From an uncultured Actinomycetota bacterium (GTDB taxonomy: Bacteria; Actinomycetota; Actinomycetes; Mycobacteriales; Mycobacteriaceae), in the NCBI GenBank assembly GCA_963800315.1, contig CAWDAS010000009.1, positions 266,461 through 330,460 on the forward strand: a stretch of DNA of 64,000 nucleotides. The letters are read 5' to 3'. The stretch's first letter is position 1; the number at the start of each line of letters is the position of its first letter. The position numbers and the translations under genes are program-made. Shown in pieces: positions 1 to 64,000 of the stretch. The notes beneath the pieces were generated by a model. The model was given only the letters and a program-made list of their open reading frames with translations, searched no databases and was not told the DNA's origin.

Positions 1-1
1 T

Positions 2-427
<426 letters not shown>

Positions 428-439
428 CCCCGGCGGTGG

Positions 440-1303
440 CTACTTCTCGTACGTGAACTGGTTGACGTCGGTGTAGCCCTGGCGGAACAGCTTGGCGCAG
501 CCGGTGAGGTACTTCATATAGCGGTCGTAGACCTCTTCTGACTGGACGGCGATGGCCGTGTCCTTGTTGGCCTCGAGCGCGACGGCCCACATTTCCAGGG
601 TCCTCGCGTAGTGCAGCTGCAACGACTGAATCCGGGCCAGCCTGAAACCGGCCGCGGTCGCGTGCTCTTCAACCGACGGAATCGTCGGCAGCCAGCCGCC
701 GGGGAAGATCTCGGCCAGGATGAACTGGGTGAAGTGAACGATTTCGTGGGTCAACGCATTGCCCTGCGCCCGGGCGTCTTTGAAGGTGGGACGCGTGATG
801 GTGTGCAGCAGCATGATGCCGTCGGCCGGCAGCACTTCGTGGGCCATCTTGAAGAAGCGGCCCCAGCGTCGGCGGCCGAAGTGCTCGAAAGCGCCGATGG
901 AGACGATGCGGTCGACGGGCTCGTGGAACTTCTCCCAGCCCTCGAGTAGCACCCGCCGGGTGCGGGGGGTGTCCATCTGGTCGAACATCTTCTGGACGTG
1001 CGCGGCCTGATTCTCCGACAGCGTCAGGCCCACGACGTTGACGTCGTACTTCTCGATGGCCCTTCGCATGGTGGCGCCCCAGCCGCAGCCGATGTCCAGC
1101 AGCGTCATCCCCGGCTCGAGGTTCAGCTTCCCCAGCGCCAGGTCGACCTTGGCGATCTGCGCCTCTTCCAACGTCATGTCGTCGCGCTCGAAGTAGGCGC
1201 AGCTATAGGTCTGGGTCGGGTCCAGGAATAGCCGGAAGAAGTCGTCCGACAGATCGTAATGGGCTTGGACGTTTCCAAAATGCGGCGTGAGCTGCACGGA
1301 CAT
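440..1303 (-). CDS. pcaA: Mycolic acid cyclopropane synthase PcaA
   Basis: MSVQLTPHFGNVQAHYDLSDDFF start (ATG 1303); [12 protein letters not shown] motif; IVSIGAFEHF. Confidence 0.9.
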   Translation of the reverse strand: MSVQLTPHFGNVQAHYDLSDDFFRLFLDPTQTYSCAYFERDDMTLEEAQIAKVDLALGKLNLEPGMTLLDIGCGWGATMRRAIEKYDVNVVGLTLSENQAAHVQKMFDQMDTPRTRRVLLEGWEKFHEPVDRIVSIGAFEHFGRRRWGRFFKMAHEVLPADGIMLLHTITRPTFKDARAQGNALTHEIVHFTQFILAEIFPGGWLPTIPSVEEHATAAGFRLARIQSLQLHYARTLEMWAVALEANKDTAIAVQSEEVYDRYMKYLTGCAKLFRQGYTDVNQFTYEK

Positions 1304-1464
1304 ACCGAGATTGAGCCTTTCTGTCTGCGGGTGCGAGCGGGAGCCCACGTGATGCACCCTTCGTTACCCCCGCTGCATCCCCTGCATGCTAGCCGTTCAG
1401 ACGACCCAAGTCGCCTTCCCGGGCCCTCGATAGCGTCACACCAGCGGTGGCCGGCCGCCCCGGG

Positions 1465-2184
1465 TCAGCGCTCGCGGGGTGGCACGATCGGCGAAGGATG
1501 CGGCTCGCCCCGGAACTTTTCCAGCGATCCGCCGACCTCGACGATACCTTTCAGCGCGTTCCAACTCAGCATGGTCAGGTAGTCGATCAGCTCGTCGCGG
1601 CTCATGCGCGGGTCCGACATCCACGAGTGGGTGGCCAGCTGCACCCCGCCGACGATGAGGTAAGCCCATGGCTCCACGCCGCCGGTGTCTATCCCGGCCT
1701 GTTGCATGCGGCGGCGCATCATCACCGCGAGCATGCGGGCGATGATCCGCTCGGAGTCGGCGATCACCTTGCTCTTGCTGGCCGAGCTGTTGGCCATCAC
1801 GAACCGATACGGCTCGGGTTCGTCGGCGACTGTGTCGACGTAGACCCGAATGATTTCGCGGGCCAAATCGAAGCCGTCCAGATTGGATGACAGCGCCGCG
1901 GCCATGTTCGGGATCAAGGTGGTCTGGGCGAACCGCATCATCACGGCGGTTGTCAGGTCGTTCTTGTCGACGAAGTAGCGATACAGCACCGTCTTGGAGA
2001 CACCGATCTCCGCGGCTATATCGTCCATGCTCAAGAAGCGGCCGTGCCGGCGGATCGCGTCGATCGTGCCATCCACCAGCTCGTTGCGGCGCTCCACCTT
2101 GTGTTGGTGCCAGCGCCGCTTGCGGCCATCCGTCTTGATGGTCACAGCCGATATCTGCTCTGCCACTGTTCGCCGATTTCCCAT
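1465..2184 (-). CDS. TetR-family regulator (Rv0472c-like)
   Basis: HTH LSMDDIAAEIGVSKTVLYRYF. Confidence 0.9.
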   Translation of the reverse strand: MGNRRTVAEQISAVTIKTDGRKRRWHQHKVERRNELVDGTIDAIRRHGRFLSMDDIAAEIGVSKTVLYRYFVDKNDLTTAVMMRFAQTTLIPNMAAALSSNLDGFDLAREIIRVYVDTVADEPEPYRFVMANSSASKSKVIADSERIIARMLAVMMRRRMQQAGIDTGGVEPWAYLIVGGVQLATHSWMSDPRMSRDELIDYLTMLSWNALKGIVEVGGSLEKFRGEPHPSPIVPPRER

Positions 2185-2301
2185 TCCCTAGACGCCCTTG
2201 ATACTACGGCTTAGGGGGCTTATTTGGCGCCTGTGCGGCGCGTGGATGACCCCCGGCGGAACAGGTTCGTCACACCATTTGGTCCGGCGATAGATGATGG
2301 A

Positions 2302-3684
2302 GTGGTGGTACACAGAGCCTCACCGAGAGGCGAAGCGCCGGGCTTGCCGGTGGCGCGGCCGAATTCGATGACACCGTCGGCCGGGATCCGGCCGGCCCAC
2401 ACCTCCCTTGCGGAATCGTTCGCCGGTGCCGATCCGCAGGCCGACGCCGAGCGGCGGGTGGGGCTGCGCCGGATGAAGATCGTGGCACTGAGCTTTTTGG
2501 TCGGCGCCACCGGGGTGTTCCTCGCCTGTCGGTGGGCCCAGGCGCACGCCAGCGTGGGCGCCTGGGTCGGCTATGTCGGTGCGGCCGCGGAGGCCGGCAT
2601 GGTGGGCGCGTTGGCGGACTGGTTCGCCGTGACCGCGCTGTTCCGGCATCCGCTGGGCATCCCCATCCCGCACACCGCGATCATCAAGCGCAAAAAAGAC
2701 CAACTCGGCGAGGGCTTGGGAACGTTCGTGCGGGAGAACTTCCTGTCACCGCCCATCGTCGAAATCAAGCTGCGGGATGCGCAGGTGCCCGGCAGGCTCG
2801 GTAAGTGGCTGTCGGAGCCGGCGCATGCCGAGCGGGTGGCCAGCGAGACGGCGACGGTGCTGCGCGTGCTGGTGGAGCTGCTGCGCGACGACGACGTCCA
2901 GCAGGTCATCGATCGGATGATCGTGCGCCGCATCGCCGAACCGCAGTGGGGCCCGCCGGTGGGCCGGGTGCTGGCGACCCTGCTGGCCGAGAATCGGCAG
3001 GAGGCCCTGATCCAGTTGCTGGCCGACCGGGCGTTTCAATGGTCGCTGAACGCCGGTGAGGTCATCCAGCGGGTGGTCGAGCGTGACTCGCCAAGCTGGT
3101 CGCCGCGCTTCATCGACCACCTGGTGGGGGACCGCATCCATCGCGAGTTGATGGACTTCACCGACAAGGTGCGCCGCAACCCCGATCACGAATTGCGCCG
3201 TTCGGCGACCCGCTTCCTGTTCGAATTCGCCGACGATCTGCAGCACGACCCGGCCACCATCGCGCGCGCCGACGCCGTCAAGGAGCAGCTGATGGCGCGT
3301 GACGAGATCGCCAACGCGGCTGCCACGGCGTGGAAGACGCTGAAACGGCTGGTGCTCGAGGGGGTGGATGACCCCTCCAGCACGTTGCGGACCCGCATCG
3401 GCGACGCGGTGGTCCGCATCGGGGAATCCCTGCGTGACGACGCCGACCTGCGTGACAAGGTGGACAACTGGATCGTGCGGGCCGCCCAGCACCTGGTTTC
3501 CCAGTACGGGGTGGAAATCACCGCGATCATCACCGAGACGATCGAACGCTGGGATGCCGAGGAAGCGAGTCGGCGGATCGAGCTGCACGTGGGCCGGGAC
3601 CTGCAATTTATCCGGATCAACGGCACGGTCGTGGGGTCGCTGGCCGGACTGGCGATCTACGCGATAGCGCAGCTGTTTTTCTAG
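2302..3684 (+). CDS. DUF445 membrane protein (Rv0473-like)
   Basis: AEAGMVGALADWFAVTALFRHP and GRDLQFIRINGTVVG motifs; start approximate (GTG 2302 or 2305). Confidence 0.85.
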   Translation: MVVHRASPRGEAPGLPVARPNSMTPSAGIRPAHTSLAESFAGADPQADAERRVGLRRMKIVALSFLVGATGVFLACRWAQAHASVGAWVGYVGAAAEAGMVGALADWFAVTALFRHPLGIPIPHTAIIKRKKDQLGEGLGTFVRENFLSPPIVEIKLRDAQVPGRLGKWLSEPAHAERVASETATVLRVLVELLRDDDVQQVIDRMIVRRIAEPQWGPPVGRVLATLLAENRQEALIQLLADRAFQWSLNAGEVIQRVVERDSPSWSPRFIDHLVGDRIHRELMDFTDKVRRNPDHELRRSATRFLFEFADDLQHDPATIARADAVKEQLMARDEIANAAATAWKTLKRLVLEGVDDPSSTLRTRIGDAVVRIGESLRDDADLRDKVDNWIVRAAQHLVSQYGVEITAIITETIERWDAEEASRRIELHVGRDLQFIRINGTVVGSLAGLAIYAIAQLFF

Positions 3685-3698
3685 GAATGCTAACAACT

Positions 3699-3714
3699 GC
3701 TTGCAATAGCAAGC
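3699..3714. promoter_or_regulatory. Palindromic putative operator GCTTGC-AATA-GCAAGC
   Basis: Perfect 6-bp inverted repeat in the AT-richer gap upstream of the Xre regulator. Confidence 0.4.
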
Positions 3715-3769
3715 GCTGGTCCGTACGCTGGTGCCAGTCAAGGCCAGCCATCGGACCCGGGAGTATGCA

Positions 3770-4189
3770 ATGACATCGGAGGAGAAGCTCTCCACCAAGG
3801 TGTCCAGCGCTGCCTCCGACATGGCCTCTGACATCGGCAGTTTCATCCGGAGCCAGCGCGAGCTTGCGCAGGTCTCCGTGCGGCAACTGGCCGAAAAGTC
3901 CGGCGTCAGCAATCCGTACCTGAGTCAGGTGGAACGCGGATTGCGTAAGCCGTCCGCCGATGTGTTGAACCAGATCGCGAAGGCGCTGCGAGTTTCCGCC
4001 GAGGTTCTCTATGTGCGGGCCGGGATTCTCGAGCCCAGCGACAAGAGTCAGGTGCGTGACGCCATCATCACCGATACCGCGATCACCGAGCGCCAGAAGC
4101 AGGTCCTGCTCGACATCTACGCATCGTTTACTCAACAAAACGAATCCATTAACGAGGAGGGTTCGACCGAATCCGACAGCGACGAGTGA
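3770..4189 (+). CDS. Xre-family HTH regulator (Rv0474-like)
   Basis: VSVRQLAEKSGVSNPYLSQVERGLRKPS HTH. Confidence 0.9.
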   Translation: MTSEEKLSTKVSSAASDMASDIGSFIRSQRELAQVSVRQLAEKSGVSNPYLSQVERGLRKPSADVLNQIAKALRVSAEVLYVRAGILEPSDKSQVRDAIITDTAITERQKQVLLDIYASFTQQNESINEEGSTESDSDE

Positions 4190-4401
4190 ATTTCCCGTCC
4201 GGCCGGCATCGCCCGCGAATTCGGCGGGCTGAATCGCCAGCCCACGCCGCTAGGCGGACGGTGATGTATAGACAACCGGCCGGCGGGGTTACCCAATAAC
4301 CGGATTTGACGTCTAGCAGTTCAACAGGAGACCCTCGGCCCTAGCTTCCAGACCACACACGTAGTAGGGCTGATAACGAGAACACCATGAAAGGAAACAC
4401 C

Positions 4402-4992
4402 ATGGCGGAAACCACAAATATCGAAGACTTGCGAGCTCCGTTGCTCGCGGCCCTGGGCGCGGCCGACCTGGCCCTGGCCACTGTCAACGATCTGATCACC
4501 AACCTTCGTGATCGTGCCGGGGAGACCCGCGCCGACACCCGCAGCCGGGTCGAGGAGAGCCGCGCTCGCCTGACCAAGCTGCAGGAGGACCTGCCCGACC
4601 AGTTCACCGAACTGCGTGAGCGGTTCACCAGCGACGAGCTGCGCCGGGCCGCCGAGGGCTACCTGGAGGCCGCGACCGGCCGGTACAACGAGCTCGTCGA
4701 GCGGGGCGAGGCGGCGTTGCAGCGGCTGCGCAGCCAGCCGGCCTTCGAGGACGCCTCCGCGCGCGCCGAGGGCTACATGGACCAGGCCGTCGAGCTGACG
4801 CAGGAAGCGCTCGGCAACGTCGCATCGCAGACCCGCGCGGTCGGTGAGCGCGCCGCCAAGCTGGTCGGCATCGATCTGCCCAAGAAGGCTCCGGCCAAGA
4901 AGGCGCCCGCGAAGAAGGCTCCGGCCAAGAAGGCTGCGGCGAAGAAGGCTCCGGCCAAGAAGGCTGCGGCTAAGAAGGTCACCCAAAAATAG
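4402..4992 (+). CDS. hbhA: Heparin-binding haemagglutinin
   Basis: [16 protein letters not shown]-terminus, coiled-coil core, C-terminal [10 protein letters not shown] repeats; AAGGA RBS before ATG 4402. Confidence 0.97.
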
Positions 4993-5004
4993 GATCCCGA
5001 GCAA

Positions 5005-5051
5005 AACCGTCGACTCAGAGTCGCCCGCAGGGCGACTCTGAGTCGACGGTT
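5005..5051 (+). terminator. Long perfect hairpin after hbhA
   Basis: AACCGTCGACTCAGAGTCGCCC-GCA-GGGCGACTCTGAGTCGACGGTT, 22-bp stem. Confidence 0.8.
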
Positions 5052-5075
5052 GCGATGATGGCCTACGCTTAAGAC

Positions 5076-5351
5076 GTGTTCCAAGCCGTGAATCTCGTCA
5101 TGTGGGTCTTAAAGCTCGCCGTTCTGGTGACAGCGGTGTACGCATTCGTTCATGCGGCGCTGCAACGGTCCGACGCCTATACCGCCGCCGACAAGCTGAC
5201 CAAGCCGGTGTGGTTGGTCATCCTGGGCGTAGCGACCCTTCTGAACTTGTGGCTTGGCGTAATGGGCATGGCGATCGCCGCCTGCGCGGCCGGCGTGTAT
5301 CTGGTCGACGTGCGGCCCAAACTTCTGGAAATTCAAGGTAAGTCGCGCTAG
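5076..5351 (+). CDS. DUF2516 small membrane protein (Rv0476-like)
   Basis: [14 protein letters not shown] and [10 protein letters not shown] motifs. Confidence 0.85.
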
Positions 5352-5355
5352 CGGG

Positions 5356-5787
5356 ATGAAGGCCCTGCTGACGGTGCTGGTCGCCCTCTGGGGCCCGGTG
5401 GCGGCGGCGGTGCCCGCTTTCGCCGATCCCGGCACCGGCGCCACCGGCCCGGTCAGCCCGTCGCCCCCCTTCATCGGGCACACCGAATGGACGCAGTGGC
5501 AAGGCCTGCGCAGCCTGCGGGTCTTCCCGACGGCGGCTGGGCGTGCGGCCCCCCGACAGACCGGAACAGCTGCCTTCGCCGACGAAGCCTGGGCCGAAGT
5601 GCGCGCGTTGTCGCCGGAATCCGACACCGCCGGGATGCGCGCGCAATTCATCTGTCACTGGCAGTTCGCCGAACTGGCCCAGCCCGGCAAGGCCAGCTGG
5701 AACCTGGAGCCGTGGCGGCCGGTCGTGGACGACGCCGAAATGGTCGCCGCCGGGTGCAATCCGGGTGGTTCGGCAGAAGCGTTCTAG
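5356..5787 (+). CDS. DUF2599 secreted protein (Rv0477-like)
   Basis: Signal peptide; MRAQFICHW and WNLEPWRP motifs. Confidence 0.85.
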
Positions 5788-6461
5788 TGGTGGGCCAACC
5801 TACCCGGGCGCAGGTGGCGGCGCTGGTCGACCACACCCTGCTCAAGCCCGAGGCCACCCCCGCCGACGTCGCCGCCCTGGTCGCCGAAGCCGCGGAACTG
5901 GGCGTCTACGCGGTCTGCGTCTCACCGTCGATGGTGCCGGTCGCGGTACGAACCGGCGGTGTACGAGTGGCCAGCGTGGCGGGTTTTCCGTCCGGTAAGC
6001 ATGTGTCGGCGGTCAAGGCGCACGAGGCCGCCGAGGCGGAGGCATCCGGTGCCGGCGAGATCGACATGGTCATCGATATCGGCGCCGCCCTGGCCGGCGA
6101 CATCGATGCCGTGCGCTCCGATATCCAGGCCGTGCGCGCCGCCGTTACCGGGGCCGTGCTCAAGGTGATCGTGGAGTCGGCGGCGCTGTTGGCGCACACC
6201 GATGATCGGGTGCTGGTGCAGGTGTGCCGCGCCGCCGAGGACGCCGGCGCCGACTTCGTCAAGACCTCGACCGGGTTTCATCCGGCGGGCGGCGCGTCGC
6301 TGCCCGCCGTCGCGGTGATGAGCCGGACCGTGGGCGGGCGGCTGGGGGTCAAGGCCAGCGGCGGCATCCGCACCGCCGCCGATGCCATCGCGATGCTGGA
6401 TGCCGGTGCCACCAGGCTGGGCCTGTCGGGCACCCGGGCGGTGCTCGACGGGCTTGGTTAG
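5787..6461 (+). CDS. deoC: Deoxyribose-phosphate aldolase
   Basis: [34 protein letters not shown] overlaps the upstream TAG. Confidence 0.95.
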
Positions 6462-6471
6462 CGCCCGAGCG

Positions 6472-7494
6472 TCAGAGGTTGGCGAAGCAGGGGTCCTGGC
6501 CGCCGCCACCGGTGGGGATGGTTGCGTTCTGGGTCGAAAAATGGCTCACCACCCCGGTGTCGGTGACCTGCACGCTGTCCGCGTGGATACCCAACGGGTA
6601 GTTCTTGGTCAGGTTGGCGGTGAAGTTGTCCAGCGTCGACTGCACGGACTCTTTCGGCATCGTGAAGCCGAGCGCGTTGAAGCTGATGATCTGCAGATTC
6701 AGGCCCTTGCCGGACACCACCGGCTTGGTCATCAGGTTGTCCAGCATGCCCTTGAGTTCGATGGTGCCGTCCTTGGGATGAGTGGTCACCGAGTTGGTGA
6801 CGAAGGGGCCCAGCACGGGAATCGCGTTCTGCACCGACTGCTTGATGCCGTCCGCTGTCCAGGTGATGGTCGCGTCGAGGGATCCGATGGTGCCCTTGGA
6901 GTCGGCGGTGCGGTTGAGACGGACATCCTTGATATCGATGGCGATCTTCATGCCCTTGGCATCGCGGATCTGGTTGCCGGCCGTGGACACCGAGATATTG
7001 GTGTAATGCTTGGTGGCCAGCTGCCACAGCATCAGCGGTGCGACCCCGAACGACGCGGTGGCCTGATCCTTGACCTCACAGGCCACCGCCTCGGCGACCT
7101 TGCTGTCCGCGACATGCCGCGCGTACAGCTCGGCCCCGATCAGCCCGGCGATCACCAGCGAAAAAACGATGATGCAGATCAGCAGGATGGATAGCGGGTC
7201 GCGAAAGCGTCGTTTTTTCTTCACCGGGGACGGCTCGTCGTCGGGCGCGGCCAGCTTTTCCGTCGGCGCCGCCGGCGGCATAGGCGGAGGAGGGGAGCTG
7301 GGTTGCTGCATGTTCGGCTGCGCCGCGCCCAGCTGCTCGGTCTGACCGGGCCGCGGACCGGGTGCGACCGGCGGCGGTTGGTTCGGGCCGCCGGTGCTCA
7401 TCCGCTCGGTGGGGGGCTGGCCGAAACCGCCCGGGTTGCCGGGACGGGCCCACGTCGACGGGTCTTGATTCGGCGGTCCTTGTGGGTTCGTCAC
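6472..7494 (-). CDS. DUF2993/LmeA-like membrane-anchored protein (Rv0479c-like)
   Basis: Pro-rich N-terminus, single TM, GAELYARH motif; synteny. Confidence 0.8.
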   Translation of the reverse strand: MTNPQGPPNQDPSTWARPGNPGGFGQPPTERMSTGGPNQPPPVAPGPRPGQTEQLGAAQPNMQQPSSPPPPMPPAAPTEKLAAPDDEPSPVKKKRRFRDPLSILLICIIVFSLVIAGLIGAELYARHVADSKVAEAVACEVKDQATASFGVAPLMLWQLATKHYTNISVSTAGNQIRDAKGMKIAIDIKDVRLNRTADSKGTIGSLDATITWTADGIKQSVQNAIPVLGPFVTNSVTTHPKDGTIELKGMLDNLMTKPVVSGKGLNLQIISFNALGFTMPKESVQSTLDNFTANLTKNYPLGIHADSVQVTDTGVVSHFSTQNATIPTGGGGQDPCFANL

Positions 7495-8321
7495 CCAACC
7501 GATTCTGCCGTATCGAGCTGAGCGAAGTCTGAGCGGTTACGCAACACCGCGATGCTGTCGCGGGCCCGCGCCACCTTGTCGACGTCGATGTCGGCTACCA
7601 GCAGCTGCGGCTGGCCGCCCGCCGAGGCCACGACCTCCCCCAATGGCGAGGCCACCAGGCTGCCTCCCACCCCGGTGGGCGCACCCGATCCACTCAGCGC
7701 GTCGCCCGGGTCGGCCTGACCGGCCGCCGCGACGAAACTCATGGAGTCGAGCGCGCGGGCTCTGGCCAGCAACGTCCACTGCTCGAGTTTGCCGGGGCCC
7801 GCCCCCCACGACGCACCGACGACGATCAGCTGGGCGCCGCGGCGCGCCAGCTCGGTGTAGAGCGCCGGAAACCGAATGTCGTAGCAAACGGTCAGCCCCA
7901 CCCGAACGCCGTCGATCGTGATCACCACCGGCTCGTTACCCGCCGCGACGGTCCGCGACTCGGTGAAGCCGAACGCGTCATAGAGGTGGATCTTGTCGTA
8001 GTGGGCGTCCGGCCGGTTGGGCACGCCCGGGCCGGCCGCGATCAGCGTGTTTTTCACCCGCCCATCGCCGGATGGGGTGAACATGCCGGCGATCACGGTG
8101 ATCCCGGAGTCGGTTGCGATCCGGCGCACACCGTCCGCCCAGGGGCCGTCGACCGGTTCGGCGATGGGGGCCAGCGGTACACCGAACCGGCACATCGTCG
8201 CCTCGGGGAACACCACCAGCCGCGCGCCCGCGTCGGCCGCCTGGCGGCTGTAGTCGCGCACCAGCTCCAGATTTGCCGCCGGGTCGGTGCCACTGAGGAT
8301 CTGCGCCAACGCGATTCGCAT
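7491..8321 (-). CDS. Carbon-nitrogen hydrolase (nitrilase superfamily, Rv0480c-like)
   Basis: Catalytic E-K-C in FPEAT, YDKIHL, VCYDIRFP. Confidence 0.92.
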   Translation of the reverse strand: MRIALAQILSGTDPAANLELVRDYSRQAADAGARLVVFPEATMCRFGVPLAPIAEPVDGPWADGVRRIATDSGITVIAGMFTPSGDGRVKNTLIAAGPGVPNRPDAHYDKIHLYDAFGFTESRTVAAGNEPVVITIDGVRVGLTVCYDIRFPALYTELARRGAQLIVVGASWGAGPGKLEQWTLLARARALDSMSFVAAAGQADPGDALSGSGAPTGVGGSLVASPLGEVVASAGGQPQLLVADIDVDKVARARDSIAVLRNRSDFAQLDTAESVG

Positions 8322-8341
8322 GGCGCCAGCTTAGGCTCGGC

Positions 8342-8866
8342 TCAGGCCCGGTCGGCGATCCACTCGGTGGTGAAGCGCTGTTCCGCCGCCACCAGCTCGG
8401 CCAGCCGGGTCCCGATGATGTTCTCCAACTTGCCGCCGATGATCGGGACCCGCACGTGCACGGTGGCCTGGAACGTCAGCCGGGCGCCGCCCGTCCCGGC
8501 GATCGGCGACAGCATGGCGGTGCCGGACAGGTTCACCGGGGCGTTCACGATCGAGCCCGCGACGGAACCCTCGGCGGCACCGCCGGTGACCGGCCCCCAG
8601 GTCTCCTCGCGCCGGATACACAGATCGCCGTTGTGCAACTGCGTGACCATCCCCGGCAGGTTGTCGCTGCTTATCACCTGCAACGTGACGACCTCGACGG
8701 TGTCGTCGTCGCCGGACCTGCCGCCTACCCGCATCGACTCCAGCCTGGCGACGTCGACGCCCGACCCGGCCAGCCTGGCCTGCCAGTACCTCACATCGGT
8801 GAACGCCCGATGGACTTCGGCAACGCTGCCGTCGTAGTCGGCCGACAAGTCGAATGAACGCGGCAT
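8342..8866 (-). CDS. DUF2505 protein (Rv0481c-like)
   Basis: MPRSFD start; VRVPIIGGKLE motif. Confidence 0.8.
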   Translation of the reverse strand: MPRSFDLSADYDGSVAEVHRAFTDVRYWQARLAGSGVDVARLESMRVGGRSGDDDTVEVVTLQVISSDNLPGMVTQLHNGDLCIRREETWGPVTGGAAEGSVAGSIVNAPVNLSGTAMLSPIAGTGGARLTFQATVHVRVPIIGGKLENIIGTRLAELVAAEQRFTTEWIADRA

Positions 8867-8892
8867 AGCAGGTGAGGCTACCGTTACGGGCC

Positions 8893-9996
8893 ATGAAACG
8901 GAGCGGCACCGGCTCGATCTTCGCCGGTGCGCAGGTCGCCGAGGCGGTGCCGCTGGCGCCGCTGACCACGTTGCGGGTCGGGCCGATCGCGCGTCGCGTA
9001 ATCACTTGCGCCAGCACCGAACAGGTGATCGCCGTCGTGCGGCAGCTGGACGCCGAACGCCGCCAGGGGGACCGGCGCCCGGTTCTGCTGTTCGCCGGCG
9101 GTTCCAACCTGGTGATCGCCGACGGCCTGACCGACCTGACCGCCGTGCAGTTGGCCACCAGCGGCATCTGGGTCGACGGCAACCTGGTGCGCGCGGAGGC
9201 GGGCGCGGTGTGGGACGACGTGGTCCTACGGAGCATCGAGAGCGGCCTGGGCGGCCTGGAATGCCTGTCCGGTATCCCGGGCTCGGCCGGGGCCACCCCG
9301 GTGCAAAACGTCGGCGCCTACGGTGCGGAGGTTTCCGACACCATCACCCGGGTCCGGCTGCTCGACGCCAGCAGCGGCGAGGTGTGCTGGGTGCCGCGCA
9401 GCGAACTGCGCTTCGGGTACCGCACCAGCGTGTTCAAGCGGGCGGGCCAGGGCGGACCCGAAATCCCTTCGGTGGTACTGGAAGTGGAATTCGCGCTGGA
9501 CGCCTCGGGCCGCAGCGCACCGTTGCGCTATGGCGAACTGGCGGCTGCGCTACGGGTGAGCAGCGGCGAGCGCGCCGATCCCCGCGCGGTCCGCGACGCG
9601 GTGCTGAGCCTGCGAACCCGCAAGGGGATGGTGCTCGATGCGGCCGACCACGACACCTGGAGCGTGGGTTCGTTTTTCACCAACCCGGTGGTCGCCCCCG
9701 ACGTCTACGAGCGGTTAGCCGGAGCTGCCGCGGAGCCGGTGCCGCACTACCCGGCGCCGGACGGGGTCAAATTGGCGGCCGGCTGGCTGGTGGAACGGGC
9801 CGGCTTCGGCAAGGGCTATCCGGACAGCGAGGCGCGGTGCCGCCTGTCCACCAAGCACGCGCTGGCGCTGACCAACCGCGGCGGCGCCACCGCCGAGGAC
9901 GTGATTGCCCTGGCCCGCGTCATCCGCGACGGAGTCCGTGACGTGTTTGGTATCACACTGGAACCCGAACCGGTGCTGCTCGGGTGCAGGCTGTAG
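8893..9996 (+). CDS. murB: UDP-N-acetylenolpyruvoylglucosamine reductase
   Basis: [45 protein letters not shown]. Confidence 0.96.
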
Positions 9997-10066
9997 CTTC
10001 AATTTCGGCGATTGGCCCCCGACCTCGAATTGTCGCGGCGGGCGCGACTGATTTTCGCCGGTATCT

Positions 10067-11413
10067 TTGTCTCTCGTGAGCACGCCCAGCGTCCCGCAGC
10101 CGATCAAACGGCGCGTGGCCTTAGCGACCCTCGGGCTCGGCGTCTTGTCTCCCAGCCTGCTGGCCGCCTGCTCCGGCACGGTGACCAAACAAGCCCAGAA
10201 ACAGGAGCCGCCGGCGCCGCGTCTGAAGTTTCAGCCCGCCCTGAACACCCCAGCGGCCGACAACGTGGTGCCGATCGCGCCGATCAGCGTCCAGGTCACC
10301 GACGGCTGGTTCCAGCGCGTCGCGCTGACGAACTCGTCCGGCAAGGCCGTTGCGGGCAGGTTCAACCGGGAGCGCACCGTCTACACGACCACCGAGCCAC
10401 TGGGTTACGGCGCGACCTACACCTGGAGCGGCTCGGCCGTCGGGCACGACGGCAAGGCGATCCCGGTCGCGGGCAAATTCACCACCGTGGCGCCCAGCAA
10501 GAAGATCGGTGGGGCATTCCAGTTGGCCGACGGCCAGACCGTCGGCGTCGCGGCGCCGATCATCATCCAGTTCGACGCGCCGATCAGCGACAAGGCCGCC
10601 GTCGAAAAGGCGCTCACCGTCACCACCAATCCACCGGTCGAGGGCAGCTGGGCCTGGCTGCCCGACGAGGCGCAGGGCGCCCGCGTGCACTACCGCACCC
10701 GCGAGTACTACCCCGCCGGCACCACCGTCAATGTCGACGCCAAGCTCTACGGGCTGCCGTTCGGCGACGACATGTACGGCGCCGAGGACATCTCGCTGAA
10801 CATCCAGATCGGTCGCCGGCAGGTGGTGAAGGCCGCGGTTTCGTCGCACCGCATCCAGGTGGTCAGGGACGAAGGCGTCATCATGGATTTCCCGTGCAGC
10901 TACGGCGAGGCCGACAAGGCGCGCAACGTCACCCGTAACGGCATTCACGTGGTCACCGAAAAGTACGCCGACTTCTACATGTCCAACCCGGCCGCCGGCT
11001 ACACCAATGCCCACGAGCGCTGGGCGGTGCGGATCTCCAACAACGGCGAGTTCATCCACGCCAACCCGGCCAGCGCCGGCGCCCAGGGCAACACCAACGT
11101 CACCAACGGCTGCATCAATCTGTCGACGGGCGACGCCCAGGAGTACTACCACTCGGCGATTTACGGTGACCCCGTCGAGGTCACCGGAAGCTCGATCCAG
11201 CTGTCCTACTCCGACGGCGACATCTGGGACTGGGCCGTGGACTGGGATACCTGGGTGGCGATGTCGGCGCTGCCGCCGGCGACCTCGCGTCCACCGTCGA
11301 CGCAGATCCCGGTCACCGCACCGGTCACGCCGTCGGATGCGCCCACCCTGTCGGGCACGCCGACCACCACGACGACCCCGACCAGCACCGAGCCGTCTAG
11401 CCCCGGCGGTTAA
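10067..11413 (+). CDS. lprQ: L,D-transpeptidase lipoprotein LprQ (LdtMt5 type)
   Basis: Lipobox LLAAC; catalytic FIHAN...TNGCINL (Asn variant typical of Ldt5); Pro/Thr-rich tail. Confidence 0.92.
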
Positions 11414-12146
11414 ACCGGGTGGCCGAGGCCTGGTCGCGCGGCTTGAGGACGATGAGATCCAGGTCGACGTGGGACGGCCGAGAGGCCACGAATCCGACCA
11501 CCTCGGCCACGTCGGCCGCCACCAACGGGGTAAGGCCGCCGTAGACGGCGTCCGCGCGCTGCCGGTCGCCGTCGAAGCGGACCAGCGAGAATTCCGTCTC
11601 CACTGCGCCCGGGGCGATCTCGGTGAGCCGCACCGGCTTACCCAGCAGCTCGCCGCGCAGCGTGCGGTGCAGCGCCCCCTGGGCGTGCTTGGCCGCCGTG
11701 TATCCGGCGCCCCCGTCGTAAACTTCAAGCGCCGCAACGGAAGTGATTGTGACGATCAGGCCGTCGCCGGAGTCGATCAGTTTGGGCAGCAGCGCGCGGG
11801 TGACCCGCAGCGTGCCCATGACGTTGGTCTCCCACATCCAGCGCCAGTGGTCGAAGTCGGCGTCGGCGACCGGTTCCAGCCCGCGGGCGCCGCCGGCGTT
11901 GTTGACCAACACGTCCACCCGGCCCACTTGCGCCGCCAGCGCTTCGACCGCCGCGTCGTCTGTGACATCGGCCACAATGGCGGTTCCGCCGATCTCCCCG
12001 GCCAGGGCGTGGATCAGCTCCGCCCGGCGCGCCACCGCCACCACGTGGAATCCCTGTTCCGCGAGGGTGCGCGCGGTGGCCTCACCGATGCCCGAGCTGG
12101 CACCGGTGATCACCGCGACGCGTTTATTCCTGGTAGTTTCAGTCAT
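11397..12146 (-). CDS. Short-chain dehydrogenase (Rv0484c-like)
   Basis: [17 protein letters not shown]. Confidence 0.92.
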
Positions 12147-12320
12147 AGAAACAAGTTTAGTGAGTGTGCTAAATTTTACCGTGTGTACCTCGGCGCCATG
12201 TCCAGCACGACCACCGCGTGTCTTTTCGCGGCGGGTGCGTGTTGTTGCCGCGCACTTTGCCGCCCCTGACCTTCAGGCGTGGCCAAGGACCGGCCAGTAA
12301 AACTCGGACAAAGGACGCTC

Positions 12321-13643
12321 GTGCGCACGAATACCCTCTCCCACACTCATCATTCGCCGAACCCGACCGGGCACCGGCGGTTACACCGTCGGATCATGCC
12401 ACCGGCGTTGCATATCGCCGACTCGGCGGCGGCCTCGGTCTTCCGTGCCGTTCGCCTGCGCGGCCCCGTCGGCCGCGACGTCATCGCCGGGGTGACCTCA
12501 CTGAGCATCGCGACGGTCAACCGCCAGGTCATCGCGCTGCTCGAGGCCGGGCTGCTGCGGGAACGCGCCGATCTGGCGGTCGCCGGGGCGATCGGCCGCC
12601 CGCGGGTGCCGGTGGAGCTCAACCGCGAGCCGTTCGTCACGCTGGGCATCCATATCGGTGCCCGGACGACCAGCATCGTCGCCACCGACGTGTTGGGCCG
12701 CACGCTGGACACGGTCGAGACCCCGACGCCGCGCAATCCCGCCGGGCCCGCGCTGGAATCGCTGGCCGATAGCGCCGGCCGGTATCTGAGGCGCTGGCAC
12801 CGGCGCCGCCCGCTGTGGGTGGGGGTCGCGATCGGTGGCACCGTCGACGGCGCCACCGGCGTGGTCGACCACCCGCGGCTGGGCTGGCGGCAGGCGCCGG
12901 TCGGGCCCGTGCTCGCCGACGCGCTGGGATTGCCGGTGTCGGTGGCCTCCCACGTCGACGCCATGGCCGGCGCCGAGCTGCTGCTGGGCATGCGGCGATT
13001 CGTGCCCAGTTCACCCACGAGTCTGTACGTCTACGCCCGCGAGACCGTGGGCTATGCGCTGGTGATCGGCGGGCGGGTGCACTGCCCGGCCAGCGGCCCC
13101 GGCACCATCGCGGGCCTGCCCGTCCGCTCGGAGTTGCTCGGTGGCACCGGACAGCTGGAATCCACGGTCAGCGACGAAGCCGTGCTGGCCGCGGCCCGCC
13201 GGCGCAAGATCATTCCCAGCCTGCTGCCGTTTGCCCCCGCGGGTCGCAGCACCGGGTCCGCGACCGGCATCACCGACCTGGTGCGGGTGGCTCGAGCCGG
13301 CAACCAGCAGGCCAAAGACTTGCTGGCGGAGCGGGGCCGGGTGCTGGGCGAGGCGGTGGCATTGCTGCGCGACGTGCTCAACCCCGACGAACTGGTGGTC
13401 GGCGGCCAGGCTTTCACCGAGTACCCCGAAGCGATAGAGCACGTCGAGGCGGCGTTCGCCGCGCGTTCGGTGCTGGCGCCGCGCGACATCCGCGTCACCG
13501 CCTTCGGCAACCGGGTGCAGGAGGCCGGCGCCGGGGCGGTGTCGCTGGGCGGCTTGTATGCCGACCCGCTGGGTGCCATGCGGCGCGCCGGGGTGCTCGG
13601 CGCCGGCCTGCGCGATGTCGCGCCGGACGAGTCGTCCGCCTGA
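12321..13643 (+). CDS. ROK-family regulator (Rv0485-like)
   Basis: HTH SLSIATVNRQVIAL plus ROK domain; start approximate. Confidence 0.88.
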   Translation: MRTNTLSHTHHSPNPTGHRRLHRRIMPPALHIADSAAASVFRAVRLRGPVGRDVIAGVTSLSIATVNRQVIALLEAGLLRERADLAVAGAIGRPRVPVELNREPFVTLGIHIGARTTSIVATDVLGRTLDTVETPTPRNPAGPALESLADSAGRYLRRWHRRRPLWVGVAIGGTVDGATGVVDHPRLGWRQAPVGPVLADALGLPVSVASHVDAMAGAELLLGMRRFVPSSPTSLYVYARETVGYALVIGGRVHCPASGPGTIAGLPVRSELLGGTGQLESTVSDEAVLAAARRRKIIPSLLPFAPAGRSTGSATGITDLVRVARAGNQQAKDLLAERGRVLGEAVALLRDVLNPDELVVGGQAFTEYPEAIEHVEAAFAARSVLAPRDIRVTAFGNRVQEAGAGAVSLGGLYADPLGAMRRAGVLGAGLRDVAPDESSA

Positions 13644-13703
13644 CGCGGCCGCGTGTCCTGCGCGCTTGGGCCGGTCGACGGACCGTCCTGTAAAGATGAC
13701 AGT

Positions 13704-14978
13704 GTGCGGCACGATGACGTCTTCCGGCTGAACGAACCGCGCCGCGTTGCGGTGTTGGCGGTGCACACCTCGCCACTGGCCCAGCCCGGCACCGGCGACG
13801 CCGGCGGCATGAACGTCTATGTGCTGCAAACCGCGTTGCACCTGGCCCGGCGGGGCATCGACGTGGAGATCTTCACCCGGGCCACCGCGTCCGCCGATCC
13901 TGCGGTCACTCGGGTGGCCCCCGGCGTGCTGGTGCGCAACGTGGTGGCGGGGCCGTTCGAGGGTCTGGACAAATACGACCTGCCGACCCAGCTGTGTGCG
14001 TTCGCGGCCGGTGTGCTGCGCGCCGAGGCGTCGCACGAACCGGGCTACTACGACATCGTGCACTCGCACTATTGGCTGTCCGGACAGGTCGGCTGGCTCG
14101 CCCGCGACCGCTGGGCAGTGCCGTTGGTGCACACCGCGCACACGCTCGCCGCGGTGAAGAATGCCGCACTGGCCGACGGCGATGCGCCCGAGCCGCCGCT
14201 GCGCACGGTCGGGGAGCAACAGGTCGTCGACGAGGCGGACCGGCTGATCGTCAACACCGATGACGAAGCCAAGCAGTTGATTTCGATCCATCACGCCGAC
14301 CCGGCCAGGATCGACGTGGTCCACCCCGGCGTGGACCTCGACGTCTTCCGCCCGGGTGATCGCCGGGCGGCGCGGGCCGCCCTCGGACTGCCGCCCGACG
14401 CGCACGTGGTGGCGTTCGTCGGGCGAATCCAGCCGCTGAAGGCGCCCGACATCGTGCTGCGCGCCGCCGCGCAATTGCCCGGCGTGCACATCGTGGTCGC
14501 CGGCGGGCCGTCGGGCAGCGGTTTGGCCGCCCCGGACGGCCTGGCCCGGCTGGCCGCGGACCTGGGGATCGCCGCGCGGGTGACCTTCCTGCCCCCGCAG
14601 TCCCGCGCGAACCTGGCCACCGTGTTCCAGGCCGCCAGCCTGGTCGCCGTGCCGAGCTATTCGGAGTCGTTCGGCCTGGTGGCCATCGAGGCGCAGGCGT
14701 GCGGCACGCCGGTGGCGGCGGCCGCGGTCGGCGGCCTGCCAGTGGCGGTGCGCGACGGGATCACCGGCACGTTGGTGTCCGGCCATGGCGTCGACCAATG
14801 GGCGGATGCCCTCGACCGGCTGCTGCGCCTGAGCCCCCGGCGGGCGGCGGCCATGAGCCGCGCGGCGGCCGCGCACGCGGCCACGTTCTCCTGGGACAAC
14901 ACCACCGACGCACTGCTAGCCAGCTACCGCCGGGCGATCTGGGACTTCGCCGCCGAGCGCCGCGGGGTGGGCGCATGA
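13704..14978 (+). CDS. mshA: D-inositol-3-phosphate glycosyltransferase
   Basis: [41 protein letters not shown]. Confidence 0.96.
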
Positions 14979-15496
14979 CCTCGACCGTGGAGCGGGTGAT
15001 CGAGGATGCGCTGCAGGCCAGCGGACTGACCTACGAAAAACGCGCCGGCGCGCACGGCGGGCTGTCCGGACTCGTGGTGGAACTGCCCGGCGAGCGCAAG
15101 CTCAAAACCAACACCATCTTGAGCATCGGTGAGCATTCGGTGCGCGTCGAGGCGTTCGTGTGCCGCAAGCCCGACGAGAACCACGAAGGTGTCTACCGTT
15201 TCCTGCTCAAGCGCAACCGCCGCCTGTATGGCGTGGCCTACACCCTGGACAACGTCGGCGACATCTATCTGGTGGGGCGCATGTCGCTGACGTCGGTCGA
15301 CGCCGACGAGCTCGACCGCGTGCTGGGACAGGTGCTCGAAGCGGTGGATTCGGACTTCAACACGTTGCTGGAGTTGGGTTTTCGCTCGTCGATCCAGAAG
15401 GAGTGGGACTGGCGGGTGTCCCGCGGCGAGTCGCTGAAAAACCTGGAGGCGTTCGCCCACCTGATCGACGACGAAGACGACGATCCGAGCCCATGA
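14975..15496 (+). CDS. YbjN-domain protein (Rv0487-like)
   Basis: ATGA overlap with msh[10 protein letters not shown] and [13 protein letters not shown] motifs. Confidence 0.88.
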
Positions 15497-15509
15497 GAGA
15501 CTTGCCGGC

Positions 15510-16259
15510 ATGGGAGACACTGCCACGTTGGTGTTGCTTCGTCACGGCGAGAGCGAATGGAACGCGAGCAATCAGTTCACCGGGTGGGTGGACGTCGACC
15601 TGACCGAAAAGGGCCGGACCGAGGCGGTGCGCAGCGGCGAGCTGCTGGCCGAGCACCACCTGTTGCCCGACGTGCTGTACACATCGCTGCTGCGGCGCGC
15701 GATCACCACCGCCCACCTCGCGTTGGACGCGGCCGACCGGCTCTGGATCCCGGTGCGGCGCAGCTGGCGGCTCAACGAACGCCACTACGGGGCGCTGCAG
15801 GGGCTGAACAAGGCCGAGACCCAGGCCCGCTACGGCGAGGAGCAGTTCATGGCCTGGCGGCGCAGCTACGACACGCCGCCACCACCGATCGAGCGGGGCA
15901 GCAAGTACAGCCAGGACACCGACCCCCGCTACGCCGACATCGGCGGCGGTCCGCTGACCGAGTGTCTGGCCGACGTGGTGGTTCGATTCCTGCCCTACTT
16001 CACCGACGTCATCGTCCCCGATCTGCGCAGCGGCAAGACGGTGCTGGTCGTCGCGCACGGCAACTCGCTGCGCGCCCTGGTCAAGTACCTCGACCAGATG
16101 CCGGACGACGACGTCGTCGGGCTGAACATCCCGACCGGCATTCCGCTGCGCTACGACCTGGACACCGAGCTGCGGCCGTTGGTGCCGGGCGGCGCGTATC
16201 TCGACCCGGAGGCGGCCGCGGCGGGCGCCGCCGCGGTAGCTAGCCAGGGGCGCGGGTGA
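15510..16259 (+). CDS. gpmA: 2,3-BPG-dependent phosphoglycerate mutase
   Basis: [30 protein letters not shown]. Confidence 0.97.
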
Positions 16260-16413
16260 GGTCGGCCGGCGGGCCCGATCTGGGGCGTCAAAGGCCCGTT
16301 TGCCAAACATCGTGTGAACGGGAGCGGAACACCTGTGGCGCAAGATGTGACTTGTCCGATTTTGGCCTCGCTCCGCTAGGGCGGCGTTAAGGAAGATTTG
16401 TAGGATTTTCTAT

Positions 16414-17646
16414 GTGACTGTGTTCTCGGCGCTGTTGCTGGCCGGGGTCTTGTCCGTGCTGACACTGGCCGCAGGTATTGCGGTCGGGCAGCGGCTGTCG
16501 CCGCGGGCGGTCCAACGCCGACAACGAGTGACCACCGAATGGACCGGGATCACCGTCGCGCAGATGCTGCAACGCATCGTCGCGCTGATGCCGCTGGGCG
16601 TCGCCGTGGTGGATTCCCATCGCGATGTCGTTTACCTCAACGAACGGGCCAAGGAGTTGGGCCTGGTGCGGGACCGGCAGCTCGACGACCAGGCGTGGCA
16701 GGCCGCACAGCAGGCGCTGACCGGCATCGACGTCGAATTCGACCTGCGGCCGGCCAAGCGCGCGGCGGGCCGGTCCGGGTTATCGGTACACGGGCAGGCC
16801 CGGCTGCTCAGCGAAGAAGACCGCCGGTTCGCCGTGGTCTTCGCCCACGACCAGTCGGACTATGCGCGCATGGAGGCGACCAGGCGTGACTTCGTGGCCA
16901 ACGTCAGCCACGAGCTCAAGACCCCGGTCGGCGCCATGGCGTTGCTCGCCGAGGCCCTGCTGGCGTCGGCCGATGACTCCGAAACCGTGCGCCGGTTCGC
17001 CGAAAAGGTGCTCGTCGAAGCCAACCGGCTGGGGGACATGGTCGCCGAGCTGATCGAGCTGTCCCGGCTGCAGGGCGCCGAGCGGCTGCCCAATGTCACC
17101 GAGGTTGACGTCGACACGGTTGTCAGCGAAGCGATTGCCCGGCACAAGGTGGCCGCTGACAACGCCGAGATCGAAGTTCGCACCGACGCACCCAGCGGCC
17201 TGCGGGTGCTGGGCGACGAAACGCTGCTGGTGACCGCCCTGGCCAATCTGGTCTCCAATGCGATCGCCTATTCGCCGCCGGGTTCGCCGGTGTCGATCAG
17301 CCGGCGCCGCCGCGGTGACAACGTCGAAATCGCCGTGACCGACCGCGGTATCGGGATCGCCCTGGAAGACCAGGAGCGGGTCTTCGAGCGGTTCTTCCGG
17401 GGGGACAAGGCCCGCTCGCGCGCCACCGGTGGCAGCGGGCTGGGCCTGGCTATCGTCAAACACGTTGCGGCCAACCACAACGGCAGCATCGGTGTGTGGA
17501 GCAAGCCGGGCACCGGATCGACATTCACCCTGTCCATTCCGGCGGTTCCCCCGGCCCAGCCAGGCAACGACGAGCAACCCGAGCCACCGCAGGGTCGTGA
17601 GGTGCGGCCCAACCGGTCACAACGAGAGGAAGAACTAAGTCGATGA
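16414..17646 (+). CDS. senX3: Sensor histidine kinase SenX3
   Basis: H-box [10 protein letters not shown]1 (DRGIGI) and G2 (GSGLGL) boxes; 410 aa. Confidence 0.96.
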
Positions 17647-17695
17647 CCCGCGCTGACGACGCTGCAGAGCGTAGCGATGAGAAGGAGTGGCGCGC
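17643..17695 (+). repeat. Single 53-bp MIRU in the senX3-regX3 gap; encodes the mini-[21 protein letters not shown] (17643-17699)
   Basis: ATGACCCGCGCTGACGACGCTGCAGAGCGTAGCGATGAGAAGGAGTGGCGCGC matches the recalled MIRU core; ATG-to-ATG distance is exactly 53; ATGA overlaps at both ends. Confidence 0.88.
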
Positions 17696-18379
17696 ATGAC
17701 CAGTGTGCTGATCGTGGAGGACGAGGAGTCGCTGGCCGACCCGCTGGCGTTCCTCCTGCGCAAGGAGGGCTTCGAGGCCACGGTCGTAACCGATGGGCAG
17801 TCCGCGCTGGCCGAGTTTGAGCGTGGTGGCGCCGACATCGTGCTCCTCGATTTGATGCTGCCGGGCATGTCCGGCACCGACGTGTGCAAGCAGTTGCGCG
17901 CCCGGTCCAGCGTGCCGGTGATCATGGTGACCGCCCGCGACAGCGAGATCGACAAGGTCGTCGGGCTGGAGCTCGGCGCCGACGACTATGTCACCAAGCC
18001 GTATTCGGCGCGGGAGTTGATCGCCCGGATCCGCGCGGTGCTGCGTCGTGGCGGTGACGACGACTCGGAGATCAGCGACGGCGTCCTCGAGTCCGGCCCG
18101 GTCCGGATGGACGTCGAGCGACACGTGGTCTCGGTCAACGGTGACGCAATCACCTTGCCGCTCAAGGAATTCGACTTGCTCGAGTACCTGATGCGCAACA
18201 GCGGCCGGGTGCTCACGCGCGGCCAGTTGATCGACCGGGTATGGGGTGCGGACTACGTCGGCGACACCAAGACGCTCGACGTTCACGTCAAGCGCCTGCG
18301 GTCCAAGATCGAGGCCGACCCGGCCAACCCGGTGCATCTGGTGACGGTGCGGGGCCTGGGCTACAAGCTCGAGGGCTAG
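17696..18379 (+). CDS. regX3: Response regulator RegX3
   Basis: VLIVEDE, LLDLMLP, GADDYVTKP, OmpR wHTH TVRGLGY. Confidence 0.97.
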   Translation: MTSVLIVEDEESLADPLAFLLRKEGFEATVVTDGQSALAEFERGGADIVLLDLMLPGMSGTDVCKQLRARSSVPVIMVTARDSEIDKVVGLELGADDYVTKPYSARELIARIRAVLRRGGDDDSEISDGVLESGPVRMDVERHVVSVNGDAITLPLKEFDLLEYLMRNSGRVLTRGQLIDRVWGADYVGDTKTLDVHVKRLRSKIEADPANPVHLVTVRGLGYKLEG

Positions 18380-18873
18380 CGCGACGGCTCTGTCGGCAGG
18401 GGTCCGTTGGCGTCGAAAGCGGTCCGGACGTCGTCGCTTGCGCTCAACGTAACGCGCCGACGCATGTCCGCCGTCATCGGCGGAAGCTTGTCGAGGTCGA
18501 ACCACGCGGCCGCGGTGCCCTCGTCGTCGGCTGCAAACGGCTCGCCGGATAGCCCCCGCATCCGAAACACGTGATCCAGATACTGGGCCTGATCACCGTT
18601 GGCGTGCACGGTCGGCCGGGTCACGTGCACCCAAGCGAGACGGGTAGCCCGCGCGCTGACCCCGGTTTCCTCGCTCACTTCCCTGGAAGCGCAATCCGCC
18701 GGATTCTCTCCCGGCTCGACGATCCCGGTCACCGCCGTCCAGGCACCGTTGTCGGAGCGCTTGACCAGCAATACTTCTCGGTCGCGGATCGTGACGGCCG
18801 TGATGCCGGGCAGCCACAACGGGGCACTGCCGACCGCGCGACGAAGCTCGACGATGAAGTCGGGGACCGGCAT
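18376..18873 (-). CDS. Nudix hydrolase
   Basis: Nudix box G-IVEPG-E-NPADCAS-REVSEETG; converges on regX3 with a 4-bp overlap. Confidence 0.9.
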   Translation of the reverse strand: MPVPDFIVELRRAVGSAPLWLPGITAVTIRDREVLLVKRSDNGAWTAVTGIVEPGENPADCASREVSEETGVSARATRLAWVHVTRPTVHANGDQAQYLDHVFRMRGLSGEPFAADDEGTAAAWFDLDKLPPMTADMRRRVTLSASDDVRTAFDANGPLPTEPSR

Positions 18874-18913
18874 TCACCGTTCTTAACACATCGGGCGCCA
18901 GCGGCAATGCCGA

Positions 18914-18990
18914 CGAGTGTGCGTTGACGGCGTCGCGCGTGAAATGGGGGCGGGAGCCACCGGCGTGTCGTCGCCCGGGACGCACACTCG
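18914..18990. repeat. REP-like imperfect palindrome
   Basis: CGAGTGTGCGT (18914-18924) ... ACGCACACTCG (18980-18990). Confidence 0.65.
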
Positions 18991-18991
18991 A

Positions 18992-20879
18992 CTAGCCGGC
19001 GCCGCCCACGTCGCCGACCACCTCGTCGGCCACACCCAGTGCCAGCGCCATGATCGACACCTGCGGGTTCACCTCCGGGCAGCTGGGCAGGATCGACGCG
19101 TCGGCCACCCAGACACCGTCGACCCCACGCAGCCGGCCGGCCGGGTCCACCGGGCAGCGCTGCTCGTCGGCGCCCGCGGCCGCGGTCCCGGTCGGATGGA
19201 ACGCGGCCAGGTGCAGGCTTGTCGGATTGCTGCGCCCCAGCGCATCCTGCAGCGCGCGCAGCGAGGTGACCGTCGATGCCCCGGGCAGGCCGGTGAGCAC
19301 CTCGACGGCGCCCGCGGCGAACAGCAACCGGCCCATCGCCTCGATCGCGACCACGAGCTTGCCGATGTCGTCCCTGTCGATGCTGTAGCGCACCAGGGTC
19401 TCGCCGCGCACGGAGAACACCGAGCCGACGCCGCGATCGGCCACCATGGCGCCGAACGTCGCGACCCGGGGCGCCCGGTCCAGCCAGCCGAGCAGGTCGG
19501 CGCCGTAGCCGGGGAACACCATCGACCCCATGCCCGGCGGCGTGGACGTCGCCTCGATCAGCACGCCGTGGGACTCGTGCAGCTCATGCACGGCGGCGCT
19601 CTGCAACACGCCGTGCCATGCCACGACGTCGTCGTCGAAGCGCCCGGCCAGCATCGTCGCCGGATGCAGCGCGAGATTTCGGCCCAGCCGCGGGTGTCGG
19701 CCAAGTCCGCTGCGCCGCAACAGCTCTGGCGTCTCGGTGGCGCCAGCGGCCACGACCACGGTGTCCGCCAGAACGTCGAGCGCGGTGCCGTCGGGCCGGC
19801 GGGCCCGCACGCCGCGGGCGCGTCCGTGCCGGTGCAGCACCCGCTCGACGCGCGCGTGCGAGATGATGCGCGCGCCGGCCGCGCAGGCCTGCGGCAGCGC
19901 GTTGAGGTGCACGCCGAACTTGGCGTTGCGCGGGCAGCCGATCGCGCACTGGCAACAGCCCCCGCAGCCCGGGGCGTTGCGCGGGATGGGTGCCGCCGCC
20001 CAGCCCAGCGTCGCCGCGGCATCGAGCAGCAGGCGACCGTTGCGGCCCATGATCTTCAGCGGCACCGGCGCGACCCGCAGCGTGCGTTCGACGTCGTCGA
20101 GGCGTTCCGTCAGCCGGTCGTGGTCGGCCAGGTCGAGGCCGAACTCGTCGCGCCAGCGCCGCTGCACGCCCGGCGGCGGGCGATAGCAGGTGCCGGAGTT
20201 CACCACGGTCGTGCCCCCGACCGCGCGCCCGATGGGCAGCACCACCGACGGGCGTCCCAGTGCGACGGTGGCCCCGGCGCCGCGGTACAACCCTGCGTAG
20301 CGATCGATCGGGTGGGTGGTGCGGAATTCCTCGACCGTCCAGCGACGTCCCTCCTCGAGCAGGACGGTGTTCAGGCCGGACCGCGCCAGGGTGCGGGCCG
20401 CCATCGCGCCACCGGCGCCCGAGCCGACGATCACCGCATCGGCGGTGATCACCGAGCGGCTGTCGACCGAGGGCGTGACGTTCAGGGCCGCGTCGGGGCG
20501 CGCCACGTCGTGCTGCTGGGCCCGCGAAAGCAGTTCCGGCGCATAGCTATCGGCACCGTTGGCGAGCAGCACGATCGCCTTCATGGCTTCGACGGCCGCA
20601 CCGGCTTCCGGGTTGAGCGCGGCCACCCGGCGCAGCACCTCATCGCGTTGGGCGGGGCCCAGCCGCGCCAAAGACCGGCCGGTGGTGAGGTAGCTTGCCG
20701 CGCCCAGCTGACAGCAGCCCGGCCCGCATGGCCAACCGTGAGGTCGCGGGCAGCTGCCGCAGATAGCGCTCGACGCGGTCGACGAGCTGGGCCGATGCCG
20801 GGCCGCCGCATTCCTCGGGCAGCAGCGCGGTGCCGAACGACGCGACCGAGGCCCTAGCCCGCCCGGCGAGGCGGCTCAT
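18992..20879 (-). pseudogene. GMC oxidoreductase (Rv0492c-like) with an apparent +1 frameshift near 20711
   Basis: MSRLAGR start at 20879; frame switches at GLLS/LGAASYLTT; VGSGAGG FAD motif and VADASILP in the long downstream frame. Confidence 0.8.
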
Positions 20880-21205
20880 ATCAGGCGGCCGAGGCGGCGA
20901 CCCAACTTGATGAAGAACGGGTACGTCGCGAAGATGGCGCCCGCCGCGGCGTGCAGGGGCCAGCGCGCCTCTTCGGTGTTGACGCCGAAAACACCGCTGT
21001 TCCACATGAAGTCGCGGCCGTTGCGGGCGCGGAACGGCCGCCACAGCACGCCGAGCCCGGGCACGTTGTGGTAGAGCCCGAACGATCCGCCGAAGAAGAC
21101 GCCGAGGGTGGCGGCCTCGGCGACGTCGCGACGATCGGAGGGCACACGCTGCTCGATGAGCACCCCGGAGGCAACCAGTAGCGGCGGGTCGAGCAGAAAA
21201 CTCAT
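20876..21205 (-). CDS. Small membrane protein (Rv0492A-like)
   Basis: MSFLLDPPLL...GRDFMWNSG; here in frame with the upstream gene because of a +1 shift. Confidence 0.8.
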   Translation of the reverse strand: MSFLLDPPLLVASGVLIEQRVPSDRRDVAEAATLGVFFGGSFGLYHNVPGLGVLWRPFRARNGRDFMWNSGVFGVNTEEARWPLHAAAGAIFATYPFFIKLGRRLGRLI

Positions 21206-22164
21206 GTCGGGATCCTTTCGTTGATGTGCGGGCGCCTCGCTGCCGCGCAGGCCCACTTCGGCGTGCCCGGTACCCAGTACCGACCAATGCCGCTCGTCGA
21301 TCTCGATGTGCACGTCGGCTTGCTCGGTGTTGGTGCACACCGCCGTGGCGCCGTCGGGATCGGTATAGCTGAGGCTCACGCATCTGTCCGGGGGCTGGTC
21401 GACCCGGATGAGCACCCTGCGACCGCCGACGCGCCCCTCCAGCTGCCAGTGCCGCAGGCCCAGCGTCGTCCGCATCCGCAATGACGGCAAAACGCTTGCG
21501 GGCCAATCCTTTCCGTCGATGCGCAGGCGGACGAACGCCATCGGGGCCAGCTTGCGCAGCCCCGGCTTGTGCGACACGGCGGTGACCACCTCGCACACGT
21601 CGCCGCCGCCGAGGTCGGCGTGGATCCAGCCCCAGCGCTTGGCGTTGCCGTGTCCGTAGATGTGTGCGACGCCGCCGCGCCACCCCTCGATGGGCGCGGC
21701 GGTGTCGTCCACGGTCAGTGCGCCGGTGAAGTCGGCGGTGGGGGCCAGCACCACCTGGGCGCCCGGCAGCAGCTCGCGCTCCCACGCCGCCCGGGGGAAC
21801 GTCCACAGCGGGGTGCCGGTGTCCGTCCAGGACAGGTCCCAGGCGATCGATCCGGCGCGTCCGGTGAGCTTCTCCGGGGCCACGGTCACCCCCGCCGCGT
21901 CGAACCAGGCCTCGAAACGGGGAAGCCGGCCGCGGGCCGGGTGGGCTCGGGACCGAACCGCTCGGTGCGTGGCGGGCCGTCGGGCGGAAACCAGGTGACC
22001 CAGCCGTGCGCGTAGGGGGCTCCCGACAGCGGCGCGACCGTCTCGCAGTGCACCCACAGCCCGGCGCGCGTCCGCGGGTCGGACAGGGTGGCGTACCACA
22101 CTTCCAGCCGCCCGGCCTTGCCGTGCCAGCGCGGTGCCGCGGCCGACCGCATTTCGTCGTCCAA
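21202..22164 (-). pseudogene. Rv0493c-like protein with two apparent frameshifts (about 21920 and 21228)
   Basis: GRLEVWYATLSD N-part and WFDAAG..HIYGHGNAKRWGWIHA C-part are in different frames; the expected terminal INERIPT* lies in a shifted frame. Confidence 0.75.
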
Positions 22165-22208
22165 TGCTCACCTCCTGCGCCGGTCCGTCCACTATATTGG
22201 TTGAGCCA

Positions 22209-22929
22209 ATGAACCAGTCAAGCCTCGCTGCAGCCGCCGGATCGTCAGCGCGTGGACGAACAGATCGCCGCGTCGATCGCCGACGCGGTCCTGGACGGCG
22301 TTTTTCCGCCGGGTTCGACGTTGCCGCCCGAGCGCGAGCTGGCCGAACAGCTGGGCGTCAACCGCACGTCGCTGCGGCAGGGTCTGGCGCGGCTGCAGCA
22401 GATGGGCCTGATCGAGACCCGGCACGGCAGCGGCAACGTGGTGAAAGACCCGCAGGCGCTCACCCACCCGGCGGTGGTCGAGGCACTGGTCCGCAAATTG
22501 GGCCCCGAATTCTTGGTTGAGCTGCTGGAAATCCGCGCGGCGCTGGGCCCGTTGATCGGCCGGTTGGCGGCGCGGCGGGGGGGTCCCGAAGACGCCGACG
22601 CCCTGCGCGCGGCGTTGGCTGCGGTCGAGGAGGCCGGCAGCGCCGCGGCGCGCCAGGCCGCCGACCTCGCCTACTTCCGGGTGCTCATCCGCGGCAGTCG
22701 CAACCGCGCGTTGGGGTTGCTGTACCGCTGGGTCGAGCAGGCGTTCGGCGGCCGCGAGCACGAACTGACCGCCGCCTACGAGGACGCCACCGCCCTGGTG
22801 GCCGACCTACGCGCGATCACCGAGGCCGTGCTGGCCCGCGACGCGACGGTGGCCGCCGCGGCCGTCGAGTCGTACCTGCACGCCAGCGCGCTGCGCATGG
22901 TGGTGGCTTACCAATCGCACGCCACCTGA
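22209..22929 (+). CDS. GntR/FadR regulator (Rv0494-like); +1 shift near 22227, alternative GTG start at 22252
   Basis: [31 protein letters not shown] and [12 protein letters not shown] are out of frame by one base. Confidence 0.85.
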
Positions 22930-22939
22930 CCGGGCCCGA

Positions 22940-23726
22940 CTACTCGGCGATGCGAGTCGCCGGGTGAACCGCGATGAGCCCTAAGTTGCTGCGGCGCTTG
23001 CACATCGCCGCCAGCTCCGCGTAGGCCTTGGCGCCGAGCAGTTCGGTGAGTTCGTCGGCCATGCTCTCCCAGACCTGCCTGGCGCCGACATGGGCGCCGG
23101 GGTCGCCGGTGCAATACCAGTGCAGGTCGGCGCCACCGGAGCCCCAGCCGCGGCGGTCGTATTCGGTGACCCAGGTTTTGAGGATTTCGGTGCCGTCGGG
23201 CCGCGTCACCCACTCCTGGCTGCGCCGGATCGGCAACTGCCAGCAGACATCGGGCTTCATGGTCAGCGGGGCGCACGCCCAGCTTGAGGGCCTTGGTGTG
23301 CAGCGCGCAGCCCGCGCCGGCGGCAAAGCCGGGCCGGTTCAAGAAGATGCAGGCGTCCTTGTGCTTGCGGGTGCGGTACTGGGTTTGGCCGTCGTTCTCG
23401 TCGAGCTCCAGATAGCCCTTGCGGCCCAGGCCCTTTTCCCGGTACTGCCAATCGTCGTCGGTGAGCTGCCGGACGGCATCGTCGAGCCGGGCGCGGTCGT
23501 CGTCGTCGGACAGGAACGCGCCGTGCGAGCAACACCCGTCGTGGGGTCGGTCGGCCACCGTGCCGCGGCAGGCGGGCGTGCCGAACACACACGTCCACCG
23601 CGACAGCAGCCAGGTGAGGTCGGCCGCGATCAGATGCTCGGGGTTGTCCGGGTCGTAGAACTCCACCCACTCGCGGGCGAAGTCCAGTTCAACTTCCTGG
23701 CCCGGCTCGGGATGCGAATTCGCCAC
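22940..23726 (-). pseudogene. Cys-rich Rv0495c-like protein with an apparent +1 frameshift near 23270
   Basis: WVEFYDP..GCCSHGA..CIFLNR..GCALH in one frame and [13 protein letters not shown] in the next. Confidence 0.8.
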
Positions 23727-23935
23727 GGATTCCACGTTAGACGACGATTCCGGCGGCACGACCCGCTGACACCCGCGCGCGCAAGGGTCGTGGCGCGCCG
23801 CGCCCGGGCCGGGCCACAACGCGCGCGTGTCGGCTCCCGGCTACGTCGGATTGCCGGGCGCGCCCCCGCAAGCGGGCGGTACCCTCACCTCACTCCGCTT
23901 CGCGGAGCGCATCGTTGCCCGGCTAGGTTGTTTCC

Positions 23936-24952
23936 GTGCGATTGGGCGTCCTGGACGTGGGCAGCAATACGGTCCATCTGCTGGTGGTTGATGCCCATCG
24001 GGGCGGGCATCCGACCCCGATGAGTTCGACCAAGGCCACGCTGCGGCTGGCCGAGGCCACCGACAGCTCGGGCAAGATCACCAAACGCGGCGCCGAGAAG
24101 CTGATCTCCACGATCGACGAGTTCGCCAAGATCGCCGACAGCTCGGGCTGCGCCGAGCTGATGGCCTTCGCCACGTCGGCGGTGCGAGACGCCGAGAACT
24201 CCGAGGACGTGCTGGCCCGGGTGCGCAAAGAGACCGGCGTCGAACTGCGGGTGCTGCGCGGGGTCGACGAGTCGCGCCTGACCTTCCTGGCGGTGCGCCG
24301 GTGGTACGGGTGGAGCGCGGGCCGGATCATCAACCTGGACATCGGTGGAGGCTCGCTGGAGATGTCCAACGGCGTGGACGAGGAGCCCGAAGTCGCGTTG
24401 TCGCTGCCGCTGGGCGCCGCGCGGTTGACCCGCGAATGGCTGTCCGACGACCCGCCCGGCCGGCGCCGGGTGGCGATGCTGCGGGATTGGCTGGACGCCG
24501 AGCTCGCGGACGCCGCCGTGACCGTCCTGGAAGCGGGCGGCCCCGACCTGGCGGTGGCGACGTCGAAGACGTTCCGTTCGCTGGCCCGGCTCACCGGGGC
24601 GGCGCCGTCGGCGGCCGGCCCGCGGGCGAAGAGGACGCTCACGGCCAACGGGCTCAGACAACTCATATCTTTCATCTCTAGGATGACGACCGCTGACCGG
24701 GCAGAACTGGAAGGGGTGAGCGCCGAGCGGGCACCGCAAATCGTGGCGGGGGCCCTGGTGGCGGAGGCAAGCATGCGAGCGCTGTCGATTGAATCGGTGG
24801 ATATCTGTCCGTGGGCATTACGGGAAGGTCTCATCTTGCGCAAACTCGACAGCGAAGCCGACGGAACCGCCCTCATGGAGACTTCCGTGCGCGATGCTGG
24901 AGGCCAGGTAGTTGATCGGGATGGGAACCGATCGAGAGGCGACAAACAATGA
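23936..24952 (+). CDS. ppx1: Exopolyphosphatase Ppx/GppA (Rv0496)
   Basis: [23 protein letters not shown]. Confidence 0.93.
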
Positions 24953-25950
24953 CCGGACCACACTCCGAGACCGAGAGCCCCGGCACCCGGCCGATCTCGG
25001 TGGCCGAATTGTTGGCCAGGAATGGAACCATCGGCGCCCCGGCGGTGACCCGGCGGCGGCGGCGCCGGCGCGGCGACGGCGACGCGGTCACGGTCGCCGA
25101 ACTGACCGGCGAGATCCCGGTCATTCGGGACGACGACGAAACCGAAACTGGTGCGGCGGAAGCGGTCGACGTCGCCGAGTCCCCGTCGCGCGTTGAACCG
25201 GTTGCCGACGAGGTCATCGCCGAGCCGGCCCCCCGAGACGAGTCGAGCACGGCGTACTGGTCCGAACCCGAGCCGCGCTGGCCGAAGTCACCGCCGCAGC
25301 CCCAGCGGGCGTCGGGGCCCGAACGCAGCGCTTACCCGCGGCCGGTGCGCGCTGTCGAGGCCGAGACCGACGACGACGGGCAACAGTCCGGTGCCGAGGA
25401 GATGAGCCCCGACCCGCTGGACCATTACGCCGATATCCCGGTGGATCTGATGGACTCCGAGGTCCGCGAAGCCGAACCTGCGACGGAAGATTCCGCCTAC
25501 GTCCGGTCCTTCCTGCAGGCATCGGATTCGACCCTGGCGGGCGACGAAGACGCGGAGCAGGCCGAGCCGGACGCCGGGTCGCTGACCACCGAATTGCTGG
25601 CCGGCGAGGAACCCGGGGACGAGCATCTCGACGCCGGGGCTGGGCGCGTCGCGGCCCCGGAGGTCCGTCGGCCGCAGGGCAGGCTGCAGGCGCTGTGGCG
25701 CGGCAGCCTGGTGGTGCTGCAGTCGATTCTGGCCGTCGCGTTCGGGGCCGGGCTGTTCGTGGCGTTCGACGAGTTGTGGCGGTGGAACAGCATCGTGGCT
25801 CTGGTGCTCTCGGTGCTGGTCATCCTTGGCCTGGTCGTCGGCGTTCGGGTGGTCCGCAAGACCGAGGACATCGCCAGCACATTGATCGCGGTCGCGGTGG
25901 GGGCGCTGATCACCCTGGGGCCGTTGGCGCTGTCGTTGCAGTCGGGCTAA
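24949..25950 (+). CDS. Membrane protein with acidic disordered N-terminus (Rv0497-like)
   Basis: [11 protein letters not shown] and [13 protein letters not shown] motifs; three C-terminal TM segments. Confidence 0.85.
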
Positions 25951-25967
25951 GACGGCACCACGCGACA

Positions 25968-26810
25968 GTGCGCCCAGCCATCAAAGTCGGACTTTCTACG
26001 GCTTCGGTGTACCCGTTGCGGGCCGAGGCCGCCTTCGAGTACGCGGCCCGGCTCGGCTATGACGGGATCGAGCTGATGGTGTGGGCCGAATCGGTCAGCC
26101 AGGACATCGACGCCGTAAAGAAGCTGTCCCGGCGGTATCGGGTACCGGTGTTGTCCGTGCACGCGCCGTGCCTGCTGATCTCGCAGCGGGTGTGGGGCGC
26201 CAACCCGATTCCCAAGCTGGAACGCAGCGTGCGGGCCGCCGAACAGCTCGGCGCGCAGACGGTCGTGGTGCACCCGCCCTTCCGCTGGCAGCGGCGCTAC
26301 GCCGACGGTTTCACCGAGCAGGTTGCGACCCTGGAGGCGGGCAGCGACGTGATGGTCGCGGTGGAGAACATGTTCCCGTTCCGGGCGGACCGCTTCTTCG
26401 GGTCGGGCCAGTCGCGGGAACGGATGCGCAGGCGCGGCGGCGGCCCGGGTCCGGCGATCTCGGCGTTCGCGCCCTCCTACGACCCGCTGGACGGCAACCA
26501 CGCGCACTACACGCTGGACTTGTCCCACACCGCGACCGCGGGCAGCGACTCGCTGGACATGGCGCAGCGGATGGGAGCGGGGCTGGTCCATCTGCACCTG
26601 TGCGACGGCAGCGGCCTGCCCGCCGACGAGCACCTGGTGCCCGGACGCGGCACCCAGCCGACCGCCGAGGTCTGCCAGATGCTGGCCGGCGGCCATTTCG
26701 CCGGGCACGTCATCCTGGAGGTGTCCACCTCCAGCGCGCGCAGCGCCAATGAGCGCGAAAGCATGCTCGCCGAATCGTTGCAGTTCGCCCGCAGCCACCT
26801 GCTGCGCTGA
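25968..26810 (+). CDS. Sugar phosphate isomerase/AP endonuclease 2 family TIM barrel (Rv0498-like)
   Basis: VAVENMFP, TLDLSH, HLHLCDG, DEHLVPG. Confidence 0.88.
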   Translation: MRPAIKVGLSTASVYPLRAEAAFEYAARLGYDGIELMVWAESVSQDIDAVKKLSRRYRVPVLSVHAPCLLISQRVWGANPIPKLERSVRAAEQLGAQTVVVHPPFRWQRRYADGFTEQVATLEAGSDVMVAVENMFPFRADRFFGSGQSRERMRRRGGGPGPAISAFAPSYDPLDGNHAHYTLDLSHTATAGSDSLDMAQRMGAGLVHLHLCDGSGLPADEHLVPGRGTQPTAEVCQMLAGGHFAGHVILEVSTSSARSANERESMLAESLQFARSHLLR

Positions 26811-26833
26811 TTTCCAGGAGACCCCCACGGCCT

Positions 26834-27664
26834 ATGAATGCGTTGTTCACCGAGGCGATGACGCTGCGGCAGGTCGACCCAGGCGTGTTCGAAGGTGAAC
26901 TGAACAAGCACTGGACCATCGGCCCCAAGGTGCACGGCGGCGCGATGCTGGCGCTGTGCGCCAACGCCGCCCGCACCGCCTGCGCCGACACGGCGACCGG
27001 GCCCGAACCGGTCGCCGTGTCGGCGAGCTTTCTGTCGGCCCCGGATTCGGGGGTCATGCAGCTGGTGACGTCGATCCGCAAGCGGGGCCGCCGGATCAGC
27101 GTCGTCGATGTCGAGCTCCTGCAGGGCGGGCGCACCGCGGTCCACGCCGTCGTCAATCTCGGCGAACCGGAGCACTATCCCCCCGGCGGTGACGTGGCGC
27201 CGCTGCTGTCGGCGAACCCGGTCATCGATCTCATGGCGCCCGAGCCGCCCGACGACGTCGCGCCGATCGGGCCGGGCCACCCCCTGGCCGGCCTGGTGCA
27301 CCTGGGGGAGGGCTGCGACGTGCGGCCGCTGCTGTCGACGATGGGCCGCGGCCACGACGGGGGCCCGCCGGTGATTCAGATGTGGGCGCGCCCCCGCGGC
27401 GTGGCGCCGGACCCGCTGTTCGCGCTCATGTGCGGGGATCTCTCGGCGCCGGTGACGTTCGCCGTGGACCGCACCGGCTGGGCGCCCACCGTCCAGCTGA
27501 CGGCCTTCCTGCGGGCCCGCCCGGCCGATGGCTGGCTGCGAATCATCGCGACCTGCATGGAGATCGGGCATGACTGGTTCGACGAGGACCACATCGTCGT
27601 CGACAGCTTGGGCCGCCTGGTGGTGCAGGCGCGGCAATTGGCGTTGGTCCCTGCCGCTCGCTAG
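26834..27664 (+). CDS. Thioesterase, double hotdog fold (Rv0499-like)
   Basis: WTIGPKVHGG and GWAPTVQLT motifs. Confidence 0.85.
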   Translation: MNALFTEAMTLRQVDPGVFEGELNKHWTIGPKVHGGAMLALCANAARTACADTATGPEPVAVSASFLSAPDSGVMQLVTSIRKRGRRISVVDVELLQGGRTAVHAVVNLGEPEHYPPGGDVAPLLSANPVIDLMAPEPPDDVAPIGPGHPLAGLVHLGEGCDVRPLLSTMGRGHDGGPPVIQMWARPRGVAPDPLFALMCGDLSAPVTFAVDRTGWAPTVQLTAFLRARPADGWLRIIATCMEIGHDWFDEDHIVVDSLGRLVVQARQLALVPAAR

Positions 27665-27679
27665 TGCCCGGTGTCTGCG

Positions 27680-28567
27680 ATGCTGTCCGGCATGGCAAGA
27701 ATCGCGATCATCGGTGGCGGCAGCATCGGGGAGGCACTGCTGTCGGGTCTGCTGCGCGCCGGCCGGCAGGTGAAAGACCTGGTGGTGGCCGAACGCGTCC
27801 CCGAGCGCGCCAAGTACCTGGCAAACACCTATTCGGTGTTGATCACGTCGGTGGCGGACGCCATGGAGAACGCGACGTTCGTCGTGGTCGCCGTGAAACC
27901 CGCCGACGTGGAATCGGTGCTGGGGGAGCTGTCCCGGGCGGCCACCGCGGCCGAGAACGACAGCGCCGAGCAGGTGTTCGTCACGGTCGCGGCGGGCATC
28001 GCGATCACGTACTTCGAGTCCAAGCTTCCGGCCGGAACGCCGGTGGTGCGGGCGATGCCGAACGCGGCGGCGTTGGTCGGGGCGGGGGTGACCGCGCTGG
28101 CGAAGGGCCGTTTCGTCACCGTGCCGCAGCTCGAGGAGGTCTCGGCCCTGTTCGGCTCCGTCGGCGGGGTGCTGACCGTTCCGGAAGCCCAGCTGGACGC
28201 CGTGACCGCGCTGTCGGGGTCGGGCCCGGCCTATTTCTTTCTGCTGGTCGAGGCCCTGGTGGACGCCGGTGTCGCGGCGGGCCTGAGCCGTGTGGTGGCC
28301 ACCGACCTGGCCGCCCAGACCATGGCCGGGTCGTCGGCAATGCTGCTGGAACGGATGGAATCCGAGCGGCGCAGCGCCGAGGGCGAGGCGCTGGGCGCCC
28401 GGGTGGACGCGGCGGCGGCGCAGCTGCGCGCAATGATCACGTCGCCCGGCGGCACCACCGCCGCCGCGCTGCGTGAGCTGGAACGGGGCGGGCTGCGGGC
28501 GGCCGTCGACGCCGCCGTTCAGGCCGCCAAAACGCGCTCTGAGCAGCTAAGAATTACATCAGAATAA
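27680..28567 (+). CDS. proC: Pyrroline-5-carboxylate reductase
   Basis: IIGGGSIG, RAMPN, ALSGSGPAY, SPGGTT. Confidence 0.96.
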   Translation: MLSGMARIAIIGGGSIGEALLSGLLRAGRQVKDLVVAERVPERAKYLANTYSVLITSVADAMENATFVVVAVKPADVESVLGELSRAATAAENDSAEQVFVTVAAGIAITYFESKLPAGTPVVRAMPNAAALVGAGVTALAKGRFVTVPQLEEVSALFGSVGGVLTVPEAQLDAVTALSGSGPAYFFLLVEALVDAGVAAGLSRVVATDLAAQTMAGSSAMLLERMESERRSAEGEALGARVDAAAAQLRAMITSPGGTTAAALRELERGGLRAAVDAAVQAAKTRSEQLRITSE

Positions 28568-28706
28568 TTCAAGTATTTTGAACTGATTGTCCCCCACCAG
28601 TACCAGTAACCCCATCAGTCCCGCTATTCTCCTCTTGTATGCACGTGTGGGTGCCGGCGGAGGGGAAGCCGCTGGCATTGCGCGTGCCTGACACGATTGG
28701 GTTGCG

Positions 28707-28961
28707 ATGACGTCTACGAACGGGCCATCGGCGCGAGATTCTGCAGGCAAGCGGGACACCGGTCCCGTCGATGGCCAGCAGGCCAGGACGCAATTTCTGA
28801 CCGTCGCCGAGGTGGCTGCGTTGATGCGGGTCTCCAAGATGACGGTGTACCGGCTGGTGCACAACGGCGATCTGCCCGCGGTTCGGGTCGGGCGGTCGTT
28901 CCGGGTGCATGCCAAGGCGGTTCACGACATGCTGGAGACGTCGTACTTCGACGCCGGCTGA
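28707..28961 (+). CDS. Excisionase-like HTH DNA-binding protein (Rv0500A; BdtA/BldC-like)
   Basis: FLTVAEVAALMRVSKMTVYRLVH..GRSFRV. Confidence 0.9.
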   Translation: MTSTNGPSARDSAGKRDTGPVDGQQARTQFLTVAEVAALMRVSKMTVYRLVHNGDLPAVRVGRSFRVHAKAVHDMLETSYFDAG

Positions 28962-29125
28962 CCCAGTCTGCCCGCGCGCCGAGGGACGGGCCGCGGAGCA
29001 GTCGCACGCGTGGCTTGCGCTCACGCGGCGCTTCACCAAATCCGGTTTGGTGTTTGGTGCGCCGTGCCGGTTAAAGTGTCCGGGTCCAATCTTGCAAGCA
29101 GGCCACGGGTTAGATAGCGGAGTTC

Positions 29126-29227
29126 ATGGGTTCAGTAATCAAGAAGCGGCGCAAGCGCATGTCGAAGAAGAAGCACCGCAAGCTGCTGCGTCGTACCCGG
29201 GTGCAGCGCAGAAAACTCGGCAAGTAA
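29126..29227 (+). CDS. 30S ribosomal protein bS22 (Rv0500B), 33 aa, absent from the ORF track
   Basis: [33 protein letters not shown]. Confidence 0.95.
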
Positions 29228-29241
29228 CCCGCCCGCCGGCC

Positions 29242-29266
29242 GCCCGCGGCGGTACCTGCCGCGGGC
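29242..29266 (+). terminator. GC hairpin after bS22
   Basis: GCCCGCGGC-GGTACCT-GCCGCGGGC. Confidence 0.45.
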
Positions 29267-29290
29267 CGGCCCGGCCGCTACGCTGTTCGG

Positions 29291-30415
29291 GTGGATCCGT
29301 CGAGTGGGGATGACGCCGGAGCAGGTGGCACCGCGAGCGGTGTGCACTATCCCAGGGTTGTGCTGGTTACCGGTGCGTGCCGGTTCCTGGGCGGCTACCT
29401 GACAGCCCGGCTCGCGCAGAACCCGATGATCAAAGGCATCATCGCGGTGGATGCCATTGCCCCCAGCAAAGACATGCTACGCCGCATGGGGCGCGCCGAC
29501 TTCGTTCGTGCCGACATTCGTAACCCCTTCATCGCCAAGGTGATTCGCAACGGCGAAGTCGACACGGTGGTGCATGCCGCCGCGGCCTCGTACGCGCCGC
29601 GGTCCGGCGGTAGCGCGGCGTTGAAGGAAATCAACGTGATGGGCGCGATGCAGTTGTTCGCGGCCTGTCAGAAGGCGCCCTCGGTGCGACGCGTGGTGCT
29701 CAAGTCGACGTCTGAGGTGTACGGGTCCAGCGCACACGATCCGGTGGTGTTCACCGAGGACAGCACCAGCCGTCGACCCTTCCGCGGGGGGTTCGCCAAG
29801 GACAGTCTCGATATCGAAACGTACGCGCGCGGCCTGGGCCGGCGCCGGCCCGACATCGCGGTGACGATTCTGCGCCTGGCCAACATGATCGGACCGGCGA
29901 TGGACACCACGCTGTCGCGCTACCTGGCCGGGCCGCTGGTGCCCACCATGTTCGGCCGGGACGCGCGACTGCAGCTGCTGCACGAACAGGATGCGCTGGG
30001 CGCGCTGGAGCGCGCGGCGATGGCGGGCAAGGCCGGAACGTTCAACATCGGTGCCGACGGGATCATCATGCTTTCGCAGGCGATCCGACGGGCCGGCCGA
30101 ATCCCGTTGCCAGTACCGGCTTTTGGCGTCTGGGCCCTGGATTCACTAAGGCGTGCTAATCATTATAACGAGATCAGTCGCGATCAGTTCGAGTATTTGA
30201 GTTACGGCCGGGTCATGGATACCACCCGGATGCGCTCGGAACTTGGCTACCAGCCTAAATGGACGACGGCTGAGGCGTTCGACGACTATGTCCGCGGCCG
30301 CGGCCTGACTCCCATTATCGACCCTCATCGGGTACGCTCCTTGGAAGGTCGCGCCATAGCCTTAGCACAGCGGTTGGGCAGCCGAAATCCAAGTCCGTGG
30401 GGTGGGGTCAGGTAG
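29291..30415 (+). CDS. galE2: NAD-dependent epimerase/dehydratase (Rv0501)
   Basis: VLVTGACRFLGG, STSEVYG; synteny. Confidence 0.88.
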   Translation: MDPSSGDDAGAGGTASGVHYPRVVLVTGACRFLGGYLTARLAQNPMIKGIIAVDAIAPSKDMLRRMGRADFVRADIRNPFIAKVIRNGEVDTVVHAAAASYAPRSGGSAALKEINVMGAMQLFAACQKAPSVRRVVLKSTSEVYGSSAHDPVVFTEDSTSRRPFRGGFAKDSLDIETYARGLGRRRPDIAVTILRLANMIGPAMDTTLSRYLAGPLVPTMFGRDARLQLLHEQDALGALERAAMAGKAGTFNIGADGIIMLSQAIRRAGRIPLPVPAFGVWALDSLRRANHYNEISRDQFEYLSYGRVMDTTRMRSELGYQPKWTTAEAFDDYVRGRGLTPIIDPHRVRSLEGRAIALAQRLGSRNPSPWGGVR

Positions 30416-30420
30416 GTATC

Positions 30421-31485
30421 GTGGCGGGTGAAAACAGGGCGAATGTCATTCCGCTGCACAGCAATCGGGGCCGGGTAGCGGCCCGTCGCAGAGGCGATCA
30501 ACGGGACCCGTCCCGGCAGCATCCCTCGTTACTCGCGGATCCGCGCGGGGGGGCGTCGGCCGAACAGATCGCCGCCGTCGTCCGCGAGATCGATGAGCAT
30601 CGGCGTGCGGCGGGCGCGACATCAGCTGCCGATGCCCCGCTCAATGAGCTTGCTCAGCGCGTCGCCGGTGTCGCCGGTTTTTTCCGCCAGCGGCTGATGG
30701 GCGACTACACCGTCGACGAATTCGGCTTCGATCCGCACTTCAACACCGCCATCGTCCGGCCGTTGCTGCGGTTCTTCTTCCGGTCGTGGTTCCGGGTGGA
30801 AGTCACCGGTGTCGAGCACCTGCCGAGCGAAGGTCCCGCGCTGGTGGTGGCCAACCACGCCGGAGTGTTGCCGTTCGACGGGTTGATGTTGTCGGTGGCC
30901 GTGCACGACGAGCACCCGGCGCATCGCGACCTGCGGCTGCTTGCCGCCGACATGGTGTTCGACTTGCCGGTGGTGGGCGAGGCGGCCCGCAGGGCGGGTC
31001 ACACCATGGCCTGCACGACGGACGCGCACCGGTTACTGGCCGCCGGCGAGCTCACCGCCGTGTTCCCGGAGGGCTACAAGGGGTTGGGCAAGCGCTTCGA
31101 GGATCGCTATCGGTTGCAGCGATTCGGCCGGGGCGGCTTCGTGACCGCGGCGCTGCGCACCAAGGCGCCGATCATCCCGTGTTCCATCGTCGGGTCGGAA
31201 GAGATTTATCCGATGCTGACCGATGTCAAGATGCTGGCGCGGCTGTTCGGCCTGCCCTACTTCCCGATCACGCCGCTGTTCCCGTTGGCCGGGCCCGCGG
31301 GCCTGGTGCCGCTGCCATCGAAATGGCGCATCGCGTTCGGTGAGCCGATCTATACCAACGACTACGCCGCTTCCGACGCCGACGACCCGATGGTCACCTT
31401 CGAATTGACCGATCAGGTGCGCGAGACCATCCAGCAGACCCTGTACCGGTTGCTCGCCGGCCGTCGCAACGTCTTCTTCGGCTGA
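30421..31485 (+). CDS. PlsC-family acyltransferase (Rv0502-like)
   Basis: VANHAGVLPFD (HX4D), VFPEG, FGRGG. Confidence 0.9.
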   Translation: MAGENRANVIPLHSNRGRVAARRRGDQRDPSRQHPSLLADPRGGASAEQIAAVVREIDEHRRAAGATSAADAPLNELAQRVAGVAGFFRQRLMGDYTVDEFGFDPHFNTAIVRPLLRFFFRSWFRVEVTGVEHLPSEGPALVVANHAGVLPFDGLMLSVAVHDEHPAHRDLRLLAADMVFDLPVVGEAARRAGHTMACTTDAHRLLAAGELTAVFPEGYKGLGKRFEDRYRLQRFGRGGFVTAALRTKAPIIPCSIVGSEEIYPMLTDVKMLARLFGLPYFPITPLFPLAGPAGLVPLPSKWRIAFGEPIYTNDYAASDADDPMVTFELTDQVRETIQQTLYRLLAGRRNVFFG

Positions 31486-31501
31486 GCCGCGCGTTCTTCG
31501 C

Positions 31502-31562
31502 CGCGAGCGTAATCTCACCGCGAAAATGCCCGGCGTGATTTCGCAGTGGCGTTACGCTCGCG
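31502..31562. repeat. REP-like imperfect palindrome between convergent genes (possible bidirectional terminator)
   Basis: CGCGAGCGTAA...TTACGCTCGCG outer arms; inner CACCGCGAAA / TTTCGCAGTG. Confidence 0.7.
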
Positions 31563-31595
31563 AACGGCAAGCCCGCGACGCCAAGCCGCTTGGGG

Positions 31596-32501
31596 CTACT
31601 TCACCAAGGTGAACTGGCAGACATCCGTGTAGTGGTCGCGGAACAGGTCCGAGCAGCCCCGCAGGTAGTGCATGTAGATGTCGTAGGTCTCCTGCCCCTT
31701 CAGGGCGATCGCCTCGTCCTTGTGGGCCTCGAGGACGTCGGCCCAGGTGCTCAGCGTCGGCACGTAGTTCGAGCCGATCCGGTGGTAACGCTCGACCTTC
31801 CAGCCGGCGTTCGACGAGTAGTGGTCCACCTGGGAGATCCGGGGCAGGCGGCCGCCGGGGAAGATCTCGGTCAGGATGAACTTGATGAACCGCAGCAGGC
31901 TCATCGGCGACGTCAGGCCGAGCTCCTTGGCTTCCTCGGCGTCCGGGATGGTGATCGTGTGCAGCAGCATCCGGCCGTCGTCGGGCGTCAGGCTGTAGAA
32001 CTTCTTGAAAAAGGTGTCGTACCGCTCGAACCCGGCGTCCCCGGCACCGTCGGCGAAGTGCTCGAACGCGCCGAGTGACACGATGCGGTCCACCGGCTCG
32101 TCGAACTCCTCCCAGCCCTGGATCCGCACCTCTTTGCGGCGGGGGCTGTCCATCTCGGCGAACTTCGCCACGTCGTGGGCGTACTGGTTTTCGCTCAGCG
32201 TCAGGCCGATCACGTTGACGTCGTACTCGGCGACCGCGTGCCGCATCGTCGAGCCCCAGCCGCAGCCGATGTCGAGCAGCGTCATGCCGGGCTCGAGGTT
32301 CAGCTTGTCCAGTGCCAGCTTGCGTTTGGCGTATTGCGCTTCCTCCAGCGTCATGTCGGGACGCTCGAAGTAGGCGCAGCTGTAGGTCATCGACGGATCA
32401 AGCCAGAGCTTGAAGAATTCGTTGGATTTGTCGTAGTGGGACCGGACCGCGTCGACCGGCGGCTTCAGTTGGGTGCCACCCGTTTCACCCTGGGACGTCA
32501 T
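31596..32501 (-). CDS. cmaA2: Mycolic acid cyclopropane synthase CmaA2
   Basis: [22 protein letters not shown]; insertion [18 protein letters not shown]. Confidence 0.93.
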
Positions 32502-32511
32502 TGAATTGACC

Positions 32512-33024
32512 CTACTTTCCGGCTGATATGGATGCAATTGCGGCCATCGTCTCGTCCGCGCCCGCTTCTTGATGCGCGGCTTCCCCCAACATCGTGACCG
32601 TACTGGTGACCACCGGCTGCCCGTCGGCGTCTGTCACTTCACTGCGAATCTCCGCGATGACGGTGCCGTGGGACTCTAACACCGAGTCGAGGTAGGTGTC
32701 GAAGAACAGCTTGTCGTGGGTCAGGATCGGCCGGTGGAACCGGAACTTCTGGTCGCGGTGGAAAACTCGGGCGATGTTGATCGGGATGCTGAACTTGGTG
32801 AAGATCTCCAGCTGCACCCGCCGGCCGGCGATGGCCAAAAACGTCAGCGGCGCCACCACCGAGGGGTATCCGGCGGCGGCGGCGTCGGCCTCGCTGTAGT
32901 GCATCGGGTGGTCGTCCTTGACCGCGACCGCGAATTCGCGGATCTTCTCGCGCCCGACCTCGAAGTAGTCAGGTGCCCGGTAATGGCTGCCGATGAGCCC
33001 CTGGGCTTCTGGGTGAATTGTCAT
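32512..33024 (-). CDS. MaoC/HadA-like hotdog dehydratase (Rv0504c-like)
   Basis: [10 protein letters not shown] and APLTF motifs. Confidence 0.88.
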
Positions 33025-33068
33025 GGCGCTGCGCCCTCCGCTCGAATCCTCGCTAGCGGCGCAGCCTA

Positions 33069-33971
33069 TCAGCGTGCATGGCGTCGCGACGCCAGAGCCG
33101 CCAGGGCGCCGCCGGCGGCGCCCAGCGCCAACGCCGACGGAACCCCGATCCGGGCGGCCTTGCGCGCGGTGCGAAAGTCGCGGATTTCCCAGCCGCGTTC
33201 GCGGGCCAGGGCGCGCAACCGGGCGTCGGGGTTGATGGCGACCGCGGTGCCGACCAGCGACAGCATGGGCACGTCGTTGTAGCTGTCGGAGTAGGCGGTG
33301 CAGCGTTTGAGGTTGAGGCCCTCGCGGATGGCCAGTGACCGCACGGCGTGCGCCTTCCCGGTGCCGTGCAGGATCTCGCCGACCAGGCTGCCGGTGAATG
33401 CGCCGTCGACCGACTCCGCGACCGTTCCCAGCGCGCCGGTCAGACCGAGCCGGCGCGCGATGGTCGCCGCGAGTTCGTATGGCGTGGCGGTGATCAGCCA
33501 CACCTGCTGGCCCGCGTCGAGGTGCATCTGGGTCAGCTCGCGGGTGCCGGGCCAGATCTTGTCGGCGATGATCTCGTCGTAGATGTCCTCCCCCAGAGCG
33601 ACCAGCTCGTCGACCGATCGGCCCTCGATGAAGGCGAGCGCCTTGCGCCGGCCCGCGGCGACGTCGTTGCTGTTCTCCTTGCCGAGCACCTGAAACTTCG
33701 CCTGGGCGTAAACGAAACCCAGCACATCGCGGTAGGTGAAGTAGTTGCGGGCGGCCAGCCCCCGGCCGAAATGCACCGCCGACGAGCCCTGCACCAGGGT
33801 GTTGTCCACGTCGAAGAACGCGGCCGCGGTCAAGTCGATCGGCGGCTGAGGGCCCTCGCCGGCGGCCGCTTCCTGCATGCCCTGCAGCGCGCGGACGGCG
33901 CTGGCGTCGGCTGCTATCGACTCCAGGTCAGCGCGACTGACGTCCGCGCCGTCCGGGTCAGAGGAAGCCAT
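33069..33971 (-). CDS. serB1: HAD-IB hydrolase SerB1
   Basis: [29 protein letters not shown]. Confidence 0.9.
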
Positions 33972-34123
33972 CGCCAAACCTCCTAGCTCGCTGTGCCGCC
34001 CGGTGGGCCCGTGGGTGACCGGTATCCAACACTATCCGGCAGATGTTGTGCGCAGGTTTACCCGCCTGGCCTGGTGGGAGGTTGCGACGCGAACCGAATG
34101 CGGCGGGCCTCAGCGGCGGCGGC

Positions 34124-43805: not shown

Positions 43806-45971
43806 TCAGCCATCTGCCAGGGCGCGGTCCACCAGCGCACCCATGACGGGCGCCAGCAGCTGCGCATACTCGGTCGTGACGTGGTTGTCGTCGCGGAACA
43901 CCAAGGTGTTGCCGACAATCACCGGGCAGCGGTCCGGGCTGCAGAACAGGTCGGTCAGATCGGCGTAGCGACCACCGCCGCCGGTGGTCGCGGCCCGCTC
44001 GGCGGCGATGCCGTCGCCGTTGGCCGCGGCGGACCGTGTTGGCGCGCAGGCGCCCGCGTCGTCGAGGTGGGCCGACACGCAGGCGGGCACGACGGAATGG
44101 GGATCGGAGGCGGGCCCTAAGACCAGGACGGTGGCGCCGGTGCTGCGCAACTGCGCCACCGTGCGGCCCAGGGTGGCGACCCACGCCGGGTCGTAGGACG
44201 CGAAGCCGAAATCCGCGGCGTAGCGCCGGCTCATGCTCAGCACGACCAGACGCGGGTGTTCGGCCGCCATGCGGGCCAGGATCTGGCCGCGCCACTGTTC
44301 GCACTCGGTGTACTCGCGGCCCAGATACGGGCTGAGGATGCGCAGGTCCTGCAGCGGGCAGGTCACTTTGGCCAGCGTCTCCAGCCGCCAGTGCCGCTGC
44401 TCGGCAAGCCGCTCGAACGCGGGATTCCACATGGCCGCGTGTGAGTCCCCGATCAACGCCACGGTGGTCGGCGAGCCGGGATCGCCGGTCGCGCACTCGC
44501 TTTGGCCGACGTCGCGCCAGGACCGCACGCAGCCGTTGACGAACACCGCGGCCTTATCGGCGGGTGCCTTGGCGAGCGGCGGGTCCAGGTTCGACGGGAC
44601 GGCCCGCAGGCCGGCCGCCGCCGCGAGCGCGTCCCGCGCCTGCGCGAACGCCCGCCGAACCGCCGCCTCCTGCGGACCGACGGCGGGGGCGCCGGTGGGC
44701 GGGACCACAACGATGTTGGCCCGGGGGGCGGCCAGTCCATGCCCCACGGGCGCCGGTATCACATTCAGCAGCAAGACGCAGGCGCTGGCCGCGGCCACGC
44801 TGGTGGCGCCGGCCACGGCCAGGCTGGTCTTCGCCGATCGGCGCAGCGCGGCGGCGAACCGGCCGGGATCTTCCACCAGATGCAAGGTGAGCACCGCGAG
44901 CCCGGCGGACACGGCCGTCGCGGCCAGCCTGGCCGGCAGCCCCGCGGGTTCACCGAACAGCGCCGGCATCAGCAGCAGCACCGGCCAGTGCCACAGGTAC
45001 CACGAGTACGACACCCGGCCGATCGCACGCATCGCCGGACGGCACAGCAGGCGGCCGGGCCCCAGGCTGCCGGTGACGCAACCACTCCCGATGATCAGCG
45101 AGGTCCCCAGCACCGGCAGCAGCGCCGCGGCGCCGGGGTACGGGGTGGTGTCGCTCAGTTGGGTACAGGTCAGCAGGATCAAGGCCAGGCCGCCCCAGCC
45201 GGCGATCGACGCGGGCAGCGGCGACAGCCGGCGCCAGTGCCGGATCGACAGCGCCAGCAGCCCACCGGCGGCCAGCTCCCAGGCGCGGGTGGGCAGCGCG
45301 AAGAACGCCCAGGGCGGCGACGTGCGGGTCCACCACGCCGCCGCCGCCAACGACGCCGCGGCAACCACCGCGAGGACCATCGCGTACGGCGCCGCGGTTG
45401 ACGCGGTCCCCCGAAGCGGCCCGATCCGCCGGACCAGCCACGCGGTGCCGATGATCAGCACCGGCCACAGCAGGTAGAACTGCTCCTCGACGCCCAGCGA
45501 CCAGTAGTGCTGGAACGGCGAGGGCAGGTTGGATCCCAGGTAGTCGGTGCCTTGCAGGGCGAACCGGTAGTTGCCGACATACAGCGCGCTGGCGATGCCG
45601 TCGAGGAAGACGCTTCGCGCCTGCAGCGGCGGCAACGCGATGGCCGCACCGATCGCGGTGCAGACGCCCACGGCGGCCGCGGCCGGCAGCAGGCGACGCG
45701 CGCGTGCGCCGTAAAAGCGCCCGAGCCGAACGGAATTGGTGGTGGTCACCTCGCGAAAGAGCAGCCCGGTGATCAGGAAGCCCGAGATGACGAAGAAGAT
45801 GTCCACGCCGATGTAGCCGCCGGTGACCCCCGGTATGCCCGCGTGGTAGAGCACGACCGCGATCACCGCGACCGCGCGCAGGCCTTCGATGTCCGGCCGA
45901 AATCCCTTCCGGAAGACTCCCGGCCCCGCGGGGTGCGGGTTGCGGGCGACTGGTTGCTGCCGGACGGTCAT
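43806..45971 (-). CDS. Fused AT3-SGNH O-acyltransferase (OafA/OatA architecture)
   Basis: RPDIEGLRAVA..YH, GVDIFFVISGF, HYWSLGVEEQFY, SYSWYLWHW; extracytoplasmic GDSH and DDNH. Confidence 0.93.
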   Translation of the reverse strand: MTVRQQPVARNPHPAGPGVFRKGFRPDIEGLRAVAVIAVVLYHAGIPGVTGGYIGVDIFFVISGFLITGLLFREVTTTNSVRLGRFYGARARRLLPAAAAVGVCTAIGAAIALPPLQARSVFLDGIASALYVGNYRFALQGTDYLGSNLPSPFQHYWSLGVEEQFYLLWPVLIIGTAWLVRRIGPLRGTASTAAPYAMVLAVVAAASLAAAAWWTRTSPPWAFFALPTRAWELAAGGLLALSIRHWRRLSPLPASIAGWGGLALILLTCTQLSDTTPYPGAAALLPVLGTSLIIGSGCVTGSLGPGRLLCRPAMRAIGRVSYSWYLWHWPVLLLMPALFGEPAGLPARLAATAVSAGLAVLTLHLVEDPGRFAAALRRSAKTSLAVAGATSVAAASACVLLLNVIPAPVGHGLAAPRANIVVVPPTGAPAVGPQEAAVRRAFAQARDALAAAAGLRAVPSNLDPPLAKAPADKAAVFVNGCVRSWRDVGQSECATGDPGSPTTVALIGDSHAAMWNPAFERLAEQRHWRLETLAKVTCPLQDLRILSPYLGREYTECEQWRGQILARMAAEHPRLVVLSMSRRYAADFGFASYDPAWVATLGRTVAQLRSTGATVLVLGPASDPHSVVPACVSAHLDDAGACAPTRSAAANGDGIAAERAATTGGGGRYADLTDLFCSPDRCPVIVGNTLVFRDDNHVTTEYAQLLAPVMGALVDRALADG

Positions 45972-45980
45972 TTGGCTGGG

Positions 45981-46844
45981 CTAGGAGGCCATCCAGGCCA
46001 GCTCGCCAGGCAGTTGGGTGCGCCAGTAACCGACGTCGTGCCCGCCCAAGGAGAAGCTGCCTGCCGGTGGGTTCTTCAGTTGGCTGACGAATTGTTTTGT
46101 GGCGAAACAGAAGCGGTCGAAGGTGCCGCAGTCCACGCGCAGCGGAATCGAATTCAGCGCCGGCACGCCCAAGGCGCTGTTTTCGACCCAGTCCTGGTAG
46201 CTGTCGAACGCCCCCGGCGTGCTGCTGGTGAACGAGGTGAACAGGGCCGGGCTCACCGCGCAGATTCCCGCGGTGCGCTGCGGGCCCAGCTTGGCGCCCA
46301 GGTGCAGCGCCCCGTAGCCACCCATCGACCACCCCAAAAAGCCCACCCGGGAGGTGTCGAAGCCCATCGAGGACAGCATCGGCAACAGCTCGTCGAGCAC
46401 CATCGCGCCGGAGTCCGCGCCGGAAGCCCTTTTGTGCCAGTAGGTATTGCCACCGTCGACGCCCACCACCGCGAACGGCGGCCGGCCCTCTTTGACCAGT
46501 CGGGCCAGCCCTTCCGGGACGCCCATGTCCAGCATCTGGTTGGCGTCGCCGTCCACGCCGTGCAGCGCGATCACGGGGCGCAGCACCCCGGTTTGGCCGG
46601 GCGGCATGGCGATCACATAGTTGGTCTTGACGCCCCCGCGGGCCGCCGACACGAACGAGCCGGTGAGCTTGGTCGGCAGCGTGGTGCCCGCCGTCGGGGG
46701 CTCGAACGGGGCGGGACCCTGCGGCGCCGGCGCCGCTTGGGGCTTGGTCGGATCCAGCAGGGCGCTCAGGGAGAACACGCCGGCGGCCCCCAGGCCGGCG
46801 CCGGCGCCCATCCGCAGCACCGCTCGGCGGGTGAGCTCAGGCAT
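45981..46844 (-). CDS. Tat-exported alpha/beta esterase (Rv0519c-like)
   Basis: TRRAVL twin-arginine signal; GWSMGG nucleophile; DCGTFD; GGHD. Confidence 0.88.
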   Translation of the reverse strand: MPELTRRAVLRMGAGAGLGAAGVFSLSALLDPTKPQAAPAPQGPAPFEPPTAGTTLPTKLTGSFVSAARGGVKTNYVIAMPPGQTGVLRPVIALHGVDGDANQMLDMGVPEGLARLVKEGRPPFAVVGVDGGNTYWHKRASGADSGAMVLDELLPMLSSMGFDTSRVGFLGWSMGGYGALHLGAKLGPQRTAGICAVSPALFTSFTSSTPGAFDSYQDWVENSALGVPALNSIPLRVDCGTFDRFCFATKQFVSQLKNPPAGSFSLGGHDVGYWRTQLPGELAWMAS

Positions 46845-47238
46845 GATCGCAATAATGCCGCGCTGACCGCTCGTTATCGGCCGAGCCACGCCGTATTGGA
46901 AGCATTGTGTGATCTGGCGTGATCTCGCGTTCACGCAGCGGTGACATCCGGCGCACGACCCGGCTCACTCCCCGGCTCCCTCCCGCCGTGGCGGGACATG
47001 GCGATCGTCATCGCCGACGACGACCCGCACGGCTGGTGCGGCCACCAGTTGCCGGCGGTCGTATCGGCCTCTGCCGCAACGGAAGACGGTTGCAGCGATC
47101 GCAATGGTGCCGGCGCCCGCGCAAAACGATTACGTTGGCCGGTGCGCTGGACTACACCTGGGCCGGTTAGCGAACGGCTACGTCTACAAATCCGAACCGC
47201 CGTTCGCCGTCGGGAAATCGCAGGGAAGCGAGAAGGCA

Positions 47239-47977
47239 GTGACGACTGACGCGAACGTCGGCGGTTTCGAGCCAATGTACGGTGAGGCCGAACATACCGA
47301 CGGACGGATCCCCTGGGACATCGGTGGCCCGCAGCCGGCCGTCCAGCAATTGGTCGCCTACGGCGGGATCCGCGGCGAGGTGCTCGACCCCGGTACCGGT
47401 CCCGGCTATCACGCGATTTACTACGCGGCACAAGGGTATTCGGCCACCGGCATCGACGGTTCGCCCTCGGCTATCGAGCGTGCCAAGCGCAACGCCGAGC
47501 GGGCCGGAGTGCAGGTTGATTTCCAGGTGGCCGACGCCACCGAACTGGAGGGGTTCGAGGGCCGGTTCGACACCGTGGTGGACAGCGCCTTCTATCACGT
47601 GTTCTTGAATGATAATGATGAAGCCGTCCAGACGCGGTACGCACCGGGCCACCAAGCCCGGGGCGCGGTTGTACATGTTCGAGTTCAGCCCGCACAACGT
47701 CAATGGCCTTCGGTGGACCGTCATCCCCGCCGACAACTTCGAGCGGGTGCTTGGCGCCGCCGGATGGCGCATCGACTACCTGGGTGGCACCACCTATCAG
47801 GCCCGCTTTCTGTCGGAGACGTTCGAAGCCATGAAGACGGTCGCGTCCGAGCAGCAGGGCGAGATCTTGCAGCGGATGCGTCCGCTGGTCCACCGGCTGG
47901 GCGTCATCGAACCGCTGTTGGAAGACCACCGGGTGCACCTTCGGGTCTGGTCCGTGGTGGCGACCCGGTTGGACTGA
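47239..47977 (+). pseudogene. Class I SAM methyltransferase (Rv0520/0521-like) frameshifted near 47641
   Basis: IPWDIGGPQP, VLDPGTGPG and DSAFYH in frame 1; HRATKPGARLYMFEF in frame 2; residues appear to be missing at the TRY|HRAT junction. Confidence 0.85.
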
Positions 47978-48271
47978 TTGCGAAAGCACGGTATTTCGTA
48001 ATCGCGCCCTAAGTACACAGTTGCACACTGCTATGAGTACACTCATGTGTCGATGTGAGAGCGACGGGCCGTCGGGGCCGTTTGCCCGTGTCCAGCGTGG
48101 CGAGTCGGGCTCAACCGGGATCTTGTCGCTTTCGCGCGACGGGATGCATCGTATGGTACGAGTTCGCCCCCGGTCCCCGGGGGGCACTGGCGCATTCCTT
48201 GACTACAGGTACACCGTGCGCGGGACCGAATTTGTTGGAATTGCGTTCGGGCGAGTAGAGAGAAAGGTTAT

Positions 48272-49960
48272 ATGTCCAGCATATCGGCCGCACGGGATAA
48301 TCTGGAACTGGAATTACACGACCAAATTTATGGTAACGACCCACTGTCGGACCGTGCGACGGAGCTGTATCGCGCCGAATATGTGATGAGTTTCGTCGAA
48401 AAATGGGATGAATTGATCGACTGGGACGCCCGTGCCGAGTCCGAGGGCCGGTTTTTCGTCGACGTCCTGCGCGCGCGCGACAAGCACCACATCCTCGACG
48501 TCGCCACGGGGACCGGCTTCCATTCCGTTCGCCTGACCGAAACGGGTTTCGACGTGACGAGCGCCGACGGGTCCGCGGCGATGCTGGCGCAGGCCTTCGA
48601 AAACGGCAGGAAGCGCGGCCTCATCCTGAAGACCGTCCAAGCTGATTGGCGTGAGCTGAACCGGAGCATCCAGGGCAAGTACGACGCCATCATCTGCCTG
48701 GGGAACTCGTTCACCCACCTGCACGACGAGCACGATCGCCGCCGCGCACTGGCCGAATTCTATGCCGCCCTGCGTCACGATGGAATTCTCATCCTCGATC
48801 AGCGCAATTACGACGAAATACTTGACCATGGCTTCAAGTCGAAGCACAAATATTACTATTGCGGTGATCAAGTCACGGCGGAACCGGAGTACGTCGACGA
48901 CGGCCTGGCACGGTTCAAATACACGTTCCCGGACGGCTCCGAATACACCTTGAACATGTTCCCGCTGCGCAAGTCCTATGTTCGCCGGCTCATGCGCGAA
49001 GCGGGATTCACGACCGTGCGCACCTACGGCGACTTCCAGGAAACGTATGAGGACAACGACCCCGATTTCTTCATTCACGTGGCGGAGAAATCGATCGACC
49101 TGGACGGGAGCGACGGGCCGGACGGCGAGGGCGGAACGACCGACAGCCTGCGCCAGTCGGAGGCCTACTACGACAGCACCGATGCCGACGCGTTCTACTC
49201 GATGGTCTGGGGTGGCGAGGACATTCATGTCGGCTGCTATGAGAACACCGACGACATCGGGGCGGCCGGCATCGAAACCGCGGACCGCATGATCGGCCGG
49301 CTGTCGAAACTCGACGGCGACACCGCCGTGCTCGATCTCGGGTCGGGCTACGGTGGCTCCGCGCGGCGCCTCGCCAAGGAGCACGGCTGCTCGGTCACCT
49401 GCCTCAACCTCTCCGAGGTGCAGAACGCGACCAACCGGGACAAGAACCGCCGCGCCGGCCTGGACCACCGGGTCCGGGTCCGTCATGGCAGCTTCGACGC
49501 CATTCCCGAGCCGGACGCCAGCTACGACGTGGTCTGGTCCCAGGACGCGATCCTGCACGCCACCGACCGCCGCAGGGTGCTCGAGGAGGCATTCCGGGTG
49601 CTCAAGCCCGGTGGCGAGCTGATCTTCACCGATCCCATGCAGGCCGACGACGTGGCCCATGGAGTGCTGCAACCGGTCTACGACCGGCTCAACCTCACCG
49701 ATCTCGGATCGATGCGCTTCTATCGCGAGGCGGCGCAGTCGATCGGCTTCGAGGTGCTCGGCCAGATCGACCTCGTCGGCAACCTGCGGACGCACTACCA
49801 GCGCGTGCTCGAGGAACTCGAGGTCCGCCGCGGCGAGCTCGAGGAAAAATCCTCAACGGAGTACCTCGACAACATGGAGATCGGTCTGAAGAACTGGGTC
49901 AGTGCGGCCGACGACGGTCAGCTGGCCTGGGGAATCCAGCACTTCCGGAAGCCGAGCTGA
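48272..49960 (+). CDS. Fused glycine/sarcosine N-methyltransferase and sarcosine/dimethylglycine N-methyltransferase (GSMT-SDMT)
   Basis: N-domain FVEKWDELIDW..ILDVATGTGFHSVRL..YDAIICLGNSFTHL..LDQRNYD..ARFKYTFPD; C-domain YYDSTDADAFY..WGGEDIHVG..LDLGSGYGG..WSQDAILH..FTDPM; GAAAGG RBS. Confidence 0.92.
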   Translation: MSSISAARDNLELELHDQIYGNDPLSDRATELYRAEYVMSFVEKWDELIDWDARAESEGRFFVDVLRARDKHHILDVATGTGFHSVRLTETGFDVTSADGSAAMLAQAFENGRKRGLILKTVQADWRELNRSIQGKYDAIICLGNSFTHLHDEHDRRRALAEFYAALRHDGILILDQRNYDEILDHGFKSKHKYYYCGDQVTAEPEYVDDGLARFKYTFPDGSEYTLNMFPLRKSYVRRLMREAGFTTVRTYGDFQETYEDNDPDFFIHVAEKSIDLDGSDGPDGEGGTTDSLRQSEAYYDSTDADAFYSMVWGGEDIHVGCYENTDDIGAAGIETADRMIGRLSKLDGDTAVLDLGSGYGGSARRLAKEHGCSVTCLNLSEVQNATNRDKNRRAGLDHRVRVRHGSFDAIPEPDASYDVVWSQDAILHATDRRRVLEEAFRVLKPGGELIFTDPMQADDVAHGVLQPVYDRLNLTDLGSMRFYREAAQSIGFEVLGQIDLVGNLRTHYQRVLEELEVRRGELEEKSSTEYLDNMEIGLKNWVSAADDGQLAWGIQHFRKPS

Positions 49961-50024
49961 GCCGGTTGTCGGGCTGCGCGGCGGTTCGGTTGGCGCCCGG
50001 ACCCCCGTGCCGGCCGGTATCGTG

Positions 50025-51425
50025 ATGCCCTCGGCTCCCGGGAAGGCAGACGCGATAGACACCCCGCCGGCACTGCACCGAGGACTGTCGCAGCGGCAGC
50101 TCAACATGATCGCCATCGGCGGGGTGATCGGCGCCGGCTTGTTCGTGGGATCCAGCGTGGCCATTCGCGCCACCGGCCCGGCGGCCTTTCTCACCTACAC
50201 GCTTTGTGGTGCGCTGATCGTCTTGGTGATGCGGATGCTGGGCGAGATGGCCGCCGCGAATCCGGTGACCGGATCGTTCGCCGACTATGCGGGGCAAGCC
50301 CTGGGCGGCTGGGCCGGGTTCTCGGTCGGCTGGCTGTACTGGTACTTCTGGGTGATCGTCGTGGGGTTCGAGGCGGTTGCCGGCGGGAAGGTCGTCACCT
50401 ACTGGATCCATGCGCCGCTGTGGCTGACGTCGCTGTGCCTGATGACGATGATGACCGCGACCAACCTGTTCTCGGTGTCGTCCTTCGGCGAATTCGAATT
50501 CTGGTTCGCCGGAATCAAAGTGGCGACCATTGTGGCCTTTCTCGCCCTCGGCATCGCTTTCGCCCTCGGGCTCTTCCCGGGCCACCACCTGGATTTCAGC
50601 AACCTGACCTCGCATGGCGGGTTCTTTCCCAAGGGCGTGGGTGCCGTGTTCACCGCGATCGTCGTCGTGATCTTTTCCATGACCGGCACCGAGGTCGTCA
50701 CCATCGCCGCCGCCGAAAGTCGTGATCCCGAGCGCGCGGTGCAGCGGGCGATGAACTCGGTGCTGGTGCGGATCGCCATCTTCTTCGTCGGCTCGGTGTT
50801 CCTGATCGTGGTGGTACTGCCATGGGACGCCGTGCAGGCCGGCAGCTCGCCGTATGTCGCCGCGCTCAGGCACATGGGCATTCCGGGTGCCGACCAGATC
50901 ATGAACGCGGTCGTGCTCACCGCGGTGCTGTCCTGTCTGAATTCGGGCCTGTACACGGCGTCGCGCATGCTGTTCGTGCTCGCCACCCGCGGGGAGGCGC
51001 CGGCACGGCTGGTCACGATCAGCGCGCGCGGGGTCCCCGCGGTGGCCATCCTGGCCTCGTCAGCGGTGGGTTTCGGTTGCGTCGTCATGGCGTGGTCCGC
51101 GCCGCGCACGGTGTTCACCTTCCTGCTGAATTCGTCGGGCGCCGTCGTGTTGTTCGTCTACTTGCTGATCGCGCTGTCGCAGATCGTGCTGCGCCGCCGG
51201 ACGCCGGAAGAAAAGCTGCGGGTCAAGATGTGGCTCTTTCCGGGGCTGTCGATCCTGGCCGTGGCCGGCATCGTGGCGGTGTTGGTGCGGATGGCGTTCG
51301 ACCACGCCGCCCGCAGCCAGCTCTGGCTTGGCCTGCTGTCGTGGGCGGTGGTGATCGGGTTGTATTTCGTCGCCCGCTCCCGCGGCCGGATGCGCGCCGG
51401 GCGCGAGATTGCTTCCAACGATTAA
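50025..51425 (+). CDS. gabP: APC-family amino acid permease (GabP/Rv0522-like)
   Basis: MIAIGGVIGAGLFVG, LGEMAAA, FGEFEFWF, LNSGLYTASRML. Confidence 0.9.
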   Translation: MPSAPGKADAIDTPPALHRGLSQRQLNMIAIGGVIGAGLFVGSSVAIRATGPAAFLTYTLCGALIVLVMRMLGEMAAANPVTGSFADYAGQALGGWAGFSVGWLYWYFWVIVVGFEAVAGGKVVTYWIHAPLWLTSLCLMTMMTATNLFSVSSFGEFEFWFAGIKVATIVAFLALGIAFALGLFPGHHLDFSNLTSHGGFFPKGVGAVFTAIVVVIFSMTGTEVVTIAAAESRDPERAVQRAMNSVLVRIAIFFVGSVFLIVVVLPWDAVQAGSSPYVAALRHMGIPGADQIMNAVVLTAVLSCLNSGLYTASRMLFVLATRGEAPARLVTISARGVPAVAILASSAVGFGCVVMAWSAPRTVFTFLLNSSGAVVLFVYLLIALSQIVLRRRTPEEKLRVKMWLFPGLSILAVAGIVAVLVRMAFDHAARSQLWLGLLSWAVVIGLYFVARSRGRMRAGREIASND

Positions 51426-51849
51426 GCAGTCTGCTTCCGGTTGGCGTATCACGCGTCACCTCACCGGCGCGCAGTGCTAGTGGACTTGGCTCACGATTTG
51501 AGGTCCGCGGTGGTCGCAGCGGGTTGAGCTGTTGTTTTTCGGTTTGGGCTGCTGGGATGTGCGCACTGAAGTCGGGGGCCGGGGCTGCGCTGGTGGCCAA
51601 TGTGGGCCTCGTGTAGACCGCCTTGGGCGCGACCGCGGTGTAGATCGTGTGGTTTTTTTCCGACGTGGATCGCTGAGGTCGAGCAGCGTGGTTGGGCGCA
51701 GGATGGAGCGTGGGTGGCCGTGCTGATGGCTGCAGTGGGGAGCGTTTGGGGGCCAATCAGGCGGTCCGGCTTGGCCAATGATGACGGTCCCACCCCGGGC
51801 GCGGTTTGGGCAGCCGAGGGTTGTCGTACCCGGCTGCGATGATGGGGTT

Positions 51850-53145
51850 ATGTCGTCGACCGCATCGTTGGGCTCTGCATCGTTGGGCTCTGCATCGTTG
51901 GGCTCTGCATCGTTGGGCTGTGGGGCGACGCGCCCTGGCCAGCGCCTTGAGGTGCTGTTCGAGGAGTTGGCGGAGTTGGCCGGTCAGCGTAACGCGATTG
52001 ATGGGCGCATCGTGGAGATCGTCGCCGAGCTGGATCGCGACGAGCTGTGCGGCGCCACGGGGGCACGGTCGGTGCAGGCGTTGGTGGCCTGGAAGCTGGG
52101 CTGGTCCTCGGCAAACGCCCACACGATCAGCACCATCGCGCGCCGGCTTGAGGCGTTTCCGCGCTGTGTGCAGGGCATGGCCGAGGGTCGACTGTCGCTG
52201 GATCAGGTCGGCGTCATCGCGGCGCGCGCCGGTGAGGGATCTGATGAGCATTACGCGCAGTTGGCGCGCTGCGCCACGGTCAACCAGCTGCGCACCGCGG
52301 TCAAGCTGGAACCACGACCGGCACCCGATTCTCGGCCGCAACCGCAACCCTCGATCACCAAGACCTCCAGCCAGGAGTTCAGCTGTTGGCGGATCAAACT
52401 TGCGCACCCCGAGGCGGCGAAGTTCGACGCGGCGCTGGCGTCTCATCGTGATGCGCTGATCGCCCAGTGGAAGCACGATCGCGGCACTGGGGAGGCCGCC
52501 TCAGAGATCGCGCCGCCGCCCCCGGGCACCCTCGAGGCGTTTATGCGCCTGGTCGAGGCCGGATGGGATGCCGAGGCCGCGCGGCGGCCACACGGGCAGC
52601 ACACCACGGTGGTGGTGCACGTCGACGTTGCCCAGCGCGCCGCCGCGCTGCATCTGGGTCCGCTGCTCACGCAGGCCGAACGCCGATACCTGACCTGTGA
52701 TGCCACGTGTGAGGTGTGGTTCGAACGTGACGGCGAGGTCATCGGCGCCAGCCGAGCGACCCGCCAGATCAACCGGCGGCTTCGCCGCGCGCTCGAGCAC
52801 CGCCAACCCACCTGCGCGGTTCCCGGCTGTGGTGCGACCCGCGGTCTGCACGCACACCACATCCGGCACTGGGAAGACGGCGGCCCCACCGAGTTGGCCA
52901 ACCTGGTGCTGGTATGCCCTTATCACCACCGGCTGCACCACCGCGGCGTCATCACCATCAGTGGACCCGCGGTCGATCTCATCGTCACCGACAGCGCCGG
53001 GCGATCGCTGCGCGCAGGATCGCTCGCGCGTCCGCCCACCCTTGCCCCGCCCGCCGTCCCGCCGTGCCCCGGGCCCACCGGCGAGCGCGCCCACTGGTGG
53101 TGGTACGAACCCTTTCAGCCGCAGCCACCACCAACAAACAACTAG
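51850..53145 (+). mobile_element. DUF222-HNH endonuclease (13E12-related, Rv1765c/Rv2015c type)
   Basis: LFEELAELAGQRNAIDGRIV; CAVPGC..HAHHIRHWEDGGPTELANLVLVCPYHH; WWWYEPF tail. Confidence 0.88.
51862..51919 (+). repeat. 15-bp tandem repeat GCATCGTTGGGCTCT, 3 full copies plus 13 bp (ASLGS)
   Basis: Directly visible; in frame at the HNH N-terminus. Confidence 0.95.
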
Positions 53146-53332
53146 CTTGGATTCCCAGCCTCGTATCGAAGCTAAAACGGGTTGGGGCAGAAAGAATTTC
53201 GTTGGCGCTAACCACTGCTATCGGATCTTGATCATCAAGGCCGACAACCAGGCCCGCACCGCCGCCGACCCGATACCCAGGGCCCGCATCAAGATCCCCG
53301 CTGACGTGCGCACTGATTTGAGCTCAGTCGGG

Positions 53333-53531
53333 TGCTAGTGCGGGCCGGTCGGCCTAACTGTCCAGATAGGTTTCGACTACGTCAGAAAGCCGCATTCGTG
53401 GCCGATGCGCGGCGTCGGTCACTTCCGGCAACGTCGCGGCGGCCCGAAACTGCGGATCGCCGGCATAGAGTTGCTCGACACGCGCGGCCCGCCGTTGTTC
53501 TCAGGCCAGATCAGTGGTGGTGCCAAGTCAT
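53333..53531 (-). pseudogene. 5' stub of a carboxylic acid reductase (CAR/FadD9 family)
   Basis: AGGAGG RBS, ATG, then after a frameshift TTTDLA*EQRRAARVEQLYAGDPQFRAAA..MRLSDVVETYLDS*ADRPALA, matching the CAR N-terminal pattern RV..LYA.D.QF.AA...GYADRPAL. Confidence 0.75.
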
Positions 53532-53623
53532 TCGCGGCCTCCTCTCGCCACGGTCGAAGTCATGCGCACGCCGAGGCCGTACACCCGACCTGGCTCGGCC
53601 CGGTCAGGGCGGAAGTGCGTGGG

Positions 53624-54019
53624 TCAGCCGGTCTTGGTCAGCAGCACCGCTTGCTCGAACGGCAGTCTGGTGAAGATCGGCCGCCATCGGGGGGTGACAT
53701 GCGGTGCCGCCTGCGCCTTGCTGACCACCCTCGGGTCGGTGACGCCGAAGGTCTTTCCGTAACGACGCATCCGCCCCCCGCCTGCCGCGGTGATGTTTTT
53801 CAGCCAGTCGCGGTTGGGACCGTAGCTCAGCAATATCGCCACCCCGGGGCGCCCGTCGATGTCGGCGCTGAATACCGCTAACGGGGTGCAGTAGGACTTC
53901 CCGGAGCGCCTGCCGACGTGCTCGAGGATGGCGTGCGCCGGGATCCGGGCGGCCCACAGCCGCTGGATGGGGTTGGTGACATGCCGGTTGAACCGGGCGA
54001 GCCGTTGTGGAAGCTGCAT
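53624..54019 (-). CDS. F420-dependent (deazaflavin) nitroreductase family, copy 2 (Rv0523c-like)
   Basis: LEHVGRRSG, YGPNRDWLKN. Confidence 0.9.
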   Translation of the reverse strand: MQLPQRLARFNRHVTNPIQRLWAARIPAHAILEHVGRRSGKSYCTPLAVFSADIDGRPGVAILLSYGPNRDWLKNITAAGGGRMRRYGKTFGVTDPRVVSKAQAAPHVTPRWRPIFTRLPFEQAVLLTKTG

Positions 54020-54155
54020 ACGATATTAAACCTTTTAGGCGGTGGCCGGCCCCAAGCGTCCCGGGTTCGCTCGTCAACTCCCGGTGCCACGCTGGGCCGC
54101 GCCCCGCTGCCACGGTCCGGGCTGACTGGCCGCTCAACGATCGCCGTGATCCGCA

Positions 54156-54551
54156 TTACCCGGTCTTGGTGAGCAACACCGCTTGCTCGAACGGCAGCCT
54201 GGCGAAAACCCGCCGGACCCGGGATGTGACATGCGTTGCCGCTTCGGCCTTGCTGACCACCTGCGGGTCGGCGATGCCGAAGGTCTTGCCGTTGTGGCGC
54301 ATCCGCCCGCCGCCCGCCACGGTCAGGTTCTTCAGCCAGTCCCGGTCCGGGCCGTAGGTCAGCACAATCGCAAAGCCGGGCTTGCCGTCGACGGTGGTGC
54401 TGAACACGTTGACCGGTGTGCGGTACGTCTTGCCCGAGCGCCGTCCCGTGTGCTCCAGGATGGCGAACGGGGGCAGCCACCCGGCCCAGAGCCGCTGGAC
54501 CGGGTTGGTGACGTAACGGTTGAACCGGGCGAGACCCTGTGGCATTTGCAT
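54156..54551 (-). CDS. F420-dependent (deazaflavin) nitroreductase family, copy 1 (Rv0523c-like)
   Basis: MQMPQGLARF start; LEHTGRRSGKTYRTP, YGPDRDWLKN; 131 aa. Confidence 0.9.
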   Translation of the reverse strand: MQMPQGLARFNRYVTNPVQRLWAGWLPPFAILEHTGRRSGKTYRTPVNVFSTTVDGKPGFAIVLTYGPDRDWLKNLTVAGGGRMRHNGKTFGIADPQVVSKAEAATHVTSRVRRVFARLPFEQAVLLTKTG

Positions 54552-54622
54552 ACCGCTATCCAACCCGCGGACGGCTCCCGGTATCAACCCGCCATCTCGC
54601 GTCGGACGTCTAATGTCGTTCC

Positions 54623-54962
54623 GTGCCCGACTCACCGGGTGGCGAAGCCGCCCGGCGCGCCGAGGAGTTGCTGCGCGCCGAGGAGCTGCTGCGCGGGGAG
54701 GAGGAACTCGCCGCGGGGAAAGCCGTCACGGGGGAAGACGTCGAGCATGCCGCCGAACGGGCCGAGCGTGCCCACTAGCGTGACCTTGATGCGCACCGGC
54801 GTAGACCGGCGTCGCCACTACGAAGCCGGCGTCGTGCACGAGCGCGCCGCCGAAATTCAGGAACTCGCGGTTCAAGGGGGCCTTGGTGACGTCGCCGCTC
54901 ACCAACGCGCGGCGGATAGGGAACGAGAAGCCGCCCGCCGCGAGCACCTGGCAGCTCATTAA
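54623..54962 (+). pseudogene. Probable disrupted small charged helical protein
   Basis: MPDSPGGEAARRAEELLRAEELLRGEEELAAG..AERAERAH-TAG(54776)-RDLDAHRR, then +1 frame DRRRHYEAGVVHERAAEIQE..AARREHLAAH*. Confidence 0.55.
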
Positions 54963-55043
54963 GCCGACCGGCAGCAGCACGTGCAGCCCGTTCTGCTACA
55001 CCCTGTAGTTGAATGAGCCGCGGGGGCTGGGACACTAGTCGTC

Positions 55044-56396
55044 ATGGGAAGCAGTGACCGGGCGTCCGCGCCGGCCGGCGCGGCCACGACGGTGTCGGCC
55101 CGGCTGTTCGAGGACGCCTGCGCGGTCATTCCCGGCGGGGTGAATTCCCCGGTCCGGGCGTTCACGGCGGTGGGCGGGACCCCGCGTTTCATCACCGAGG
55201 CGAGTGGCTGCTGGCTGACCGACGCCGACGGCAACCGCTACGTCGACCTGGTCTGCTCCTGGGGCCCGATGATCCTGGGGCACGCGCACCCGGCCGTCGT
55301 CGACGCCGTCACCAAAGCCGCCGCGTCGGGCCTCTCGTTCGGGGCGCCCACCCCGGCGGAAAGCCAGCTCGCCGCCGAGATCATCGGGCGGGTGGCGCCC
55401 GTCGACCGGATACGGCTGGTCAACTCCGGCACCGAGGCCACCATGAGCGCGGTGCGGCTGGCCCGCGGGTTCACCGGCCGTGCCAAGATCGTGAAGTTCT
55501 CCGGCTGCTACCACGGTCATGTCGACGCGTTGCTGGCCGACGCGGGTTCCGGAGTGGCGACCCTGGGTCTGCCGTCCTCACCCGGGGTCACCGGCGCGGC
55601 CGCGGCCGACACGATCGTGTTGCCCTACAACGACGTCGACGCCGTGCGGCAGACGTTCGCCCGGTTCGGCGACCAGATCGCGGCGGTGATCACCGAAGCC
55701 AGCCCCGGCAACATGGGCGTCGTCCCCCCCGCGCCCGGCTACAACGCGGCGCTGCGCGAGATCACCGCCGAGCACGGTGCGCTGCTGATCATCGATGAGG
55801 TGATGACGGGGTTCCGGGTCAGCCGAAGTGGTTGGTACGGACTCGATCCCGTCGCCGCCGACCTGTTCACCTTCGGCAAGGTGATGAGTGGCGGTCTGCC
55901 CGCGGCCGCGTTCGGCGGGCGGGCCGAGGTGATGGAGCGGCTGGCGCCGCTGGGGCCGGTCTATCAGGCCGGCACGTTGTCGGGTAACCCGGTGGCCGTG
56001 GCCGCCGGCCTGGCGACGCTGCGCGCCGCCGACGACGCCGTCTACGCCACGCTCGATGCCAACGCCGACCGGCTGGCCGCGCTGCTCTCCGAGGCGCTGA
56101 CCGACGCCGGTGTGTCACATCAGCTTTCACGGGCCGGCAATATGCTCAGTGTGTTCTTCGCCGAGTCACCGGTGACCGACTTCGCGTCGGCCCGGGCCAG
56201 CCAGACCTGGCGTTACCCGCCGTTCTTCCACGCCCTGCTGCAGGCGGGCGTCTACCCGCCGTGCAGCGCGTTCGAGGCGTGGTTCGTCTCGACGGCGCTG
56301 GACGACACCGCCTTCGACCGGATCGCCGCGGCATTACCATTCGCGGCCCGTCGGGCCGCTGCCGCGGCCGCCCAAGCGGACGGACCCCATGGCTGA
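55044..56396 (+). CDS. hemL: Glutamate-1-semialdehyde 2,1-aminomutase
   Basis: [37 protein letters not shown]. Confidence 0.97.
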
Positions 56397-56997
56397 GAAA
56401 ACCCGAGTTCACGTGGTGCGGCACGGTGAGGTTCACAACCCCAGTGGCGTCCTCTACGGCCGGTTGCCCGGCTTCTACCTCTCCGAGAAGGGCAGGGAGC
56501 AGGCGGCCGCGGTCGCCGACGCGCTGGCTCACCGCGACATCGTCGCGGTGATCGCCTCCCCGCTGCAACGGGCGCAGGAGACCGCGGCACCCATCGCCGC
56601 CAAACACGACCTTGCGGTGGACACCGATCCCGATCTGATCGAATCGGCCAACTTCTTCGAAGGCCGCCGCGTCGGTCCCGGCGACGGCGCGTGGCGCGAC
56701 CCGCGGTTCTGGTGGCGGCTGCGCAACCCGTTCACACCGTCCTGGGGCGAGCCCTACGCCGAGATCGCGGCCCGGATGAACAGCGCGGTGGACAAGGCGC
56801 GCGCCCGCGGCGCCGGACAGGAGGTGGTGTGCGTCAGCCACCAACTTCCGGTGTGGACGCTGCGGCTGCAAGTGACCGGGAGGCGCCTCTGGCACGACCC
56901 GCGGCGGCGCGAATGCGGGCTGTGCTCGGTCACCACCCTGGTCTACGACGGCGACCGCCTGGTCGACGTCGAGTACACCCAGCCGGCGGGCGCTTGA
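56389..56997 (+). CDS. Histidine phosphatase family protein (Rv0525-like)
   Basis: [20 protein letters not shown]. Confidence 0.92.
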
Positions 56998-56999
56998 TC

Positions 57000-57629
57000 A
57001 TGTGGCGACTGGCGATGGCCGGGGTCGTGGTGACGACCCTCCTGGCCGGCTGTTCCGGTCGCGACGCGGTGGCCCAGGGCGGCACCTTCGAATTCGTCTC
57101 GCCGGGGGGCAAGACCGACATCTATTACGACCCGCCGTCGGGCCGTGGCCGCCCGGGCCCGCTGTCCGGGCCGGACCTGGCCGACCCGGCGCACACGCTG
57201 TCGCTGGACGACCCGATCTTCGCCGGCAACGTCGTCGTCATCAACGTCTGGGGGCAGTGGTGCGGGCCGTGCCGGGCCGAAGTCAGCCAGCTGCAGCAGG
57301 TGTACGACGCCACCCGCGCCGCCGGGGTGTCTTTTCTGGGCATCGACGTCCGCGACAACAACCGGCTGGCGGCGCTGGACTTCGTCAATGACCGCCACGT
57401 GACGTACCCGTCGATCTACGACCCGGCGATGCGCACCCTGATCGCGTTCGGCGGCAAGTACCCCACCACCGTGATCCCGTCCACGCTGGTGCTGGACCGC
57501 CAGCACCGGGTCGCGGCGGTGTTTTTGCGGGAGTTGCTGGCTGCGGACCTGCAGCCCGTGGTGCAACGCGTCGCGCAGGAATCCCCGGCGGGCCGGACCA
57601 CGCCGGGACGGTCGGATTCTTCGAGATGA
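57000..57629 (+). CDS. TlpA/ResA-like thioredoxin lipoprotein (Rv0526-like)
   Basis: Lipobox LLAGC; WCGPC. Confidence 0.92.
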   Translation: MWRLAMAGVVVTTLLAGCSGRDAVAQGGTFEFVSPGGKTDIYYDPPSGRGRPGPLSGPDLADPAHTLSLDDPIFAGNVVVINVWGQWCGPCRAEVSQLQQVYDATRAAGVSFLGIDVRDNNRLAALDFVNDRHVTYPSIYDPAMRTLIAFGGKYPTTVIPSTLVLDRQHRVAAVFLRELLAADLQPVVQRVAQESPAGRTTPGRSDSSR

Positions 57630-58405
57630 CCGGCTTCACCCAGATCGCCGCCGCCGGACCGCTGCTGGTGGCCCTCGGCGTGTGCCTGCTGGCGGGACTG
57701 GTCTCGTTCGCCTCACCGTGCGTGGTGCCGCTGGTGCCCGGCTACCTGTCGTATCTGGCCGCGGTCGTCGGCGTGGACGAGCAACCCCCGCCCGGAGCGG
57801 TACAGGCGCCACCGGGCGCCCGGTGGCGGGTCGCGGGGTCGGCGGCGTTGTTCGTGGCGGGGTTCACCACGGTGTTCGTCCTCGGCACCGTCGCGGTCCT
57901 CGGGATGACCACCACGCTGATCACCAACCAGCTGATGCTGCAGCGGGTGGGCGGGGTGCTGACCATCGTCATGGGGCTGGTGTTCGTGGGCCTCATCCCG
58001 GCGCTGCAACGCCAGGCCCGGTTCAGCCCGCGGCAGTTCACCACGGTCGCCGGCGCGCCGGTGCTGGGCGCGGTGTTCGCGCTGGGATGGACGCCGTGCC
58101 TGGGGCCGACGCTGGCCGGGGTGATCACCGTCGCATCGGCCACCGACGGCGCCAGCGTGGCGCGCGGAATCGTGTTGGTGATCGCGTACTGCCTGGGGCT
58201 GGGCATCCCGTTCGTGCTGCTGGCGTTCGGCTCGGCGGGCGCGGTGGCGGGCCTGGGCTGGCTGCGCCGGCATACCCGGGCGATCCAGATCTTCGGGGGC
58301 GCGCTGCTGATCGCGGTCGGCGCCCTGCTGGTCGCCGGGGTGTGGAACGACTTCGTCTCCTGGCTGCGCGACGCGTTCGTGTCCGACGTGAGGTTGCCGA
58401 TTTGA
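57626..58405 (+). CDS. ccdA: Cytochrome c biogenesis protein CcdA
   Basis: SFASPCVVPLVPGY, GWTPCLGP. Confidence 0.94.
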   Translation: MTGFTQIAAAGPLLVALGVCLLAGLVSFASPCVVPLVPGYLSYLAAVVGVDEQPPPGAVQAPPGARWRVAGSAALFVAGFTTVFVLGTVAVLGMTTTLITNQLMLQRVGGVLTIVMGLVFVGLIPALQRQARFSPRQFTTVAGAPVLGAVFALGWTPCLGPTLAGVITVASATDGASVARGIVLVIAYCLGLGIPFVLLAFGSAGAVAGLGWLRRHTRAIQIFGGALLIAVGALLVAGVWNDFVSWLRDAFVSDVRLPI

Positions 58406-60042
58406 GGAAGCTTCTCGCCTGGGCGCGCAACACCTGGCGCGCGTTGACCTCGATGGGCACCGCGCTGGTGCTGTTGTTCCTGCTGGCGCTGGGCGCGATA
58501 CCCGGGGCGCTGCTGCCGCAGCGCAGTCTGAACGCCGGCAAGGTCAACGATTACCTGAAGGCCCATCCCATGATCGGCCCCTGGCTGGATCGGCTGCAGG
58601 CCTTCGACGTGTTCTCCAGCTTCTGGTTCACCGCCATCTATGTGCTGCTGTTCGTGTCCCTGGTCGGCTGCCTCACCCCGCGGATGGTCGAGCACGCCCG
58701 CAGCCTGCGCGCCACTCCGGTGGCCGCCCCGCGCAACCTGGCCAGGCTGCCCAAGCACGCCGGCTCCCGCCTCCATGTCGGTTTAGGGGCCGGCCCCGCA
58801 GAGCTCAACGCCCTGGCCAACACCGTCACCCGGCGGCTGCGCGGGTGGCGCACCGCCATCCGCCACGCGGACAACACCGTGGAGGTGTCCGCCGAAAAGG
58901 GCTATCTGCGCGAATTCGGCAACATCGTCTTTCACTTCTCGTTGCTGGGTCTGCTGGTAGCGGTGGCCGTCGGCAAGCTGTTCGGCTACGAGGGCAACGT
59001 GATCGTCATCGCCGACGGCGGCCCCGGCTTCTGCTCGGCGTCGCCGGCCGCGTTCGATTCGTTCCGGGCCGGCAACACCGTCGACGGCACGTCGCTGCAC
59101 CCCATCTGCATCCGGGTGAACGACTTCCAGGCGCACTACCTGCCGTCGGGGCAGGCCACCTCGTTCGCCGCGGACATCGACTATCAGGACGGACGCGACC
59201 TGAGCGCCAACAGCTGGCGGCACTACCTGCTCGAGGTCAACCACCCGCTGCGGATCGGTGGTGACCGGGTGTACCTGCAGGGCCACGGCTACGCGCCCAC
59301 CTTCACCGTCACCTTCCCGGACGGGCAGACGCGCACGTCGACCGTGCAGTGGCGGCCCGACAATCCGCAGACCCTGCTCTCCTCCGGTGTGGCGCGCATC
59401 GATCCCCCCGCCGGCAGCTATCCCAACGCCAACGAGCGCCGCCAGCACGAGATCGCCATCCAGGGTCTGCTGGCGCCCACCGAGCAGCTCGACGGCACCC
59501 TGCTGTCGTCGCGGTTCCCGGCCCTGAACGCCCCCGCGGTGGCCGTCGACATCTACCGTGGCGACACCGGGCTGGACACCGGGCGCCCGCAGTCGCTGTT
59601 CACCCTGGATCCCCGGCTGATCGAGCAGGGCCGACTGACCAAGGAAAAGCGGGTCAACCTGCGCGCCGGCCAGCAAGTGCGGATCGACGCGGGCCCCGGG
59701 GCCGGCACCGTCGTCCGCTTCGACGGCGCGGTGCCGTTCGTCAACCTGCAGGTCTCCCACGACCCGGGCCAGACCTGGGTGCTGGTCTTCGCGATCACGA
59801 TGATGGCCGGGCTGCTGGTGTCGCTGCTGGTGCGCCGCCGCCGGCTCTGGGTGCGGCTGACACCCGCCGCCGAAGGTACGGTGAACGTCGAACTGGGTGG
59901 CCTGGCGCGCACGGACAACTCGGGTTGGGGCGACGAGTTCGAGCGGCTGACCGAGCGGCTGTTGGCGGGCCTCGGCGAAGCCGCCGACCGTGGCGGGGCA
60001 CCCACCGCGTCCAGAAGGAGCTTTCAGGTGGACGTCAAATGA
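58402..60042 (+). CDS. ccsB: Cytochrome c biogenesis protein ResB/CcsB (Rv0528)
   Basis: TTGA overlap; LTSMGTALVLL, GNIVFH, VNHPL, QVSHDPG. Confidence 0.92.
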   Translation: MRKLLAWARNTWRALTSMGTALVLLFLLALGAIPGALLPQRSLNAGKVNDYLKAHPMIGPWLDRLQAFDVFSSFWFTAIYVLLFVSLVGCLTPRMVEHARSLRATPVAAPRNLARLPKHAGSRLHVGLGAGPAELNALANTVTRRLRGWRTAIRHADNTVEVSAEKGYLREFGNIVFHFSLLGLLVAVAVGKLFGYEGNVIVIADGGPGFCSASPAAFDSFRAGNTVDGTSLHPICIRVNDFQAHYLPSGQATSFAADIDYQDGRDLSANSWRHYLLEVNHPLRIGGDRVYLQGHGYAPTFTVTFPDGQTRTSTVQWRPDNPQTLLSSGVARIDPPAGSYPNANERRQHEIAIQGLLAPTEQLDGTLLSSRFPALNAPAVAVDIYRGDTGLDTGRPQSLFTLDPRLIEQGRLTKEKRVNLRAGQQVRIDAGPGAGTVVRFDGAVPFVNLQVSHDPGQTWVLVFAITMMAGLLVSLLVRRRRLWVRLTPAAEGTVNVELGGLARTDNSGWGDEFERLTERLLAGLGEAADRGGAPTASRRSFQVDVK

Positions 60043-61025
60043 ATACCTTGCACGTCAACATCGGCTTGGCGCGCTACTCCGACTGGGCGTTCACGTCGGC
60101 GGTGGTGGCCCTGGTCATCGCGCTGCTGCTGCTGGCCTTCGAACTGGCCTACGTGGGCGGCCGCCGCGCCGACCAGCGCGAGCGGGTGTTGGCCGGTGCG
60201 GTCGCCGCGGACAGCGCCGCCCCCGGCATCGTGGTGGACACCCCGGGGCGGCCGTTCGACGAGCGGGTGGGGCGGGCCGGGCTGGCCGTCGTCTACCTGG
60301 GCATTGGGCTGCTGCTGGCGTGCGTCGTGCTGCGCGGCCTGGCCACCCTGCGGGTGCCGTGGGGCAACATGTACGAGTTCATCAACCTGACCTGCCTGTG
60401 CGGGCTGATCGCCGGGGCGTTCGTGTTGCGCCGCCCGCAATACCGGTCGCTGTGGGTGTTCCTGCTGGTGCCGGTGCTGATCCTGCTCACGGTGTCCGGG
60501 CGCTGGCTCTACACCAACGCCGCACCGGTGATGCCGGCGCTGCAGTCCTACTGGCTGCCCATCCACGTGTCGGTGGTCAGCCTGGGCTCCGGGGTCTTCC
60601 TGGTCGCCGGCATCGCCAGCATCCTGTTCTTGCTGCGCACCTCGCAGCTCGGCGACCCCGGCCCAGACGGCACCGACGGCGCCCTGGCCCGGATGGTGCA
60701 GCGGTTCCCCGACGCCCAGACCCTGGACCGGATCGCCTACCGGACCACCATCTTCGCGTTCCCGGTGTTCGGCTTCGGCGTCATCTTCGGGGCCATCTGG
60801 GCCGAGGAGGCCTGGGGCAGGTACTGGGGCTGGGATCCCAAGGAGACGGTGTCCTTTGTCGCCTGGGTGATCTATGCCGCCTACCTGCACGCCCGGTCGA
60901 CAGCGGGATGGCGGGACCGCAGGGCCGCCTGGATCAACGTTGCCGGGTTCGTGGCCATGGTCTTCAATCTGTTCTTCGTTAACCTGGTGACGGTGGGTCT
61001 GCATTCGTATGCGGGCGTGGGCTGA
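60039..61025 (+). CDS. ccsA: Cytochrome c synthase CcsA
   Basis: PWGNMYEF; WWD-domain WAEEAWGRYWGWDPKET; LHSY. Confidence 0.95.
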   Translation: MNTLHVNIGLARYSDWAFTSAVVALVIALLLLAFELAYVGGRRADQRERVLAGAVAADSAAPGIVVDTPGRPFDERVGRAGLAVVYLGIGLLLACVVLRGLATLRVPWGNMYEFINLTCLCGLIAGAFVLRRPQYRSLWVFLLVPVLILLTVSGRWLYTNAAPVMPALQSYWLPIHVSVVSLGSGVFLVAGIASILFLLRTSQLGDPGPDGTDGALARMVQRFPDAQTLDRIAYRTTIFAFPVFGFGVIFGAIWAEEAWGRYWGWDPKETVSFVAWVIYAAYLHARSTAGWRDRRAAWINVAGFVAMVFNLFFVNLVTVGLHSYAGVG

Positions 61026-61069
61026 TGATCAGCAGCAGGCCCGAGTAACTGCAACAAGGGGGAACGCAG

Positions 61070-62350
61070 GTGTCTGACGAGCAATCGACCGGCGTGGGAG
61101 CGCCGGATCATCCGACCACGCAGTTGCCACCCCAGGGGCCGCCATCGGGCGAGCAGCGGGCGGAGGACGTGGGCGAGGCGCCGACCCGCGCCTTTGCCGG
61201 ATTCCGCACCGAGCGGCGGGGCCCCGGCCCCGAGCGCAGGGAGCCGGCGCCGCCCACCGCGCCCGCGCCCGCCGGGATGCCGCACTGGGATTCCACACCG
61301 GTGACCGGCATTCCGCGCGTCGACCCCACCGCCTATGGCGCCTACTACGCCGGTCCGGCCGACGCGCCGCCGACCGAAGCCCCGCGGCGCCCCGAGCCGC
61401 TGCCGCACACGCCGTATCCGGAGCTGTCCACCAGCATGCTGTTGCGGCCGGTCAAGCCGCCGCCGTCGGAGGGCTGGCGCCGGTTGCTGTATGTGCTGTC
61501 CGGCGGGCTGATCAACGTCGGCGAGAGCCCCCGGGCCGCCCGGTACAACAACCTGGTGGCCCAGGTGAACCGGCCGTTGCGGGGGTGCTATCGGATCGCG
61601 CTGCTGTCGCTGAAGGGCGGCGTCGGCAAGACCACCATCGCCGCGACGCTGGGGGCCACCTTCGCCTCGATCCGCGGCGACCGGGTGGTGGCCGTCGACG
61701 CCAACCCCGACCGCGGCACCCTGAGCCAGAAGGTCCCGCTGGAGACGGCCGCGACGGTGCGTGAGTTGCTGCATGACGCCGGAACCATCGAGCGCTACAG
61801 CGATATCCGCCGGTACACCTCCAAAGGCCCGAGCGGGCTGGAAGTGCTGGCGTCGGAAACCGATCCGGCCGTGTCCGAGGCATTCAGCGCCGAGGACTAC
61901 GCCCGCGCCCTGGAAATCCTGGAGCGGTTCTACGGGTTGGTGCTCACCGACTGCGGCACCGGGCTATTGCACTCGGCGATGTCGTCGGTGCTGGACAAGG
62001 CCGACATGCTGATCGTCGTCAGCTCGGGATCCATCGATGGCGCGCGCAGCGCCTCGGCCACGCTGGACTGGCTGGACGCGCACGGGCACGAAGAACTGGT
62101 CCGCAATTCGATCGCGGTGATCAACGCGGTGCGCCCGCGGTCGGGCAAGGTCGACATGAACAAGGTGATCGATCACTTCTCCCGCCGGTGCCGCGCGGTC
62201 CGGGTGGTGCCGTTCGACCCGCACCTCGACGAGGGCGCCGAAATCAGCCTGGATCGGTTACGGCGGGGCACCCGCGAAGCTCTCGCCGAACTGGCGGCCG
62301 CCGTCGCCGACGGGTTTCCCGGCGACCAGCGCAACCCGGGGTGGGCTTAA
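61070..62350 (+). CDS. MinD/ParA-like ATPase with Pro-rich N-terminus (Rv0530-like)
   Basis: LKGGVGKTT deviant Walker A; DANPDRG; LTDCGTG. Confidence 0.9.
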   Translation: MSDEQSTGVGAPDHPTTQLPPQGPPSGEQRAEDVGEAPTRAFAGFRTERRGPGPERREPAPPTAPAPAGMPHWDSTPVTGIPRVDPTAYGAYYAGPADAPPTEAPRRPEPLPHTPYPELSTSMLLRPVKPPPSEGWRRLLYVLSGGLINVGESPRAARYNNLVAQVNRPLRGCYRIALLSLKGGVGKTTIAATLGATFASIRGDRVVAVDANPDRGTLSQKVPLETAATVRELLHDAGTIERYSDIRRYTSKGPSGLEVLASETDPAVSEAFSAEDYARALEILERFYGLVLTDCGTGLLHSAMSSVLDKADMLIVVSSGSIDGARSASATLDWLDAHGHEELVRNSIAVINAVRPRSGKVDMNKVIDHFSRRCRAVRVVPFDPHLDEGAEISLDRLRRGTREALAELAAAVADGFPGDQRNPGWA

Positions 62351-62356
62351 GAGGGC

Positions 62357-62518
62357 CTAGCGCGGATTGTTGTCCCCGTGACCTAACCGCCGCAAGAAAT
62401 CGGGATCGTCGTCGGGCCCGATGACGCGCGTCTTCGGCCGGTTGGCCTGTGACCGCGCCGCACGCCAGCCAACGTAGATCAGCGTCCCCAGGATCAGGAC
62501 GAGCAGCAGGTAGAGCAC
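62357..62518 (-). CDS. 53-aa small membrane protein (Rv0530A-like), absent from the ORF track
   Basis: MLYLLLVLILGTLIYVGWRAARSQANRPKTRVIGPDDDPDFLRRLGHGDNNPR. Confidence 0.85.
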   Translation of the reverse strand: MLYLLLVLILGTLIYVGWRAARSQANRPKTRVIGPDDDPDFLRRLGHGDNNPR

Positions 62519-62564
62519 TCAACACCTCCTTCGAGCGAATATACCCGCGCCGTAGGCTCGACTT

Positions 62565-62927
62565 GTGGCAGAAGCAGCGAGCGACAACAGCACTGGGGAT
62601 CACGCCGGGGACGGCAGGGGCGGCGGCCGCGCCGTCGTCGACGTCTTGCTCTACGCGGCGGCGCGGTTGCTGCTGGCGGTCGCGCTCGCCGGCGTCGTCT
62701 ACGGGGTCGCGCGGTTGCTGGGGGTCACCCAGTTCCCCCTCGTGGTCGCCGCGCTGTTCGCGTTGATCATCGCGATGCCCCTGGGCATCTGGGTGTTCAG
62801 CCCGTTGCGCCGGCGGGCCACCGCCGCGCTGGCGATCGCCGGCGATCGCCGGCGGCGGGAACGCGAACGGCTGCAGGCACGGCTGCACGGCGAGTCGGTG
62901 CCCGAGGAGGGGCCCGACGCGAGCTGA
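62565..62927 (+). CDS. DUF4229 membrane protein (Rv0531-like)
   Basis: LLYAAARLLL..IAMPLG..LRRRAT..RERLQARLHG. Confidence 0.85.
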   Translation: MAEAASDNSTGDHAGDGRGGGRAVVDVLLYAAARLLLAVALAGVVYGVARLLGVTQFPLVVAALFALIIAMPLGIWVFSPLRRRATAALAIAGDRRRRERERLQARLHGESVPEEGPDAS

Positions 62928-62931
62928 GCCG

Positions 62932-64000: not shown

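Follow-up and report, generated by a model that had tools for sequence, protein, structure and literature searches.

A predicted single-polypeptide glycine-to-betaine methyltransferase in a mycobacterium

Described betaine-synthesis fusions and the mycobacterial gene

Proteins that fuse a methyltransferase for glycine and sarcosine (GSMT) to one for sarcosine and dimethylglycine (SDMT) are documented in Actinopolyspora halophila, Rhodobacteraceae, and Rhodospirillaceae (PMC7824335). The A. halophila enzyme (EC 2.1.1.156 and 2.1.1.157; Nyyssola et al., 2000, as cited in PMC7824335) had been named as similarly fused in an earlier note on the DNA studied here, in agreement with a published record that extends to Alphaproteobacteria (PMC7824335). 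The best solved-structure matches, the GSMT of Methanohalophilus portucalensis (MpGSMT; PDB 5gwx, 5hil, and others) and the SDMT of Galdieria sulphuraria (PDB 2o57), are separate proteins, unlike the fusion described below. MpGSMT is inhibited by betaine and SAH (PMC3176816, PMC5146677), and its activity rises strongly in molar K+/Na+, which has not been reported for bacterial GSMTs. Within mycobacteria, Rv0520/Rv0521 of Mycobacterium tuberculosis has been described as an interrupted 'dimethylglycine N-methyltransferase' (PMC2277376) and listed as an old horizontal acquisition, a proposal made in 2009 (PMC3087520). The fused enzyme type (2000), its annotation in M. marinum, and the M. tuberculosis remnant with its horizontal origin (2008-2009) were already known, and a demonstration of de novo betaine synthesis in any mycobacterium was not found in the searchable literature.

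We analyzed a window of 64,000 nucleotides from an uncultured member of the Mycobacteriaceae. It contains a 562-aa gene at 48272..49960 on the plus strand (562 codons plus stop) with an ATG start, exactly where the earlier note had placed its open reading frame. The proposal that this frame holds two class I SAM-methyltransferase domains is borne out by Pfam, which gives two separate stretches, and NCBIfam models identify these as GSMT at residues 18-274 and SDMT at residues 294-560. Profile comparison of each half thus assigns both to the betaine-pathway methyltransferases, in the order GSMT then SDMT. The two share one uninterrupted frame, which runs through the linker that joins them without a stop codon; some distant relatives have a stop codon at the linker position and hence two separate genes. 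On sequence grounds the gene is intact, and its two-domain product is expected to form the osmoprotectant glycine betaine with glycine as the starting substrate.

The A. halophila protein resembles this one in being a single polypeptide of about the same length, with GSMT N-terminal and SDMT C-terminal, from an actinomycete host. The A. halophila fusion is 565 aa long. Its gene clusters with genes for MAT, MS, SAHase, and MTHFR (PMC7824335), whereas the window gene does not. The closest non-mycobacterial relatives are instead the fused GMT/DMT proteins of Alphaproteobacteria (Rhodobacteraceae, Rhodospirillaceae, and Hyphomicrobiales), which are 63-70% identical over their full length and have the same domain order. 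Genes for these fusions typically sit close to metK, which encodes MAT, and to further SAM-cycle genes (PMC7824335), unlike the window gene, and they lack a homologue of the leader that precedes the mycobacterial genes.

The two methyltransferase domains and their linker

The GSMT domain (residues 18-274; 48323..49093, plus strand) is predicted to convert glycine to sarcosine and sarcosine to dimethylglycine. It scores 468.8 bits against NCBIfam model NF051855, exceeding the equivalog cut-off of 350 and covering profile positions 1-257 of 259, and matches PDB 5gwx with E = 4e-113. This half is 62.6% identical to the crystallized MpGSMT. All five substrate residues of MpGSMT (Asn134, His138, Arg167, Tyr206, and Met218) are identical here (N145, H149, R178, Y217, and M229), as are the SAM contacts Arg43, Thr70, and Leu132 (R54, T81, and L143). 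The GSMT-specific betaine pocket is kept in five of six residues (D46, I49, D50, W51, and N111), among them the counterparts of Asp35, Trp40, and Asn100, the key pocket residues in MpGSMT; the sixth, His104 of MpGSMT, is R115 here. The kept pocket suggests that betaine may inhibit the GSMT domain as end product, as in the archaeal enzyme. The AlphaFold2 model of this half is moderately confident (pLDDT about 50-79).

The SDMT domain (residues 294-560; 49151..49951, plus strand) is predicted to carry sarcosine through dimethylglycine to betaine. It matches NF041675 end to end (profile positions 10-277 of 278, E = 5e-91), with a score of 305.4 bits that misses the equivalog cut-off of 550. The Galdieria SDMT (PDB 2o57) matches with E = 6e-66 and 41% identity, and Foldseek superimposes the AlphaFold2 model of this half (pLDDT 80-98) on that structure with a TM-score of 0.89-0.91 and an rmsd of 2.0 Å. 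Judged by its alignment, the C-terminal half is a full-length SDMT homologue. McCoy et al. are said to have shown in 2009 that the Galdieria enzyme is active.

Between the domains lies an acidic, Gly/Asp-rich linker (residues 275-295; 49094..49156, plus strand) with AlphaFold2 pLDDT below 50. The acidic stretch that the earlier note had located near 49090-49150, SIDLDGSDGPDGEGGTTDS, was found at residues 274-292 (about 49091-49147). Mycobacterial orthologues vary in linker length and sequence, with a spanning region of about 12-30 aa, and the conserved L-H-V-V-R-W-G-G motif of alphaproteobacterial linkers is absent from the mycobacterial ones. The linker is thus variable and, in the model, disordered, and would act as a flexible, non-conserved tether between the domains. 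For the A. halophila protein, possible processing at the linker was reportedly raised by Nyyssola in 2001.

A full-length structural match is also provided by the phosphoethanolamine N-methyltransferases of plants and nematodes (for example PDB 5wp4 and 4kri), in which two tandem class I domains of a single chain share out three successive N-methylations to yield a quaternary amine. These enzymes differ in substrate (phosphoethanolamine), share only 15-17% identity, and are fusions without evidence of common descent.

Among orthologues of the window gene, codon positions 1 and 2 are 87-93% identical compared to 53-70% at position 3, a pattern that indicates purifying selection on the fusion gene, and the codon-position comparison finds this selection to be strong on both halves.

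The gabP locus and a conserved leader

Orthologues 76-92% identical to the window gene occupy the same locus, between the esterase gene and gabP, in M. helveticum, M. marinum, and at least six metagenomic mycobacteria, and annotated orthologues are found in M. marinum, M. ulcerans, M. liflandii, M. shottsii, M. helveticum, Mycolicibacterium, and Mycolicibacillus. The M. marinum M protein ACC39319.1, named 'glycine-sarcosine methyltransferase', has 562 aa, is 80% identical, and is encoded upstream of gabP, in a locus that differs from the window in that genes for a Usp protein and a P-type ATPase have been inserted on the upstream side. The gene had been put forward as an unusual route for the genus; given that orthologues are already annotated in M. 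marinum and other mycobacteria, that description does not hold and the fusion gene is ordinary.

The window neighbors are genes for an acyltransferase, an esterase, a broken small methyltransferase, GabP, a DUF222-HNH protein, and hemL. The conserved downstream neighbor is a GabP-type amino-acid permease (50025..51425, plus strand; TIGR01773, 535 bits, under the cut-off of 678), which adjoins the fusion gene at 11 of the loci compared. A promoter/terminator scan found no terminator-like site between the two genes. A functional link to gabP was considered and set aside: species without the fusion gene still have gabP at the same position, so the adjacency reflects the insertion site.

The small SAM-methyltransferase upstream (47239..47977, plus strand) is frameshifted, lies in two frames, and stands outside the betaine enzyme. 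Both frames match one intact 247-aa M. kansasii gene (77% and 75% identical), and the frameshift is due to an 11-bp deletion near 47640. This open reading frame had seemingly been taken for Rv0520/21 in the earlier note; it is a different small methyltransferase, the orthologue of the M. kansasii gene.

Upstream of the fusion gene, orthologue alignment identifies a conserved block (48021..48043, plus strand) that contains TTGCAC (48021-48026) and, 11 nt away, the -10-like hexamer TACACT (48038-48043), which is TAGACT in most orthologues. The 11-nt spacer rules out a canonical sigma-70 -35/-10 pair, and the promoter/terminator scan called no promoter sites. The block is followed by a conserved leader of about 220 nt (48051..48271, plus strand), probably a 5' UTR, that ends in the ribosome-binding site GAAAGG (48262-48267). 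Pairwise identity in the leader is 0.59-0.73, so that it is better conserved than synonymous sites (0.47-0.63, four-fold degenerate) and than a control region further upstream (0.36-0.54). A profile of the leader matches only upstream of mycobacterial GSMT-SDMT genes. Alignment indels that are not multiples of three rule out a coding function.

Candidate helices in the leader show some compensatory changes and include the pairing GGGAUGC/GCAUUCC, a UUUCG...CGGGA hairpin, and a hairpin directly before the ribosome-binding site; candidate helix arms lie at 48141-48147/48192-48198 and 48214-48221/48243-48250. In sets of 13 and 12 leaders, RNAalifold and pair counting found no significant excess of pairs changed on both sides, with 223/500 and 58/500 shuffles reaching the observed values, and covariation statistics do not exceed those of controls. 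No Rfam 15 family was detected at gathering thresholds in the window or at 10 orthologous loci, where relaxing the search to E <= 10 gave chance-level matches. RNA runs containing window sequence were not found. Expression of the gene is probably controlled through the promoter-proximal block and the leader. We raise as a tentative and rather unlikely idea that the leader represents a new kind of cis-regulatory RNA, so far undescribed and confined to mycobacterial GSMT-SDMT genes. Such an RNA might control de novo betaine synthesis in a riboswitch-like or salt-responsive manner, responding for instance to ionic strength, betaine, or SAM/SAH; just as well, the leader may consist of protein-binding sites or be no more than a conserved UTR.

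Origin, function, and decay of the fusion gene

In a neighbor-joining tree built from top-scoring matches, with the A. halophila sequence left out, all mycobacterial copies form one clade (100/100) nested among alphaproteobacterial fusions. Streptomonospora, likewise an actinomycete, is placed far from them in another clade (96/100); the fusion of Streptomonospora halophila, the only other actinomycete fusion in the set, is 59% identical to the window protein. This placement indicates that the mycobacterial gene is probably not an orthologue of the A. halophila gene by descent, and the single mycobacterial clade argues for one old transfer followed by inheritance and repeated loss. The fusion would have entered the Mycobacteriaceae once, from an alphaproteobacterial-type donor, to settle upstream of gabP in slow growers and to be lost or degraded in several lineages. 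We put the probability at roughly 80% that the gene encodes a bifunctional glycine-to-betaine enzyme that is osmoprotective and stems from a single old entry into the family with later losses, a reading that draws on domain identity, contact residues, purifying selection, synteny, and phylogeny.

Base composition might seem to speak for something more recent. The earlier note had remarked that the leader and 5' half looked AT-richer, and indeed the leader is 62.9% GC and the GSMT half 58.4% GC, while the fusion gene as a whole stands at 62.8% GC against 69.1 +/- 2.8% in 44 other window genes. In the GSMT half (GC z = -3.8), GC3 is 0.76 (z = -3.2), under every other gene examined, GC2 is 0.38, and F/Y/M/I/N/K account for 24.5% of residues compared to 14.4% elsewhere, so that its low GC is explained partly by amino-acid composition and partly by lower GC3. 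That the gene is an island recently acquired by this organism is nevertheless very improbable: GC3 in the SDMT half (0.90) resembles that of the host, all slow-grower orthologues show a like difference between their N- and C-terminal halves, the mycobacterial clade is monophyletic, and no mobility genes flank the fusion gene, the DUF222-HNH gene sitting beyond gabP. The earlier suggestion of a horizontal origin thus holds for the mycobacterial clade as a whole, as an old event, and fails as a gain in this organism, since the locus, promoter region, and leader recur in M. helveticum, M. marinum, and other species.

On the preferred reading of a betaine-forming enzyme, three SAM-dependent N-methylations would convert glycine to glycine betaine, the GSMT domain methylating glycine and sarcosine and the SDMT domain methylating sarcosine and dimethylglycine. 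Each betaine would release three molecules of S-adenosylhomocysteine, whose recycling would have to fall to genes elsewhere. A free-living mycobacterium of soil or wetland would most likely use the pathway for osmoprotection, making its betaine de novo; the same DNA is present in soil, wetland, and salt-marsh metagenomes. Enzyme assay, metabolite, or transcript data for any mycobacterial copy were not found in searchable sources.

Two further alternatives concern what the enzyme does. It could be active with betaine (or sarcosine or dimethylglycine) serving mainly non-osmotic ends, such as protection against heat or desiccation, storage of methyl groups or nitrogen, or adjustment of the SAM/SAH ratio by acting as a sink. 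We regard this as unlikely, though the strongest of the competing readings. In its favor, the organism occurs mostly in ordinary soil metagenomes rather than hypersaline ones; no SAM-recycling genes (MAT, SAHase, MTHFR, or MS) lie in the annotated ~10 kb on either side and no betaine transporter lies near the fusion gene; and gene loss in host-adapted lineages fits any environmental-stress role. Against this, every characterized member of the pathway acts in osmoadaptation, many named carriers have a marine or aquatic source (M. marinum, Mycolicibacterium hippocampi, and strain SCSIO 43805), and weak matches appear in salt-marsh and mangrove sets. It is considerably less probable that one or both domains are inactive or have drifted to another amine (for example beta-alanine, or GABA supplied by the neighboring permease), so that betaine is not the product. 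The sub-threshold SDMT score and the conserved permease adjacency point that way; the full set of GSMT substrate contacts, the end-to-end SDMT match with a Galdieria-like fold (TM-score 0.9), the constraint on both halves, and the fixed position of gabP in species without the fusion gene all argue against it.

The fate of the locus across the genus bears on M. tuberculosis. The statement that no such gene lies between Rv0521 and gabP misreads the locus, since Rv0520/Rv0521 is itself the published remnant (PMC2277376) and a similar remnant lies beside gabP in a related assembly. That assembly (GCA_020179105.1) has a pseudogene covering only residues 249-562, in three frames and adjoining gabP; the C-terminal 101 aa, used as a query, led to this related species' remnant, and M. 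tuberculosis had no identifiable entry among the 120 GabP homologue matches listed. That Rv0520/21 is a remnant of the fusion gene is therefore given here as reported (PMC2277376) and by analogy with the related assembly. The fusion gene is truncated in M. pseudoshottsii and M. shottsii, absent from M. kansasii, and reported as broken in the M. tuberculosis complex.

As a discovery the gene itself adds little, and the conserved upstream leader is the only undescribed part; the leader is a candidate for the regulation of betaine synthesis in the mycobacterial GSMT-SDMT family. M. marinum offers a tractable test case for mycobacterial betaine synthesis. From environmental to host-restricted mycobacteria the locus shows a series of decay, from intact to truncated to frameshifted remnant to absent, which fits with M. 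tuberculosis relying on betaine uptake by ProXVWZ.

Domain identity and proposed activity of the fusion enzyme

The fusion gene (48272..49960, + strand) starts at its first in-frame ATG, 5 nt downstream of a GAAAGG ribosome-binding site (48262-48267, +). Pfam places two separate class I SAM-methyltransferase stretches in the encoded 562-aa protein, and the linker sequence quoted in the earlier note corresponds to residues 274-292; ORF, domains and linker thus agree with that note's description. AlphaFold2, run with 29 homologues, models the SDMT (sarcosine/dimethylglycine) half confidently (pLDDT 80-98) and the GSMT (glycine/sarcosine) half moderately, with predicted disorder at residues 1-43 and in the linker (residues 275-295). 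The linker varies in length and sequence among mycobacterial orthologues, which suggests that it acts as a tether rather than a functional motif.

The GSMT half (residues 18-274) scores 468.8 bits against the NCBIfam bacterial GSMT equivalog, passing its cut-off of 350. Its best solved-structure match is Methanohalophilus portucalensis GSMT (MpGSMT; 5gwx, E = 4e-113), with 62.6% identity over 257 ungapped positions. By residue mapping, all five substrate contacts named in the structural paper (PMC5146677) are kept (Asn134, His138, Arg167, Tyr206 and Met218 correspond to N145, H149, R178, Y217 and M229), as are the three SAM contacts Arg43, Thr70 and Leu132. The SDMT half (residues 294-560) aligns along the entire length of the NCBIfam SDMT model (E = 5e-91), but its 305 bits fall below that model's strict cut-off of 550; the closest solved structure is Galdieria SDMT (2o57, E = 6e-66). 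Foldseek searches with the model return 2o57 at TM-scores of 0.89-0.91 and 5gwx at 0.78, and the whole-chain analogues are two-domain phosphoethanolamine N-methyltransferases. The predicted GSMT-SDMT assignment is well supported.

By analogy to the characterised enzyme family, the N-domain would convert glycine to sarcosine and dimethylglycine, and the C-domain would methylate sarcosine and dimethylglycine to yield betaine, at a cost of three SAM per betaine. Five of the six betaine-pocket residues of MpGSMT are kept, with His104 replaced by Arg115; the MpGSMT mutant H104K has increased sensitivity to betaine (PMC5146677). This conserved pocket suggests that betaine could inhibit the first domain as end product, as shown for MpGSMT.

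Composition and the conserved leader

An AT-richer 5' half had been remarked on previously, and base counts bear this out. GC content is 62.8% for the fusion gene vs 69.1 +/- 2.8% across 44 other genes in the window; the GSMT half has 58.4% GC and a GC3 of 0.76 (z = -3.2), and the SDMT half has a normal GC3 of 0.90. The dip is due in part to amino-acid composition (GC2 0.38; F/Y/M/I/N/K account for 24.5% of residues in the GSMT half vs 14.4% elsewhere). The asymmetry is present in all slow-grower orthologues and belongs to the gene lineage rather than to the window's genome. GC3 of the GSMT half (48272-49093) is 0.09-0.19 below that of the SDMT half (49094-49957) in the slow-grower set (the window and loci L001, L002, L003, L081 and L089), and the gap is just 0.02-0.04 in fast growers. 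Both halves follow one common phylogeny. Identity among orthologues is 87-93% at codon positions 1+2 and 53-70% at position 3, a pattern of purifying selection.

Upstream, the stretch 48021-48271 comprises a leader of about 220 nt (48051-48271) and a block with a -10-like hexamer, TACACT (48038-48043, +), which reads TAGACT in most orthologues. Slow-grower loci share this conservation, with a mean column identity of 72% in the alignment, and it reaches fast growers in blocks. Pairwise identity is 0.59-0.73 in the leader, compared with 0.47-0.63 at four-fold degenerate sites of the adjacent gene, 0.36-0.54 further upstream and 0.41-0.63 in the downstream intergenic spacer. With a leader profile, matches lie only in front of mycobacterial GSMT-SDMT genes (19 loci and, among the added loci, 5 strong and 2 weak matches); the rest of the window and the alphaproteobacterial loci give none, and no Rfam family matches the leader. 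Candidate helices include GCGAC/GUCGC, which closes a variable insert, UUUCG...CGGGA, GGGAUGC/GCAUUCC and a hairpin immediately 5' of the ribosome-binding site. Compensatory changes occur in some of these helices; RNAalifold covariation terms are about zero, and pairs changed on both sides show no excess over shuffles (3 pairs, with 223 of 500 shuffles as high; 7 pairs, with 58 of 500). Folding of single sequences gives z-scores of -1.3 (window) and -2.7 (locus L008). The conservation of the leader is real, and any defined RNA structure in it is putative.

Gene neighbourhood and decay of the locus

The fusion gene lies in a core heme-biosynthesis region syntenic with Rv0511-Rv0527. The fused gene of A. 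halophila and many Alphaproteobacteria is linked to MAT, SAHase, MTHFR and MS genes (PMC7824335), whereas none of these SAM-cycle genes occurs within the ~10 kb annotated on either side here. These flanks carry two acyltransferases, a GDSL lipase, an esterase, a small methyltransferase that is broken, GabP, hemL, a DUF222-HNH gene and a pair of Rv0523c-like genes. The longest gabP ORF opens at GTG 49902 (+) and runs over the last part of the fusion gene; alignment to homologues begins at about residue 31-58 of this ORF, making ATG 50025 the more likely start. With that start, the 64-nt spacer holds no terminator-like site.

The small class I SAM-methyltransferase (47239-47977, +), distinct from the fusion enzyme, is split into two frames and shares 75-77% identity with an intact M. 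kansasii gene of 247 aa (L084:2195-2938), relative to which an 11-bp deletion near 47640 breaks the frame. It is probably a pseudogene, and the M. helveticum, L002 and L089 loci lack it. A DUF222 and HNH endonuclease gene of 13E12-repeat type (51778-53145, +) separates gabP from the Rv0523c-like genes and is not present there in L001, L002 and L086; a perfect 15-bp x 3.9 tandem repeat (51862-51919) encodes (ASLGS)n near its N-terminus. The two tandem Rv0523c-like genes (53624-54019 and 54156-54635, - strand) are 72% identical to each other and have no Pfam match; L001, L002 and L086 have one copy.

The gabP gene directly follows the fusion gene in M. helveticum, M. marinum, two MAGs and another five metagenomic contigs, and in most of these an Rv0519c-like esterase lies upstream of the fusion gene. 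M. kansasii has the esterase and gabP without the fusion gene, and its P-type ATPase gene stops 100 bp short of gabP. Usp and P-type cation ATPase genes are inserted between esterase and gabP in both M. marinum (L081:3027-6729) and M. kansasii (L084:3123-6900), and the window lacks both genes; in M. marinum the ATPase gene is followed by the fusion gene, which is missing in M. kansasii.

The M. tuberculosis-like order gabP, Rv0523c-like, hemL occurs in GCA_020179105.1 and in many sequencing runs from that organism. Here (L086:5410-6360; also L087 and L088; L086 locus GC 68%), fusion residues 249-562 alone survive, in three frame pieces: the gene is a decayed pseudogene whose GSMT half is gone. 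In the place expected for that half lie a PE gene and an ORF of 633 aa without a Pfam match. Truncated forms occur in M. pseudoshottsii (288 aa), M. shottsii (524 aa) and M. servetii (334 aa). The earlier note's premise that M. tuberculosis lacks such a gene between Rv0521 and gabP is better reworded. For every genome of the M. tuberculosis complex examined in PMC2277376, Rv0520 (116 aa) and Rv0521 (101 aa) are listed as a single coding sequence that is interrupted and carries the annotation 'Dimethylglycine N-methyltransferase'. Given this listing and the analogous GCA_020179105.1 remnant, Rv0520/Rv0521 are themselves most likely what remains of the fusion gene.

Origin and distribution in the genus

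All mycobacterial copies form a single clade in a bootstrapped neighbour-joining tree of 59 sequences (100/100 bootstraps), nested among alphaproteobacterial fusions, with Rhodomicrobiaceae and Hyphomicrobiales nearest. The nesting holds for each half taken separately. The fusion from Streptomonospora halophila, also an actinomycete, belongs to a distant clade (96/100). This topology supports a single old transfer between phyla, with inheritance and loss afterwards, and the horizontal acquisition proposed earlier is supported as an old entry into the mycobacterial clade; a recent gain by this organism is not supported. Fast growers carry the gene inside the same clade; acquisition may therefore be older than inferred by Veyrier et al., who proposed a horizontal origin of Rv0520/Rv0521 in 2009 (PMC3087520), or the gene may instead have moved within the family.

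Full-length relatives with 76-92% identity occur in Mycobacterium sp. HUMS_1102779, M. helveticum, M. marinum, M. ulcerans, M. liflandii, Mycolicibacterium hippocampi, M. palauense, several Mycolicibacterium strains and Mycolicibacillus parakoreensis. A genome scan finds a relative in at least 567 species, a count that mixes fused and unfused forms. In several distant relatives (L061, L062, L070, L073 and L078), the tblastn alignment reads through a linker stop codon followed by Met, which indicates separate, adjacent GSMT and SDMT genes in the same frame. The earlier note regarded the route as unusual for the genus; the gene is sparse there, yet orthologues are already annotated, as 'glycine-sarcosine methyltransferase' in M. 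marinum M (ACC39319.1) and as 'glycine/sarcosine N-methyltransferase' in RefSeq for the other relatives, and the gene has not gone unrecognised; novelty for the genus is not supported. The window gene is an orthologue of annotated mycobacterial genes and its enzyme type is characterised; the previously undescribed part is the leader.
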